Assembly: GCA_963664405.1 (NCBI GenBank)
Contig: OY761158.1
Coordinates: 3,776,001-3,840,000, forward strand
Reading direction: 5' to 3'
From: Thermoanaerobaculia bacterium
Lineage (GTDB): Bacteria > Acidobacteriota > Thermoanaerobaculia > Multivoradales > Multivoraceae
Length of the DNA stretch: 64,000 bases
Shown: one piece after another, positions 1 through 64,000 of the stretch
How the letters are laid out: each line of letters starts with the position of its first letter
Numbering within the stretch: position 1 is the stretch's first letter
Translations under genes and position numbers: made by a program
Notes under the pieces: generated by a model
What the model was told of the DNA's origin: nothing
Database searches by the model: none
The model's input: the letters and a program-made list of their open reading frames with translations, nothing else

Positions 1-2
1 GG

Positions 3-482
3 GACAACTCGGTAGGGGAGTTTTACTCGGTGGCTCTCACCAACAACAAGCAGCAGGCCGACACCGGCACAAAAATGATCCACGTCGGCCGCAACACTCG
101 CTCGACCATCATCTCGAAGGGCATCTCGGCGGGCGAAGGCCAGAACACCTACCGAGGAATGGTGAAGATTCTCGGCAAGGCCGACGGCGCCCGCAACTTC
201 TCCCAGTGCGACTCGATGCTCATCGGCTCGAATTGCGGTGCCCACACCTTTCCCTATATCGATGTCCAGAACCCGACCGCGCAGATGGAACACGAGGCGT
301 CGACTTCGAAGATCGGGGAGGATCAGATTTTCTACTGCAATCAGCGCGGCATCGAGACCGAGGACGCCGTTTCGATGATCGTGAATGGCTTCTGCAAAGA
401 AGTGTTCCGCGAGCTTCCGATGGAGTTCGCGGTCGAGGCTCAGAAGCTCTTGGAAGTCAGCCTTGAAGGAAGCGTCGGCTAG
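3..482 (+). CDS. sufB: Fe-S cluster assembly protein SufB, C-terminal part (5'-truncated by window)
   Basis: [45 protein letters not shown] motifs; first gene of suf operon. Confidence 0.97.
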
Positions 483-562
483 GGGCAGTTACTTTGAAAA
501 GTTTTGTTGTCGGGGCCGCGGCTGAACCAGCCGGATGCCCGACGTGAAGGAGTCTTGAGTCA

Positions 563-1339
563 ATGTCTATTTTGGAGATCAAAGATCTGCACGCCCGAGT
601 CGAGGGTCAAGAGATCCTCAAAGGAGTGAACCTGCGAGTGGGTGCGGGCGAGATCCACGCCATCATGGGTCCGAACGGATCCGGCAAGAGCACCCTTGCG
701 CAGGTTCTCGCCGGCAAGGCGGAATACGAGGTGACCGCTGGAGAGATCCTCTATAAGGGGGAGGATCTGCTCGAGCTGTCACCCGAGGAGAGAGCCCAGG
801 CGGGCATCTTCATGGCCTTTCAATATCCGGTAGAGATTCCAGGTGTTTCCAATACCTACTTTCTCAAAGCCGCGCTCAACGCGATCCGCAAAGCGCGGGG
901 CGAGAGCGATCTCGATGCCGTCGACTTCCTCAAATTGGTGCGCGAAAGAGTCGAGCTGGTACAGCTCGACGAGAGTCTGATGAGCCGGCCTGTGAATGAG
1001 GGCTTCTCGGGTGGAGAGAAGAAGCGCAACGAGATTTTCCACATGGCCGTTCTCGAGCCGACGCTTGCAATTCTCGACGAAACCGACTCCGGGCTCGATA
1101 TCGATGCCTTGCGCGTTGTCGCCGACGGTGTGAACAGCATGCTCCGAGACGACCGGGCTTTTGTCGTCATAACCCACTACCAGAGGTTGCTCGACTACAT
1201 CATCCCCGATCACGTTCACGTGCTCGTGCATGGACGGATCGTTCGCTCGGGCACAAAGGAGCTGGCCTTGGAGCTGGAGGAGAAGGGCTACTCCTGGGTC
1301 GAAGAAGAAGCCGCCACAGGCGAGGCAGTTTCTGCCTGA
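563..1339 (+). CDS. sufC: Fe-S cluster assembly ABC ATPase SufC
   Basis: Walker [47 protein letters not shown]. Confidence 0.98.
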
Positions 1340-1350
1340 AGGGTGTAGCG

Positions 1351-2673
1351 ATGGCCCTTTCAACCGCAGCTCAGTCCTATCTCGAAGGCTACGAGGCCTT
1401 TGCGGCACTCGGCGCCGAACCACCGCAGCTGGTGGAGCTTCGTTCTCACGCCAGGGAGCGTTTCGAGGCGCTCGGGTTCCCCAGTGTGCTCGAAGAGGAG
1501 TGGCGTTTCACCAACGTTGCCCCGCTGGCCCGCAGTGGTCTCGAGAACCTCGTCGAGGCCGGCTCTGTGAATGCAGCCCAGGTCGATGCTCTGAGCTACG
1601 ACGGCTGCGATCGCCTGGTGTTTGTGGATGGTCGAGTGGCGCCGGAGCACTGCACTGTTGAGCGGCTTCCGGACGGTGCTTTCGTCGGTAGCCTGCGTCA
1701 GGCCCTGTCTGAATGCCCTGATCTCGTTCTGGAGCACCTCGGCCGCCATGCACCGACCCAGGATCGTGCCTTCTCGGCATTGAACACAGCTCTTTTCGTC
1801 GATGGCGCCGCCATTCTCGCTCCGAAGGGCTCGATCTTCGAGCGCCCGATCCATCTTCTCTTCATTGCGTCAGAAAGCGCGGAGGGCCATGCGTTCTATC
1901 CGCGCAACTTGGTGGTAGCAGGTGAGGCGAGTCAGCTCACGATTGTCGAAAGCTACGCGGGCCTCTGCAACCAGTACTTCAACTGTGTCGTCAGCGAGTT
2001 CGTTGGCGAGCAGAGCTCCCACGTCGATCACTACCGACTGCAGCGCGAGTCCAGAGCTTCGTTTCACATTGCAACGGTACAGACCTGGCTCGATCGCAGT
2101 GCGGTCTTCTCTTCCTACAATCTCGCCCTCGGCGGCAGACTGGTGCGGGTCGATACCGGCGCGATGCTCGATGGTGAGGGTATCGAGTGCACATTGAATG
2201 GGCTCTACATCGCCAGCGACGATCAGCTCATCGACAACCATATGCGGGTCGAGCACAAGAAGCCCCATTGCAATAGCCACGAGCTCTACAAGGGCATCCT
2301 CGACGGCCGTGCCCGGGCAGTCTTCAACGGTCGCATCTTTGTCCACCAAGGTGCCCAGAAGACCGACGCCAAGCAGACCAATAGGAACCTTCTGCTCTCG
2401 CGCGAAGCCTTGGTGAATAGCAATCCGCAGTTGGAGATCTTTGCCGACGATGTTCGCTGCACCCATGGCTCCACGGTTGGGCAGCTAGATGAGGAAGCGG
2501 TTTTCTACCTGCGCTCTCGGGGGATCGAGGAAGAGGCCGCTCGCAGCCTGCTGACCTACGCCTTCGCCAATGAGGTTGCTGAAGGTATTCGGTTGCCCGA
2601 GGTCAGGCAGGAAGTCGAGGAGTTTCTCTTCAACCGCCTGGCGGCGGGAGAGATCGTTAGGCAAGCGGTATGA
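1351..2673 (+). CDS. sufD: Fe-S cluster assembly protein SufD
   Basis: EEWRFT, FNGRIFV..GAQKTDAKQTNRNLLLS, PQLEIFADDVRCTHGSTVG, FYLRSRGI. Confidence 0.97.
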   Translation: MALSTAAQSYLEGYEAFAALGAEPPQLVELRSHARERFEALGFPSVLEEEWRFTNVAPLARSGLENLVEAGSVNAAQVDALSYDGCDRLVFVDGRVAPEHCTVERLPDGAFVGSLRQALSECPDLVLEHLGRHAPTQDRAFSALNTALFVDGAAILAPKGSIFERPIHLLFIASESAEGHAFYPRNLVVAGEASQLTIVESYAGLCNQYFNCVVSEFVGEQSSHVDHYRLQRESRASFHIATVQTWLDRSAVFSSYNLALGGRLVRVDTGAMLDGEGIECTLNGLYIASDDQLIDNHMRVEHKKPHCNSHELYKGILDGRARAVFNGRIFVHQGAQKTDAKQTNRNLLLSREALVNSNPQLEIFADDVRCTHGSTVGQLDEEAVFYLRSRGIEEEAARSLLTYAFANEVAEGIRLPEVRQEVEEFLFNRLAAGEIVRQAV

Positions 2674-3935
2674 CCGAGGTGATTATCGAGGCAGCGGAGA
2701 CCGTCGAGCGCAGCTCTTTCGAGGTCGAGCGAGTGCGCCGGGACTTCCCCATACTGGGCCAATCGGTCCGGGGCAATCCGCTTGTCTATTTGGACAGTGC
2801 GGCCAGCGCCCAGAAGCCTCAGGTCGTACTCGACGCGATCGCCGAGTGTTACGAGGAGTACTACGCCAATGTGCATCGTGGCGTTCACCGGCTCTCAGTG
2901 CGCTCGACCGACGCTTACGAAGCGGCTCGAGAAGTGGCTCGGAGCTTTATCAACGCACCCAAGCTCGAAGAGGTCGTTTTCGTTAGGGGAACAACCGAAG
3001 CAGTGAACCTCGTCGCCGGGACCTATGGACGCCAATCTCTGAATGCCGGAGACGAGGTCCTGATTACCGAGCTCGAGCACCACTCGAACATCGTGCCTTG
3101 GCAGATGCTGTGCCGTGAGAAGGGCGCCAGGTTGCGCGTCGCGCCGATCAATGACCGCGGCGAAGTCATGCTCGACGAGTACGAGAGCCTACTCTCCGAC
3201 CGCACTCGGGTGGTGGCTTTGGCGCACATCTCCAACGCTCTCGGTACTATCAACCCGGTGCGGCAGATGGCCGACATCGCGCATCAGCACGGTGCGGTGG
3301 TCTTCGTCGACGGTGCGCAGGGGGCACCGCACGCAGCCATCGACGTCGTGGCGCTGGGCTGCGACTTCTATGCCTTCTCGGGCCATAAGGCCTTTGGCCC
3401 CACCGGGATCGGTGTGCTGTGGGGGCGCCTGCCCCTACTCGAGGCGATGCCCCCCTACCAGACCGGTGGCGAGATGATTCGCACCGTCAGCTTCGAAGAA
3501 TCCGAGTGGAATGTCGTTCCCCAGAAATTCGAGGCCGGTACGCCCAATATCGTCGGTGCTATCGGCTTGGCCGCCGCCCTTCGTTACCTGCAGGCACTCG
3601 ACCGCGAGGGTTGGCAGGCCCACGAGGCGCTACTGCTCGAGGAAGCGACACGCCGGCTGGAGGGCCGACCGGGGGTCCGTCTTCTCGGCACGGCGGCGCG
3701 CAAGTCCTCCCTGGTCTCTTTCGTGATCGAAGACGTACACGCGCATGATGTCGGCACCATTCTCGACGAGGAGGGCGTGGCGGTACGCACCGGCCATCAC
3801 TGTGCCCAGCCGGTAATGAAGCATTTCGGAGTCGCAGCTTCGGTGCGCGCGTCGATGGCGGTCTACAACACCCTCGACGATGTCGATGCGTTGATCCGTT
3901 CGCTCGATCGCGTAGACGAGGTCTTCGGTCGATGA
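2670..3935 (+). CDS. sufS: cysteine desulfurase SufS
   Basis: YLDSAASAQKP, ANVHRG, EHHSNIVPWQ, FSGHK (PLP lysine), RTGHHCAQP (catalytic Cys). Confidence 0.98.
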   Translation: MTEVIIEAAETVERSSFEVERVRRDFPILGQSVRGNPLVYLDSAASAQKPQVVLDAIAECYEEYYANVHRGVHRLSVRSTDAYEAAREVARSFINAPKLEEVVFVRGTTEAVNLVAGTYGRQSLNAGDEVLITELEHHSNIVPWQMLCREKGARLRVAPINDRGEVMLDEYESLLSDRTRVVALAHISNALGTINPVRQMADIAHQHGAVVFVDGAQGAPHAAIDVVALGCDFYAFSGHKAFGPTGIGVLWGRLPLLEAMPPYQTGGEMIRTVSFEESEWNVVPQKFEAGTPNIVGAIGLAAALRYLQALDREGWQAHEALLLEEATRRLEGRPGVRLLGTAARKSSLVSFVIEDVHAHDVGTILDEEGVAVRTGHHCAQPVMKHFGVAASVRASMAVYNTLDDVDALIRSLDRVDEVFGR

Positions 3936-4384
3936 GCCCGGTCTCCGACGAGCTGCGTGCCCTTTACCAGGAAGTCATCCTGGATCATTACAAGCGCCCT
4001 CGCAACTTCGGCGAGCTCGACCCCGCGGACTCGACCGCCGAAGGGTATAACCCTCTCTGTGGCGACCAGATCAAGGTCTTTGTGCGCATGGACGGAGAGG
4101 TGGTCGAAGCCGTGCAGTTCGAAGGGGCGGGATGCGCCATCTCGACCGCGTCGGCCTCGCTGATGACCGAAGCCGTCAAAGGGAAGACTCGCGCCGAGGC
4201 GGAGGATCTCTTCAAGAGCTTTCGCGATCTGGTGACCGGATCGGAGGCATCGGAGGCGGATCTGGGCAAGCTGGAAGTTCTTGCTGGCGTGCGCGACTAT
4301 CCGATACGCATCAAGTGTGCGGTGTTGGCGTGGCACGCCTTGCACTCGGCGCTCGGCTCTCGCGACACGATCTCGACCGAGTGA
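3932..4384 (+). CDS. sufU: SUF system NifU-like sulfur transfer protein SufU
   Basis: LYQEVILDHYKRPRN, NPLCGD, GCAISTASAS, RIKCA; directly follows sufS. Confidence 0.95.
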   Translation: MSPVSDELRALYQEVILDHYKRPRNFGELDPADSTAEGYNPLCGDQIKVFVRMDGEVVEAVQFEGAGCAISTASASLMTEAVKGKTRAEAEDLFKSFRDLVTGSEASEADLGKLEVLAGVRDYPIRIKCAVLAWHALHSALGSRDTISTE

Positions 4385-4420
4385 CGTCACTCCGCAGTGC
4401 CGAGGGGTCGACGTGGCGCC

Positions 4421-5965
4421 CTATACCCCGGGTGAGACAAAGTGCCCAGTTGTGGGCTGCGCCCCAGGATCGGTGGTCTCTTCGAGATGCTCTCGAAATC
4501 GCAGATGCCGGCGCCGTGTGATCTCGACCAGGGGCTTCCAGAGTGCGTGGGTCAAGCGCCAGCGGATGAGGAAGTGCCACAGCTTGTTCGACCGCTTGTA
4601 GAGGTAACACATCGCCAGATAGGGAGCGATCGCCGAGATCTGACGGGGTCGCTTGCGCCAGATGCTGCGATGGGAGAAGAGTCGTTGGTAGCAGCGGGCG
4701 TAGCCCTCCTCCAATGCCTCGGGAGACATGTTGCGGGGGCGGAAGACTGCGTGTGCCGTGTCGTAGCGACTCCAGTCGCGGTGAAGAATTCGGCCTTCGG
4801 CCTCGAGCCTGCGGTAAAGGGGTGTTGCCGGATAGGGAGTGAGGATGTGGAAGGTCGCGCACTCGAGCCGGTTCTCTTCGATCCACGCAACCGTTTCGTC
4901 GAACACCCCTTCGTGGTCGTGATCGAAGCCGAGGACGAAGCTTCCGTTGACCTGGATTCCATGGTCGTGGAAGAGCTCGACACGCCAAGCATAGTCCTCC
5001 GGCCCTGGAGTCCGCTTGCCGGCCTCGCGCAGGTTGTCACCGGTCAAAGACTCGAGACCGATGAAGACACCCGTGCAGCCGGCGAGCGCCATCTCCCGCA
5101 CCAGATCTGGCTCGTCGCTAACGTCGATGGTAACCGCGGCGCTCCAGATCACCTCGACCTCGCGCAGTGCGGTGCATAGCCGTCGCAGGTAGGCCCGGTT
5201 GGATCCGAGGTTATTGTCGACGAAAACAACATACGGCTCAGCGCAGGCTTCGATCTCTGCGACGACTTGCTCCACGTCGCGCATGCGATAGGGCATGCGA
5301 AGACCATCCGTGGCGAGGTAACAAAAGCCACATCGGTTGTGGCACCCGCGGGTCGCGATCAGGCTGGCTCGAGTGAGGAAATCGCGTGTCGGCAGTAATT
5401 GTCGTCGCGGAGGAGGGTCCAGGCGGAAAGGTCGATCGAAGTCGGCCCGGTACTCGGCTTGGAGTGACCCGGCCTCGACGTCCTCCAGAATTCGCGGCCA
5501 CAGCTGCACGCCGTCGCCGACGGCGATCGAATCGGCGTGGGGCCGCACCTCCTCAGGGCAGGACAAGACGTGGAGGCCCCCCATGACGACCAGGCTTCCG
5601 CGCTGGCGAAAGTGGGCAGCGAGCTCATAGGCGCGCTGCGCGAAGGTGAGGTGCACGGTAATGCCGACGACTTGCGGGGCGGGGTCGGATGGCGGCGGCC
5701 CCTGCAGAAGATTCTCGTCCCAATAGCGAACGGTCCATGGCTCGGGCGTTGCTCCAGCGATGCTGGTCAGCGCCAGGGTCGGGGTCAGAACGTGCTTGCC
5801 GAAGCTAGAGTGAGGGTCCTTGCTGTAGAAGGGATTGACGAGCAGGGCGGATCGGGGCTCAACGTTGCGAGGGGGCCTTAGGGTGGCTAGCGGCGGGGCT
5901 TGTCGGAGCGAGGGTGGCATTCGTGCGAAGGCGCTTGAGTAGGTCTTGTTCTCTGGGTGTTCCAT
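4421..5965 (-). CDS. B12-binding domain radical SAM protein
   Basis: N-terminal cobalamin-binding-like region (VMGGLHV), TRGCHNRCGFC CxxxCxxC motif, GLES, TPYPATP. Confidence 0.9.
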   Translation of the reverse strand: MEHPENKTYSSAFARMPPSLRQAPPLATLRPPRNVEPRSALLVNPFYSKDPHSSFGKHVLTPTLALTSIAGATPEPWTVRYWDENLLQGPPPSDPAPQVVGITVHLTFAQRAYELAAHFRQRGSLVVMGGLHVLSCPEEVRPHADSIAVGDGVQLWPRILEDVEAGSLQAEYRADFDRPFRLDPPPRRQLLPTRDFLTRASLIATRGCHNRCGFCYLATDGLRMPYRMRDVEQVVAEIEACAEPYVVFVDNNLGSNRAYLRRLCTALREVEVIWSAAVTIDVSDEPDLVREMALAGCTGVFIGLESLTGDNLREAGKRTPGPEDYAWRVELFHDHGIQVNGSFVLGFDHDHEGVFDETVAWIEENRLECATFHILTPYPATPLYRRLEAEGRILHRDWSRYDTAHAVFRPRNMSPEALEEGYARCYQRLFSHRSIWRKRPRQISAIAPYLAMCYLYKRSNKLWHFLIRWRLTHALWKPLVEITRRRHLRFREHLEETTDPGAQPTTGHFVSPGV

Positions 5966-5989
5966 GGGACTGCCTTTCTAATATGAAGT

Positions 5990-6031
5990 ACTTTTAGACT
6001 AAAAGTTAATTGCATCGAGAAGTAATGTCAA
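5990..6031 (-). promoter_or_regulatory. sigma70-like promoter (TTGACA-17-TAACTT) overlapped by palindrome ACTTTTAG-A-CTAAAAGT
   Basis: tgtcaa at 6026-6031 (TTGACA on minus strand); perfect 8-1-8 inverted repeat at 5990-6006 upstream of the radical SAM gene. Confidence 0.6.
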
Positions 6032-6115
6032 GTGGGGCCGCGCGATCTCGCTCCCTGCTAGGATCGCGATCGGTCGGAGAATCGAATCTGGCGAGATGGT
6101 TAGGAGGAAGGGATC

Positions 6116-6622
6116 ATGCGTTCAAAAGGGTTGCTGCTTCTGGGGCTGACTCTCGTCGGCTTCCCGCTATTGAGCGAAGAGGTCGGCGTAGTGAACGAAA
6201 TCTCTCCGAGCCCGGGTGTTCTATTCGGTGGACAGCCGACGGCCGAGCAGCTCGACGCGCTGGCGGCAAGCGGCTATAAGACCGTCCTCGACCTGCGTGG
6301 TGTGAACGAGGATCGCGGATTCGACGAGGCGGCGGTAGCCCGCCGAGCGGGGCTCACCTATCTGCCGGTGCCGGTGACCGGTGAGACGATGGCCCAAGCC
6401 GAGACTTTCGACCAATTTATTCGTCATTTCAAGCAAGCCGAGAAGCCGATGCTGGTGCATTGCGCCAGCGGAGGTCGGGTCGGCGCTCTCTACTACGCTT
6501 GGCTCGTCGCCAGCGAGAAAATGCCTCGCGAGCAGGCACTCGAGGAGGCAAAGGACAACAGTCATGCCAGCGACGCGCTGTTTCAGCGTGTCGATCTCTT
6601 CCTGGATGGAAAGCTAGAGTAG
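6116..6622 (+). CDS. secreted PTP-like / sulfur transferase (DUF442-like) protein
   Basis: signal peptide, GGQPT, VLDLR, HCASGGR (Cx5R) motif. Confidence 0.8.
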   Translation: MRSKGLLLLGLTLVGFPLLSEEVGVVNEISPSPGVLFGGQPTAEQLDALAASGYKTVLDLRGVNEDRGFDEAAVARRAGLTYLPVPVTGETMAQAETFDQFIRHFKQAEKPMLVHCASGGRVGALYYAWLVASEKMPREQALEEAKDNSHASDALFQRVDLFLDGKLE

Positions 6623-6724
6623 CGGAGCGACTCGTCACCTCGGGCGGCCTTTCACCGAGCATCGGTGGAGGATGGACGAGAAGCTGAGTCGCAACAATCG
6701 GCCGCATATACAGGTGAGCTCTCA

Positions 6725-6753
6725 TTGACTGCCTTGGCGGGGCCTGGGATAAT
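6725..6753 (+). promoter_or_regulatory. sigma70-like promoter TTGACT-17-GATAAT
   Basis: near-consensus -35/-10 with 17-bp spacer upstream of ricT. Confidence 0.55.
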
Positions 6754-6874
6754 GGCGCCAAGAAAAGAACGGTTGTTTAGCCAATTTCCCCTTCCAGATA
6801 GGGTACTTACGCAGAAGTAGTTGACGTGGAAGGAGTTCCGTCTCTGACATTCAGAGGCGTTGGAGGTAGAGACG

Positions 6875-7606
6875 ATGGGCGGCTGCAGCGGCTGTGCCTT
6901 TCATGGAGAGTCGACGGCGGTGGAGGATGCCTTCATCGGTGTTCGCTTCAGTGAAGAGACCAATCTGACCCTTTGCTCGACCGGCGGCAGGCGCTTTAGC
7001 CGTGGCGACAGGGTGATTGTCGAGCTCGGCGAGGGCCCGAGCCATGGCAGGGTGGAGAGCGTCCCCATGCCGGTGTTCAAGCCTTGCCAGAAGGCGAGCG
7101 CCAAGAAGATAGTCCGCATGGCGACCCAGAATGACGTGGCCGGCTACGAGCGCAAGCTGACCAGCGAAGTAAGAGCGAAGGCCTTTGCTCGCGAGAAGAT
7201 CCTGGCGCGGGATCTCGAGATGAAGATCTCCAAAGTCGATTTCTCGCTGAGTGGGCGCGCCGCGACTTTCCACTTCACTGCCGAACACAGAGTCGACTTC
7301 CGCGACCTCGTACGGGAGTTGGCACAGCGCTTCTCTGTGCGAGTGCGCATGATCCAAGTCGGTCCACGTGACGAGGCCGGGCTGCTCGGGGGTATCGGTG
7401 TTTGTGGAGAGACTTTGTGCTGTTCCACCTGGCTCAAGGATTTTCGCCCGATCTCGATCCAGATGGCGAAGCGACAGGGTTTGAGCTTGAACCCTTCCAA
7501 GATCTCGGGTCAGTGTGGGCGGCTCTTGTGCTGCCTCGCCTACGAGGACGAGGACTATAAGCGAAGCAGTCCCGGTTCTGGGTTGCGGGAGAGAGGGGCT
7601 GCTTGA
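6875..7606 (+). CDS. ricT: PSP1-domain regulatory Fe-S protein RicT/YaaT
   Basis: FTAEHRVDFRDLVREL, GPRDEA..GGIGVCGETLCCSTWL, KISGQCGRLLCCLAYE; RBS GGAGGT before ATG 6875. Confidence 0.9.
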   Translation: MGGCSGCAFHGESTAVEDAFIGVRFSEETNLTLCSTGGRRFSRGDRVIVELGEGPSHGRVESVPMPVFKPCQKASAKKIVRMATQNDVAGYERKLTSEVRAKAFAREKILARDLEMKISKVDFSLSGRAATFHFTAEHRVDFRDLVRELAQRFSVRVRMIQVGPRDEAGLLGGIGVCGETLCCSTWLKDFRPISIQMAKRQGLSLNPSKISGQCGRLLCCLAYEDEDYKRSSPGSGLRERGAA

Positions 7607-7956
7607 TGAACGATCGCAAGCTGATCCGTCCCGACCTCGAAGACATCAAGAGGTCACCGGCCTCCCGCGGAGCTCGTCGTCGCGCCGCACCGCCGGAGCA
7701 GACCAACGCTGAGGAGTTCTACTACCTCAAGCAGATGGCGGCGAAAACGCCAATTGTGATGATCCTCACCGACGGCGAAGAGTTGCATGGCTGGATCGAG
7801 TGGTACGACAAGGGGTCGATCAAACTGAACCGAACCGAAGGTCCGAATCTCCTCATCCTCAAGCACAACATCCGCTACATGTTCAAGGAAGAGGAGCAGC
7901 GGAGAAGGGCGAGGCGGGCCTCCAGGTCCGGCACGGCTGGTCTAGAGCCGCGCTGA
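7606..7956 (+). CDS. hfq: Hfq-like (Sm-fold) RNA chaperone with N-terminal extension
   Basis: Sm motif IL.DGEEL.G.IEWYD..SIKL and LLILKHNIRY (YKHAI-like). Confidence 0.75.
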   Translation: MNDRKLIRPDLEDIKRSPASRGARRRAAPPEQTNAEEFYYLKQMAAKTPIVMILTDGEELHGWIEWYDKGSIKLNRTEGPNLLILKHNIRYMFKEEEQRRRARRASRSGTAGLEPR

Positions 7957-7959
7957 GCG

Positions 7960-9417
7960 CTAGGAGGCGCCGCGACCGGAGAGGACGGCCGGGATCGTCT
8001 TGAGCAGAATCTTGAAGTCGAGGAGCGTCGACCAGGAGTCGATGTATTCCAGGTCGAGTCGCATCCAACGATCGAAGTCGCTGGTGTCGTTGCGTCCAGT
8101 GATCTGCCAAAGGCAGGTGAGCCCGGGTTTCATCGCCAGTCGGCGCCGTTGCCAAGGCTGGTATCTGGCGACTTCTTCCGGAATCGGCGGCCTGGGTCCG
8201 ACCAGACTCATTTCCCCGCGGAGGACGTTCCAGAGCTGAGGTAGCTCATCCAGGCTGAAGCGTCGAAGGAGTCGACCGACGCCGGTCACACGAGGATCCT
8301 TCTTGAGCTTGAAGACGGGACCTGTCATCTCGTTGAGTGCCATCAGGTCGCGCCGCCTCTCGTGGGCTCCTTCCTCCATCGTGCGGAACTTGTAGAGGGT
8401 GAAGAGGCGGCCGTTGAGGCCGCAACGGGTCTGCCGGAAGAGGATGCTGCCGCTCGAGCCGATCTTGACCGCTAGGGCGATGAGGCAGATCGTCGGCAAA
8501 CCCGGCACCAGCAGAAGCAGGGCCAGCGCGACATCGAAGAAGCGTTTCGACGCAAGGGCCAGAATGCCTGTCGGGGCCGGGGAGAAGCTGAGCAGAGGCA
8601 CGCCGTCCAGCTCCTCGAGCTCGACCTTGGCATGAGCGTGAGGAAAGAGACGGAGGGCGAATCGGGTGCGGATGCCGCGCTCGTGCAAGCTCAGAAAGGG
8701 ATTTTCCATCTGGTCCAGATCGCGGCGGTCGACGGCGAAGATGACATCGTCGACAATGTTGTGCTCGACAATGCGGTCGAGCTCCTCGACGGTGCCAAGG
8801 ACCGGGTAGCTCGGAGGAAGCTCCGCGTCGCTGCCCGTTCCAGAGCGCACCATCCCGAGGACACGGAAGCCCCAGAATACGTGAGAGCGGAGCGAATCGG
8901 CGATGGCCTGGCCAGAGGGGCCGGTGCCGACAACAATCACGGTTCGATAGTTGAGGCCTCGCGCGCGGGCGTAGCGGGAGGCCAACCGGAGGGAGACCTT
9001 TTCGCTGAGTACGAAGAGGCAGGAGAGAGCGGCGAAAAGGAAGATCCATGAGCGACTGATGAGGCCGTTGCCAAGGAGGAGCTCGTCGAGACGGAAGACG
9101 TAGATCATCAACGTGAAGATCACGCTGCCGGCGACCGATGAGCGGATGATGTCCCAGGCCTCGTCGACCAGCGGCACGGTTCGATGCGATCGGTATTCGC
9201 CCGAGAAGAGAAACAGCGAGCCCCAGATCGAGACCGCCAGCGGCAGAAGGGGAAAATAAGAGCGAAGAGGGTAGAGGTGACTGCCGAAGAAGGAAGGCAG
9301 GGTGGCTGGAAGGAAGTTACTGCGTAGCCAGTAAGCGACCAGGAAGGCCAATCCAACCAGGCCGAGATCAACGGCGAAGATGATTGTGCTGAGAAGCCGT
9401 GCCTGCTGCTTGAGCAT
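7960..9417 (-). CDS. polyprenyl-phosphate sugar phosphotransferase (WcaJ/WbaP family)
   Basis: N-terminal TMs, KRFFD, LYKFRTM, DPRVT, LDELPQLWNVLRGEMSLVGPRP, KPGLTCLWQI. Confidence 0.93.
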   Translation of the reverse strand: MLKQQARLLSTIIFAVDLGLVGLAFLVAYWLRSNFLPATLPSFFGSHLYPLRSYFPLLPLAVSIWGSLFLFSGEYRSHRTVPLVDEAWDIIRSSVAGSVIFTLMIYVFRLDELLLGNGLISRSWIFLFAALSCLFVLSEKVSLRLASRYARARGLNYRTVIVVGTGPSGQAIADSLRSHVFWGFRVLGMVRSGTGSDAELPPSYPVLGTVEELDRIVEHNIVDDVIFAVDRRDLDQMENPFLSLHERGIRTRFALRLFPHAHAKVELEELDGVPLLSFSPAPTGILALASKRFFDVALALLLLVPGLPTICLIALAVKIGSSGSILFRQTRCGLNGRLFTLYKFRTMEEGAHERRRDLMALNEMTGPVFKLKKDPRVTGVGRLLRRFSLDELPQLWNVLRGEMSLVGPRPPIPEEVARYQPWQRRRLAMKPGLTCLWQITGRNDTSDFDRWMRLDLEYIDSWSTLLDFKILLKTIPAVLSGRGAS

Positions 9418-9527
9418 CGCTACTCCTGCTCCTCGGAGTCGAGCGCGGCCGTGGTGCTTGCACCCGCGTTATAGCGCCACAGCATACTTATATACGAGAG
9501 GAGCACCCCGTTCGCCCAAGCAGGAGG

Positions 9528-10634
9528 CTAAGAACCCGCCAGACGACGGAAAAGTTCAAAATACTGGTCAGTGATTGTATCCCAAGAGTAGCGAGTCGCT
9601 GCGCGACTGGCGGCTGCGTTTGCGAGCCTGCCCGCCGTTGCGGGCTCGTCGAGCACCTTGGTAAGCGCCCGGGCAAGCGAGCCGCTATCTGCGGCCTTGA
9701 AGTAGAGCCCCGCTTCCCCGACAACTTCGCGGTTCTCTGGATTGTCGTTGACAACGACGCAGTTGCCATAGCCCATTGCCTCCACCAGTGCTGGGTGGGT
9801 CCCTCCCACGTCGGTGGCGTGAATATAGGCCAGCGCGTGGTGTTGAAGCTGGCGGTAGGGCTCGTCATAGAGGGCGCCGGGGAAGACAACGCGCGGATCG
9901 GCATTGGTCTTGAAGCTGTTGATGAAGGCCCGCGCGTAGGGAGCGCTTCCCACCATGACTAGAGGGAGATCGCCTGGCACGTCGCGGTAGGCTTCGGCGA
10001 CTCGATGGGGGTTGTTTTCCTTCTCGAAGCGACTGACGTAGAGGAAGAATCCTCCGCTCTCCAATCCCAGGTCGTCGAGCACCGCTGTACCTGGATCGGT
10101 ATCGACATCGACTCCGTAGGTGATGTTGGTGGTTGCGACAGCGTAGCGCTGCTCGTAGTGGGAGGCGATGACTTCCGCGTCGCTGACGATCACCGTCGCA
10201 ACCCTCGACGCCAGCCGCTCGGAAAGTGCATAGACCGCTCTCCCCAGGGCTCCCCACTTGGCGCGGCGCTTCTCGATGCCATCGACATGGAGAGCGACCG
10301 GAATGCCGGCTCCTTCGAGCAAGGGCACGAATAGAGCGTTGGCCGAATTGACCACGAGGGCGGCGTCGAAAGGGCGTTCGGCGGCGTGGAGGCAAGAAAG
10401 TAGCGTGTGCGCCGGAGTATCCAGGTGCTTGGTGCGCAACGTCGGCAGGACGACCAGCCTGACTCCCCGATACTCGTTGAGATGTCTCGGTGTCATGTGG
10501 GAGCGGCAGTAGACGGTGACCTCGAGGCCCGCCGTCGCCAGGCGGGGCGCCAGCTCCTCCAGAAGCGTCTCGTAGCCGCCGTAACGCGCGGGGATACCGC
10601 GACTGCCGATCAGGGCGATGCGAAGCGGTCTCAC
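9528..10634 (-). CDS. GT4 glycosyltransferase (DUF1972-like N-terminus)
   Basis: RIALIGSRGIPARYGGYET, VDGIEKRRAKW, GGTHPALVEAMG; probable GTG start overlapping upstream stop. Confidence 0.9.
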   Translation of the reverse strand: MRPLRIALIGSRGIPARYGGYETLLEELAPRLATAGLEVTVYCRSHMTPRHLNEYRGVRLVVLPTLRTKHLDTPAHTLLSCLHAAERPFDAALVVNSANALFVPLLEGAGIPVALHVDGIEKRRAKWGALGRAVYALSERLASRVATVIVSDAEVIASHYEQRYAVATTNITYGVDVDTDPGTAVLDDLGLESGGFFLYVSRFEKENNPHRVAEAYRDVPGDLPLVMVGSAPYARAFINSFKTNADPRVVFPGALYDEPYRQLQHHALAYIHATDVGGTHPALVEAMGYGNCVVVNDNPENREVVGEAGLYFKAADSGSLARALTKVLDEPATAGRLANAAASRAATRYSWDTITDQYFELFRRLAGS

Positions 10635-11620
10635 AGCGGTACTCCGCTCCGCAAGAACCACTTCTCGACCGGTTTCGTTTTGCGACTTTGAATCGACCGG
10701 CGGCGCTCTCGGATGCTGTCGCGATGCCTCCAGAGCCAGCTGTATGCCCCGAGCGACGAGCGCTCGATTGCGAGAACGTAGCCTAGTGCGAGCAGGTCCC
10801 GGAAGAGGGTGAAGGGGAGGGTCCATACGAAGTTGAGTACGGTCTGGTGATAGAAGCGCAGCAGATAGCGATTGCGCAGCGAATTTCGATTCACCTCTGC
10901 ACTCATCTGTCGGCGTCGCGAGGGCAGATTGGAGCGTCGATGGGTGGCTTTGGCGGAGGGTTCGAAGACGACGTCCCAACCCCTCTCCTGAAGCCGAAAA
11001 CAGAGCTCCGCGTCCTCTCGGAAGGTGTGAAAGGTGTCGTCGAAGATGTTGCCGTCGATCGCTACATCTTCTAGCGCGGAGCGCAGGAAGAGCGAGGCGG
11101 CGCCGGTGGCTCCGAACACCTTCTGGCGTTGGAGGAACTGACCGCGATCCAGGGCGCCAGAGCCGCGATCGAAATGTCGCCAGGTGGGGCAGAGACGCAT
11201 GCCGCAGGCGTCGAGACGGGGGTCTTCAGTCGCGGTGGCCTGGCGGACGAGACGCCCGGTGACGCCGCCGATCCTCTGCCCTTCGAGGTCTTCGAGAGGC
11301 TTGATGAGGTTGCTCAGGTAGCTCGGCTCCGGGCGGGCGTCGGGGTTGAGCAGGAGCACCAGCGGCCCAGAGCTCTGGCGCAGGGCCTCGTTCATTCCCC
11401 CGGCGAAGCCCAGGTTCCGATCGAGAGGGATGAGGGTCGTCGGTAGCGTCGCTTGGCTACAAAGCCTGCGCGCGGATGCGACGCCCTCGTCACTGCTTGC
11501 GCAGTCGACGAGGGTGACGCCGATAGGTCGATAGTCGAGGTTCTCCACGGCCTCGAACCAGCTCGGGAGATCCTTGGCTGACTGGTGAGTGACGATACAG
11601 ATGTCCACCCGCGGTTTCAT
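10631..11620 (-). CDS. GT2 glycosyltransferase
   Basis: NLGFAGGMN, LLLNPD, GATGAASLF, FREDAELCFR. Confidence 0.9.
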   Translation of the reverse strand: MKPRVDICIVTHQSAKDLPSWFEAVENLDYRPIGVTLVDCASSDEGVASARRLCSQATLPTTLIPLDRNLGFAGGMNEALRQSSGPLVLLLNPDARPEPSYLSNLIKPLEDLEGQRIGGVTGRLVRQATATEDPRLDACGMRLCPTWRHFDRGSGALDRGQFLQRQKVFGATGAASLFLRSALEDVAIDGNIFDDTFHTFREDAELCFRLQERGWDVVFEPSAKATHRRSNLPSRRRQMSAEVNRNSLRNRYLLRFYHQTVLNFVWTLPFTLFRDLLALGYVLAIERSSLGAYSWLWRHRDSIRERRRSIQSRKTKPVEKWFLRSGVPL

Positions 11621-11643
11621 GACTGGGCTCTAGCGCCGAGTGC

Positions 11644-12585
11644 TCATCGTAGTACTTCGCGGACGGCTCGCGGCCGGCGGAAGCCGGTCACGGCGCCGGC
11701 CGCCAAGGTGAGAAGGGCCGCGCAGGCTTGCGCTCGACTGGCCGCTCTGCGCGGTTGGCGGAAGGGCAGTAGCGCTATTCGCGCCAGCGCCGCCGCTGGG
11801 AGCATGGCGTGAGCGGCCGCAGCCCACCCGGCTCCGTGGTGTTTGCGCAGGTAGCGGGTCAGATTACGGTAGTAGGCCCACAAGAACGGACCGTAGCCAA
11901 GGCTGGCGACCGAGCTGCCGAGCTCGTGAACGAAGTGCGACCTTGGCCAGTAGCGAATCGGGTGCCCGGCGGAGACCAGTCGGGCTCCGAGATCGACATC
12001 CTCGAACCACGCCGGGTGGAAGCGAGTGTCCAGCCCTCCCAAGCTCTCCAAGAGTGAGCGGCGGATCGCCAGCGCGGCGGCGGCGGGTTGTTGCACGACC
12101 ACTCCCTCTTTCGGCTCGTGCCGGAGCAGCGGAACTCCCGGTAGGAAGAAGAGCTGCCGGAGCAAGCCCCACGCAGTTGGCAGCGGGCGGAGCTGCCAGG
12201 CGTATTGGGGACTCCCATCGTCGCCACTGAGTCGCGGCGCCAGGCCCGGCCAATCCCGGTGTCGGTCTAGCGCGTCGGCGAGCTCACCGACTGCGCCTGG
12301 CAGCGGCCGAACATCGGGGTTGAGCAGCATGACAATGGGAGCGGATGAGTGTTGGAGAGCGAGGTTGATGCCTCCGGCGAAGCCCAGATTACGGTCCGGG
12401 CGCAGAACCTTGAGGCCCGGGTGGGGCTCGAGCTCGAGATCTCGAGAGTTGTCGACCACGATGAGGGGGAAGTCTTCTTCGCCGGGCCACGCGGCGAGCA
12501 ACCGGTGCATCGATTCTCGAGCACTCCAGTGCACGACGAGCCCCTCCAGGCGCGGCGTGGCTGCAGCTGGCGGAGGTGTGCTCAT
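11644..12585 (-). CDS. GT2 glycosyltransferase
   Basis: VVDNS, NLGFAGGIN, LLNPDV, WFEDVDL. Confidence 0.88.
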   Translation of the reverse strand: MSTPPPAAATPRLEGLVVHWSARESMHRLLAAWPGEEDFPLIVVDNSRDLELEPHPGLKVLRPDRNLGFAGGINLALQHSSAPIVMLLNPDVRPLPGAVGELADALDRHRDWPGLAPRLSGDDGSPQYAWQLRPLPTAWGLLRQLFFLPGVPLLRHEPKEGVVVQQPAAAALAIRRSLLESLGGLDTRFHPAWFEDVDLGARLVSAGHPIRYWPRSHFVHELGSSVASLGYGPFLWAYYRNLTRYLRKHHGAGWAAAAHAMLPAAALARIALLPFRQPRRAASRAQACAALLTLAAGAVTGFRRPRAVREVLR

Positions 12586-13517
12586 TCCAGGGCGCCGAGT
12601 CGTCGAATATCGCTTATGGGCAGCATGGGTGGGCCGAGTCCGGAGAAGTGGGGAAGGTGAAGTGGAACCTGGGCCAGACCGGCAAGGAGCCCTCGGGCAT
12701 GCTGATGGCGGCCTCGGGCGATGGCTCCTGCCAGCTCTCTGAGGTCACCGATGATGAAGAACGGCAGGCGCTGCCAGAAAGAGCGGCCGAGCAGCCGAGC
12801 GAGGACCAGATAGCGATTGCGATAAACAAGACGGTGTCGTTTCACCGGCGGGGCGGTCGTCGCGCCGCGGTGGAGACACACGGCTCGAGGCTCGCATCGG
12901 GCCCGGAAGCCGGCCGCACGAAGCCGGCAGGCGAGGTCTACATCCTCATAATATGACTCGAGAGTCTCGTCGAAGGGTCCTCTCGCGTCTTTGGAGAGAG
13001 CCGCTGCGTGCAGAGCCTCTCGCCGAAACAGCGCGGCCGTCCCAGAGACTCCGAAAATCTCTCTCTCGCTCGAGGGGGCCTCTTCGATAGGCCTGTGGTG
13101 ACCCAGTTGAACGGCCTGCCACCTGCGGTTCCAGGCGAGGCCGTAGCCATCGATTCTGCTGCAGTCGGCCTGGTCCAGATTGGTGCCTTGTACGGCCGCG
13201 AGCTCAGCTTCGGCACCGAGCGCCGCGGTGAGGGGACCAAGCCAGGGAGAGCGCACGATGACGTCGTCGTTGACGACTGCGACCAGAGAAGTCTCGGCTA
13301 CCCCGAGCCCAAGATTTGATGCCGCCGCAAACCCCAGGGACCGTGAAGTAGGCAGAGCCTGAGCTCCTAGCTCCCTGGAGAGAGTGGGTGCCGAGTCGGC
13401 AGGGTGAACGACGACGATGTCCAAGTGGTCGCCGCCGTCGTCCCGTAGTGCAGCCAGGCATTCGACCAGGAGGGGACTCCGTCCGAGTGTCGGCACCACT
13501 GCCGTCACCGACTCCAT
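12582..13517 (-). CDS. GT2 glycosyltransferase
   Basis: VVPTLGR, LGFAAASN, VVNDDV, YYEDVDLACR. Confidence 0.88.
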   Translation of the reverse strand: MESVTAVVPTLGRSPLLVECLAALRDDGGDHLDIVVVHPADSAPTLSRELGAQALPTSRSLGFAAASNLGLGVAETSLVAVVNDDVIVRSPWLGPLTAALGAEAELAAVQGTNLDQADCSRIDGYGLAWNRRWQAVQLGHHRPIEEAPSSEREIFGVSGTAALFRREALHAAALSKDARGPFDETLESYYEDVDLACRLRAAGFRARCEPRAVCLHRGATTAPPVKRHRLVYRNRYLVLARLLGRSFWQRLPFFIIGDLRELAGAIARGRHQHARGLLAGLAQVPLHLPHFSGLGPPMLPISDIRRLGALE

Positions 13518-15691
13518 GTCAACCTCACTCGATCGATAAGGATCCGATGTTTTTCGTCACTGGAGGGGGAGGGGGCTAGTACTTCGAGTATCAAGGGCTC
13601 TCCTGGGACCCAGGGAAGAGGCCCGAAGTGGTGCACTCCCCAATCTGTTGACACTCGGAAGAGACGGTGATCGAGCACTTGCTCGCCGGCCCTGACCACG
13701 AGTGTCATCGGCGGTCGCCGCCGCCGTAAGAAACGTGCTTCGACTTCGACGTCGACCTCAGCACCACCAGGCGCTACCGGAATCTCGATGCGCTCGCCCT
13801 CCGGAAGTAGCCAGGCGCCTCGATGTCTCCAGCGGTCGACCGTCCAGAGAGGAGGCTGGAGCTCGCCGCCGCTCTTGCGGACAAAGGCATCTTCCACCTC
13901 TACTCTGGTGGTTGGTGCGTGCGCGGCGGCGAGAATGAATGCTGAGGAGGCGACCAGAAGGCCGGTTGCTCCAAGGGCTCCCGCGCGCCATCTCTTTGCG
14001 GAGGGGAGCCACCACAATGCTGCGAAAGCGACGACCAGCAGGGGCCACCACAGCGCCGAGGTGCGCGGGCGTACATAGCTAGGGAGGAGGCGCCCGAGAT
14101 CCACGCCCAGCTGTGAGCCCAGATGCTCGGTGATGCGGCTCGTTCCGTCCGCGAGATTGTAGGTCCAGCCGGGTTGAACTGCCCATAACAGCCCGAGGGT
14201 CAGAGTCAGCGCCCATAGTGCCGGGATGAATATGCGGGGGAGGGCGCGGTGACGAGCCTCGAACGCCGGAACCAGCACCAGAGCGAGGAGGGGAAGGAAG
14301 ACCAGGCCATATCGAAAGGGCGGTGACCAGCCTCCGTACCATTCACTGCGTGGAGCGACAAAGGCGAGGTAGGGAAAAAGCAGCGCGCCGGTGTCGACCA
14401 AGAGAGAGTTCCGCCGCCGCACCAGGATGGAAACGCCCGGCACCAGGAGCAGCCAGATCGGCGCGGACGAAAAGAGGCCGAAGGCGCTATCGAGGAAGAG
14501 TCCCGTACTTCCCTGTAAATAGCCTTCAACGGGTCGACCAGTTGGGTTGAGCTCCTCGAGTCGATGGACTTTGAGCGGGTTGCCGAAACGGACCTGATTG
14601 TGGACCATGATGCCGCCCCCCGTAGCGCCGAGGATCACCGTCAGCAACAGAGTAGCGCGCCATCGGCGTTTGGAGTGGAGCCACAGCAGACCAAGCAGGG
14701 AGAGCGACAGCAGCATGAAGCGAATCTTGATCAAGGGTAGGGCGACGATCGGTAGTCCCACCGAGAGACCCTTTCGCCAACTCCACGACGAGGTGTCTCT
14801 GGCCGGAGCTCGCAAGGCGTCCAGGGCCAAGACGACGAGTAGGGCAGCGGGTACTTCGACCCAGAGTTGGGAGGAGTAGAGGAGCAGGGGTGGAACGAAG
14901 GCGAGGACTCCCCAGGCAAGCAGCACTTCACCGGGGGAGGACGCCAGGTAGTGTCGAGCGAGGCGCAGCGTCGCCCAGGCAAGAGCGGCGGTTATCGCTG
15001 CCATCATCGCCATTGCGCCGTACTTGCCGGCGACGAAGTAAGGGAGGGCCAGAAGGAGTGGAACCAAGAAGTTGTGGCGCGAGTAGATTTGGCCCGCCGG
15101 CCCGGTTGGGTCTCCGAGCTGGGGTCCGATCTCGCGATCCAGGAAGCGGCTGTAATCGCCCTGTTCGTAATTGTTGGTCAGGTCGGCGTCGAGATCGTAG
15201 GCCAGACTGTGGGCGATGAGAAGGTTGTAGGGCTCATCGCCGTCGGGCGGGCGGTGAGCGGTGGTCCAGGGGATCATCGCGACATAGACGAGGAATGGCA
15301 GCCAGAAGAAGATCGCAGAAGGGCGCGAGGGTAGCTGCGCACCCAACAGCGGCCGCAGCCGTACGAGGGTCCTAGCCACCCAATAGAAGAGGAACAGGAA
15401 GAATCCGGCTGCGAGGAGTCCGTCGGCCACCGCCAGACCGCTCTTTTGCCATAGCAGGGAGGCGACGACGAGAGCGAGAAGTCCGGCAGCGAGCGCTGCG
15501 CCCTCTCGATCGCGAAGGCGCTGGAGCTTGTTGAGGCGGATCCAGTTCTCGATTGCCAGGGCTCCAGCAACGATCGCAGGCAGGAGAGCGAGAGTGCTGC
15601 GCAGGCTTTCCGGCTCGCCCGCGGGCAGGAATCGGTAGAAGAGTGGTGAGCTCAGGACCAGGACGGCTGTTATCGAAGCTCTCGACTTCAT
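13505..15691 (-). CDS. multi-pass membrane protein, probable GT-C fold glycosyltransferase
   Basis: many TM segments, GDEPYNLLIAHSL..D.D.DL.NNY loop, EWYGGWSPPFRY; lies in glycan cluster. Confidence 0.65.
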   Translation of the reverse strand: MKSRASITAVLVLSSPLFYRFLPAGEPESLRSTLALLPAIVAGALAIENWIRLNKLQRLRDREGAALAAGLLALVVASLLWQKSGLAVADGLLAAGFFLFLFYWVARTLVRLRPLLGAQLPSRPSAIFFWLPFLVYVAMIPWTTAHRPPDGDEPYNLLIAHSLAYDLDADLTNNYEQGDYSRFLDREIGPQLGDPTGPAGQIYSRHNFLVPLLLALPYFVAGKYGAMAMMAAITAALAWATLRLARHYLASSPGEVLLAWGVLAFVPPLLLYSSQLWVEVPAALLVVLALDALRAPARDTSSWSWRKGLSVGLPIVALPLIKIRFMLLSLSLLGLLWLHSKRRWRATLLLTVILGATGGGIMVHNQVRFGNPLKVHRLEELNPTGRPVEGYLQGSTGLFLDSAFGLFSSAPIWLLLVPGVSILVRRRNSLLVDTGALLFPYLAFVAPRSEWYGGWSPPFRYGLVFLPLLALVLVPAFEARHRALPRIFIPALWALTLTLGLLWAVQPGWTYNLADGTSRITEHLGSQLGVDLGRLLPSYVRPRTSALWWPLLVVAFAALWWLPSAKRWRAGALGATGLLVASSAFILAAAHAPTTRVEVEDAFVRKSGGELQPPLWTVDRWRHRGAWLLPEGERIEIPVAPGGAEVDVEVEARFLRRRRPPMTLVVRAGEQVLDHRLFRVSTDWGVHHFGPLPWVPGEPLILEVLAPSPSSDEKHRILIDRVRLTWSR

Positions 15692-17424
15692 CGACCGAGC
15701 TCCAGTTGATAGGCGGTGAGCTCGAGCTCGCGAGGGACGCCGGGGAGCAGTCGGAGCTCGACCGAGTGTGCGGGTGCCACCGTTTCGAACTGCCAGGTTT
15801 GCCGATAGCGTTGGCCGAAGAAGGTGCCCGAGGCGTCTACCCAGGAAAGGTGGGGGCGCGGGGCGTGAAACCCCGGCATCGAGGCGAGATCAGAGCGTCG
15901 TGCTGCCCACTCTCCGGTGTCGACGCCGGTGCGTAGGGTCAAGAGCTGCTCCTCCGTGCTCGAAACCACGCGGAGCTCGGCCACCGGTGTTCCGTTAGGG
16001 ATCGTGGACGAGTTCGAGAGACTGGAGTCGAGGCTCACAGTCCTAAACCTTATGCCGGGCTCGAGATCTATTTTCCATGATACGACGGCGCCACCGAGCT
16101 GCTTCGGCCCCCTGGCAAGCAGGATCTGAGCGGGTGGTCGATGAGCCGCCAACGTCGCCGCGGCGAAGAGCGCAAGCGACATGCCCGCGGCAGTCCACTC
16201 CGGGCTCGCACTACGCTGCTGGCTCCAGAAATGGCAGAACCCGCCGCAGGCCAGGAATACGAGGGTGAGGATCAGGGGGCCAGCCCATCCGCTGGCGATC
16301 CCGGCGATCCCGACGATCCCGACGATGCCGAGAACCGCTTCGAGTGGGTCTTCCCTGAGCCAAGGGTACGCGGCAAGAATCGAGACCCCGACGCTCAGGA
16401 TTCCGATCCACCAAGCCTGCAAGGTGCTGAAGATGGTCGTTCTCGGCGTCGCCGAGAGTGCCGGCGTCGTCGAGAGTGCCAGTAGTGCGAGGGGTGCGGC
16501 GAGTGTCGCCCGGTCTGGGCTGTGGGCGGCGGCGGCGAAGACGAGACAGAGTCCTGCGAGTCTGTGGGCGGTGCTGCGGCGTGGCTCGATCAAGAGGATG
16601 GGGAGCAATACGAGGGCAGGCACGAGACCGCCAAGGGCGGCCTCGAGCCCTCGCGGCCCTCCGAGGGATGCCAATACGGCGACGACGGTCGCCCCGAGGC
16701 GGAGGGCTCCTCGGCCGCTGGCTACGGTTGCGCAGAGAAAGAGGAGTAGGCCTCGCTGCGGGCCGACGGCCACAGAGACGCTGAGGAGTGCACCGAGTGC
16801 GCCCCAGCGCAGCGCCAGGCCTCGACTTCCATCGGCGGCCACTGAGCCGGCGGCGAGGGCAAAGAGAGCGAGAGCGCTCGGGGCAGTGAATCCGGGTCCG
16901 ACAAGGAAGGCGGTAGATGCTGCGAGAAGAGCGGGAAACGAGCTCCAGCGTTGGGCCAGGAGGAGAGTAGAGCTGGCGGCGAGAGCGGCCCAGCCGCCGA
17001 CAGCGGTCGCGTCGAGGAGCGTGGGGGCCAGGAGATCGCCACTTCGGGTAAGCACTTGGACGCCGAGAAAAAGTGCAAGAAGTGCCGCGGTCGGCGGGGT
17101 CTTGCCGTGGGTCGGCCATCTTTCGGCGGCGACGATAAGAAGTGTTACTGCGAGCAGAACTGCGAGGGCGGCGGCGCGATCGGCCGTGCCGGGCAGAGCT
17201 AGGGGAACTGCCGCTATCAGCGTCGCGAGGCAGGCGAAGAGAAGGCCGATCCTGGTCGGCACTTGAGCTGCGGCCAACAGAACGGCGACTGCGAGCAGTC
17301 CCAGAAACGAGGCCTCGGCGGCGACTGTCGGCTGCTGGTGGTTGATGGAGATCACCCAATAGACCGATCCGGCGGCCAAAGGAAGAAACAGACGGGAAGG
17401 CTGGTCGAAGATGTGCGGTCTCAT
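15688..17424 (-). CDS. hypothetical multi-pass membrane protein
   Basis: 578-aa hydrophobic ORF with soluble C-terminal domain, overlapping the next gene. Confidence 0.65.
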   Translation of the reverse strand: MRPHIFDQPSRLFLPLAAGSVYWVISINHQQPTVAAEASFLGLLAVAVLLAAAQVPTRIGLLFACLATLIAAVPLALPGTADRAAALAVLLAVTLLIVAAERWPTHGKTPPTAALLALFLGVQVLTRSGDLLAPTLLDATAVGGWAALAASSTLLLAQRWSSFPALLAASTAFLVGPGFTAPSALALFALAAGSVAADGSRGLALRWGALGALLSVSVAVGPQRGLLLFLCATVASGRGALRLGATVVAVLASLGGPRGLEAALGGLVPALVLLPILLIEPRRSTAHRLAGLCLVFAAAAHSPDRATLAAPLALLALSTTPALSATPRTTIFSTLQAWWIGILSVGVSILAAYPWLREDPLEAVLGIVGIVGIAGIASGWAGPLILTLVFLACGGFCHFWSQQRSASPEWTAAGMSLALFAAATLAAHRPPAQILLARGPKQLGGAVVSWKIDLEPGIRFRTVSLDSSLSNSSTIPNGTPVAELRVVSSTEEQLLTLRTGVDTGEWAARRSDLASMPGFHAPRPHLSWVDASGTFFGQRYRQTWQFETVAPAHSVELRLLPGVPRELELTAYQLELGR

Positions 17425-17445
17425 GGCTGCTAGACTTCGCCGTCC

Positions 17446-18729
17446 ATGCTTTCACGGGAGCTGCTGCGCCAGCGAATCGACGAAGTGAAGAGTCGCCTGG
17501 AGGGGCGAGGGGTCGAAGTGAGCATGCTCGATGATTGGACTCGTCTGGACGAGCAGCGTCGCTGTAGCCTGGTCGAAGTGGAGTCTCTCAAACAGAGTCG
17601 AAACGAAGCTTCGAAAGCGATTGGTGCAATCAAGCGCGCGGGGGGCGACGCCTCCGATGACATCGCCAAGGTGGCAGAGCTCAGGGGTGGCATCGAGTCT
17701 CTCGAGAGCCGAGTCGCCATCCTCGACGAGGAGCTCCGATTCATCGAGTTGCGGCTCCCCAACGTACCCGAAGATGACGTTCCCGTTGGGGCGGACGAGA
17801 GTGCCAATCGTGTTGAGAGAGAGGTTGGCATCGTACCCGTGTTTGATTTCGAGGTGAAGCCTCACTGGGACTTGGGTGTCGATCTAGGGATCCTCGACTT
17901 CGAGCGTGCGGCGAAGCTTGCCGGCGCGCGCTTTGTGATCTATAGAGGAGTAGGAGCTCGTCTCGAGCGAGCTTTGGCCGGGTTCATGTTGGATCTTCAC
18001 ACCACCGAGCACGGGTATACCGAGATCCTTCCTCCCTATCTGACCAACGACGACTCCCTCGAAGCGACCGGTCAGCTACCCAAGTTTGCCGAGGATCAGT
18101 TCCGTCTCGAGGGTACGCCCTACTGGCTGATCCCGACCTCCGAAGTGCCGTTGGCGAATGTACACCGAGGCGAGATCCTCGAGGAGTCGCAGCTGCCGCT
18201 GCGCTATACCGCCTTCACTCCCTGCTTTCGCTCCGAGGCCGGCTCATACGGGCGTGACGTTCGTGGGCTCATTCGCTTGCATCAGTTCAACAAGGTGGAG
18301 CTGGTTCAGTACACAACTCCGCAAGCGAGTGAGGCGGCGCTGCAAGAAATTCTGCGAAATGCTGAAGAAGTCCTCCGGCGTCTCGAGCTTCCTTACCGTG
18401 TCGTTACCTTGAGCCGTGGTGATATGTCGCTGGCTGCGGCGAAGACCATTGACTTGGAGGTCTGGTTACCTTCTCAGAAGCAGTACCGGGAGATTTCCTC
18501 TTGCAGCAACACGCGGGACTTTCAGGCGCGTCGCGGCAACATCCGCTACCGTCCGTCCGACGGTTCGAAGCCTCGGATCCTGCATACGCTCAACGGCTCA
18601 GGACTCGCGGTAGGGCGCACCTTTGTCGCGGTTCTCGAGAACTATCAGAGGGCCGATGGCTCTGTAGACGTGCCTGAGGCGCTGCGTCCCTACCTTGGTG
18701 GTTTGGAGCGCATCACCGGGTCGGAGTAG
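17446..18729 (+). CDS. serS: serine--tRNA ligase
   Basis: N-terminal coiled coil, TGQLPKF, LIPTSEVP, FRSEAGSYGRDVRGLIRLHQFNKVE, EISSCSN, HTLNGSGLAVGRT. Confidence 0.98.
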   Translation: MLSRELLRQRIDEVKSRLEGRGVEVSMLDDWTRLDEQRRCSLVEVESLKQSRNEASKAIGAIKRAGGDASDDIAKVAELRGGIESLESRVAILDEELRFIELRLPNVPEDDVPVGADESANRVEREVGIVPVFDFEVKPHWDLGVDLGILDFERAAKLAGARFVIYRGVGARLERALAGFMLDLHTTEHGYTEILPPYLTNDDSLEATGQLPKFAEDQFRLEGTPYWLIPTSEVPLANVHRGEILEESQLPLRYTAFTPCFRSEAGSYGRDVRGLIRLHQFNKVELVQYTTPQASEAALQEILRNAEEVLRRLELPYRVVTLSRGDMSLAAAKTIDLEVWLPSQKQYREISSCSNTRDFQARRGNIRYRPSDGSKPRILHTLNGSGLAVGRTFVAVLENYQRADGSVDVPEALRPYLGGLERITGSE

Positions 18730-18760
18730 GCTCCATCTCCTAATCGGCTGGCGCCTGTGC

Positions 18761-18850
18761 GGAGGGGTGGCTGAGAGGTCGAAAGCACCGGTCTTGAAAA
18801 CCGGCGACCGTTAACGCGGTCCGTGGGTTCGAATCCCACCCCCTCCGCCA
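18761..18850 (+). tRNA. tRNA-Ser(UGA)
   Basis: GGAGGGG/CCCCTCC acceptor stem, anticodon arm ccggt-ctTGAaa-accgg, long variable arm, GTTCGAATC, CCA. Confidence 0.97.
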
Positions 18851-18989
18851 TTAACCTATTAAAATAGGTCATTTACATGGTATTCCGGCTCTTCTGGAAC
18901 CAGCCTGTCCGAGCTGTCGTTGCGCGTATGGCACACTTGTGGCACACTAACAGCCCGAGAGAGTCAGTCGATCCCGACGGTCAGCTGCC

Positions 18990-20192
18990 ATGCCGACGAT
19001 CCAAAAGAGGGTGCGTTTCCGGGCGAACATCAGCCAGGAAGGCACTCCTGTTGACTCTCGGAGCTTCCATCGGGAGTCCGCAGCGAGGACCTGGGCTAAG
19101 GGGAGAATCCAGCGCCTCGAGAAAGAGCTGGCCGGATCTCAGGTCTCCTCGCAGATCAAGCAGACGACCAGCTACCGGGTCATGGTTCGTCTGCGCGGCC
19201 ATCCCTTCGAGTCCGAGACCTTCCCGAAACTGCACGAAGCAAAGCGATGGGGGCAGCAAACGGAGACTGCTATCCGCGAGGGGCGGTTCTTCCGCACAAG
19301 TGAAGCCGATCGTCACACCGTGGCCGAGCTCATTGAACGTTTCGAGTCCGAAGTTCTATCGCTAAAGCCTGAATCGAGGCGAAGCGATCAGGAGGCCCAT
19401 TTGCGCTGGTGGCGGGCCGAAATTGGCGCGCGACGTTTGGCAGATGTGACACCAGCCCTTCTTTCGGAGCACCGATCGAACTTGCTCTCTGAAACTCGCA
19501 GAGGTCGAAAGCGTCGAAGTCCCTCCACTGCGAACCGCTACATGACGTCGCTGAGCCATGGTTTCACCCACGCGGCGCGCGAGTGGAACTGGATCTCGGA
19601 CAATCCCTTTCGCAAGCTCAAGAAGCTGCCGGAGCCTCGCGGCCGCGTTCGTTGCCTCTCGGAAACTGAGACCAAGCGACTCTTGGAGGCGTGCCAAGGG
19701 AGTCGAGACACCAGGCTCTATCCCCTCGTGGTCCTTGCCTTGTCTACTGGCGCGCGACGAGGGGAGCTCCTTGGGCTTCGGTGGGCCGACGTCGATCTCG
19801 AGAGGGGCATCGCCGTGGCTCACCACACCAAGAACAACGAGCGTAGAGCCCTGCCGCTTTCCGGCCAAGCACTGGACGTCCTACGTGATCTCGGGAAGGT
19901 GAGGCGTCTAGACACCGACTTGGTTTTCGCCGACCGCCGAGGAAGACCCTCCATCCCGCGGAAATCATGGGACAGAGCGGTTGAGGCCGCCGAGATCGAT
20001 GACTTCCGGTTTCACGATCTCCGCCACACCGCCGCCTCCTATCTCGCCATGAGCGGAGCGACGTTAGCGGAGATCGCCGAAGTCTTGGGGCACAAGACCC
20101 TGGCGATGGTCAAACGCTACGCCCATCTCACCGACCAACATACGAGCGAGGTGGTCGCCAGGATGAACCGGCGTTTTCTCTCGGGCCATTGA
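18990..20192 (+). CDS. tyrosine recombinase (phage-type integrase)
   Basis: TGARRGELLGLRW, TKN, RFHDLRHTAAS, LGHKTLAMVKRYAH. Confidence 0.96.
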   Translation: MPTIQKRVRFRANISQEGTPVDSRSFHRESAARTWAKGRIQRLEKELAGSQVSSQIKQTTSYRVMVRLRGHPFESETFPKLHEAKRWGQQTETAIREGRFFRTSEADRHTVAELIERFESEVLSLKPESRRSDQEAHLRWWRAEIGARRLADVTPALLSEHRSNLLSETRRGRKRRSPSTANRYMTSLSHGFTHAAREWNWISDNPFRKLKKLPEPRGRVRCLSETETKRLLEACQGSRDTRLYPLVVLALSTGARRGELLGLRWADVDLERGIAVAHHTKNNERRALPLSGQALDVLRDLGKVRRLDTDLVFADRRGRPSIPRKSWDRAVEAAEIDDFRFHDLRHTAASYLAMSGATLAEIAEVLGHKTLAMVKRYAHLTDQHTSEVVARMNRRFLSGH

Positions 20193-20388
20193 CCCGCACC
20201 TGCCGGCGTCGCTCGAGCCAGTCGTTGAACTCGTCCATGTCGAAGAGCACGCGGCGCCCCACGCGGACAATGACTTTGTCGAGGCCGTTTTCGTCGGAGC
20301 GGTAGATCATCCAGCGGAGACTGGCCTCGGTGAAGGCCGGATTGGCATCGGCGATCTGCTTCACAGTCCGGAGCTTTTCGTAGTTCAT
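20128..20388 (-). CDS. excisionase-like DNA-binding protein
   Basis: LRTVKQIA...FTEASLRWMIY...VRVGRRVLFDMDEFNDWLE winged-helix pattern; convergent with integrase. Confidence 0.8.
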   Translation of the reverse strand: MNYEKLRTVKQIADANPAFTEASLRWMIYRSDENGLDKVIVRVGRRVLFDMDEFNDWLERRRQVRVNGPRENAGSSWRPPRSYVGR

Positions 20389-20713
20389 GGGGTCCTTCGG
20401 TTCGTTGTGAGATCTCCTCGAGAGGAAGATTATACTACGAATGTAGGAGATGTGAAGAGGCACGGTCGGCAGAGGCAGAAGAACGAAGGCCGCCGGCCCC
20501 GCTAGGGCTCGAATGAGATCTAATGCCTTCTCCTACGTCCATGGTACTTCTCTGATACTACGGATGTGAGAGAAGAGGTTGTTCATCTGAGCAGCGAGCA
20601 ATGCGATGTCATACGCGCCTCCGGCGCGCGACATCGCACAGCGCGATTCTCGCGCTGCGGGGGAGCCTTTTCGCAACCCTCACGGGTGCTCAAAGCCAGG
20701 GAAGGGGAGACCT

Positions 20714-21053
20714 GTGAGCTCCGGCCAGAGTGCTCTGCAGACCGAAGTGGTCTCGGTTCGTCTATCTCCGACCGAGCGGCAAACTCTCGACGAACGAGCG
20801 CGTCTGTGCGGGCAGCCCCTTTCGACCTATATGCGGAGTGTAGCGCTGGGGAGCATTCCCCGCGCTCGTCCCCACAAGCTCGAGCAGAAGCCATCTACCA
20901 CCTCGGGCGCATTGGCAACAACCTCAACCAACTCGCCCATAGCGCCAACGCCTACAGGCGCACGGCCGACTCCCGCCAACTTCAGGCGGCACTCGACGAA
21001 CTCCTCGCGACGATTCGTAGACACGCGTGATCGGTAAGGTCACGGTCGGGAGC
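20714..21053 (+). pseudogene. mobC: mobC (frameshifted near 20890) followed by a ~9-codon relaxase start
   Basis: VSVRLSPTERQTL..RA...LSTYMR in one frame and LGRIGNNLNQLAH in another; GTG at 21027 reads MIGKVTVGS, resembling MOB-P relaxase N-termini. Confidence 0.75.
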
Positions 21054-21125
21054 GCACGCCCTTGGCGCACTCAACGGATCGGAGCGCCGAGGTGATCTGC
21101 AAGGCCGCTTCCGCAGCAAACCGAG

Positions 21126-22043
21126 TCAGGAGCGCGGTTCCGGTTCCTTCCAGGGGCCGCCGGGTAACCATGTCCCTCGAAACCGCTCGCCCGTCGCGAG
21201 AGCGTGTAGGACCGGCTGAACGAACGCAGCGATGACCCCGACCGCCTCCTCGAGTGAGCCCGCACTCAGACGGCTCTTGCGCAAGAAGGCGTCCCACTGC
21301 ACACGCCTGTCTTCAATCTCGGGGAATGTGGGCGTCAATGCGACGGGTGGCTGGGAGGGGATATCGGTTCGGCGGCGCCTAAAGGTCGCCGCGATGGCCT
21401 TAGAAAGCCGTCCTCCGTCGAAAGCCTCATGCGAGGCGAGGGCGCCGACGTCGAAGAAGTCGCGCATCCGGCTGTTTCGTGACCCCAGAAGAACCATCGC
21501 GTGCACCTTCTCGGCAACGACCGTCTCCATGCGGTATGCGCGAAGACGGGGTCGCGGCAGATCCAGCAGGCTCGGATACTCGATCCACTCCGGCTCCGCG
21601 GCGTCCCCTAGACCAATGTCGACGCGGACGCGGAGCCGTGCCGACCCCAGATGGGCGAAGAGCGTCACACGCACCCCGCCATACGCCTCCTCCTCTAGGA
21701 TCGGAACCACGTGGATTGACTCGTCGTCGAAGACGAGCCCGTCCGGTTCGACTGAGAGCGCACAGAGCTCAGTGAAGATGCGGACGACCGTTTCCTCGTC
21801 GATGTCTCCGAAACCGAGCAGGTCGGCGTCCCGAGTTGGGCGAAGAGTCTCGCCGAGCCGGGCCAGGAGTACCAGCGCCCCCTTGAGGACGAACTGCTCT
21901 GAGTAGGGCGAGAGGGCCAGACGGTAGAGAAACCGCTCGGTAGCGTAGCGGGCCAGGAGGACGCTGGGGTCGACATCGAGGACCTTTGCTCGCTGGACGA
22001 GGCGCGCCTGTACGGATCGCGCGAGCCCGGTAGTCACGCTCAC
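21126..22043 (-). CDS. AbiEii/AbiGii nucleotidyltransferase toxin (type IV TA)
   Basis: ERFLYRL, FVLKGA, RPTRDADL, VDIGLGD, AEKVHAM, NSRMRDFFD. Confidence 0.92.
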   Translation of the reverse strand: MSVTTGLARSVQARLVQRAKVLDVDPSVLLARYATERFLYRLALSPYSEQFVLKGALVLLARLGETLRPTRDADLLGFGDIDEETVVRIFTELCALSVEPDGLVFDDESIHVVPILEEEAYGGVRVTLFAHLGSARLRVRVDIGLGDAAEPEWIEYPSLLDLPRPRLRAYRMETVVAEKVHAMVLLGSRNSRMRDFFDVGALASHEAFDGGRLSKAIAATFRRRRTDIPSQPPVALTPTFPEIEDRRVQWDAFLRKSRLSAGSLEEAVGVIAAFVQPVLHALATGERFRGTWLPGGPWKEPEPRS

Positions 22044-22642
22044 AAGAGGACCCCGTCGATGTAGGGGCGCATCACAGTCTCAACGTGGCAGGCCTCGGCG
22101 GCGCTGTCGAGCTCCTCGACGGTGAAGCGTCGATCTCGCCAGCCCTCCCTTAGTGCCTCGATCGCGACGTCGAGTCCGATGCGGTTGCGGAACTTGAAGA
22201 GGTCGGCGACGGTCTTGGCGACGCCGTAGATGCGAACGGACCGTCCCTCGATGACGTGATCCTCGATACCATCCGTGAACGAGATCCCGCTGAAGTGCAC
22301 GACTCTCAGCGGGGGGTAGTCCACGGTCGGTGTCCGGGTACCACGCTCAACCGCAATCCAGACCGCGGACGGGAGCTGTGCGCCTATCCCGTGGAAGCTC
22401 AGCGCCGAAAGCAGGCAGATCACACCGTGCGGTACGGCCGTTGCCGCGAGGACCAGCCCGTGGTGCTCCGTGATCTCCCTGCCTGTGAGACGGTAGCGGC
22501 CCCGGGCGACCCGCTCCAGGGTTCCGTCCACCACGAGTCGTGTGAGCTCCTGTCGATGGATGCCCGCTCGGGTCACCTCTGCTGCCGTGAACAGCTCCCG
22601 CTCTCGAGCCATCTCGAGCACGCGCTCTCGGTCGGTGGCCAT
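22040..22642 (-). CDS. AbiEi antitoxin (type IV TA)
   Basis: LERVARGRY, GVICLLSALSFHG, KTVADLFKFRNRIGLDVAIEAL; ATG 22642 lies 7 nt after a TACACT -10. Confidence 0.92.
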   Translation of the reverse strand: MATDRERVLEMARERELFTAAEVTRAGIHRQELTRLVVDGTLERVARGRYRLTGREITEHHGLVLAATAVPHGVICLLSALSFHGIGAQLPSAVWIAVERGTRTPTVDYPPLRVVHFSGISFTDGIEDHVIEGRSVRIYGVAKTVADLFKFRNRIGLDVAIEALREGWRDRRFTVEELDSAAEACHVETVMRPYIDGVLL

Positions 22643-22690
22643 GTGGCGAAGTGTATACACCTAGGAGTAAGTGTCAACATTTAGCCACAT
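22641..22690 (-). promoter_or_regulatory. abiE promoter (TTGACA-16-TACACT) flanked by inverted repeat ATGTGGC...GCCACAT
   Basis: read directly in the sequence; AbiEi proteins are known to autorepress via promoter inverted repeats. Confidence 0.6.
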
Positions 22691-22870
22691 GCCTAGCTTC
22701 CGGTCTCCAGCGCACGATTGCAAGAGCGGCGACGGGTTCCCCAATTGCAGCTTCTTCGGCTGACCGTCTCTTGGGGCCGCAAGGCAGTGGAGCGTTCTCT
22801 CGAAATCCCCAGGGCCCGAGACCGATGATCGAGCAGCTCGGGAGCGAGATCTCCTACAATCGTGCGGATA

Positions 22871-23209
22871 ATGGCGAAGGCGAAGAAAGCTCAGCCTCGG
22901 CAGAGGCTCTCACGGACCGAGTGGGAGCTGATGCGGATCTGCTGGCGACGGGGCCGAACGACGGCCCGTGAGGTGCTCGAGGAGTCGCTAAGGAAGCAGG
23001 TGCGCGACTATCGAACCATCCTCACGCTTCTCACTCGCATCGCCCAGAAGGGGTATCTCAACGTCGAGAAGGTCGGGAAGACCAACTACTACACGCCCGC
23101 GATCGAGGGAGAGGAGGCACTGTCCGAAGAGATCCGACGGTTCTTGGATGAAGTCGTTGGTCCGGAAGCCGAGAGTCGTGAACTTCTGCGGATGATCCTC
23201 AAGGAGTGA
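22871..23209 (+). CDS. BlaI/MecI/CopY family repressor
   Basis: LSRTEWELMRICW..G.TTAREV, YRTILTLLTRI.QKGYL, YYTPAI. Confidence 0.9.
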   Translation: MAKAKKAQPRQRLSRTEWELMRICWRRGRTTAREVLEESLRKQVRDYRTILTLLTRIAQKGYLNVEKVGKTNYYTPAIEGEEALSEEIRRFLDEVVGPEAESRELLRMILKE

Positions 23210-23671
23210 GTCGCCGGCCGATAGGATCCATAGCTGCTCCTTCGCGCAGAGGCCTTGGAGCCGAGAGCCCGCTGGACCGACTCTGGGGTCGAGCAGCCCG
23301 GTCGGGCCCGAGTGTTGTTATTCCGATGTGCTCGAGCGCGCGTTATCGAGACCTCGGCTCGCGCGAGAACGCCCGAGGCAGCCGCGAGAGTTGGCCGGGG
23401 AGGCCGGGCTTTCCATCCTCCTGCCCCGATCGTTATCGAGTCCCATTGTCCGGAGAACACCCAGTTGAGCGGTCGCGTCACGTGGCGTGATAGCACGATC
23501 TTGACGTCACGATATGCCCATACGGCGACGGGAGTGTGGGGATCCGTGGCTCCCAGTACCACCAGCAGCCTTGCATCACTCTTGGCACGCCCCCTGTGGG
23601 TGATAATAGGACCAGCTGATCCAGATAAGCAGAACGGCCGAGGATCGGCAGAATCATAGGTTAGCTGGCTA

Positions 23672-24208
23672 ATGAAGGTCAAAGTGATACTCGGAGTTGG
23701 TGTTCTGCTTTCCGCAGGCGCATTCGTCGCTCTCTCCATCGTCACGATGCCCTGGGAGTGGCCTATTCATGCTGCCGTAATCGAGGATCTAGTGGCGAAC
23801 GAGCGAACAGGGATGATCGACCGTTGGACCCGACTGCCCGATGATGAGACGTCCGTTCCAGGTGGCTACCGTGGCTGCTTTCAGCGGTCGGCGCTGCCCC
23901 AGGTCCTGGCGGAGCACTTTCTCCGTCGCAACGAGCGCTCACGATGGATCTCGAACCGCAGGACTCTGATCAAGGCCGCACGCTACGCCGGCAACGCCGT
24001 CTGTGCCTATCTCCAAGACGACGGTAGCTACGAGCCCATTAGGCCGCGCATTGTGCTTTCAACCGTGGCACGAGCTCGAGACGGCAGGACCGCACTCGTG
24101 TACGTCGACCACTTCTGTCCGCTCTGTGGCTATGGCGGATATGTTTATCTTGAGAGGCGGCATCGGGCCTGGAAGGTTGTGGATCGCTGTGACAGATGGG
24201 TGTCGTAG
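23672..24208 (+). CDS. hypothetical exported protein in an integron-type gene cassette
   Basis: N-terminal hydrophobic segment, CPLCGYG motif; flanked by GTTAGCTGGC and GCCAGCTAAC. Confidence 0.7.
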   Translation: MKVKVILGVGVLLSAGAFVALSIVTMPWEWPIHAAVIEDLVANERTGMIDRWTRLPDDETSVPGGYRGCFQRSALPQVLAEHFLRRNERSRWISNRRTLIKAARYAGNAVCAYLQDDGSYEPIRPRIVLSTVARARDGRTALVYVDHFCPLCGYGGYVYLERRHRAWKVVDRCDRWVS

Positions 24209-24329
24209 CAGTAGCGGCCAGCTAACCCGGCGGCTCGAGCGGACAGAGACATGACAGGAGCAGCACTCGACAAAGACCCTGCCATCGTTGAGCTGATGGC
24301 CAAGCTATTGAGAGATCTCGGAGCCCAAT

Positions 24330-24807
24330 TGAGAGTGAGCACGATAATCGATGGCGGTCCGATCACGATAAGTGATGGTCGCGTAGCCATTTGAAGGACT
24401 TAGCCGAAGCTGCGTTTCGCTGCCACTTGCCTCAGACGGTCTTGTTCACAGTATTTGATGGCGATTCGAGGAAACCCGATCACGTTGTCTGGTGGGAATG
24501 GGTGTTCCGTTCAAGGTATCTGAGGGCGCAACCAGGGGCCCAAGCGCGATGGAAGCTCGGCGAACTGCCTCGATCGCCCATCAGATAGCGTGCCGTTCAT
24601 CCCATCGCTGCGTGTCAGCCCTCGTTCAGCGTGATCAGCGAAAGAACAAGTATGGACTGCGCGTCAGGCCCCGACGGCCCGCCTTCGGCGGGGATGATGC
24701 CGACGGACCTAGTCTTGAGCACACTACTTGAGGGACCAAACACCCCTTCCCTCACCTACCGTGCTCAGAATGGCCAACATTCCCATCGATTATCGTGCTC
24801 ACTCTCA
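24330..24807. mobile_element. 478-bp non-autonomous TIR element (MITE-like), copy 1
   Basis: perfect 25-bp TIR TGAGAGTGAGCACGATAATCGATGG; repeated internal CAC-N7-GRKGG motifs; no transposase. Confidence 0.85.
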
Positions 24808-25157
24808 CTGAGAGTGAGCACGATAATCGATGGCGGTCCGATCACGATAAGTGATGGTCGCGTAGCCTTTTGAAGGACTTAGCCGAAGCTGCGTTTCGCT
24901 GCCACTTGCCTCAGACGGTCTTGTTCACAGTATTTGATGGCGATTCGAGGAAACCCGATCACGTTGTCTGGTGGGAATGGGTGTTCCGTTCAAGGTATCT
25001 GAGGGCGCAACCAGGGGCCCAAGCGCGATGGAAGCTCGGCGAACCGCCTCGATCGCCCATCAGATAGCGTGCCGTTCATCCCATCGCTGCGTGTCAGCCC
25101 TCGTTCAGCGTGATCAGCGAAAGAACAAGTATGGACTGCGCGTCAGGCCCCGACGGC

Positions 25158-26521
25158 GGATGTGTCCCGTTTTTTGTGGAAATGGGTTCAGGCGTAGTCC
25201 TCCGAGTCGTCTTTTGCTAAATCCTACCGTTTACGCGGCCCTCTCAACCTCGAGCAGGAGCTGAAGCGCCCGGTAGCCGTTAATCCTTCGCAGGTGTATC
25301 TGCCCGAAGGCGACGAGCCCCCAGAGGAGCGTGACGCCGGCAGCCTCGGTGGCAAAGGAGCCCTGGGTTTTAGTGCGGCGACGAAACTCGCGGTTCAGGT
25401 TCTCCAGAGCGTTGGTCGTGCGCACCGAACTCCACAGCGATTTGGGGAGCTCGTAGAAGGTCAGTAGCTGGAACCCTGCCTCCTCAAGGCTGCGAGCCAC
25501 CGCCGGGACTAGTCGCGACCACTTGGTGACGAACGCCGCGTAGGCCTTGCGGGCCTGTGCCGCGTCCTCGGCTCGTACGATCGAGTGCCAGTCACGCCGC
25601 AGCTCGTCGTGTGCGTGCACCGGGCAGTGTTTCTTCAGATTCTCCCACTTGTGTTGGACGCAGCGCTGGACTTTGACCTCAGGCCAAGCCTTCAGCGCCG
25701 CGGCCAGCCCTTTGTGGCCATCCGTGACCAGGTAGCGCGGAGCCTGAAGACCTCGGGCCTTCAGATCCTCGATCAGCCACTTCCAGTGCTCGGCGGCCTC
25801 GCTCGCGGCTAAACGTAAGGCCACCAGCACCTTGGTGCCGTCCGGAGTCACACCCAGCACCACCAGCACCGGTACCGAGACCACTCGACGGGCCAAGCGG
25901 ACCTTCAGGTGAAAGCCATCGAGAAACAGAAGCACGTAGGACTCCTCCGACAGATCGCGCTCACTCCAGCGAGCAAAAAGCTCCTTCAGCCGAGACACCA
26001 CACGCGAAACTGCGCTCTTGGACAGGTGCTCCTCACCCAGCAGCGGAGCCAATGCCTTCTTGATCCGGCGGCTGTTAGCGCCAGCCAGATACGCACCCAG
26101 GATCGCGTCATCGACCTCCTGCGTACGACGAGCGTAACGCGGCACGATCGCACTGCGAAACTCTACGCTGGCCCCATCCTCGCCGACTAGCCGTCCTCGT
26201 GGAATGTCCAGTTCCTTCGACCCACACGCCGTCGTGATCAGACGACGCTGCTTGCCGTTGCGATAGCCCGCACGCTCGCCTGAACGCTCGTAGGCGCTGC
26301 AGCCCAGCGCCTCGGACAGCTCTTCCTCGAGTGTGATCTCGATCGCCGCACGAACACGCTCGCGTAACAACGAACGAATGTCCTGACGGAAGCGTGCAGC
26401 TTCCCCTTCCTCGTTGATATTCTCCACCATGGCGTAATCCTCCGTTCGCCCTAACCGGCGATGTGTTTGACCACTAGGAGGTTACGCCATTCTCAATTTC
26501 CACAGCATTCGGGACGGATCC
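25158..26521 (-). mobile_element. IS256-family insertion sequence
   Basis: imperfect IRs GGATGTGTCCCG..TGTGGAAAT / GGATCCGTCCCG..TGTGGAAAT; 8-bp TSD CCGACGGC (25150-25157, 26522-26529). Confidence 0.93.
25231..26430 (-). CDS. IS256-family transposase
   Basis: GYRNG, LFLDG, LVTDGHKGL, QRCVQH, RTTNALENLNREFRRRTK. Confidence 0.95.
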   Translation of the reverse strand: MVENINEEGEAARFRQDIRSLLRERVRAAIEITLEEELSEALGCSAYERSGERAGYRNGKQRRLITTACGSKELDIPRGRLVGEDGASVEFRSAIVPRYARRTQEVDDAILGAYLAGANSRRIKKALAPLLGEEHLSKSAVSRVVSRLKELFARWSERDLSEESYVLLFLDGFHLKVRLARRVVSVPVLVVLGVTPDGTKVLVALRLAASEAAEHWKWLIEDLKARGLQAPRYLVTDGHKGLAAALKAWPEVKVQRCVQHKWENLKKHCPVHAHDELRRDWHSIVRAEDAAQARKAYAAFVTKWSRLVPAVARSLEEAGFQLLTFYELPKSLWSSVRTTNALENLNREFRRRTKTQGSFATEAAGVTLLWGLVAFGQIHLRRINGYRALQLLLEVERAA

Positions 26522-26654
26522 CCGACGGCCCGCCTTCGGCGGGGATGATGCCGACGGACCTAGTCTTGAGCACACTACTTGAGGGACCAAACACCCTTCC
26601 CTCACCTACCGTGCTCAGAATGGCCAACATTCCCATCGATTATCGTGCTCACTC

Positions 26655-27539
26655 TCACCAGGCGTCGGCGGCTTGCGCCCACGCCAGCAGATCGGCACGA
26701 CGCCGAAGCGGCATGGTCTTGCCCAAGGGGAACTGGTGCGTTGGTGTCACGTGGACGAGCCTCGCCTGCGGGGCACGCTTGCGTCCGGCCTCTACACTCA
26801 ACCCCTGATCGTCTACCGGAACTGGCACGACTCGTGCGCCCCAGCCAACGAAAGCCGTGTGCGCGCCGAAGTACCCAGGGTCCTCCACCCAAACCGAATC
26901 GTCGGGGTCCAGCAGGACACTCGCAGCTAGAGCAATGCCCTGCTGACTGCCGCTGACGACGATGACTTGGTCAGGCGTGCATCGGACACCCCGCGTAGTG
27001 CCGAGGTGCTCAGCGATCGCTTCCCTCAAGGGCTCGTATTCGGAGCGACCCAGCCAACGAGCCCTGGTCAATTGATCCCAGCATTGAACCAGAAGACTGC
27101 GCCAAACTCTGCTTGGAAACAGATCGGCAGGTGCTCCCATCCCGAAGGCGCGACCGCGAGACTCCCCGGGCAACTGGATTGGCTGTGGCCATCTCTTGGC
27201 AAGGTTGTAGATCGCACGCCCCTGTTGTGAAAGGTTTCGACGACCACGAGGCTCGTCCAGCTCGACGGCACCCGGCCCGAACGGGATACCGCTCGGAACG
27301 TCAGCCACAAAGGTGCCGGCACCCTGTTTGCCTTCCAACAATCCCTCGAGAATAAGCTGCTCAAACGCCATGTGAACGGTGTTTCGCGACACACTGAGTG
27401 AAGCTGCGAGCGCTCTTGTCGAAGGCATTCGGGTGCCCACCCGAAACTGACCAGACAGGATTGCGTCCCGAAGGCCATCATAGAGCTGCCTGGAGAGAGC
27501 ACCCGCTGGGCGATCCAGGCTAAGAGGTGGCAGTGTCAT
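26655..27539 (-). pseudogene. MocR/GabR-family PLP-dependent GntR regulator, 3'-truncated by the TIR element
   Basis: GntR HTH (MPSTRALA..LSVSRNTV), VEDPGY, VTPTHQFPLG; breaks at AQAADAW, before the expected IIEDDYD and PLP lysine. Confidence 0.88.
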
Positions 27540-27674
27540 CCTAAGTGTCCTTTAGAATTTCACACAGCTGGCACTTTTTAGAGACATCTCGTCTGAGTAT
27601 CATGGAATCCAGAACAGTACGATGCAAGGATCGAATGCCCAGCCGCGTTTCCCATTTCACAGGAGAAATGAACT

Positions 27675-28460
27675 ATGAGCCGGAACAGCGTCGTGATTGG
27701 CGAAGGTAAAACGAAGATCGTAAAGACGAATCCGAGTGACCCAGCGACCGTCCTTCTCTACTTCAAAGACGACATCACAGCCGGAGATGGTGCAAAACAC
27801 GATGTCTTTGAGGGTAAAGCTGTGCTGGACTGGGCGGTCAGTCGAGATTGTTTTGAGTTACTCTCGCGACGTGGACTGATCACTCACTATATAGACAGTC
27901 CCGAGGAGCGCGTCATGCTCGTCCGGAAGCTGGACCGTAAGCTCGAATTGGAGGTGGTCAGTCGCCGAGTTGCGACGGGTTCGATTCTCAAGTGGGGTGA
28001 CTACTCAGAGGGGGAACGATTCGACCCGGTGATCACTCAGTTCCACTACAAGGACGATCCGCTTCATGACCCGATGCTGGACGATCGATACGTTGAGTTC
28101 ATGATTCGGGACAAGGACGCGTGGGAATACGCCTCCATGTGTCAAGTGAACACCCAGGTGTTCTTAGTACTGGAAGCTGCGTTTGCGCAGTTCGGCGTGC
28201 AGCTCGTTGACATAAAGCTGGAGTACGGCATCATCGATGGCGAATTGTGCGTGATCGACGAGATCTCGGGCGGCTCCTTCAGGCTGTGGCCTTACAGATC
28301 AGAGGCGCCCAACCTTGATTTGAGCAATGTGCTCTCCGAATTGGCTCCAGAGCAGCGGCTCGACAAAGACACATACCGCATGGGGGGCGCGCCAGACGAA
28401 GTCCTGTCCAAGTTCCGAGCGATTTCAGCGTTGACGTCGCGCTTCAAGGAGGTGGAGTAG
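27675..28460 (+). CDS. purC: SAICAR synthase (PurC)-like protein
   Basis: GEGKTK, FKDDITAGDG, LEVVSRRVATGS, YKDDPLHDP, LVDIKLEYG, DEI...RLW, DKDTYR. Confidence 0.88.
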   Translation: MSRNSVVIGEGKTKIVKTNPSDPATVLLYFKDDITAGDGAKHDVFEGKAVLDWAVSRDCFELLSRRGLITHYIDSPEERVMLVRKLDRKLELEVVSRRVATGSILKWGDYSEGERFDPVITQFHYKDDPLHDPMLDDRYVEFMIRDKDAWEYASMCQVNTQVFLVLEAAFAQFGVQLVDIKLEYGIIDGELCVIDEISGGSFRLWPYRSEAPNLDLSNVLSELAPEQRLDKDTYRMGGAPDEVLSKFRAISALTSRFKEVE

Positions 28461-28614
28461 GAGCTATGCCAAGGCGCAGTGGCGAACGCTAGTCGTCTGT
28501 TGCTTGCGCGTTGCCGAATCGAATGGCCTTGTCATGTTCGTTGTCTTGCTGTGCTTGTGCTCCAGCAACTCCTGGACCGACTCCCGCGTCCAAAGAAGGA
28601 ACAGAAACTGCGCC

Positions 28615-28698
28615 ATGCTGAAAGCCATTCTTGGGGACAACGACGGCGTCCTGGTCGACACCGAAGGCCTGTACTTCCAGGCCTGCCGCGAAACCCTT
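28615..28698 (+). pseudogene. HAD hydrolase N-terminal fragment
   Basis: MLKAILGDNDGVLVDTEGLYFQACRETL (DxDGxLVD), cut by the IS21 remnant. Confidence 0.7.
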
Positions 28699-29222
28699 CC
28701 ACCTCGCATTGCATCGTTGCCGAAGCGAGATGCAAGATCCGCAGGTAGTCAAGGTCGGCCTGGCGCTCAGGCAGCGTCTCGGTGAGCGCTTCGTAGGCAC
28801 TGCGAAACACCGGTGCCGGAAACATCGACTCTCGATACCGGTAGCGGGCAAACGCCCACGGCTTGCGGACCAGGGACCAGATCACGTGACGGTAGTCGAT
28901 CCGTGCGTGGCCTTCGCCCAGGAGCCGCTCGATCACCAGCTGGCGCCGCCCCCCGTAGAAGACCTCGACCGCCAGCTCCGAGATCCGCACCTTCACCCGC
29001 TCGCCTCGAAGTCGGGAGGGCACCGAGTAAGTATTGCGCAGCAAGCGAATCGTGCCGTTGGACGTCACTCGCACTCACAGCTCTCGATACTCGGGCAATC
29101 GAGCGCTCGCCAGCGGCCGCATCACGGCTAGCTCCCGGCGACCCGCTCACTGCGCAGGTCGTTGGCGCGCTCGAGCACCTCGCCGATCCAGCTCTCGTAG
29201 GCTTCGACGCTCGCAAAATCCC
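28697..29222 (-). pseudogene. IS21-family transposase (IstA) internal fragment
   Basis: RV...GTIR..RNTYSVPSRLRGERV, IDYRHVIWSLVRKPWAFARYRYRESMFP; contains stops and frameshifts. Confidence 0.8.
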
Positions 29223-29998
29223 CAGCGACGTTTGCCGCCGCTAGGTGCCACCCGAAAAGAGTTGACGTTCGGTGGATTTTTCTTCTTCCTCGCTTCAGAA
29301 CGAGGATTGGTTATGGCGACGAGGCATCTGCCGCTCGTCGGGCCGGTCCCACACTTTCTGGAGACGGCGAGCCGGTACGGCAGCGCCCCGAGTCGCAGCC
29401 CATCACCGCTCGAGCTGTACCCGTGCAGCGACGAAGCTTCGGTAACCGCCTAGGCCGGAAGCTGGTGGTTCGGGTCGTGCCTGCTCCACCAATGTTATCG
29501 GCGGTCATAAAGTGCGGGATACCGGCTGTGTAGTGGCGCTTTTGGTTTCATCCTCCTCGAGAAGGGACCGGTGCCGAAGGAGGATGTAGCGGACGTATTG
29601 AGGGTCGAGCTCGTCGTTGGTCAGGGCTCGATGTACGGAGCGGTAGTAGGCAAGTGAGTGAATCTGCGGCAGAGGACGCCTGCGGACGATCGCCGGATCG
29701 GCGCCTCACCTCGGAGAGAAGGGCAGCAAGCATGGCCTCCTTCGCCCGGCGGCCGCCTTCGACGACTCCACCTTCCCAGGCTGATGCAAGGAGGTCGTTC
29801 TGACCCGTGGCGAGAAAACGCTCGATCTCCCGCTGCTGGAGGGGCGTCGAGGCGCTATTCACCCTCTCCTTTCCAGGGGCTTCCGGGGAGCTTCGAGACC
29901 GAGGCGTCGTGCACCAGAGCTCATGACGGTGTCGGGTCGTAGTTCAGACCGGTCCTCAGCAGCTCCTGGACGTCTTGCAGAAACGTCCTGTCGATCAT

Positions 29999-31174
29999 CT
30001 AGCCTAAAGCCGAGAGCGCTTCCCCGAATCGCGAACACGTGACGAACACCGCCTCCTCCGCCTGAGGATGGCGTTCGTAGAACCTCTCGAGTGCCTGACG
30101 GTGGCGATCGAGGGGCTCGGCCCAGCTGACTTGAACTGGCACGATCTGCCCGTTCACGCGTACCACGAAGTCGACCTCTCCCTGCTCCCGCCAGTAGAAC
30201 ACCTCGCCATGCCGACGCCGCAGTGCCAGATAGGTGGCGCACTCGAGCGACTTGCCGCGATCGGCGCCGCCGTGCGTCGAGACCACCCGACGCAGCCCGG
30301 TATCGATCGGGTAGTACTTGCGGTTCCGACTCGCCCGCTTCCGCTCCGAAAACGTGAAGTACGGGCACGCAAAGAGGAGGTATGCCGCCTCGCAGGCTTC
30401 CAGGTAGCTCCCGGCGGTGTCGGTCGCGATTCCGGTGGCCCCCGCAACGCGCCGGAGGCTCAGCTCCGAGCCGGCCGACTCGTACGCCATCTGTACCACC
30501 TGCCGGATCGCCGCGCTCGACCGGGCACCGATGCGCTCCCGAACGTCACGCTCCACGATGTCGTGGAAGTACTGGCGCCGGAGCCGGTCCCCGTCTGCCA
30601 TGGCGAGCGGCTCCGGGAAACCCCCGTCCGACAGGTAGTCGTCGAGCGTCGCGTCCGGATTGCTCCGACGCATCTCGTCGAGATCGAAGGGAAAGAGCTC
30701 CACGGTGAGATGACGACCCGTGAGGACGGAGGACAGCTCGCCCGAGAGCAACCGCGCGTTCGAACCAGTAATCACGAAGACGTTTCCACGAGGACGATCG
30801 AGCTGGGCCCGCAGCCAGCGCTGCCAACCCTCCACACCCTGGATCTCGTCGAGGAAGAAGTAGAGGGTCTCCGTGTTCTCGTGTCGCTCGCGAAACCGCG
30901 CCACGAGCCGATCCAGGGTGACGTAGGACTGCGCCCCGGACAAACGCGGGTCCTCGAAGTTCAAGAACGCGCAGTGCTCCGGGTCGAGCCGGTAGTAGTC
31001 GATCAGCTGCTGCAAGAGAGTGGACTTCCCGCAGCGCCTCACACCCTGGATGGCGAGACAGAGCGAGTCGCGTAGTGCGAGGGGCAAGTCGATGTCGCGC
31101 GGTACGGACGTGGGCACCTGGCGGTCCCAGAAGCTCCAGGTGCTGGCGATTTCGAGGATGTCGAGATCAACCAT
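29999..31174 (-). CDS. AAA_14 / DUF4143 ATP-binding protein
   Basis: GVRRCGKST, NFEDPRL, FFLDEIQ, ITGSNA, GGFPE, KYYPIDTG, EVDFV. Confidence 0.92.
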   Translation of the reverse strand: MVDLDILEIASTWSFWDRQVPTSVPRDIDLPLALRDSLCLAIQGVRRCGKSTLLQQLIDYYRLDPEHCAFLNFEDPRLSGAQSYVTLDRLVARFRERHENTETLYFFLDEIQGVEGWQRWLRAQLDRPRGNVFVITGSNARLLSGELSSVLTGRHLTVELFPFDLDEMRRSNPDATLDDYLSDGGFPEPLAMADGDRLRRQYFHDIVERDVRERIGARSSAAIRQVVQMAYESAGSELSLRRVAGATGIATDTAGSYLEACEAAYLLFACPYFTFSERKRASRNRKYYPIDTGLRRVVSTHGGADRGKSLECATYLALRRRHGEVFYWREQGEVDFVVRVNGQIVPVQVSWAEPLDRHRQALERFYERHPQAEEAVFVTCSRFGEALSALG

Positions 31175-31473
31175 AGCGTCGATCGTACTCGACGGTCCAG
31201 CTCTTGTCGAGTACGATCGACAGCCTCTCGGGCGGCGAACACACTCGCCGGCTCGACAACCGACGCTTACGGGCACACACGGCGGCCGCAGGGCCGGGCG
31301 AGCTGTAACCAACAACCTCGCTGCAGTTGGCAGAGCGCAATGCCTCGGATCGCAAGCGTTTCAGTCCCCTCGCCCGGCCGCCGTACAATCGGCCTTGCCG
31401 CGACAACGGAGCCGCCGCCGCGCGAGAGGGCAGAATCGATGAATCGCGAGTCGCTTCTCGTAGGGAACACGCC

Positions 31474-31869
31474 ATGATGGCAAGAATCGGGAAACCCAAC
31501 CTCAAGATGCAGGCCTGGATCGATGCGCGGAAGCGTCATCGACTTTCCCATGCTCAGGTCCAGATGGCGCGCGAGCTGGGCATGAACCCGCGCAAGCTCG
31601 GCAAACTGGACAACCACGACCAGGAGCCGTGGAAGATGCCGCTTCCCAACTACCTCGAACACCTCTACCAGAAACGCTTCGGCAGGGAGCGCCCGGAGGT
31701 CATACTTTCGATCGAGGAGAAGATCCGCCGCGACGAAGCGAAGAAGGCCCGGAGGAGGGAAGGCAAGGTAAAGAGGCGACGAGCGAACGAGGATGGTCGG
31801 AAACCCGATGACCGACGAGTCTCCGGTCTCATCCGACCGGGCTCACCCGAGGAGCCGCGTCGTGAGTGA
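31474..31869 (+). CDS. small basic hypothetical protein
   Basis: W..ARKRHRLS...VQMARELGMNPRKLGKL.NH.QEPWK.PL..Y.E.LY.KRFG pattern; RBS-like AGGGA. Confidence 0.75.
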   Translation: MMARIGKPNLKMQAWIDARKRHRLSHAQVQMARELGMNPRKLGKLDNHDQEPWKMPLPNYLEHLYQKRFGRERPEVILSIEEKIRRDEAKKARRREGKVKRRRANEDGRKPDDRRVSGLIRPGSPEEPRRE

Positions 31870-34264
31870 AGCGAGCCTGGAAGCGATCGCCGACATCCTC
31901 GCCCGGATCGGCGCCCGCGACGTCTTCAGCGCCCGGCGGACGGCGGACGTGGACGATGTCCATCTGGAGGTGAAGGGCGTCGGAGAGCTCGGCTTCCCGG
32001 TGTCCGGAGCCCAGGCAAGGGCGCTGCGCCGCATCGCTCGTCCGGCCCACTACGGCAAGGGTGAGGAGACCCTTCTCGATCCCGAGGTGCGCGACACCTG
32101 GAAGGTCGCCAAGAACCGGGTGAGGATCGACCGGCGGTGGTGGAACCGGACGCTGCTGCCGGTGCTCGAGGCCCTCCGCTCGGAGCTGGGTCTGCCCGAC
32201 GGCACCAGGTTGAAGGCCGAGCTCCACGCCATGCTGCTCTACGGTCCGGGTCAGTTCTTCGCTCCCCACCAGGACTCGGAGAAGTCGGACGACATGGTCG
32301 GTACCCTGGTAGTCCTCCTTCCTTCTTCGTTCCGCGGCGGCTCCCTGATCGTCGAGCACCGGGGCGAGACGGTCACCTATCGCGGATCGAAGACGAAGCT
32401 GACGTTGGTTGCGTTCTACGCAGACTGCCGGCACGAGGTGAGACCGGTCCGATCCGGGTTCCGGATCGCTCTGACTTACAATCTGATGCTCGCCGGCGGA
32501 TCCCGGGAGCCGGGAGCACTCGAGGGAGAGCTCGACCCAGCCATCGTCGGTTCTCTGAGCCGACGCCTCCGCGAGCACTTCGAGACACCGCCGCCCGCGC
32601 GCCGATACGCGCTTCGCGAAGCAGGTGCGTACCGCCCGCCGCCGAGCCGGTTGGTCTACCTCCTCGACCACCAGTACACCCCGCGGGGCCTCGCCTGGCA
32701 TCGTCTCAAGGGAAGCGACCGGGTCCGCGCGGCGGCGCTTCGCGAGGCGGCCGAGCGAGCCGACTGCGAGCTCGTCCTGGCGTTGGCCGAGGTCGAGGAG
32801 AAGTGGAGCTGTTTCGAGCCGGGTTGGGACGACCGCTGGCGGCGGCGGCACCGTTCCTGGGTGCGCGACGAAGATGAGATCTGGATCGAGGACGACCCGA
32901 TCGTGGACGATCCGAGCAGCTACGAGCTCGAAGAGCTCCTGGACTGGGGGATCACCCTCGAGTCCTGGATCGATCCCACAGGGACGAAGGCCGACCCGAT
33001 CGCCACCGCGGTCTCCGAGGACGAGGTCTGCTCGACGACACCGTCCTCGGAGCTCGAGGCCTATGCCTCCGAGTACGAGGGCTACATGGGCAACTACGGC
33101 AACACCATGGACCGCTGGTATCGCCGAGCAGCGGTCGTCCTCTGGCCCAGGGAGCGCTCTTTCGCCGTGCACGCCGAGGCGGCGCCAGCGTGGGCCGTGT
33201 GCGAGCTGCAGGAGCGGCTTCGAAACGACGGGCTGGCCGAGGCGCGCGAGTTGGCTGCGACCCTGGCCCCCTTCTGGGAGACCGCCGTCGGCCGAGTCGA
33301 GGCCGCCGGCTTCCTTCTCGAGGTCGCGAGGGTGGCCGAAGGGCTCGACGATGCCGATCTCGCGAAGACCCTCCTGCGGCCCTTCTGGTTGGAGCAGCTG
33401 TCACCCCGCAGCGCCCGAGCGCTCCTGCGGCTCGTCGGACGCTACGGCGAGAACTGGTGGAAGGAGCTTCTCGCCGCATGGTCCGCGTCGGATTTCCGTC
33501 GAGGTCTGCGAACACGACCCGACGAGCTACGGTGGATCGCCTCGATCCCTCGTCTCTGCCGAGCTCTGGTCGCGGTCTCGGACCCGGACGCGACCGACAG
33601 CGAGCCGACCGGAGTCAGAGTCGCTCGCATCCTCCTGCAGAACCGGTGGGCACTTCTGAAAGAGGAAGTGCGGAGTGCGGTCCGAACGCGGCCGCCGAGT
33701 CGGCGGGAGAAGGCTGCGGCCAGGCTCGCGAGTCCGATTCGGGGAATCCTCGCCGCGTCGCAAACCGCTGCAGCGACTGGTGTGGGGGACGCTGTGGTAG
33801 CGGCCTTTCGTGAGCACGACGACGACGCGCTGCTCTCGTGTCTCGTCCGCGTCCTTCGCGATTCAGTGGGCAAGGGCGAGGCGGGGGCCGGGACCTCACC
33901 GCCGCTCGCCGAGCTCCGCGACCATGCCGTTGAAACCCTGAGGGCTCGGCTCGAGCGTCCCGAGCGGGCCGACACCGACTGGTCGCTCCCGCTCCCGCCG
34001 GGCTGCGACTGCAAGCTGTGCGCCGAGCTCGAGAGCTTCCTAGCGGATGCGGACCGCGTACGCTTCGAGTGGACGATCAACAAGCAACGCCGTCAGCACG
34101 TCCACCGGAGAATCGACGACGACGGGATTCCAGTGCGCCACCAGACGCGACGCTCGGGCAGTCCCTACATCCTGGTGCTCGAGAAGAGGAAAGAGCTCTT
34201 CGAGAGCGAGGTCAACCAGCGCCGGTCCTGGCGAGCCGAGTTGGAGTGGCTCACCCGGAGCTGA
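31793..34264 (+). CDS. large 2OG-Fe(II) oxygenase-domain protein (start uncertain: 31793/31808/31862)
   Basis: FFAPHQDSEK (HxD), YADCRHEV, GFRIALTYNL; YMGN motif; C-terminal CDCKLC. Confidence 0.88.
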   Translation: MVGNPMTDESPVSSDRAHPRSRVVSEASLEAIADILARIGARDVFSARRTADVDDVHLEVKGVGELGFPVSGAQARALRRIARPAHYGKGEETLLDPEVRDTWKVAKNRVRIDRRWWNRTLLPVLEALRSELGLPDGTRLKAELHAMLLYGPGQFFAPHQDSEKSDDMVGTLVVLLPSSFRGGSLIVEHRGETVTYRGSKTKLTLVAFYADCRHEVRPVRSGFRIALTYNLMLAGGSREPGALEGELDPAIVGSLSRRLREHFETPPPARRYALREAGAYRPPPSRLVYLLDHQYTPRGLAWHRLKGSDRVRAAALREAAERADCELVLALAEVEEKWSCFEPGWDDRWRRRHRSWVRDEDEIWIEDDPIVDDPSSYELEELLDWGITLESWIDPTGTKADPIATAVSEDEVCSTTPSSELEAYASEYEGYMGNYGNTMDRWYRRAAVVLWPRERSFAVHAEAAPAWAVCELQERLRNDGLAEARELAATLAPFWETAVGRVEAAGFLLEVARVAEGLDDADLAKTLLRPFWLEQLSPRSARALLRLVGRYGENWWKELLAAWSASDFRRGLRTRPDELRWIASIPRLCRALVAVSDPDATDSEPTGVRVARILLQNRWALLKEEVRSAVRTRPPSRREKAAARLASPIRGILAASQTAAATGVGDAVVAAFREHDDDALLSCLVRVLRDSVGKGEAGAGTSPPLAELRDHAVETLRARLERPERADTDWSLPLPPGCDCKLCAELESFLADADRVRFEWTINKQRRQHVHRRIDDDGIPVRHQTRRSGSPYILVLEKRKELFESEVNQRRSWRAELEWLTRS

Positions 34265-34339
34265 TGCACAGTCTTGGCCAATTGCAGAACCTCCCGCAGC
34301 ACCCTGCCTTATCCATGGGTTTCTGCTGTAGTTTCTGCG

Positions 34340-34545
34340 CTCCGTCGCAATCTACTCGGTGACGATGCCCGCGGAGCCACGTGTGTTGGCGACGGCCTGA
34401 GCATCTGACCCCTTAGGGTGCTCCTTAGTCGCACCTCCGGGTAGTAGCCGATGACTCTCTTCAGGTATCGGAGAAAGCGGCGCTTAAAGTGCCGCGGGTT
34501 CCTGTAGGCACAGCCGAAGTGGAGCTGAAGCGAGTCCCAGGGAAA
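34340..34545 (-). pseudogene. plasmid replication initiator RepA C-terminal remnant (IncW-like RepA_C)
   Basis: PWDSLQLHFGCAY...RHFKRRFLRYLKRV..YYPEVR.....G.MLRPSPTHV resembles RepA_C ends; next to attR. Confidence 0.6.
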
Positions 34546-35248
34546 CGCTTGCTCGTACCAAAGGCTTAGGATGACGACCGCGGCCCCGGCGGTCACGCCT
34601 GCGACGCGAAAAGTTTTTCTGCCCAGGGTCACCTCCGGCTGAGCGGCTAGTGACACCGAGATGGATAGGGCGACAGCCAAGATCAGGATCGAGGCTTTGA
34701 TTGCTCGCCTCACGGCAAGACCCCTCCCACGATGACCCCCTGTCCCTACTAGAGCCTCGAAGGGTCCGATAACTGACAAGATCTCCGAGAAGACAGTGTC
34801 TTTGAAGCCGAGAACCCCTGATGAGGAGCGCGGGAAGTAGGGGAGAAAGGGCGGCTGCAAGGTCGACGAGGCGGCCCCGCTTCTTGTCCACCGTTTTGCC
34901 GATCAGCTGCTCTTCGGCCCTCGGGGCTTTCGCCGAGCTCACCACTCTCGCAGTCCGGCTCCAGCATTGTTTTGCCTGAGCCTCGCGACGTCGGGATCCC
35001 TGGGAGCGGAGGATCGCCGTTTCGTGCGAGACGATCCCCAAAGTGGTGCTGGACTTCGGCACCACTTCCGAAAGGCTTCTGAGCAACGGTGTCTCTACGC
35101 TTCGCCGTGCCGTGGCACAATTCTGGCACACTAACGCCCGAGAATCGCCAACAGAGCGCGACAAAGCTCAACGAGACTGCCGACCCTAAGCTGTTGAATC
35201 CATTTCGGTTATCGGTTGTACCCTACTGTGGGTGATTGGGCTCGGCCC

Positions 35249-35311
35249 GTCTTGAAAACCGGCGACCGTTAACGCGGTCCGTGGGTTCGAATCCCACCCC
35301 CTCCGCCATTA
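35249..35311 (+). repeat. attR: duplicated 3' half of tRNA-Ser(UGA)
   Basis: 63-bp identity to 18791-18853. Confidence 0.95.
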
Positions 35312-35325
35312 CTACAATAGAATCA

Positions 35326-35514
35326 GTCACTTGAGAGGGCTCTAGCTCGATCCAGTCGAGCTCGCCGGCCGTGCCTCTCCCCTCAGCGCTGGCGCCATCG
35401 GCCTTCGAGCATCAGGCCGCGCTCATCAACCCGCGTCCGGCGGGCTCCGGCGCCGGTACAGGATCGCGATCGTGGTGGCGCCGAAGATGAGAACCAGCAC
35501 CAGCATCGTTCCGC
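35326..35514. repeat. ~190-bp imperfect direct repeat, copy 1 (copy 2 at 37489-37681)
   Basis: alignment by eye: ..ttgag.gggctctag..gccggccgtgcct..tcatcaacccgcgtccggcggg..cagcatcgttccgc. Confidence 0.85.
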
Positions 35515-35724
35515 TGAAAGGGCAAGGAATGCTGAGTGGGGAGATAGCGAGACGGTTTGAAAGGTACAGAGGGATCGCAGTCGAAGGCATTGCACTGTGC
35601 ATCGTGCCTCGTGGAAGCTTTCGCGGCGTAACGAACCTCGAGGACCTGACAGCAATGTCAGATTAAGCAAACTTCGATATCACTAACATTCTAGTATGAT
35701 CATTAGGAAAGGTCTGTATTGCTT

Positions 35725-37167
35725 ATGTACGACATACCCAGGAGTCAGGTCCTCCACCGAATCCGGCTGGAGAACCCCTGGTGGCAGGCGCCCTATGAGA
35801 TCCCCGAGTTGATCTCAAGGTTGACGCCGCGACCATATTTGGATCTCTTTCAGCCACTCGTGACCAATAGGGACGTGCGTCGTGCTGTCGTCCTCATGGG
35901 GCCGCGTCGCGTCGGCAAGACCGTCCTTCTCCATCACTGTATCCGGGCGCTGCTCAACCAGAATGTCCGCCCGTCCCACATCTGCTACCTCTCGATTGAC
36001 AACCCCGTGTACAACAAGCTCTCACTGGAGGCGCTGCTCTCCCTCTATGGACACGCTGTCAATTTGCCTGTGACCAAGGAGTCCGTCTACATCTTCTTCG
36101 ACGAGATTCAGTATCTGCCGGACTGGGAGCGCCACCTTAAGTCCCTTGTGGACAGCTTCCCTGGTATCAAGTGCATCGCCTCCGGTTCAGCAGCAGCCGC
36201 GCTGCGCCTTAAGAGCACCGAGTCCGGCGCCGGCCGGCTTACCGACTTTCTGCTGCCTCCCTTGACCTTCTACGAGTATCTCTTGCTGCTAGATCGAAAA
36301 GATCTTGTGCGCGAGGAGGAAAGGGAGGGAAAGCGTTGGTACTCGACTGACGACATCGATGCTCTCAACGACGAGTTCGAGAGCTACCTCAACTTTGGAG
36401 GCTACCCGGAGGCCGCCTTCTCGGAGGAAATCCAGAAGAATCCTGGCATCTTCATCAAGAGCGACATCGTCGATAAGGTCCTCCTGCGGGACTTACCTTC
36501 GCTTTACGGCATCACAAACGTTCAGGAGCTGAACTCGCTCTTCACGTCCCTGGCCTTCAACTCCTCCGGCGAGGTCTCCCTCGAAAACCTGTGTCAGGGG
36601 TCTGGTATCGCGAAGCCAACAATCTCAAAGTACATCGAATACCTAGAAGCAGCCTTCCTGCTGCGTGTCGTCCGACGGGTCGACGAGAATGCCCGGCGAT
36701 TCCAGCGCCAACGCAACTTCAAGGTCTACCTCTCAAACCCGTCAATTCGGACAGCTCTTTTCGGGACGCTCGGGCAGGATGATGAGGAGTTCGGGTCGTT
36801 CGTGGAAACAGGCGTGTTCGCCCAATGGTTCCATTCTCCTCCGCCCTTGCTGTTGCACTACGCACGTTGGAGCAAGGGGGAGATCGACATTCTCCGCATC
36901 CACCCCGACCAGACAATCGACCGCGCGGTCGAAGTGAAGTGGAGCGATCGCTACGTCACCCGCGAAAAGGAACTCGCCGAAGCGATACAGTTCTGCAGCC
37001 AGAACAACGTTTCGCGACTAGTCGTGACGACTAGGACCAAGGTCCGGCGAACAAAGATTAGCAACGTCGAACTGCATTTCTGGCCCGCCGCACTTTATAC
37101 CTATGCCGTGGGCCTCGATGCTATTGACCGTCTCTCCCGAAGTGACCAAGTTCCTAGGGAGTTTTAG
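35725..37167 (+). CDS. AAA_14 / DUF4143 ATP-binding protein
   Basis: NPWW, GPRRVGKT, FFDEIQY, SGSAAAAL, ESGAGR, FGGYPE, EIDI, EVKW. Confidence 0.92.
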   Translation: MYDIPRSQVLHRIRLENPWWQAPYEIPELISRLTPRPYLDLFQPLVTNRDVRRAVVLMGPRRVGKTVLLHHCIRALLNQNVRPSHICYLSIDNPVYNKLSLEALLSLYGHAVNLPVTKESVYIFFDEIQYLPDWERHLKSLVDSFPGIKCIASGSAAAALRLKSTESGAGRLTDFLLPPLTFYEYLLLLDRKDLVREEEREGKRWYSTDDIDALNDEFESYLNFGGYPEAAFSEEIQKNPGIFIKSDIVDKVLLRDLPSLYGITNVQELNSLFTSLAFNSSGEVSLENLCQGSGIAKPTISKYIEYLEAAFLLRVVRRVDENARRFQRQRNFKVYLSNPSIRTALFGTLGQDDEEFGSFVETGVFAQWFHSPPPLLLHYARWSKGEIDILRIHPDQTIDRAVEVKWSDRYVTREKELAEAIQFCSQNNVSRLVVTTRTKVRRTKISNVELHFWPAALYTYAVGLDAIDRLSRSDQVPREF

Positions 37168-37454
37168 TCAGAGCGACTGACTCGGCGGTTGTGGTCGAAG
37201 GCCCGAGCTTCTGGGCGTGCCGTCAGAGCAGAAGACCGCATTCGCGGATCTGTCCGGCGATGACGACAACGACGATGATGATGACGGCGACGACCGGGCG
37301 CGCAGGGCCACGTTCCATCTCCAGATCTGTGGCCCTCACGCAACTCGATGGAGACGGCGGAAGTACCGGACTCTGAGATCCGGGCCTAACTGCCTGATCC
37401 TGATGTAGTTGCTGCTCGCCTCGCGGTGAATCGCGGTGGCTGATAGCGCCCTGG

Positions 37455-37491
37455 CCGGATTGAAAACCGGCGTCGGTTCACGCCGACCGTG
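37455..37491 (+). other. degenerate tRNA-Ser(UGA) fragment (older att remnant)
   Basis: ccgg-attgaaa-accgg anticodon arm plus gtcgg-ttcacg-ccgac variable arm. Confidence 0.65.
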
Positions 37492-37592
37492 ACTTGAGGG
37501 GGCTCTAGTTGGATCCAGCCGAACTCGCCGGCCGTGCCTTTTCCCCTCGTCAGCGCTGGCGCGATCGGCCTTCGCGCATCAGGTCGCGCTCA

Positions 37593-37772
37593 TCAACCCG
37601 CGTCCGGCGGGCTCCGACGCCGGTACAGGATCGCGATCGCGGTGGCGCCGAAGATGAGGATCAGCACCAGCATCGTTCCGCCGGAGAGGGTCGGGATCTC
37701 CGGTACGCCCCCGCCGGACGTCGGAGTGACCGTCGGCGTGGGGGTGATCGTCGGTGTGGGGATGATCGTCGG
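37593..37772 (-). pseudogene. 3' end of an IPTL-CTERM surface protein, cut by IS3
   Basis: PT-rich linker, then EIPTLSGGTMLVLILIFGATAIAILYRRR (IPTL + TM helix + Arg cluster). Confidence 0.75.
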
Positions 37773-38677
37773 TGAGCCGTAGCGGGCTTGGTGGACCGAG
37801 ATTGGCCTGAGAATGGGCCGAGGAGGTGTTCGAATGAGTTCGAAGCGACGGCGATTCGATCGAGAGTTCAAGACTCAGGCAGTTCGTCTGGCGAGCGAAG
37901 AGGGGCAGAGCGGAGCTGCTTCGTCGCTGGAAGAGGGTCTTCGCCGAGGAAGGAGCGCGTGCGTTTCCGGGCGAGGGGCGCGCTCGTGACGAGGACATGG
38001 CTCGCCTGCGTCGAGACCTTCGTCGGGTGACAGAAGAGCTCGACATTCTAAAAAAAGCGGTGGCGATCTTCTCGGAGCGCCGGCGATGAAGTTCCGGTTC
38101 ATTCATGAGCACGTCCAGGAGTTCTCGGTGCGCGTGATGTGTCGGGTCCTTGCCGTGTCGCGAAGCGGCTACTACGCCTGGTGTTCTCGCCCTGAGAGCA
38201 CCCGGAGCCGGGAGGATCGCCGTCTGCTTGCCAAGATCCGTGCTTTCCACCATCGAAGCCGTGGCAGCTACGGTTCGTCGAGGATTCATGCCGATCTGCG
38301 CGAGGATGGAGAGAGCTGCGGTCGGCACCGTGTAGCTCGGCTGATGCGCGACGATGGGCTCGCCGGCAAGAAAGCCCGGCGGTTCAAGACGACAACGGAC
38401 TCGGAGAATTCGGATCCGGTTGCCCCGAACCTGTTGGCGCAAGACTTCTTCGTTGCGACCCCCGACACCGTTTGGGCGGGCGATATCACCTATCTGCGAA
38501 CCCGCGAAGGATGGCTCTATCTGGCGGTGTTGCTGGATCTGTACTCGCGCTTCGTTGTGGGTTGGTCGCTGTCATCGAGCTTGGATCGTTCGCTCCCCCT
38601 TGAAGCACTCGAGAACGCTGTTCGCCGGCGTCGACCCGGCCGAGGTCTCCTGCATCACTCGGATCGCGGGAGTCAAA
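37773..38677 (+). mobile_element. IS3-family element, 5' part (degenerate orfA 37834-38089; orfB from 38086, broken at HHSDRGSQ)
   Basis: left IR TGAGCCGTAGCGGGCTTGGTGGACC; RRFDREFK.QAV, LKKA; VSRSGYYAW, WAGDITY, LAVLLDLYSR. Confidence 0.9.
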
Positions 38678-38755
38678 CTTGGGTTCAAGGGGTCGTCGCA
38701 ACGTTGCCTTGGTGAGCAGAGTGTACAAACTCATCGAAGACTTCGGCAGGGGTTC
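38678..38755 (-). mobile_element. isolated ~78-bp IS30 right-end fragment
   Basis: near-identical to 39170-39247. Confidence 0.85.
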
Positions 38756-39169
38756 TGAGCGGTCACGGTTTCGTGGACACCAAGTTAAGCCCCATCGGGG
38801 CAGTTCCTATTCTGCATCAGTTCGGGTAGTCAGCTTCGGACGAGGCTGTGCGAGGTTCGGGGAGCGCAGCCTCCCTTCGGATCCGACCGCCGGTCGCGCG
38901 TGAGTTCACGCTGCCCCTTCGAAGGCCTCGGGGCTCAGGAATCCGAGCGTCGAATGCTGGCGTCTCAGGTTGTAGAACACTTCGAGGTAAGAAACCGCTT
39001 CGTCGTGAGCTCGCTGACGAGTCTCGAAGGGTCGGTCCCAGACCTCGGTCTTGAGACTGTCGAAGAAGCTCTCCAAGACCGCATTGTCATAACAATTTCC
39101 GACGCCGGACATGCTGCAGCGAAACCGCAGCTCAGCCAGCCGATCCTGGTAAGCCTTCGAGGCGTACTG
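38756..39169 (-). mobile_element. IS3-family 3' part, inverted
   Basis: QYASKAY..SMSGVGNCYDNAVLESFF..LKTE..FYNLRRQHSTLGFLSP; terminal IR TGAGCGGTCACGGTTTCGTGGACAC. Confidence 0.88.
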
Positions 39170-39171
39170 CT

Positions 39172-40619
39172 TGGGTTCAAGGAGTCGTCGCAGCGTTGCC
39201 TTGGTGAGCAGAGTGTACAAGCTCATCGAAGACTTCGGCAGGGGTTCTCCAGCCGAGGGTCTTGCGGGGTCGGCCGTTGAGTGCGAGCGCGACCGCGGCG
39301 AGGTCGTCGCAGGAGTATCTGACAAGGTCGGTGCCCTTCGGGAAGTACTGGCGTAGTAGTCCGTTGGTGTTCTCGTTGGTGCCCCGCTGCCAGGGGCTGT
39401 GCGGGTCGCAGAAGTAGATCGCGAGGCCGGTATCGACGCGGAGTTGAGCGTGTTGAGCCATCTCGGCGCCCTGGTCCCAGGTCAAGGACCGGCGGAGCTG
39501 CTCGGGCAGCGTGGTGATTGACACCGCGATCGCGTCACGGACGGCTTCGGCGCCGTGCCCGGCGAGGGCCGGCCCGTTCTTCACCCTCGATTCGGTCCCG
39601 TGCCCTTCCATGCGGGGCAGGTGCAGCAGCATCGTGAACCGCGTAGTGCGTTCGACGAGGGTCCCGATCGCTGAGCTCTCGAGCCCGACGATCAGGTCGC
39701 CTTCCCAGTGACCCGGCACGGCCCTGTCGCCGGCTTCGGCGGGGCGTTCGCTGATCATGATCTCCGGAGTTACAAATTTCTTGCCTCTCCCCCGGGTTCG
39801 CGCATGCGGCACTCGTAGCGCTCGCCCGGTTCGCAGGCACGCGACGAGCTCGCGTTTGAGGGCTCCTCGACCTTGGATGTAGAGCGCTTGGTAGATCGCC
39901 TCGTGAGAGATCCGCATCGACTCATTATGGGGGAAATCAATCCGAAGCCGGTTCGAGATCTGCTCCGGACTCCAGGATTTCGCCCAACGCCGATCCTGGC
40001 GACGGCCGTGCCGACGGCCGATCCAACGCACATCCGGACCCGGCACCAGCTCCCCGTCAGGCCTTGCGATCACGCCGGCGAGGCGGTTCTGCACGTACTC
40101 ACGCAAGGCATCGTTCGCGGCAAGCTTGGAGACCTTCGGACGGCTGGCGCGCCGCTCCGCGTGCCACTGCGCAGTCGTGGCCCGATAAGTTACGGCACGG
40201 CTGCGAGTCGCCGCGTTGCGGCGCAGCTCCCGCGAAATCGTCGACGGTGAACGACCCAGGCGGCGAGCGATCTCACGTACCCCAACATGCTGAGCGTGAA
40301 GGATGGCGATCTCTTCACGCTCGGCGAACGACAGATAACGCCCCGACACCGGAGCCAACGAGATAGGTCGCATTCCACCAGCTTGCCTGAACCATCTCGA
40401 CCCGACAGCCGGCGACACCCCAGCCTCTGTTGCGGCGTCCTCGCTGGACGCCCCACGAGCGATCGTCTCCCAGAACCGGATCCGGTCCTCGCGCCGCGCT
40501 GTCGAGGGCCGGCCAGGTGACCGCATCTGGCCACGCATCGCTCGAATCGCACCCTGACACTTGCCAACTCCCATCGAAACACCTCCATCACGAGATGTTG
40601 CGACGACCAGTTGAATCCG
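39172..40619 (-). mobile_element. IS30-family insertion sequence
   Basis: IRs GG(G/A)TTCAA...GTCGTCGCA bracket the transposase. Confidence 0.9.
39177..40574 (-). CDS. IS30-family transposase
   Basis: RSPSTISRELRRN, WSPEQIS, ISHEAIYQ, GHWEGDLI, SLTWDQGAEM, PWQRGTNENTNGLLRQYFPKG. Confidence 0.96.
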   Translation of the reverse strand: MGVGKCQGAIRAMRGQMRSPGRPSTARREDRIRFWETIARGASSEDAATEAGVSPAVGSRWFRQAGGMRPISLAPVSGRYLSFAEREEIAILHAQHVGVREIARRLGRSPSTISRELRRNAATRSRAVTYRATTAQWHAERRASRPKVSKLAANDALREYVQNRLAGVIARPDGELVPGPDVRWIGRRHGRRQDRRWAKSWSPEQISNRLRIDFPHNESMRISHEAIYQALYIQGRGALKRELVACLRTGRALRVPHARTRGRGKKFVTPEIMISERPAEAGDRAVPGHWEGDLIVGLESSAIGTLVERTTRFTMLLHLPRMEGHGTESRVKNGPALAGHGAEAVRDAIAVSITTLPEQLRRSLTWDQGAEMAQHAQLRVDTGLAIYFCDPHSPWQRGTNENTNGLLRQYFPKGTDLVRYSCDDLAAVALALNGRPRKTLGWRTPAEVFDELVHSAHQGNAATTP

Positions 40620-40821
40620 CCCAATACACTTGCGAGGACTACCGGGATCGTCTGGCCGAGCTCGGCATGACCGCGAGCATGAGCCGCAAAGGCAACTGCT
40701 TTGACAACGCGGTCGTCGAAAGCTTCTTCGATTCGCTCAAGACCGAGATCGACCAGCAGGTGTTCGAAAGTCGCGAGCAAGCGCGCCAAAGGGTGTTTGA
40801 CTACATCGAGATTTTCTACAA
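40620..40821 (+). pseudogene. IS3 orfB internal fragment (QYT...IEIFY)
   Basis: QYTCEDY..SMSRKGNCFDNAVVESFFDSLKTE..DYIEIFY; continues at 43449. Confidence 0.88.
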
Positions 40822-40846
40822 GTGGGATTCACAATGCTTCACCTCA

Positions 40847-42937
40847 CTATGTGCTTGATATGTGGAGAGTTAGCTGATCGACATCACGTCCTGCGGGGTC
40901 AGTTCGGCTTCCGAGGCCCTCTCGAAACCGCCGCTGGAGGGTCGGATTGTCCAGGTCGCTGCAGTTAAAGACCCATGGACCGTCCTTGAGCGGGTGTTTC
41001 GCCGGTACATCGCCCCGCTCGGCAGCCCGTCGTAGCGTCTTCGCGGCGACACCGAGATGGGCTGCCGCGGCGGTCAGATTCATCCATCCTTCGGCCTGGC
41101 GTATCGCGGACGAGTACACCGGTATGCCACGGTTGTTGCGCAAGGAGGTCACGGCCAGGGCAGACCATCGATTCCCGCGTGCGGTGAGAAGGCCGTTGCG
41201 GGTGAGGTAGCCGGCGATCAAACGGTCCTTGCAGATGCGAGCCAGCTCGCGGATCGCATCGACCACGTCGGGACTCGTGTGCGATGCGCTCTGGCCCCTG
41301 CGGCGCCGTGGGATACGCAGCTCGCTGTGCAGCCCTCCCTTCCAATGAATGGCGAGGGTGACCTCACTCTGCACAGCGTCGATGTCGACGACAATCTCTT
41401 CGATCAAAGCTCGGAGGACGCGCTTCTTGAGACGCGGGTCCGTTTCCGGCGCATTCCACATCCGGTCGAGGTCGAGCTCGAGATCTGCCAAATCGAGGGG
41501 GTCCGGTGCCCTCGATTTCTCGCCCGAGGGTCCCTGCTCGAGCTTTCGCTCCAGCTCGCGTACCTTCTGCAAGGCCTCGTCCCAGCGCCGCTCCAACTCG
41601 CCCGCAACGAGACGATTATCGGGATCCATCGCGTCGTAGCGACGACGGGCCAGCTCCGCCGCGTAGTGGGCTGCTTCCAACTCCATGGACAGAGCTTGGA
41701 TCCGCTCCTGGCGTCGAAGTGCCTCTTGCGAAACCGCGAGCCTCGCAGCCTCGACCGCGCAGGGTCGCACCACCTTGAGAATCTCTTCCGCAACGGCTTG
41801 GTCCACCGACAGCCCGCCAAAGGAGATGCATTTCGGAGCCATCTGGTCGAGTCGGGCGCGATGGCACAGGTACCGAGGGACCGCGGCATTCTTACCCGAG
41901 TAACCAACCATCAACTTGCGACCGCAACGACCGCAACGCAAGAGTCCTGCAAGCAATGCAGCTCCCCGTTTCGGCGCCCCACGACGGCGAGCTGACTGGA
42001 ATTGAGCGACATTGTCATCGAGCATCTGTTGGACCTTCTGAAACCGATCCCACCCAATGTAGCCCTCGTGATGATCGGGGATCAACACCGTCCACTCGTC
42101 AAGGGGCTTGCGCACGACCCTTTTGCGCAGGGATCCATCGACGAGCTCGGTCTTGGACGTCGTACGGCCGTAGGCGTAGGCACCGGCGTAGGTCGGCTCT
42201 TTCAGGATGCCGATAACGGCGTGATAGGCCGGCCGCTTCCACCAGGTCTCCCAGCCCGCGACGCCGCGCCGTTTCGCGGGTAGATCCACACCGTTTTCGA
42301 GAAACCACAGCCCGGCCTGCCGAGCGGTCCCCAACTCGAAGAACTTCGTGAAGACTAGCTCGATGGCCTTCTGCACGCGAAGGTCAGGGTCCTTCTCCAG
42401 GCGTTGATCCGCGGTCTTCACGAAACCCACTGGGGCCTCGATCACCAACTCGCCGCGCTTGGCCTTGGCCCACCGAGCCTCCACCGAGCGTTGGCGCAGA
42501 AGATCCAGCTCGTACTCGCTCATCGTGCCTTTCAGACCCAGCAGCAATCGATCGTTCGCTCGACGAGGATCGTAGATCGTGTCGTGATCGATGAGCAACG
42601 TTTCGACCATGGCGCACATCTCGATCAACTGATGCCAGTCGCGGTTATTGCGTGCGAAACGGGACACCTCGATCGCCGCTACGGCACCGATCCGCCCTAG
42701 ACAAACCTCGGCCACCAAGCGCTGAAACCCGGTGCGACCGTGTGTCGATGTCGCGGAAAGCCCTTGATCCTCATCAATGACCTCGGTCTCTTGCCAGCCC
42801 AGGTCCCGTACGCGCTGCTCCATCGAGTACTGCAGACGCCGGCTCTCGGTGTTGTGCACTAGCTGGTGGTGCGACGACTGGCGCACATAGATCAGCGCCC
42901 GACGCTCGAGATGTCGAACCGTGAGCTTCTCACTCAT
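40847..42937 (-). CDS. large serine recombinase (resolvase + recombinase + Zn-ribbon + C-terminal HTH)
   Basis: IYVRQSS catalytic Ser, EVSRFARN, LLRCGRCGRKL / YLC...KC zinc ribbon, coiled coil, terminal MNLTAAAAHLGVAAKTLRR HTH. Confidence 0.95.
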   Translation of the reverse strand: MSEKLTVRHLERRALIYVRQSSHHQLVHNTESRRLQYSMEQRVRDLGWQETEVIDEDQGLSATSTHGRTGFQRLVAEVCLGRIGAVAAIEVSRFARNNRDWHQLIEMCAMVETLLIDHDTIYDPRRANDRLLLGLKGTMSEYELDLLRQRSVEARWAKAKRGELVIEAPVGFVKTADQRLEKDPDLRVQKAIELVFTKFFELGTARQAGLWFLENGVDLPAKRRGVAGWETWWKRPAYHAVIGILKEPTYAGAYAYGRTTSKTELVDGSLRKRVVRKPLDEWTVLIPDHHEGYIGWDRFQKVQQMLDDNVAQFQSARRRGAPKRGAALLAGLLRCGRCGRKLMVGYSGKNAAVPRYLCHRARLDQMAPKCISFGGLSVDQAVAEEILKVVRPCAVEAARLAVSQEALRRQERIQALSMELEAAHYAAELARRRYDAMDPDNRLVAGELERRWDEALQKVRELERKLEQGPSGEKSRAPDPLDLADLELDLDRMWNAPETDPRLKKRVLRALIEEIVVDIDAVQSEVTLAIHWKGGLHSELRIPRRRRGQSASHTSPDVVDAIRELARICKDRLIAGYLTRNGLLTARGNRWSALAVTSLRNNRGIPVYSSAIRQAEGWMNLTAAAAHLGVAAKTLRRAAERGDVPAKHPLKDGPWVFNCSDLDNPTLQRRFREGLGSRTDPAGRDVDQLTLHISST

Positions 42938-43118
42938 GCTTCCCCTCCTTTGCGAGGCTCGGCGATGACGGTGGGCTCTGCTCTGTCAGGATCTGCGCCA
43001 GCAGAGAGATCACCGCTTCGCGAGTCGTCGCGGGCAGCTCTCGCCAGCTCGGCCGATCGGTCTCGGTCGCGAAGAGCTCGGCTTGGTAGGTAACCCGTTG
43101 GGCGCGTCGATGTCGCAT
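42930..43118 (-). CDS. small hypothetical protein upstream of the recombinase
   Basis: 62 aa, Q.ELF...PSWRELP..TREAV..LLAQIL; overlaps recombinase start and carries its RBS (AAGGAGG). Confidence 0.7.
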   Translation of the reverse strand: MRHRRAQRVTYQAELFATETDRPSWRELPATTREAVISLLAQILTEQSPPSSPSLAKEGKHE

Positions 43119-43407
43119 CGTTTCCCTCCGTAGTCGGTGGAAGACGATTCTCTATCGCGCCCGGACCCTCCTGCTGACGGGTGTCTCTGAGTAATTGCCA
43201 ACAATCGACAAGCGCTTCCCAACGTACGTTGGGCGAAGTCGTTGCCTGCATCCGAGAGCACAGCTCCCGATCAAACATCCATTTGGGAATCTCGAGCTTC
43301 GCGCGCGTCTCGTCATCGTTGACTTGACATCGATAGACCCCGCCGCCCTTCTTCTTGCCGTGGACAACGACTTCCTGCCCGTATTGCGGGTGCCAGCGGT
43401 ACTGCAC
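42934..43407 (-). CDS. small hypothetical protein of the recombinase element
   Basis: YRWHPQYG..V.V, EIPKWMFD..LC motif; 3' part overlaps the 62-aa ORF so true end is uncertain. Confidence 0.6.
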   Translation of the reverse strand: MQYRWHPQYGQEVVVHGKKKGGGVYRCQVNDDETRAKLEIPKWMFDRELCSRMQATTSPNVRWEALVDCWQLLRDTRQQEGPGAIENRLPPTTEGNDATSTRPTGYLPSRALRDRDRSAELARAARDDSRSGDLSAGADPDRAEPTVIAEPRKGGEA

Positions 43408-43448
43408 CCGACGAATCTCGGTCCTGTGATCACTGTGATCGGGACTTG

Positions 43449-43645
43449 TACAATCGGTCCCGGCGCCATTCGACGTTGGGATATGTCAGCCCCGCGACCT
43501 TCGAGCAGCAGCTCCAGGAGGCCGCGTGAGAATGAGGGACCAGCTCCCTCGCCGGCTATCGCCGGCTCACTACGCTGGTCCCTCCTCTACTTTTCTGCCA
43601 CCATGGGTGGCTAAACCAGGTGTCCATCAAACCCGGGCAGGTCCA
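43449..43645 (+). mobile_element. IS3 3' end (YNRSRRHSTLGYVSPATFEQQLQEAA* plus right IR)
   Basis: translation of the fragment; terminal ggtgtccatcaaacccgggcaggtcCA. Confidence 0.85.
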
Positions 43646-43876
43646 CTGTCTACTCTGGGTGATGTATCGGCCGATGAGACTGGTCGCCACTGTCCCCAAG
43701 ACTGTCCCTGAGAGGGGAGAGACAGCCCGAAATCTCGTAATCCTCGTAACGGGTCTAAGCCCTCTATTCAATACCAGATCCACGCAAACCCCTTTGCTTG
43801 CAGGGCGAGCGGATTTGTCCCTGTGCCGAAGTGGCGCGTCTCTCCCGAAGTGGGTGGTACCTATTCGGGGGGGTAC

Positions 43877-45648
<1,772 letters not shown>

Positions 45649-45652
<4 letters not shown>

Positions 45653-46353
45653 CGTCTGTCGGAAGGCGTGTCCGAGAGACGGAAGCGATAGCCCACACCG
45701 ATCACGGTCTCGATGCGATCCGCCTCGTCTCCCAATTTCTTGCGCAGTCGCCGGATGTGGGTGTCGACGGTTCTGCTGTCGACATCGTGCGAGTAGCCCC
45801 ATACATCGGAGAGCAGAGTCTCACGGGTCTGCACCGCACGGTGCCGCTCCATCAGGATCTGCAACAGCTTGAACTCGGTTGCGGTCAGCGGCGTCTCTAC
45901 ACCTCCCACGGTCAGATGGTGGCTGCTGGTATCGAGATGGATCCCGCCGGCTTCGAGGAAATCTGCCAGCTGAGGGGGCGGCTCGGCGCGCCGCAGGATC
46001 GCCTTGACTCGGAGTACGACTTCTCTGGGACTGAACGGCTTCTGTATGTAATCGTCCGCCCCCAGCTCGAGACCGACGATGCGGTCGATCTCCTCGCTCT
46101 TGGCGGTGAGGACGACGATCGGAATCGATGCGGTCTCCGGCTCGCGGCGCAGGGCGCGGAGCACGTCGAGCCCGTCGATGCCCGGCAGCATGAGATCGAG
46201 CAGGATCAAGTCGGGCTTCTGCTCCCGCACTGCCCTGAGACCCTCGTCGCCCCGTTCTTCAACCGACGGTTTGAAGCCTTCTTGAAGGAGGTTGTACTCG
46301 AGAACCTCGGCGATCGCGGCCTCATCCTCGATGATCAGAATCTTGGCGCTCAT
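45649..46353 (-). CDS. phoB: PhoB/OmpR-family response regulator
   Basis: LLDLMLPG, GLELGADDYIQKPFSPRE, LTATEFKLL, SRTVDTHIRRLRKKLG, IETVIGVGY. Confidence 0.85.
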
Positions 46354-46452
46354 AGATTTCGAGTAGCTTCTACCAAGGCCTCCCGATTATTTCAGAGGTC
46401 ACTCTGTGACAGAGCGTCTCCGTGGCCCAAGCTTGGGAGCCGAGGCCTATAG

Positions 46453-46619
46453 ATCGCCAACGCCAGCCGCAAGATGAAGGGCGCAGAGCTCGAGCAGGCG
46501 GGAGCGAATGGGGTCCACCCCAAAGAGCTCGTGGTCGGCTTCGATGCCCTCGCGGTTTTCTCCACCCGGAGAACCCGATCGGCGAGATGACGATCGCCGA
46601 CCTTGCGGAGATCCACTGA
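46453..46619 (+). pseudogene. pstS: pstS-like phosphate-binding protein internal fragment
   Basis: IANASRKMK..E.......E..VGFDALAVF/LHPENPI..MTIADLAEI with one frameshift; divergent from phoB. Confidence 0.7.
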
Positions 46620-46767
46620 GATGTCAGATGTTCGTCACTCCTGAGACTCAGGAGACCGCGGACTACATCGAAGGGCGCTACGGTCGATTCCGACCAGGTC
46701 TGCGAGCCATGAGCGGAGCTCGCAGGCTATGATGGCGCGTCGCTACCGACCTTCGAAAGGAGTCTGG

Positions 46768-48163
46768 ATGTCCGAGACCGCCGAGCAGGCCTCGCCTGAG
46801 GTAGAGCGAGAGTCGCTTTACCCGGCACCGGCCTACGCCTGGTACTGCGTCTTCATCTTGATGGGGATCTATCTGAATTCCTTTCTCGATCGGCAGATCC
46901 TCGGCCTCCTCGTCGACCCGATCAAGGCCGACATGAACATCTCGGACACCCAGATGGGTTTCCTGATGGGCCCCTCGTTTGCGATCTTCTACATCATTGC
47001 CGGCCTACCGATCGGCTGGCTCGCGGATCGGATGAGCAGGCGCTTCCTGATCGCCATTGGCCAGTTCTTCTGGTCGCTTGCCTCGATCAGTTTCGGATTG
47101 GGGCGGACCTACGCTCAGCTTTTAGGGTCGCGCGTGGCCGTCGGCGTCGGCGAAGCGTCGCTCTCGCCTTCGGCCTACTCGCTGATTACCGACCTCTTCC
47201 CGCCCAAGCGCTTGTCAACGGCTCTGAGTGTCTACGGTATGGGGATCTTCCTGGGTGGCGGTCTCGCCAAATCTGGCGGGCGGCTATGTCCTCGACTTCA
47301 CCGGAACCGGCGCGATTTACGATCTGCCGCTGGTCGGTGAGCGCAAATCTTGGCAGATGGTCTTTTTCTTCATCGCCGCGCCCACTATTCCGCTCACCCT
47401 CTTGCTCCTGTCCATGCGCGAGCCGATTCGCAAGGGAGTGCGCAAGGTAGTGGGAGAGGACGGCACGGCGCGCGCGGTCAAGGTGCCGATCTCGGCGTTC
47501 TTTCGCTACGCGCGTCGCAACGCCAAGACCGTTCTGACCCACAACATCGGCTTTGCCTGGCTCTCCTTCGCCGGCTACGGCGCCGCCGCCTGGGCGCCGT
47601 CGCTGTTTATCCGTGTCCACGGCTGGGAGCCCGCCTTCACCGGGAAGATGCTAGGTGTCATCGGTATCACCGTCGGTCCCATCGGGATCCTGACCGGTGG
47701 CTGGCTCGGCGACAAGCTAGGGGAGCGCGGCTACCGTGACGGCAAGATCCGCGTCGGTCTGTTCGCAGCTTGCGCTGCCCTGCCCGTGGTCGTTGCCTAC
47801 CCACTGGTAACGAACGCGAATCTAGGAATCGTGCTCTACGCAGTCGCCGCCTTCTTCTCGGCAATGCCGTGGGGGGTTGCGCCGGCGGCGATTCAGGAGA
47901 TGATGCCGAATCAGATGCGCGGGCAGGCGTCGGCTGTGTATCTGTTCATCGTCAATCTTCTCGGCTTGGCCCTTGGCCCGCAGATACTGGCGATCTTCAC
48001 CGACTACGTCTTCAAGGACGAGATGATGGTGCACTACTCGCTGGCATCGACCGCGTTTCTAGCGAAGCTCCTCTCCGTGGTCCTCTTGGCGATCTGTCTA
48101 CGCCACTATACGAAGAGCTTGGATCGACTCGAGACCTGGTCCGAGGATCTAGATCCCGATTGA
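46768..48163 (+). pseudogene. MFS transporter (spinster-like), frameshifted near 47270
   Basis: SFLDRQILGLLV.PIKAD, GWLADRMSRR, RVAVGVGEA; extra A in gccAaatctg splits two ORFs (could be a sequencing error). Confidence 0.85.
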
Positions 48164-48184
48164 TCGAGCTCTGACGCCCTCAGG

Positions 48185-49456
48185 CTACTCCGGTATCGGC
48201 TCTTCGAGGCGGGCCAGAACCCAATCGTAGATCAGCCGGTTGAAATCTTCGCCGTCGCGATCGCGGTCGCCGCCGACGATCGAGATCGAGAACTTGGTGA
48301 TTCCGTGGAGCGCACATTCCTTGAATTCGGGGTTCTTGGAGATGTTTGCCGGCCGGTCGACGCACACCTTGTGGGAGACGCTGGCTCCGCCGGGGTTGTT
48401 CTTCTCCAGCGCGGCGGCGAAGGCGTGGTGCATGATCCACTGGCCCTGACCCGTTATCGTGCCACCGTCCCGGGTCGGGATGGTGTAGACCTCTTCACCA
48501 CAGACCGAGTGCTCGTTGCGACTCCATACCTCGAAGATCGGGGTCGAGACCTGTCCGGCGGAAACGAGCTGGTCCGGCATGTTCTCCGGGAGTGCGTAGT
48601 GGCCGATGCGCTCGAAAGCGCCGCGCAGGTCGAGGTCGCCGAACTCCGTACATCCGTGGTCCCCAAGTGCGGGGAAGTGCTCGCTGGTGGTCCCGGTGTC
48701 CGGGATCACACCGCTGAGGCGCCGGTTCTCGGCCCCCAGCGCCAAGGCGAGGGTGGTGACCCCGATGCCGCCTGCGCTCGTGCCTTGGGCGAAGATGTGG
48801 GTCGTCGAGTAGTTCGCACGCGTGTAGGCGAGTGCCTCGCGCACGGCCAGGAGTCCGTCGACCAAGCGGGGACGGCCGTCCTCCGAGGGGTATTGATTGA
48901 GATGATCGACAGCTCCGATGCCCGAATACAGATCGTTGTCGCAGCCTGACGGCATCATCAGCCGGAACGAAGCTGGGTGCCCACCGATCATCTTCATGAG
49001 GCCGGTCTCTTCGAGCAGCACTGTGAGCTGTCTGCGCTCTTCCTGAATATTGGTCATCTTCCCAGTGGCAAACTCACCGTCGGGAAGGAACCAGCCGACG
49101 CCGCCGCCGTGGAAGCGCATCCAGAGAGGCGCCTCCTGGGTGGTCGCGAGTCCTGGCCGGGAGGAGACGAGAAAGGTGTGGTAGCCCGACTGGCTACAGC
49201 TGCGACGATGATTGCGGTAGAGGTCGAGACGCCAGCCGTCTTTGTCCCAGCTCTCCACGAGCTCGATCTCGCCGGTGTCCAGGCTCTTCAAGTCGTCGGC
49301 ACCGCTCGGGGTGCGATCCGCATTGGGCGGCGCGGCCGCCGCCGCTCCGACCATGACCGGCAAGAGAATGGCCAATACCGCAGGGACAGGGACCGAAAAG
49401 AGTCGCCGCGAGCGTCCGGGCATGTCTGTCCTCCTCGGTTTCGAGAGGCTCATCAT
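48185..49456 (-). CDS. secreted alpha/beta-hydrolase-like protein
   Basis: signal peptide, FHGGG oxyanion motif, GTSAGG nucleophile elbow. Confidence 0.7.
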   Translation of the reverse strand: MMSLSKPRRTDMPGRSRRLFSVPVPAVLAILLPVMVGAAAAAPPNADRTPSGADDLKSLDTGEIELVESWDKDGWRLDLYRNHRRSCSQSGYHTFLVSSRPGLATTQEAPLWMRFHGGGVGWFLPDGEFATGKMTNIQEERRQLTVLLEETGLMKMIGGHPASFRLMMPSGCDNDLYSGIGAVDHLNQYPSEDGRPRLVDGLLAVREALAYTRANYSTTHIFAQGTSAGGIGVTTLALALGAENRRLSGVIPDTGTTSEHFPALGDHGCTEFGDLDLRGAFERIGHYALPENMPDQLVSAGQVSTPIFEVWSRNEHSVCGEEVYTIPTRDGGTITGQGQWIMHHAFAAALEKNNPGGASVSHKVCVDRPANISKNPEFKECALHGITKFSISIVGGDRDRDGEDFNRLIYDWVLARLEEPIPE

Positions 49457-49575
49457 ACTCCTGACGATTAGCTGACGGTTGTTTTCTATCCTCTGGCTAC
49501 TCTCCTAACCCTAGAGTCGGACCGGGGCCTCGGATCGACAGGGGGGGATCCGTGGCCCCGATATTCCGTTCCATC

Positions 49576-49929
49576 TCATCTGGGCGAGTAGATCGAGAAC
49601 ACGTTCCCGTCGAGGTCGTAAAACGTCGCGTACATCTCGCTGGGGCCGAGCGCGGGAGCATGGACCACCACAGCACCTGCTTCTTCCAGCATTGCCGCTA
49701 CAGCCTCGACGTCGTCGACCCTGTAGGCGACCGCGACACGCCCCAGCGTCGCGTTCCCTTCGTCGCCGGCGCCGAGAGCGATGGTGATTCCGCCTCCATC
49801 GAGGGTGCAGAACCGATCTCCGTCGCGAGACTTGATCGGCAAGCCGAGTACCCCCTGGTAGAGCTCCAAGGCTCGATCGAGGTTCTTCACCGGATGCATG
49901 ACCATCCCCGCTCGCTCAACCTTGGCCAT
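49576..49929 (-). CDS. VOC/glyoxalase family protein
   Basis: PVKNLDRALELYQGVLG, VAYRVDDVE, FYDLDGN. Confidence 0.85.
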   Translation of the reverse strand: MAKVERAGMVMHPVKNLDRALELYQGVLGLPIKSRDGDRFCTLDGGGITIALGAGDEGNATLGRVAVAYRVDDVEAVAAMLEEAGAVVVHAPALGPSEMYATFYDLDGNVFSIYSPR

Positions 49930-49952
49930 TTCGCTCTCTCCGATCAAAAGAA

Positions 49953-50825
49953 TCAAGGGCGAGCACGAAGTACGAAGAGGTGAGAGAGGACGAGCGGCCA
50001 GCGCTCGCCGAAGATCCCGTGGCCTCCCCTTGCGACGACATCCGCAGCACGCTGAAGGACGCTCCGCAGACCTCCGTCTCGTCCCGAGGGCGCGGGGCGC
50101 ACCAACTCCACCGAGAGTCCGTTGCGCTCGGCTTGGAGGCGAAGCCCTTGCGGAGAGGTTAGACAGGTATGCCATGGAGGCGCCAGCATGCTGAACATCT
50201 CCGGCAGCGGCCTGCGCGGCCGCAGCGCGCTGAGCAGGCGCCCCACCAGGCGAGGAATCCCTGGTGTGGGAGAGAGAATGAGGATCGCACCGTCCTCCGG
50301 GTCCAACCTCGCGGCCATCTCCCGCAGCAGCTCTTCTTGATCCAGCAGGTGCTCATATACGGCGACAAGCACGAAGGTGCGAATGGCGCTCGGAAGGCTC
50401 ACTTCGTGGAGAAAGCCCGAGTGCACGTCGAGCCCCTTGGATCGTGCGTACTCAGCCATATCCGCCGACGGCTCGATTCCCTGGTAGGGAATCTCGCGCT
50501 TCACCAGCTCCGAGCCGAGGGACCCCCAGCCGGCTCCGATCTCGACCACGAATCGCGGGTCGTCAGGAGGATGGAGGCCGACGATGAGATCAGCCAGGGC
50601 ACGGTCCACGTTCGCACGCCTGCGGGCGTCCACCTCGGCATCGCCACACCAGTGGCCCGACTGGCGGTAGCCCTCTCGATACGCCTGCTCCAGTGCCTCG
50701 GGGCTTGGAAGAGTGGCAAGCTGGACCGTTCCACAACTCGAGCAGACGGCGTAGTCACCTCCCGGGCGAGTGCCCAGAGCTCGAACGGCCCCCGGACAGA
50801 CGAGACAGGATCCGACCACGTTCAC
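49953..50825 (-). CDS. class I SAM-dependent methyltransferase with N-terminal CxxC pairs
   Basis: CLVC..CSSC, VEIGAGWG, GIEPS, VYEHL, PPWH. Confidence 0.85.
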   Translation of the reverse strand: MNVVGSCLVCPGAVRALGTRPGGDYAVCSSCGTVQLATLPSPEALEQAYREGYRQSGHWCGDAEVDARRRANVDRALADLIVGLHPPDDPRFVVEIGAGWGSLGSELVKREIPYQGIEPSADMAEYARSKGLDVHSGFLHEVSLPSAIRTFVLVAVYEHLLDQEELLREMAARLDPEDGAILILSPTPGIPRLVGRLLSALRPRRPLPEMFSMLAPPWHTCLTSPQGLRLQAERNGLSVELVRPAPSGRDGGLRSVLQRAADVVARGGHGIFGERWPLVLSHLFVLRARP

Positions 50826-50844
50826 AACTTGGAGCTTGCTTGGA

Positions 50845-52602
50845 CTAGCGGCCCCCGCCGGAGGTATTTCGCCGCGCCAGAGTGCTGGCGAGACTCTCTC
50901 CAGCAAGGCCTTGGCCTGTTCCCCGCACCTCGGCCAAAGTGTCGAGCGAGAGCTCTCTGCCGAAGAAGACCTCACCGCTGAGAGTCGATCCATCTTCCGA
51001 CTTCGCCACTACAAAGCTCATAGGCAATCGGGCTCCGCCGGCGCCGGTGATGATGCTTCCGTTGAGGATGATCTCGTTTTGGGTGCGGATTATGTCGGAA
51101 ATACTGGTCGAGAACATGAGCTTTCCCACCAGCATGTAGAGCTCGCCGGGCTCACCTTCGAGCTCAGGCACGACCAAACCCCACTTACCGCCGAAGCCCA
51201 TGCCCTCGACACCCACGAGATAGCCTTCGCGCGGTTCGTGCCGCGCCAGCAGTCGCTCGACCTGAGGCGTCGACGGGACCGGTCGGGTCTTCTTGCCCTT
51301 GGCGTCGATGTAGTCGATGAAGCCGACCAGCATCTCGTGGTTGGTGCCGTCGCCCCATCGGACGTCGACCGTGGAGTCGGGGTTGTCGGGGTTGTCGGCC
51401 GAGTTGTCCCAGCTCGCGTCGACCTTGACCAGGGAGCCTGCCGGGGCGTCGACCGGCTCCCGGAAGCGATAGATATTCTGCCAGTTGTAGTCGTATTTCG
51501 GCACATCGAGAAGCACTTCCTCGCTTCCGTCTGGACGCTCGAGGACGTACTTCATCGACTTGCCGCGATTGTGCATATGCGGCATGAGCGACAGGATCTG
51601 ACTGTCCTGACCGAATAGGTAGACGGCATCGGCGCGATAATCGGCATCGCCGGCGGGAATGTGGATACCGGTGTCGACGGCAAAGGCGGTTGTGATCTCT
51701 TTGGTGATCTCGCCCTCTCCGTAATACACCCCGAGCTTCGAGGCGTCGGTGCCCGAGTTGCCGCTGGGGTGGTAGTGCATATTGAAGGAGAAGAGCTCGT
51801 TTGCCGCCACCGGTTGACCGGTCCCGGTACGAAACTCAGAGGGTGGGCTGCCGGCGACCCAGACTCCGCCGATGCGCGGCGTTTCGACCATGCCGATCGG
51901 GCGGCGGGCGGCTTCGTTGAGGTAGATGGTCTTCTGGATCCCGGCGTTGGAGTACTGCGTCTCTTCTTCGCCGATGCCGAAGGGTCCGAGATAGATGACG
52001 ACGTGGTGGAGAACGTCAGTGTTCCCCGGCAGCAGCTCGATCGCCTGGATCCACTTCCCTTCAGGGACATCCGAGCCGAAGATCTGGGTGAAGAAGAGAT
52101 CGGGTCCGTCGGCGGGCACCTCGACCGGCGCCAGCTCGATCATGTAATCAGGCTCCCGACCCATCTTCCAGCTTCCCGCCGCCGGCAGCTCGGGAGTAGC
52201 GGGCAGGCTGGCGCGGTCTCCTTCTACGGCTCCCTGGGCGACCCAGCGTTCGATGAGGGCGATCTCATCGTCGGCGAGAGAGATGTCGTTCTCGAAGTCG
52301 CCGTAACGACGGTCCGCGTCCCAGGGAGGCATGTCGCGCGCCACGACGGTGCGGGCGATCGACTTGGCCCAGGGGCGAGCGGCCTCGTAGCTCAAGAGCG
52401 ACATGGGAGCGACATCGTTGGGTCGATGACAGGAGATGCAGTGGTCGAAGAAGACAGGTGCGATGTGCTCGCTGAAGGTCACCTGCCGGGGGAGATCTCT
52501 GGTGTTGACGGCCGCGGCTAAGGTCGGCGCGGCGGTTGCGACGAAGGAAATCGCGAAGAAAGGCATCAAGGCCGTTTTGTAAAGGCAGGCGGTTACTCTC
52601 AT
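50845..52602 (-). CDS. secreted c-type heme + type II copper monooxygenase-like protein
   Basis: CISCH, MPPW, HHVV, MHYHP, PHMHNRG, YDYNWQ, EM. Confidence 0.75.
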   Translation of the reverse strand: MRVTACLYKTALMPFFAISFVATAAPTLAAAVNTRDLPRQVTFSEHIAPVFFDHCISCHRPNDVAPMSLLSYEAARPWAKSIARTVVARDMPPWDADRRYGDFENDISLADDEIALIERWVAQGAVEGDRASLPATPELPAAGSWKMGREPDYMIELAPVEVPADGPDLFFTQIFGSDVPEGKWIQAIELLPGNTDVLHHVVIYLGPFGIGEEETQYSNAGIQKTIYLNEAARRPIGMVETPRIGGVWVAGSPPSEFRTGTGQPVAANELFSFNMHYHPSGNSGTDASKLGVYYGEGEITKEITTAFAVDTGIHIPAGDADYRADAVYLFGQDSQILSLMPHMHNRGKSMKYVLERPDGSEEVLLDVPKYDYNWQNIYRFREPVDAPAGSLVKVDASWDNSADNPDNPDSTVDVRWGDGTNHEMLVGFIDYIDAKGKKTRPVPSTPQVERLLARHEPREGYLVGVEGMGFGGKWGLVVPELEGEPGELYMLVGKLMFSTSISDIIRTQNEIILNGSIITGAGGARLPMSFVVAKSEDGSTLSGEVFFGRELSLDTLAEVRGTGQGLAGESLASTLARRNTSGGGR

Positions 52603-52604
52603 TG

Positions 52605-54401
52605 TCAGCTTCTCGGTCGGATCCAGATCGGCGAAGACCAGGCCCGCTCCTGGAGGGTGGTGGCAAGATCCGGGCGCGGATCAACGCCGGCCTTGATTGC
52701 GTCCCAGGTCGACCAGCGGCAGGTCGGGTTTTCGAGCACTCTAACGTAGTAGACCGCCCGCTGGCTGGCGTCGAAGTCTGGATCGCTCCAGACCGCGCTG
52801 AGCTCGCTATCGCCGACACCGCTGGTGATACTGCAATCGGTGATGTCTACTGCCGCGCCGTTATCCGGGCAGCGATGGGTCGTGGGGTCGGGATTGCCTC
52901 CGTCGGAGCAGGCGACGTCGTAGACCATCTCGGAGTTACCGCCATCCTCCTGCCAGCCCTTGATGATCTGGAGACGCTGCAGAGAGGCTCCGGTCGGGTC
53001 TTTGACTGCCCATGCGACGAAGCGTGGCTCTCCGCGCCGTTGCGCCTCGAGATCGCTGCCCATGGCGACTCCGTTCTCGTAGGCCGGCCCGACCCAGTCG
53101 GATCCGAGGTCGAGATCGGCAGGCACCTCATAGCCGGCGAAGAATCGCACCTGCATCCGCGGGCCGCTGGTGGCGAAGGTCTCTTGACGGCGGAAAGCAT
53201 CGAAGATCGATTCTCGAGTGTTCTCCTCGGCCCACACGCCGGTCAGTCCCGACGCCCCCCAGTAGCGGTAGTAGGTCTCCTTATAGGCGGGCTGTTCGCC
53301 TCTGGCGTCCCACGAGAAGGGCACCGATCCCCGATTCTGTGCGATTCCGTCGAGTAGGCCCACCTTCGAGGTGAAGTTTGATTCATCAAAGGATCCGCCG
53401 CCGTTGTGGGTATCCGAGGCGCCGATGATGCCGAAACGGTAGGGATTGACGCCGAGCTGCTGCTCGAGGCGGAGTCCGTTGATGAGGGCTTCCCTCACAT
53501 AGCTGCCGCTGGGGTTGCTGCGCGCATAGCTGGCGATTTGGTAGGGGAAGATCTCGAAGTCCGCCCACTCGTCGTTGGGTGAAAGAAAGGGGTGGGTGGC
53601 GGAGGTTCCTTTGACCTGGGTGATCTCGACCAGGGTCTCGTTGCGGATTCTCTGCTCGGCCCACGCTCGTGTCAGCGGATCGCCGTCGAAGGTCTCGAGA
53701 TCGAACATCTGACCGTTCGAACCGTTGGCGTTGTGGGGTATGGCGAGTAGCTCCATGCCCTGGGCGCGTTGCGCGTCCATCCAGTCCCAGAGGTCTTCGG
53801 GGTTCAGCGAGTCGGCGCGGCTGAAGGGACGATCGGGTGCCTGGCTGCCGTTGAAGATGACGTTGCGGTGCAGGTTTCCTCCGCGGCCGGAGGTGAATTC
53901 GTAAGCGATGAAGGTGGTGAGCATTCCGGGCTTGTTGTGGCGCTCGGCGGCCGCGATCGTTTCGGCCCAAGCCGACTTCACTACTTCGAGGTCGAGGTTG
54001 GCGTTTACTAGCCCGCCACCGGTGCGGAAGGCGCGGATCTTCTCGGGAATGGTCCTGGCTTCGGTTACGAGCTCACGCCCCTCGAGCTTCGACAGAGGAT
54101 GATTCGGGTTCGACATCGCCCGCAGCATGCCGAGGGTGGAGGCGTGGTCTGTGACGGCGTAGAAATCGAGCGGGCGATCGAGCTGCAGCTTGTAGCCGGC
54201 GGGGTGGTCGATCGCCTCGCCGCGAGCGAAGCGGTAGGCATCGTCCGGTGTCGTCAGGGTGCCGAAGATGAAAGCATCGAAGGAAAAGCTGGTGTGAATG
54301 TGGAGATCGCCGAAGAGAGCCCTGCGCTCGCTCTGAGCGCCGAGCGCAGACGAAACGATCAGGGTGGCTGCGACGAGAAGGAAAACTCGAAGGGATCTCA
54401 T
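52605..54401 (-). CDS. DUF3604 (PHP-like metallohydrolase) secreted protein
   Basis: FGDLHIHTSFSFDA, LDFYAVTDH, NLHRNVIF, IPHN.N.SNG, GASDTH, YYVRVLENPTCRWS, QERAWSSPIW. Confidence 0.9.
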   Translation of the reverse strand: MRSLRVFLLVAATLIVSSALGAQSERRALFGDLHIHTSFSFDAFIFGTLTTPDDAYRFARGEAIDHPAGYKLQLDRPLDFYAVTDHASTLGMLRAMSNPNHPLSKLEGRELVTEARTIPEKIRAFRTGGGLVNANLDLEVVKSAWAETIAAAERHNKPGMLTTFIAYEFTSGRGGNLHRNVIFNGSQAPDRPFSRADSLNPEDLWDWMDAQRAQGMELLAIPHNANGSNGQMFDLETFDGDPLTRAWAEQRIRNETLVEITQVKGTSATHPFLSPNDEWADFEIFPYQIASYARSNPSGSYVREALINGLRLEQQLGVNPYRFGIIGASDTHNGGGSFDESNFTSKVGLLDGIAQNRGSVPFSWDARGEQPAYKETYYRYWGASGLTGVWAEENTRESIFDAFRRQETFATSGPRMQVRFFAGYEVPADLDLGSDWVGPAYENGVAMGSDLEAQRRGEPRFVAWAVKDPTGASLQRLQIIKGWQEDGGNSEMVYDVACSDGGNPDPTTHRCPDNGAAVDITDCSITSGVGDSELSAVWSDPDFDASQRAVYYVRVLENPTCRWSTWDAIKAGVDPRPDLATTLQERAWSSPIWIRPRS

Positions 54402-54497
54402 GGGCGTCTCCGTTCTGGTCTGAGTACCGGAGATCGCACTTTATCCCAGAGTCCTCAGGGAACCTTGGCTCGGCTGATGGCGAGGCGAGACGCTGGT

Positions 54498-55136
54498 CTA
54501 GTGAGGGGCGCTACCCCAAATCCCCTTCAGCACGCGATCCCTGCCGCAGCCGGTGCGGTAGAGCTTGTAGCGCACAGGGTTCTTCTTGTAATAGTCCTGG
54601 TGATACTCCTCGGCGGCATAGAAGGGTGTCGCCGGGACCAACTGGGTGACTACCGGCTTGTCGAGAACACCGCTCTCTTCGATCTTGCTCAAAGAGGCTT
54701 GGGCGAGCGCCTTCTGCTCTTCGTCGTGAAAGAAGATCGCCGATCGGTATTGCGGCCCACGGTCACAGAATTGGCGATTGGCGGTGGTGGGATCGATGTT
54801 CCTCCAGAAGACTTCCAGAAGCTCGCCATAGCTGACCTTGGTCGGGTCGTAGCGGATCTCCACGGCCTCTGCGTGCCCTGTTCGCCCCGATGAGACCTGC
54901 TCGTAGGTCGGGTTCTTCTCCGGCCCGCCGACATAGCCCGAGGTGGTTGAGAACACTCCGTCGATAGCGTCGAAGGGAGGCTCCATGCACCAGAAGCAGC
55001 CACCGGCAAAGGTGGCCGTGGCGGCGCCTTCGGCATTCGCAGCCGATTTCGGGTCGTTACTGTTTCGCGGAGCCGCTGCGATCAAGACCGCGCCGAGGAG
55101 AACGATGGCTAAGACGACAATGATGCTTGTTCTCAT
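54498..55136 (-). CDS. msrA: peptide-methionine (S)-S-oxide reductase, exported
   Basis: FAGGCFWC, GHAEAV, QYRSAIF, FYAAEEYHQDYY; signal peptide. Confidence 0.97.
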   Translation of the reverse strand: MRTSIIVVLAIVLLGAVLIAAAPRNSNDPKSAANAEGAATATFAGGCFWCMEPPFDAIDGVFSTTSGYVGGPEKNPTYEQVSSGRTGHAEAVEIRYDPTKVSYGELLEVFWRNIDPTTANRQFCDRGPQYRSAIFFHDEEQKALAQASLSKIEESGVLDKPVVTQLVPATPFYAAEEYHQDYYKKNPVRYKLYRTGCGRDRVLKGIWGSAPH

Positions 55137-55230
55137 GGTGTTCCTCTCTTTCTCGATGACTATAGTGCTTGTCAGTGCTTGTTGGTTCTTTTCGCTCCCA
55201 AGTCGGGTTCCCGAGAGCCTCTAGATCTTG

Positions 55231-55256
55231 GATGCAGCCGGGTCCCCATAGGTTTC
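55231..55256 (-). promoter_or_regulatory. putative ECF promoter GAAACC-N15-GCATC for msrA
   Basis: same motif and spacing recurs upstream of msrB. Confidence 0.65.
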
Positions 55257-55281
55257 GTGGGGCCCGTAGTAATGTGAGCTG

Positions 55282-55866
55282 ATGTCGGAAGGGGATCTCG
55301 TCGCTCGCGTACGAAGCGGCGACGCCGAGGCTGCATCCGAGCTCGTTTTGAGGCATGGCGGCCGGATGCTGGCGGTGGCGCGGCGTATCCTGCACAATGA
55401 GGAGGATGCCCGAGACGCGGTCCAGGATGCCTTCCTCAGCGCTTTCAGGGCACTCGGAAGCTTTCGCGCCGGTTCTCGACTGTCGACTTGGCTCCATCGG
55501 ATCACGGTCAACGCCTCGCTGATGCGGATCCGCCGTGCCGCCTCCCGCCCGGAAGAGCCGATTGAGGATTTTCTTCCCAGCTTTCTCGACGATGGGCACC
55601 GAGCCTCTCCCGGCGACGCCTGGGGGGAGCGCGCCGACCGCCTTCTCGAGCGCAAGGAAGCCTGCGAAGGCGTGCGTCGCGCGATCGACCGATTGCCTGA
55701 GAGCTATCGTTTGGTTCTCCTCGCCCGAGACATCGAAGGGCTCTCCGGTTCCGAAGTGGCAGAGGCCCTTGGGATTAGTACGAATGCTGTCAAGATCCGT
55801 CTTCATCGGGCTCGGCAGGCTCTGCGAGAGCTTCTCGATGCCCGAGTACGAGAGGTAGAGCCATGA
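55282..55866 (+). CDS. ECF sigma-70 factor
   Basis: DARDAVQDAFL, STWLHRITVN, region 4 EVAEALGISTNAVKIRLHRAR. Confidence 0.95.
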   Translation: MSEGDLVARVRSGDAEAASELVLRHGGRMLAVARRILHNEEDARDAVQDAFLSAFRALGSFRAGSRLSTWLHRITVNASLMRIRRAASRPEEPIEDFLPSFLDDGHRASPGDAWGERADRLLERKEACEGVRRAIDRLPESYRLVLLARDIEGLSGSEVAEALGISTNAVKIRLHRARQALRELLDARVREVEP

Positions 55867-56120
55867 GCGCGCGGTTGACTTGCAGAGAGCTGATCGATTT
55901 CATTGTCGACTTCTTCGACGGCCGACTGCCTCCAGCCCAAAATGCCCACTTCGAGAGCCATCTCGAAGTCTGCCCGGACTGCGTCAACTATCTGGACAGC
56001 TACACTCAGACGGTGCGTATTGCCAAGGAAGCCTTTGGCCAGGAAGAGGATGCGGTCACGGCGGGTGTGCCGGAAGAGCTGGTGACGGCTGTTCTTCGGG
56101 CGAGGGTGCCTGGCTCTTGA
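55863..56120 (+). CDS. zf-HC2 anti-sigma factor (soluble)
   Basis: TCRE...HLEVCPDC (HxxxCxxC), coupled to the sigma gene. Confidence 0.92.
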   Translation: MSARLTCRELIDFIVDFFDGRLPPAQNAHFESHLEVCPDCVNYLDSYTQTVRIAKEAFGQEEDAVTAGVPEELVTAVLRARVPGS

Positions 56121-56144
56121 AACCCCCGGCCGCCCCGGCGCATC
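56119..56144 (+). promoter_or_regulatory. putative ECF promoter GAAACC-N15-GCATC for msrB
   Basis: same motif and spacing as upstream of msrA. Confidence 0.65.
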
Positions 56145-56192
56145 AGAGTAGGTGAAGGCACTCCAATGACTCTCGACACAAGGAACATCACT

Positions 56193-56747
56193 ATGAAGAA
56201 AGTACTTGTACTAGCGGGCCTCTTGGCGGGCGCTACTTGGTTTTGGACTTCTCCTCAGACCCAGGCTGCCGATCGAAGGGGGGGCTCCGGCGGGGGTGAG
56301 TTCACCAGACCGAGTGACGACGTCTTGCGCGAGAAACTGACCCCCATCCAGTATCAAGTTACGCAGAAAGACGGCACCGAGCGCCCCTTTGCTAATGAAT
56401 ACTGGGACAACAAAGAAGCCGGCATCTATGTCGACGTCGTCAGCGGCGAGCCTCTGTTCAGCTCGACCGAGAAGTACAAATCCGGCACCGGCTGGCCTTC
56501 GTTCTGGGCTCCGCTCGACAAGAGTAATATCGTCGAGAAAAAGGACCGAACCCTCTTCATGGTGCGAACCGAAGTGCGCTCGAAGCACGGCGACTCACAT
56601 TTGGGCCACCTCTTTGACGACGGCCCCAAGCCAACGGGACTGCGGTATTGCATGAACTCGGCAAGCCTCCGCTTCGTCCCTGTTGAGAAGCTCGAGTCGG
56701 AGGGCTACACAGAGTGGCTTCACCTCTTTGGCGACGAGGGAGACTAG
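56193..56747 (+). CDS. msrB: peptide-methionine (R)-S-oxide reductase, exported
   Basis: [39 protein letters not shown]; N-terminal signal. Confidence 0.97.
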
Positions 56748-56823
56748 GGACCTCGCGTCCCCAGCCTTACGCCGTCTCGAGCCGTATGTCGATGTGACAT
56801 GAAGTAGAATCGTCTGGACGCTG

Positions 56824-57771
56824 ATGCGCTGTGCGACGACCCTCTTTCTTGTCCTGGTAATCCCCGCTTGGCTGGGAGCGCAGGAGGACTGCGCCGACGG
56901 TCTGGTCTACGACGACGGCACTTTCGAGAACGGATATGGTGCCAGTTTGGAGCAGGGGGATACGGCCTCCGAGTACGTGATGCGCATCGACCCGCCGCCC
57001 AACGCGCGCGGCCTGGAGAAGATCTGCGTCTGTTGGACCAAGAATGGCGCGGATTCGAGCGTGGTTTTCGATCTGAACTTCTACGCGGTCGCCCAGGATG
57101 GCACCCCGGGAGCCCTTTTGGCATCGCACTCTACTGCTGCCTTCGGAGTGCCGAGCTTCAGCGGCCACCGTTTCTACGCCTACGACTTGAGAGCCCTGCT
57201 TCTGCCCGCCGATGAGCCCTTGTTCATCGGGCCCTCCTGGGATCCGGGGCTGGACGAGCGTTTGTTCATCTGTGCTGACGAGGACGGCCCCTCGAGCCAG
57301 ACCGGCTACCACACCAAGGACATAGCGACCGGGGGGCCAGACCGGAAGTTGGGCGAGGTTGATGCCTGGGTGGACTATAGGAATCTGGGTGTTCGCGCGC
57401 TCTACGACGTGACCTGCTTCGCCGGAGCCGAGACCCTCTGTCTCAACGACAATCGATTCAAGGTGGAGCTCGAGTGGAGTCGACCCAACGGTAGTGAGGG
57501 CCGAGGCCAGGCGGTGAGCGTGGAGGGGCGGGAGGACTCCGGCCTGTTCTGGTTCTTCGACGAGGGGAATCTGGAGATGCTGGTCAAGGTGCTTGATGCC
57601 TGCGGCAGCAGCTTCGACAGCTACTGGGTGTTTTACGCCGCCACCACCAACGTCTACTTCAAACTGACGATCACCGACACCGTAACCGACGTGGTCAAGA
57701 TCTACGAGAATCCGTTGGGCATGGCCGCGACGCCGGTACAGGACACCCAGGCTTTCAAGACCTGTTCGTAG
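56824..57771 (+). CDS. secreted hypothetical protein
   Basis: signal peptide, YDDGTFE, C-terminal LCLNDNRFKVELEW..GLFWFF..NLEMLVKVLDAC..YWVF.AATTNV domain. Confidence 0.8.
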   Translation: MRCATTLFLVLVIPAWLGAQEDCADGLVYDDGTFENGYGASLEQGDTASEYVMRIDPPPNARGLEKICVCWTKNGADSSVVFDLNFYAVAQDGTPGALLASHSTAAFGVPSFSGHRFYAYDLRALLLPADEPLFIGPSWDPGLDERLFICADEDGPSSQTGYHTKDIATGGPDRKLGEVDAWVDYRNLGVRALYDVTCFAGAETLCLNDNRFKVELEWSRPNGSEGRGQAVSVEGREDSGLFWFFDEGNLEMLVKVLDACGSSFDSYWVFYAATTNVYFKLTITDTVTDVVKIYENPLGMAATPVQDTQAFKTCS

Positions 57772-57791
57772 CGCCGGAGGTTCCGGAGCCG

Positions 57792-59801
57792 TCACTTCCC
57801 GAGACGAGTGCGAACCTTTTCAGCGACGCTTTCCCCGGTGAAGCCGAAGTGCTCTGCGAGATCCGCTGTCGGCGCGGAAGCACCGAAGCCCTCCTGCGCG
57901 ATGATCTGGCCGTTGTCACCGACCCATCGCTCCCAGCCCATGGGCGATGCCGCTTCGATGGCGACGCGCGGGCACTCTCCTGGTAGTAGCACCTGTTCGC
58001 GATACTCGGACCTCTGCTTCCCGAAGAGCTCCCAAGACGGGAGGCTCACCACTCGGGCCTGGACCCCATCTGCTTCGAGGAGCGCCTGGGCTTGGATGGC
58101 GATGTGGACCTCCGATCCTGTGGCGATCAAGGTCACCTCCGGGTCGGCGGCGGCTTCGGCCACGACATAGCCGCCTTGCGGCACACCCCGCTCCGCGGCG
58201 CCGTCTCCTGTGCCAGCCAGCACTGGGATCTTCTGACGGGTGAGCACCAGCGCGGTGGGGCCCGAGATGTTGTCGAGCGCGGCCTGCCACGCGGCGACCG
58301 TTTCGTTTGCGTCGGCGGGTCGAAGCACGGTCAGCCCCGGAATCGATCGCAGCGACACGAGCTGACTGATCGGCTGGTGAGTCGGGCCGTCTTCGCCGAG
58401 CAGTACCGAGTCATGGGTGAAAACGTAGATGACCGGTAGCCCCATCAGCGCAGCTAAACGGATCGATGGGCGCATGTAGTCCGAGAAGATCAGGAAGGTG
58501 CCCCCATAGGGGCGCAGCAAGCCGGAGAGGGCCATGCCGTTGAGAATGGCTCCCATCCCATGCTCTCGGATACCGAAGCGCAGATTTCTACCGCTGCGTG
58601 CCTGAGCCGAGAAGTCCGGAGATCCCTTGATCAGAGTGTTGTTGGATCCAGTGAGATCGGCGGAGCCACCGACAAGCTCGGGAATCGCGCCGGCGACGGC
58701 ATTGAGGACAGCACCGGATGCCGCACGGGTAGCGACCGGCGGGTCGTTGCTTCCGGGCTGCCGGATCTGCGAACGCCAGCCCTGCGGCAGCTGCGCGCCG
58801 CGCCGTCGCTCCAGTTCGGCGGCCAACTCGGGATGAGCGCCTTGGTAGGACGTCCACATCTCTTCCCACTGACTACGGAGGCTCTTGCCTCTGCTTGCCG
58901 CCTCCGCGAATGGGATGCGGGCCTCGTCAGGGACCAGGAACTCCGGCTGCAGCGGCCAGCCCAGGTTCTCCTTCGTCGCTTTCACCTCATCGCCGCCCAG
59001 CGCCTCACCGTGGGCTCCGGAAGTGTCCTGCTTGTTGGGGCTGCCGAAACCGATGTGGGTACGGACCAGGATCAGGGATGGGCGCGCGACTTCAGCGATC
59101 GCGGCTTCGGTGGCAGAGCCGAGGGCTTCGAGATCGTTGCCGTCGTCCACCACCAGGGTGTGCCAGCCATAGGCTCTGTAGCGAGCTACGACATCCTCGG
59201 AGAAGGTGAGCGATGTTTTGCCGTCGATGGTGATCTCGTTGGCGTCGTAGAAGACATTCAGCTTTCCCAGCGCCTGATGCCCGGCGAACGAGCTGGCCTC
59301 CGATGCCACCCCCTCCATGATGTCTCCATCGCTGGCGACGACCCAGGTGCGATAGTCGAAGAGAGGGAAACCCTCGCGATTGAAGCGATCGCCAAGCATC
59401 TGCTCGGCGAGGGCGATACCGACGGCGTTGCCGAGACCCTGCCCGAGCGGGCCGGTAGTGGTTTCGACGCCGGCCGTATGCCCGCGCTCCGGGTGCCCCG
59501 GGGTCTTCGAGCCCAGCTGTCGGAAGGCGCGTAGCTCGTCCAGGCTCAGACCATACCCGGCGAGGTGTAGCAGTGCATATAGAAGAGCCGAGGCGTGACC
59601 GCAAGAGAGCACGAAACGATCGCGGTTGAGCCACTCGGGTGCGGTGGGGTCGAAGCGGAGATGCTGCGTCCAGAGTTGGTAGGCGAGCGGTGCCTGGGCC
59701 ATCGGGGCACCAGGGTGGCCGCAGCCAGCGGCCTCCACCATGTCGACTGCCAGGAAGCGGATGGTGTCGATCGCGGCGCGCGCCGCCTTTACCTGTTGCA
59801 A
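57792..59801 (-). CDS. tkt: transketolase
   Basis: [58 protein letters not shown]. Confidence 0.98.
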
Positions 59802-59943
59802 GAGCCGTGACCTCCCCGATAAAAACGCTGAGCTCGCGAGACGCGCCGAGTTTAACCTGTGGAAGCTGAATTGCCAGGGGGTCTGGAGATGAAAACAGTC
59901 CCGGCTCTCCGCGGCCCGTGTAGAATGCCCCGTCGACGCCTCC

Positions 59944-60035
<92 letters not shown>

Positions 60036-60053
60036 GAACACTCGAGAATCCAA

Positions 60054-61505
60054 GTGAGCACGGATCCACAGCAGTCGGTACGGGTGCGTTTTGCTCCATC
60101 GCCGACCGGATACCTCCACGTAGGCGGCGCTCGCACCGCGATCTACAACTTTCTTCTGTGCCGGAACACCGGCGGCGAGCTGATTCTTCGCATTGAAGAT
60201 ACCGACCGAGCACGCTCGGATCCGGCGATGACCCGCCAGATCCAGGATGCGATGACCTGGCTTGGCATCACTTGGGACGAGGGGCCGCATCTGCAGAGCG
60301 ACAATGTCGAGCGGCACGTCGCCAGAGCCCATGAGCTGCAGGAGAAGGGGCAGGCCTACCCGTGCTTCTGCTCGTCGGCGAAGCTGGACGGAATGCGCGA
60401 AGAGGCGCGCAAGAGGGGCGACGGTTTTCTCTACCCTCGCACCTGTCTGGAGCTCCCCGAAGACGAGGTGGAGCGGCGACTGGCAAGTGGCGAGCCGCAC
60501 ATCGTCCGCTTCTTGATGCCGCGCGAGAACACGCGCTTCAACGATCTCATTCGTGGTGAGATGGACGTGCCGCCCGACGCGCTCGACGACTTCATCCTGG
60601 TGCGCTCGGATCGCTCTCCCACCTATCACTTGAGCGTTGTCTGCGACGACATCGACATGGGTGTCACCCATGTGGTGCGAGGCGAGGATCACCTCTCGAA
60701 TACCCCGAAGCATCTCCGCCTCTTCGAGGCGATGGGAGCGCCGGTGCCCCTCTTCGCGCATCTGCCTTTGATCCTCGGGCCTGATCGCAAGCGCCTTTCC
60801 AAACGTGTGGGGGCGACTTCTGTGGAGGAGTTTCGCGCCCAGGGTATTTTGCCTCAGGCCCTCTTCAACTATCTTGCTTTGCTGAGCTGGACGCCCCCTG
60901 GAGAAGAGGAAGTTCTTTCCGTCGACGAGGCGATCTCGCTCTTTTCGCTCGACCGCCTCAGTCCGTCGGCGGCGATCTTCGACGCCGACAAGCTGGCCTG
61001 GTTCAACGGCAAGTATCTTTCGACCCTTCCCCTCGACCGGGTGCTCCACCCTCTGCGGCCTTTTCTCGACGACCTCGGGCTCCGGTCGGTGGACGAGAGT
61101 CAGCTGGAGAAAGCGGTCGACCTGCACCGCACGCGACCCAAAACCCTGGTCGACCTCGCCCAGTCGGTACGTCCCTATTTCGTAGACGAGCTCGAGTACG
61201 ACGAGGAGCTGTGCAGCGGATTCCACGAGCAGCCCGAGCTTCGTGGTTATCTCGGCGCGCTCAAGGGGCGCTTCGCGCAAGTCGCGGAATGGGAGAGTGA
61301 AGCCTTGGAGGGGGCGCTCCGCGACCTGGCGACGGAAAAAGAAGTCAAAGCCGGAGTCCTCATCCATCCGACTCGAATGGCGTTGACCGCCGCCAAGGCC
61401 GGGCCGAGCCTCTTCGAAGTCGTCGAGGCGATGGGGAAGGAAGCGACTTTTCGCCACCTCAACAATTTCATGGCCTATCTTCACGCAGGATCGGCTGGAT
61501 CCTAG
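60054..61505 (+). CDS. gltX: glutamate--tRNA ligase
   Basis: RFAPSPTGYLHVGG, LRIEDTD, RGEDHLSNT, RLSKR. Confidence 0.98.
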   Translation: MSTDPQQSVRVRFAPSPTGYLHVGGARTAIYNFLLCRNTGGELILRIEDTDRARSDPAMTRQIQDAMTWLGITWDEGPHLQSDNVERHVARAHELQEKGQAYPCFCSSAKLDGMREEARKRGDGFLYPRTCLELPEDEVERRLASGEPHIVRFLMPRENTRFNDLIRGEMDVPPDALDDFILVRSDRSPTYHLSVVCDDIDMGVTHVVRGEDHLSNTPKHLRLFEAMGAPVPLFAHLPLILGPDRKRLSKRVGATSVEEFRAQGILPQALFNYLALLSWTPPGEEEVLSVDEAISLFSLDRLSPSAAIFDADKLAWFNGKYLSTLPLDRVLHPLRPFLDDLGLRSVDESQLEKAVDLHRTRPKTLVDLAQSVRPYFVDELEYDEELCSGFHEQPELRGYLGALKGRFAQVAEWESEALEGALRDLATEKEVKAGVLIHPTRMALTAAKAGPSLFEVVEAMGKEATFRHLNNFMAYLHAGSAGS

Positions 61506-61742
61506 ACCAGCGTTTCCAAAGTTCGTGTACATAGGTCGAGGTCATTCTGTTCGCTGGCCAGGCGCGCCGACGCAGGCATATTGGGCAATATGTCGAGGAG
61601 GCGAAACGCCGTCAGCGGGCAGAAGGGGCCGAGATATGTGCGCGAACTTTGGAAAACGCTGGTCTAGGAGCTTGCGGGCCAAGACTCAGGATTCGTCGTC
61701 TTGACCCCTGCGGGGTCGAGCCGATAACGTGCGAAGCCGCGT

Positions 61743-61816
61743 TGGGACGTCGTCTAACGGTAGGACATACGGCTCTGGACCGTAGAATCGGGGTTCAAAT
61801 CCCTGCGTCCCAGCCA
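61743..61816 (+). tRNA. tRNA-Gln(CUG)
   Basis: TGGGACG/CGTCCCA stem, tacgg-ctCTGga-ccgta, GTTCAAATC, CCA. Confidence 0.95.
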
Positions 61817-62172
61817 ACCCCAGCTTTCAGGGCCCTGAGCTGGATCGTACGCTGAACCGGTGACGCCTTTTTCGCGCCAGTGCGCCTCGGTGAAGCTGAC
61901 GACCGTGGCCTGAAAATCGCGCAGGAGCCGATCACTTCTTCTTCGCGCTCGCGTCCTGGAATCTCGACTTGCGGTACGCCGTAGGCGAAGTGCCGGCCCA
62001 GCGACGGAATGCCGTTGTGAACGACGAGAGCTGGCGCGAGCACCGGGATCACCAGAATGCGGCTCAAACGGCGCTCGCGCAAGCAGAGTCCCTCGCCCAG
62101 CTTACAGTGTCGATTCTCGAGCCTGCCGCGTCTCGCCCCTTCGAGCCGGGCATGTGCTCTTATGATTAGTTG

Positions 62173-64000
62173 ATGGGGTATCGCCGCACTCTGGCCTTCT
62201 CCGCAATAGCCGCGGTAGCCATGCTCCTCGTCATCTACGTTTCCCGCGATCTGCCACGGCGCTGGCTCGAGACTTATGCCTCGCGCCTTCTCAATGCCGA
62301 GGTCCACATCACCAGGCTCGAGGTCCACCGCCTCGGCGACATTCGCCTCCACGGCATGCGCGTCAGGTCGCTGGTCGAGTGGCCGCAGATCGAAGCCATC
62401 GAGATTGGAGTGGCAACGGTGCACTTCGAGCCGCGTCGCCTCTTTGAGGGCGATGTCCAGAGTCTGATTCTCGATCGACTCCGAGTCGATCTGACATCAC
62501 CGTGCGACTCTCCGACATTCCCTCGGCGGCAACCCTTCGAGGGCCACATCGGCGAGCTCGTGGTGCGAGGAGGTGTAGTGCACCTGTCGTCTTCCGAGCT
62601 GGCCTCCGAGGTCGAGTTTGAAGCTCGGCTCACCGATGTCAGCGCGCAAAGTGCTCGGGGAGAGATCACTCTGGCAGCAGGGCTGCTCGGTCAGAGCGAT
62701 TTGACGAGGCTTCTGTCGGCATCGGCTGTCTGCGTTGACGACACCGCCGCGGGGCAGCTCGACGCGCTGACGCTACGAGATGCCAGGTCACGAGTCCTCT
62801 TCGACTTGGCAGCCGGTGTTGCCGAAGCCGAAGTCGAAGCGGTTGCCCTGACGGCCGAGATGTTTGACGTCGAGATCGAACTTGCGGCGCCACGATTGCG
62901 GCTGCGTACCAAGTCGGGCGGTGAGACCGCCTTCGATGACTACTTCGGCGGGACGGGCGATCTCACCATCGATCGGCTGCGAGTGAGTCGAGGTGGCCGC
63001 GAAGTGATCGGCTCGGCGACTCGTCTCGAGCTCGAGCTCGAGACGGGGGCAGAAGGTGGCCCTACTCTGCAAGCTCGCTCCGCCCTTTCACCGCTAGGGA
63101 CTGTCGAAGTCTCGGCGAGTTGGCCGCCGAGCTCCTCGCTTCCCGAGTTTCTTTCTGTCGACATCGGGGAGCTCGATGTCGGACTCTGGGGCGCACTCCT
63201 TCCTGTCGATCTGGGGTTGAGCGACCTTCAAGGACGGGCGGAGCTTCATCTGGAAGGGCCCATCGACGAGCTCGACTACGCCTTGGAGGTTCATCTTGAC
63301 GATGCCGCATGGCAGCGGGCTGATGTGCGTGTCGATATAGCGGCCGGGCACATCCTTCACAACGGCCGCTTCTCCAACACATCGCTGAGTGGGCCGCTCG
63401 AGGTCGAGCTTGTGGTCGAAGAGCTCTCCGGCAGCGGCGAGGTCGTGATTCCGGCGGCCTTGCTACCTCTGTCCGCGACGCTGGCCGGAGAGGCTGCCCT
63501 CGGCGCGGAGTCGACTATTACGGGCTTGGTGACACTGCCCTCCTCTCGATTGGGCTCGGGCTCGGTGGCCGGGCGCGTTTCCTTCGCCGGCGAAGAAGTC
63601 CAGGGGGACTTGCGCTGGGATTGGCGCATCGTTGATACCGGACCCCTTCTGACGGAGCTTCCTTTCTCGATCCCGGGCTGGCTCGACGGCTCCATAGCTG
63701 CCAGTGGACACCTTCGAGGCCCTCTCTTTGACCCTCGCCTCACGGCCGTGATCGAGCTGTCGGAGGGTGGGTGGACCGACGACGCTCTCACCCCCTGGCG
63801 ATGGCGGGGGGCTCCGCACTTCGTTGTGGTGCGCGACCAGGGCTCCTCGCAGGTCTCTCTTCGCCTCGAGGAGAGCACTGGCGTGGTTCGCCTGGTTCCA
63901 GGCGGTCGTGAGCTCGCCTATGAGCTGGCGGGGCGAGGTCGCTTAGGGCTTGACAGCCGAGCCTTCGAGGTCGACGAGGTCGAGGTCCATCTCGCCGAGC
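62173..64000 (+). CDS. large exported beta-rich protein, AsmA/TamB/YdbH-like (runs off window)
   Basis: ATG 62173, N-terminal TM (LAFSAIAAVAMLLVIYV); frame open at the points checked up to the window end; amphipathic beta-strand pattern; not in the ORF track, presumably because it has no stop. Confidence 0.65.
   Translation, partial: MGYRRTLAFSAIAAVAMLLVIYVSRDLPRRWLETYASRLLNAEVHITRLEVHRLGDIRLHGMRVRSLVEWPQIEAIEIGVATVHFEPRRLFEGDVQSLILDRLRVDLTSPCDSPTFPRRQPFEGHIGELVVRGGVVHLSSSELASEVEFEARLTDVSAQSARGEITLAAGLLGQSDLTRLLSASAVCVDDTAAGQLDALTLRDARSRVLFDLAAGVAEAEVEAVALTAEMFDVEIELAAPRLRLRTKSGGETAFDDYFGGTGDLTIDRLRVSRGGREVIGSATRLELELETGAEGGPTLQARSALSPLGTVEVSASWPPSSSLPEFLSVDIGELDVGLWGALLPVDLGLSDLQGRAELHLEGPIDELDYALEVHLDDAAWQRADVRVDIAAGHILHNGRFSNTSLSGPLEVELVVEELSGSGEVVIPAALLPLSATLAGEAALGAESTITGLVTLPSSRLGSGSVAGRVSFAGEEVQGDLRWDWRIVDTGPLLTELPFSIPGWLDGSIAASGHLRGPLFDPRLTAVIELSEGGWTDDALTPWRWRGAPHFVVVRDQGSSQVSLRLEESTGVVRLVPGGRELAYELAGRGRLGLDSRAFEVDEVEVHLAE

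Follow-up and report, generated by a model that had tools for sequence, protein, structure and literature searches.

A putative compact large-serine-recombinase element at a conserved codon pair of rve-domain transposases

The inserted block and its genes

In the window, the 64,000-nucleotide stretch of Thermoanaerobaculia DNA analysed here, an IS3-type orfB is interrupted at ..DYIEIFY^NRSRRH.. (caret, point of insertion) by a block of 2,632 bp, positions 40817-43448 (Table 1). On the + strand the transposase frame runs as ..QRVFDYIEIFY to 40819 and resumes from 43452 as NRSRRHSTLGYVSPATFEQQLQEAA and a stop. TACAA is read directly from the window at both junctions, and identical 5-mers bound random 2632-bp spans at a frequency of only 0.0014. 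The N-terminal piece of orfB is itself separated from the rest of the gene by a distinct 1,944-bp IS30-family insertion (38678-40622). No intact copy of the interrupted IS3 is present in its own genome; 14 matches to it at 71% identity were rejected as belonging to an IS3-like fragment within an IS30-family unit.

Table 1. Features of the interrupted IS3 orfB and of the block inserted in it
Feature	Position	Strand	Evidence or remark
IS3 orfB N-terminal piece, ending ..HHSDRGSQ	38086..38677	+	
IS3 orfB middle piece (..YTCEDYRDRLAELGMTASMSRKGNCFDNAVVESFF..DYIEIF), up to the insertion	40623..40816	+	Pfam rve_2, rve_3
Left junction (attL core), TACAA	40817..40821		also present at right junction
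Element end past the LSR stop, one attP arm (..AGCATTGTGAATCCCACTTG to core, LSR strand)	40819..40846	-	
LSR, 696 aa	40847..42937	-	Pfam domain matches
ORF2, 62 aa, overlapping the LSR start	42930..43118	-	conserved in all clades
ORF1 open frame, 157 aa, GTG start	42934..43407	-	about 90 N-terminal residues conserved
Element end upstream of ORF1, other attP arm (core, then CAAGTCCCGATCACAGTGAT.., on LSR strand)	43408..43448	-	
Right junction (attR core), TACAA	43449..43453		sequence and contig joint
IS3 orfB last 26 codons (YNRSRRHSTLGYVSPATFEQQLQEAA, then stop)	43449..43529	+	

Only three genes in the block are conserved: a large serine recombinase (LSR), ORF2 and ORF1. The LSR has the defining order of its class, a resolvase-type catalytic domain at the N-terminus (Resolvase PF00239, residues 14-163, E 6.5e-20) followed by a recombinase domain (PF07508, 189-309) and a zinc ribbon (Zn_ribbon_recom PF13408, 328-386), with HTH_17 at 618-663 in the C-terminal part. 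A coiled-coil may follow at 401-468, where there is a weak match of tropomyosin type. Y17, Q20 and S21 are invariant across 33 aligned relatives, and from its position in the motif S21 would be the nucleophile. Against NCBIfam the LSR matched only XisF and Ccr, far under their cut-offs; ORF1 and ORF2 matched no NCBIfam family.

ORF2 keeps the pattern Q..LF...W..LP...R.....LLa.lL and is labelled as a hypothetical protein in RefSeq plasmids. Structure prediction of an LSR-ORF2 complex gave an ipSAE of 0.64 (best of 3 controls, 0.00), a mark reached in benchmarking by 58 of 80 solved complexes and by 2 of 110 mismatched pairs; custom alignments were supplied, the runs have 74% or more of their contacts in common, and the pLDDT of the partner does not fall below 57. 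The predicted contacts (LSR 385-405, 490-511 and 532-539) flank the coiled-coil, at whose base ORF2 is predicted to dock, which makes it a candidate directionality or regulatory partner, though such a model speaks for compatibility and is not proof of binding. The recombination directionality factor (RDF) gp3 of phiC31 has been reported to bind the zinc domain, according to the part of that source consulted (PMC5814800).

Conservation of ORF1 is limited to its first ~90 residues (43138-43407), with the motif (H)Y(R/P)WHP..G...PaWM.D, and where its frame truly ends is uncertain, the 3' portion being overlapped by ORF2 in a different frame. The protein resembles a DUF5372-like small beta-barrel followed by a helix: its nearest atlas clusters are DUF5372 (score 0.93), and 13 of 30 aligned homologues match PF17342 (best E 2.2e-9), although the focal ORF1 itself does not at E <=0.1. 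Its predicted fold found no meaningful match with Foldseek against the PDB (best E 0.58, SH3 domains) or with VIA-align wide (best Z 4.5, KOW/SH3-like), and our literature search found no paper on DUF5372. Insertion sequences are small elements, under about 3 kb, that code only for their own mobility functions and carry no passengers; at 2,632 bp, with ORF1, ORF2 and LSR as its only conserved ORFs, the block is IS-like in this sense, as a preliminary description of a minimal, cargo-free LSR element had it.

The inner ends of the block form an imperfect palindrome about TA, with 13 of 20 arm positions complementary (P = 4e-4 against random 20-mer pairs drawn from the window); the reconstructed attB arms are complementary at 5 of 20 and are not palindromic. 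Logan contigs of two public sequencing runs join 40816 directly to 43449 and leave out 2632 bases, 5 letters at the joint being assignable to either side; the joint side measures 23 letters in X21 (below the 30-letter warning threshold) and 36 letters in X1. An empty IS3 site thus exists at exactly the predicted boundaries; what it lacks relative to the occupied site is precisely the element without the shared bases. It agrees with the window in confirming that the block splits orfB precisely. In X21 both occupied junctions are covered by other contigs. The empty-site contigs may be never-occupied alleles rather than excision products. No joint of the circle type was found in the contigs, as distinct from raw reads, of X19, X21, X22 and X1, which is weak evidence because contigs drop rare forms.

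One codon pair in many transposases

Relatives of the LSR number 158 in species-representative genomes, 479 in metagenome contigs and 462 among plasmid records, in which they are annotated only as "recombinase family protein" beside a "hypothetical protein". From the best 80 of the 158 and the best 80 of the 479, the upstream junction was located in 32 loci with LSR identity of at least 53%: the focal copy, 5 of the 80 genome loci and 26 of 37 metagenome loci, the other 43 metagenome loci kept, at 45-50% identity (L130, L131, L133, L134, L136-L174), being left out. At 31 of these 32 junctions the motif (Y/F)(N/H)xxRxH of rve-domain transposases starts at the core dinucleotide. Read from the core, the flank peptide conforms to the strict motif in 25 cases, to a relaxed one in 6 and to neither in 1, the decayed L096 (two flanks, L019 and L123, were read by eye); among 34,370 background positions, by comparison, the strict motif is matched once and the relaxed one 17 times. 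Because the flanks comprise 29 distinct peptides, we regard the insertions as independent events.

The N-side flanks point to the same class of host. Candidate frames, 25 in all, were taken from 17 loci: rve_3 was matched by 13 of them and rve by 9. The flank of L015 matches both. Flank classes were assigned by motif and tblastn, since choosing the longest frame is misleading in GC-rich DNA. Automated in-frame rejoining solved 15 of 27 two-flank loci, with spurious N-sides for L016 and L020; several failures reflect short or decayed flanks, and per-side counts are used here instead. The hosts include IS3, IS481-like and other rve families, and the same site is occupied on plasmids pRL10 of R. 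johnstonii 3841 and pACRY02 of A. cryptum JF-5. The preliminary description was right that conserved YN codons are the target and that an IS3 is hit, but too narrow in confining it to IS3: the rve motif is entered generally, at Y^N, Y^H, F^N or Y^L pairs.

From the sequence, the crossover dinucleotide would be the TA at 40817-40818, bases 1-2 of the orfB Tyr codon. The two junctions of one relative (L018) have only TA in common, and the core covaries with the codon: it is TA in 30 of the 32 loci and AA in 2 (L108, L124), the latter at F^N sites (TTC AAT) as read on the LSR strand. Both observations agree with the central TA crossover first proposed. The C-side half of attB is conserved (TTG at -1..-3, CG at -11/-12, TG at -17/-18) and the N-side half is nearly unconserved, and a serine integrase attB with one half-site almost unconstrained is unusual. 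On the element side, relatives keep the pattern ..GAGGTG..TGTGA/TATGA-N5-6-TTG^TA at the LSR end, and in nearly all of them the YRWHP codons lie 49 nt downstream of the junction. A palindromic TA core is expected to allow both orientations, to judge from phiC31 and Bxb1. The LSR is nevertheless antisense to the transposase in 32 of 33 insertions, the exception (L017) being flipped at the same site, so that the either-orientation behaviour anticipated from a symmetric core is barely borne out.

The genome itself holds one full copy and one remnant, a 285-bp right end (95% identity) that adjoins the corresponding codon of another IS3 (YNRRRRHSSIGY / YNRRRRHSSIGYFSP). The strict motif occurs at 28 sites in this genome; 2 carry an insertion, and roughly 22 more look like plausible rve sites that stand empty, 14 with the sequence ..TTC TAC AAC... 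One full copy beside so many empty sites implies either low activity here or a specificity narrower than the motif, and the renewable landing site that had been envisaged is not visible in this genome.

Taken together, we consider it probable, at roughly 0.85, that the block is a mobile element of IS size, without cargo, which uses its LSR as transposase to enter the motif codons of rve transposases. It is very unlikely that the element is instead immobile by its own recombinase and is copied along with its host IS in trans, or by homologous recombination or gene conversion. The single full copy here would fit such passive spread, as would the decay of many host IS copies (L095, L096, pRL10) and the chimeric flanks of a second LSR family described below; yet the occupied transposases span different families with their 29 flank peptides, homology is unable to place an element at the same codon of unrelated DNA, and all three genes are intact and conserved across phyla. 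A relaxed specificity for any TA with a short motif, the bias towards transposases arising from the purging of harmful insertions, is highly improbable: the almost free N-side half-site and the occasional presence of IstB-targeting relatives in unrelated P-loop genes (L029, L032) are in its favour, but any position in an IS should be equally harmless, whereas 31 of 32 junctions fall at one codon of a ~300-codon transposase against a background of 1 to 17 motif matches per 34,370 positions, with TA cores at TAC/TAT and AA cores at TTC. That the block is a piece of a larger prophage, ICE or IME is scarcely credible, for although LSRs are typical integrases of such elements and the sub-threshold XisF and Ccr matches lean that way, exactly 2,632 bp separate occupied from empty site, the IS3 halves are contiguous, and relatives keep the same three-gene content and size, many of them on contigs of 2.4-3.5 kb, about the length of the element, as expected for collapsed repeats.

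Distant clades and known systems

Clades of this LSR family that are less closely related insert elsewhere: in the Walker A motif of IstB, in TnpC or TnpB of IS66, in a DDE motif of IS4 type, or in another LSR gene. The IS66-targeting loci form a clade in the tree that is 41-45% identical to the focal LSR, and they differ from the focal clade in entering a TnpC motif rather than rve (Y/F)(N/H) codons at a TA core. Five identical LSR copies lie in differing IstB contexts within one metagenome-assembled genome. A Pfam search of the flank proteins of L063 and L029 gave no match. A second LSR family is present in 5 copies in the focal genome, at the DDE "E" motif of rve transposases (for its relatives, only right flanks were read), and 2 of the 5 have chimeric flanks, from which we deduce recombination between copies. 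We think it somewhat likely, with less confidence than we attach to the focal element, that the latter falls within a large superfamily, as yet undescribed, of 'hyperparasites' of mobile DNA that use serine recombinases, in which the integrase of each clade would recognise the DNA coding for a motif of a transposition or recombination protein. The motifs we propose, at the same level of confidence, are rve (Y/F)(N/H)xxRxH, the rve DDE 'E', the IstB Walker A, IS66 TnpC and TnpB, the first D motif of IS4/IS1634-type DDE transposases, and LLLG^KGTMSE of the recombinase of this LSR family itself.

With the serine integrases of phages and ICEs (phiC31, Bxb1, SPbeta SprA) the focal LSR shares the Resolvase, Recombinase and zinc ribbon domains with their coiled-coil; its reconstructed attP has, as theirs do, imperfect inverted arms around a 2-bp core, and its small partner is predicted to sit at the base of the coiled-coil, which bears comparison with the RDFs of those integrases. 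The focal element differs in being 2.6 kb long and cargo-free, with two conserved small genes beside the LSR, in an additional C-terminal ~200 aa that include HTH_17, and in its attB, a coding motif found in many unrelated transposase genes with one informative half-site.

The clostridial transposons Tn4451/Tn4453 (TnpX) and Tn5397 (TndX) and the DUF4368 clade are comparable in that an LSR serves as transposase, as is probable here, at many short-motif sites with a 2-bp core. Transposons of this type carry resistance genes. The focal element has no cargo gene, its LSR shows no DUF4368 match at E <=0.01, and its targets are conserved motifs of transposition proteins. The DUF4368 clade has been called 'multi-targeting', and the LSR targets named in the main text of the same study, so far as the consulted portion goes, are Mg-chelatase, prolyl isomerase and competence genes, not transposases (Durrant et al. 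2022, PMC10083194).

IS607 is also IS-sized and driven by a serine recombinase, without target duplication and without terminal inverted repeats of the kind that DDE elements have. Its TnpA belongs to the small serine recombinases, has its domains in inverted order and shows minimal target specificity (PMC4058570); the focal enzyme, at 696 aa with its catalytic domain N-terminal and a defined target, is not of that kind. Finally, the target-specific DEDD insertion sequences IS110/IS1111 and integrase clades directed at genes of other mobile elements, such as those of helper-embedded PICIs (PMC10111431), share the concept of a mobile-element or otherwise repeated sequence as a safe landing site, but differ in chemistry (an RNA-guided DEDD transposase and a tyrosine integrase, respectively) and in targets, and neither, in the parts of the sources consulted, uses a protein-motif-coding site common to IS families.

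Proposed mode of movement and its meaning

In the scheme we favour, the LSR, probably aided by ORF2 and/or ORF1, would recombine attL with attR to release a 2,632-bp circle, whose joined ends would constitute attP, imperfect inverted arms (TGTGA-N5-ACTTG) around the TA core. The LSR would then recombine attP with attB, the DNA that encodes (Y/F)(N/H)xxRxH close to the C-terminal end of transposases with an rve (DDE) domain, the cut being made at bases 1 and 2 of the codon for Tyr or Phe. Recognition would depend mainly on the half-site downstream of the core, in which the N, R and H codons fix about 7 bases, while the opposite half-site would be almost free. Each insertion would truncate and inactivate the host IS, a target that is dispensable to the cell, multi-copy, plasmid-borne and held constant by protein constraint. 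The focal copy may be active at present.

Relatives in many bacteria appear, from their flanking sequences, to insert at the same conserved codon pair, and this would add a widespread family of IS-like elements driven by large serine recombinases. As the preliminary description held, the novelty lies in the target logic: no LSR element targeting transposase genes is described in the literature searched (main-text passages of Durrant 2022 among it), nor is the strategy of using a protein-constrained coding motif of other mobile elements as an att site. Such a site is consequently dispensable to the host, multi-copy, plasmid-borne and conserved across phyla. Because IS copies would be inactivated, these elements bear on IS dynamics and genome rearrangement, to which the chimeric flanks of the second family also point. 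They further offer natural series of LSR, attP and attB sets whose specificity has moved from one known motif to another, and with them candidate directionality partners, which would be useful for the study of how serine integrases read DNA. The carriers already in culture, R. johnstonii 3841 and A. cryptum JF-5, are not pathogens and make the proposal directly testable. If the superfamily reading is true, transposons would form a habitat in their own right, with specialised parasites by which they are inactivated, and codons under protein constraint would serve as att sites portable across phyla.

The element, its empty site and its small genes

The focal block interrupts a plus-strand orfB of IS3 type, which runs ..SMSRKGNCFDNAVVESFF..QRVFDYIEIFY as far as 40819 and continues from 43452 as NRSRRHSTLGYVSPATFEQQLQEAA followed by its stop codon; Pfam finds rve_2 and rve_3 in the part upstream of the insertion. 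In Logan contigs from two public runs, X21 and X1, position 40816 is joined to 43449, with 2632 bases absent, 5 letters that fit either side, and side lengths of 23 letters (X21) and 36 letters (X1). Because these contigs skip 2632 bases, the block is a discrete 2,632-bp insertion, and the boundaries proposed in the preliminary description agree exactly with the joint. The joint contigs establish the existence of an empty allele, as distinct from excision; the occupied junctions are covered by other X21 contigs. Around TA the inner ends of the element are complementary at 13/20 positions (P = 4e-4 for random 20-mer pairs from the window), and the attB flanks at 5/20, i.e. they are not palindromic.

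Features of the focal element (window coordinates) and the five loci L009-L013 of the second large serine recombinase (LSR) family (C1, own genome)
Feature	Position	Strand	Remarks
TACAA, left copy	40817-40821		window sequence
LSR, 696 aa	40847..42937	minus	Resolvase, Recombinase, Zn_ribbon_recom, C-terminal HTH_17
ORF2, 62 aa	42930..43118	minus	between TACAA copies
ORF1, open frame	42934..43407	minus	between TACAA copies
TACAA, right copy	43449-43453		window sequence
Second-family locus	C1:3059775-3061694	minus
Second-family locus	C1:2343368-2345290	plus
Second-family locus	C1:6340841-6342763	minus
Second-family locus	C1:3327542-3329464	plus
Second-family locus	C1:2707863-2709785	minus

Conservation of ORF1 across all clades of the family covers its first ~90 residues. 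ORF1 appears DUF5372-like: PF17342 (DUF5372) is matched by 13 of 30 homologues, the focal ORF1 not among them, and its closest clusters in the atlas belong to DUF5372 (score 0.93). Its AlphaFold model (pLDDT 84.6) consists of a small beta-barrel and a long helix, for which structure comparison returned no significant match. ORF2 is also conserved, and is labelled a hypothetical protein in RefSeq. With custom alignments, a predicted LSR-ORF2 complex scores 0.64, a value reached by 58/80 solved complexes and 2/110 mismatched pairs, against 0.00 for the best of 3 controls; at least 74% of contacts recur between runs, with partner pLDDT of at least 57. The modelled contacts, at LSR residues 385-405, 490-511 and 532-539, lie to either side of the coiled-coil, and the model fits a role for ORF2 as a partner of the LSR, either regulatory or resembling a recombination directionality factor.

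Three further features of the window deserve mention. Contig depth is 85-298 over 42387-42608 (LSR codons ~110-183, including LLLGLKGTMSEYEL) versus 5-14 over the remaining LSR in 4/4 runs, with loose contig ends at 42485 and 42517; the samples probably contain many related LSR genes with this stretch in common. A 98-bp stretch just past the orfB stop (43543-43640) recurs at C1:2584768-2584865 with 98% identity, and may be an IS3 end or a small repeat. Finally, a 1,944-bp IS30-family unit (38678-40622), of which the genome has 14 near-identical copies, contains an IS3-like orfB C-terminal fragment starting at Q|Y (bars mark insertion points or breaks) and a third copy of its own terminal repeat. 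Within the window this unit interrupts the focal IS3 at HSDRGSQ|Y, the codon where its internal fragment also begins, and may prefer this motif as a target.

Target codon, crossover and orientation

Relatives of the focal LSR numbered 158 in genome contigs and 479 in metagenomes; the best 80 of each were retained, and we examined all 80 of the former and the 37 metagenome loci with at least 53% identity. Their anatomy is constant: junction, 49 nt, ORF1 (start ..(H)Y(R/P)WHP..G), ORF2, LSR, ~30 nt whose end is conserved, and junction. The upstream junction was located in 32 cases (the focal copy, L015, L016, L018, L019, L020 and 26 metagenome loci), with 29 distinct flank peptides and a core of TA in 30 and AA in 2. 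Translated from the core, 25 flanks carry the strict motif (Y/F)(N/H)xxRxH (L019 and L123 read by eye) and 6 a relaxed form (YNNHHLH, YLTERYH, YLGERFH twice, YHRWHVH, YEKSRTH), leaving one decayed copy, L096, with neither; among 34,370 background positions the strict motif occurs once and the relaxed motif 17 times. The proposal that homologous loci share the target motif is supported at 31/32 junctions, with rve transposases at large rather than IS3 alone as hosts. N-side flanks finish ..RWRWQY|, ..FVDWY|, ..YMHYY|, ..FVTYY|, ..YVEHY| and similar, and are rve and rve_3 by Pfam (both in L015; in 25 candidate frames from 17 loci, rve_3 in 13 and rve in 9). Two plasmids of cultured strains carry occupied sites as well: R. 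johnstonii 3841 pRL10 (..EWTDDY|NRFRPHSSLGY) and A. cryptum JF-5 pACRY02 (..AAWRHDY|NHHRPHSSLGN).

Because the two junctions of L018 have TA alone in common, the crossover dinucleotide would be the TA that opens the Tyr codon, in line with the central TA first suggested. Core and target covary: L108 and L124, inserted at a TTC codon (F|N), have an AA core when read on the LSR strand. Across 29 distinct sites, information content is concentrated in the C-side half of attB (TTG at -1 to -3, CG at -11, -12 and TG at -17, -18, which complement the N, R and H codons); conservation is nearly absent from the N-side half, and both attP arms are conserved (TGTG/TATGA .. TTG|core). A single informative half-site in attB is unusual for serine integrases. 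The expectation that a symmetric TA allows either orientation holds for one element, L017, which is flipped at the same site (RFVEYY|NNVRLHSAIGF), but 32 of 33 rve-clade insertions have LSR and transposase on opposite strands, a 32:1 bias in spite of the palindromic core.

Within its own genome, a single contig of 6.78 Mb (window, G000:C1:3776001-3840000), the element is present as 1 full copy and one 285-bp remnant, derived from the end next to ORF1 (C1:2054700-2054985, 95% identity). The remnant terminates at TTGTA, adjoining a different IS3-like gene at YNRRRRHSSIGYFSPMNFEN, and marks an independent second event at this codon. This genome has no intact copy of the interrupted IS3. Its 28 strict-motif sites include the 2 occupied ones and about 22 plausible empty rve sites, 14 of which read ..TTC TAC AAC..; the element has not spread here.

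Targets across the wider family and a second family

Classified by tblastn, Pfam and in some cases by eye, 67 of the 71 assessable loci among 80 genome loci lie within genes for transposition or recombination proteins; flanks were too short or unresolved in 9. IS66 TnpC is hit in 30 (..NNxAERxLRxxA|xGRKNxLFAGSD; DDE_Tnp_IS66 and its C-terminal element flank L074), in flipped orientation in L076 and L080-87. IS21 IstB is split at Walker A (..LVGGT|G.GK(T/S)HLA) in 28 loci classified by tblastn and, judged by eye, in L068; the split in L034 falls between positions 101|102 of Pfam IstB_IS21. The rve (Y/F)(N/H) site accounts for 5, and single loci lie in a DDE_Tnp_1 transposase (L061, LVFFD|TTSIYFEG), IS66 TnpB (L054) and an LSR gene of the same architecture (L057, CAVUHX010000040.1, RLLLGM|KGTMSEMEL). 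The latter is split between Resolvase 1-116 and Recombinase, Zn ribbon and HTH_17, at a motif that the focal LSR also carries (LLLGLKGTMSEYEL). Two loci lie in a protein of no family (L063, L067) and two in unrelated P-loop genes (L029, L032). On a quick FastTree of 79 LSRs, targets cluster as clades (rve clade, 6 rows, support 100), suggesting a few target switches.

L029 and L032 are IstB-type elements in the Walker A of non-IS genes, an AAA+ protein reading like a sigma-54 activator and another P-loop protein, and show that this coding motif is used off target. L063, L067 and L070 form a subclade within the IS66-targeting clade, with a target gene lacking a Pfam family (..EALRDLADN|DPEMARWLYRQLEAEYDHLTSDEAIEEG).

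The same genome carries 5 copies (99% identical) of a second, 3.36-kb element whose LSR shares 37-38% identity with the focal LSR and whose accessory genes, a 185-aa HTH protein and a 95-aa ORF, are unlike those of the focal element. Its core is TT, inside AGCCC-TT-GGGCT, and it inserts at the N/K codon preceding the catalytic-E motif in rve transposases of IS481, IS21 (IstA), IS3 and one more rve family (PYRPRT|NGKAERF, ARGNE|KGRVERAIRF, SPWQ|NPYAERVIG, IS3 ..GDCWD|); in Pfam terms this is either where rve ends or position 15|16 of rve_3. In relatives elsewhere, for which right flanks were read, 7/11 readable cases are of this kind. Two of the 5 copies, L009 and L010 (a, b), have chimeric flanks, one joining an IS3 N-part to an IstA C-part and the other a non-rve ..GRPRT| to an IS481 C-part, which suggests deletions or rearrangements through recombination between copies.

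A proposed miniature integrase cycle

The focal element is best read as a serine-integrase cycle in miniature, in which excision would yield a 2.6-kb circle bearing attP that integrates at an attB supplied by other mobile elements, in a coding motif held constant by protein constraint. Our full-text literature search found no description of LSR elements targeting transposase genes; passages of Durrant 2022 (PMC10083194) name different LSR targets, and in 462 plasmid records the LSR gene is labelled only "recombinase family protein". What is new is the rve (Y/F)(N/H) clade with its core-codon covariation, the use of IstB, TnpB, DDE_Tnp_1 and an LSR gene itself as targets, a second LSR family that inserts at the DDE E motif, the contigs of the empty site and the predicted ORF2-LSR model.
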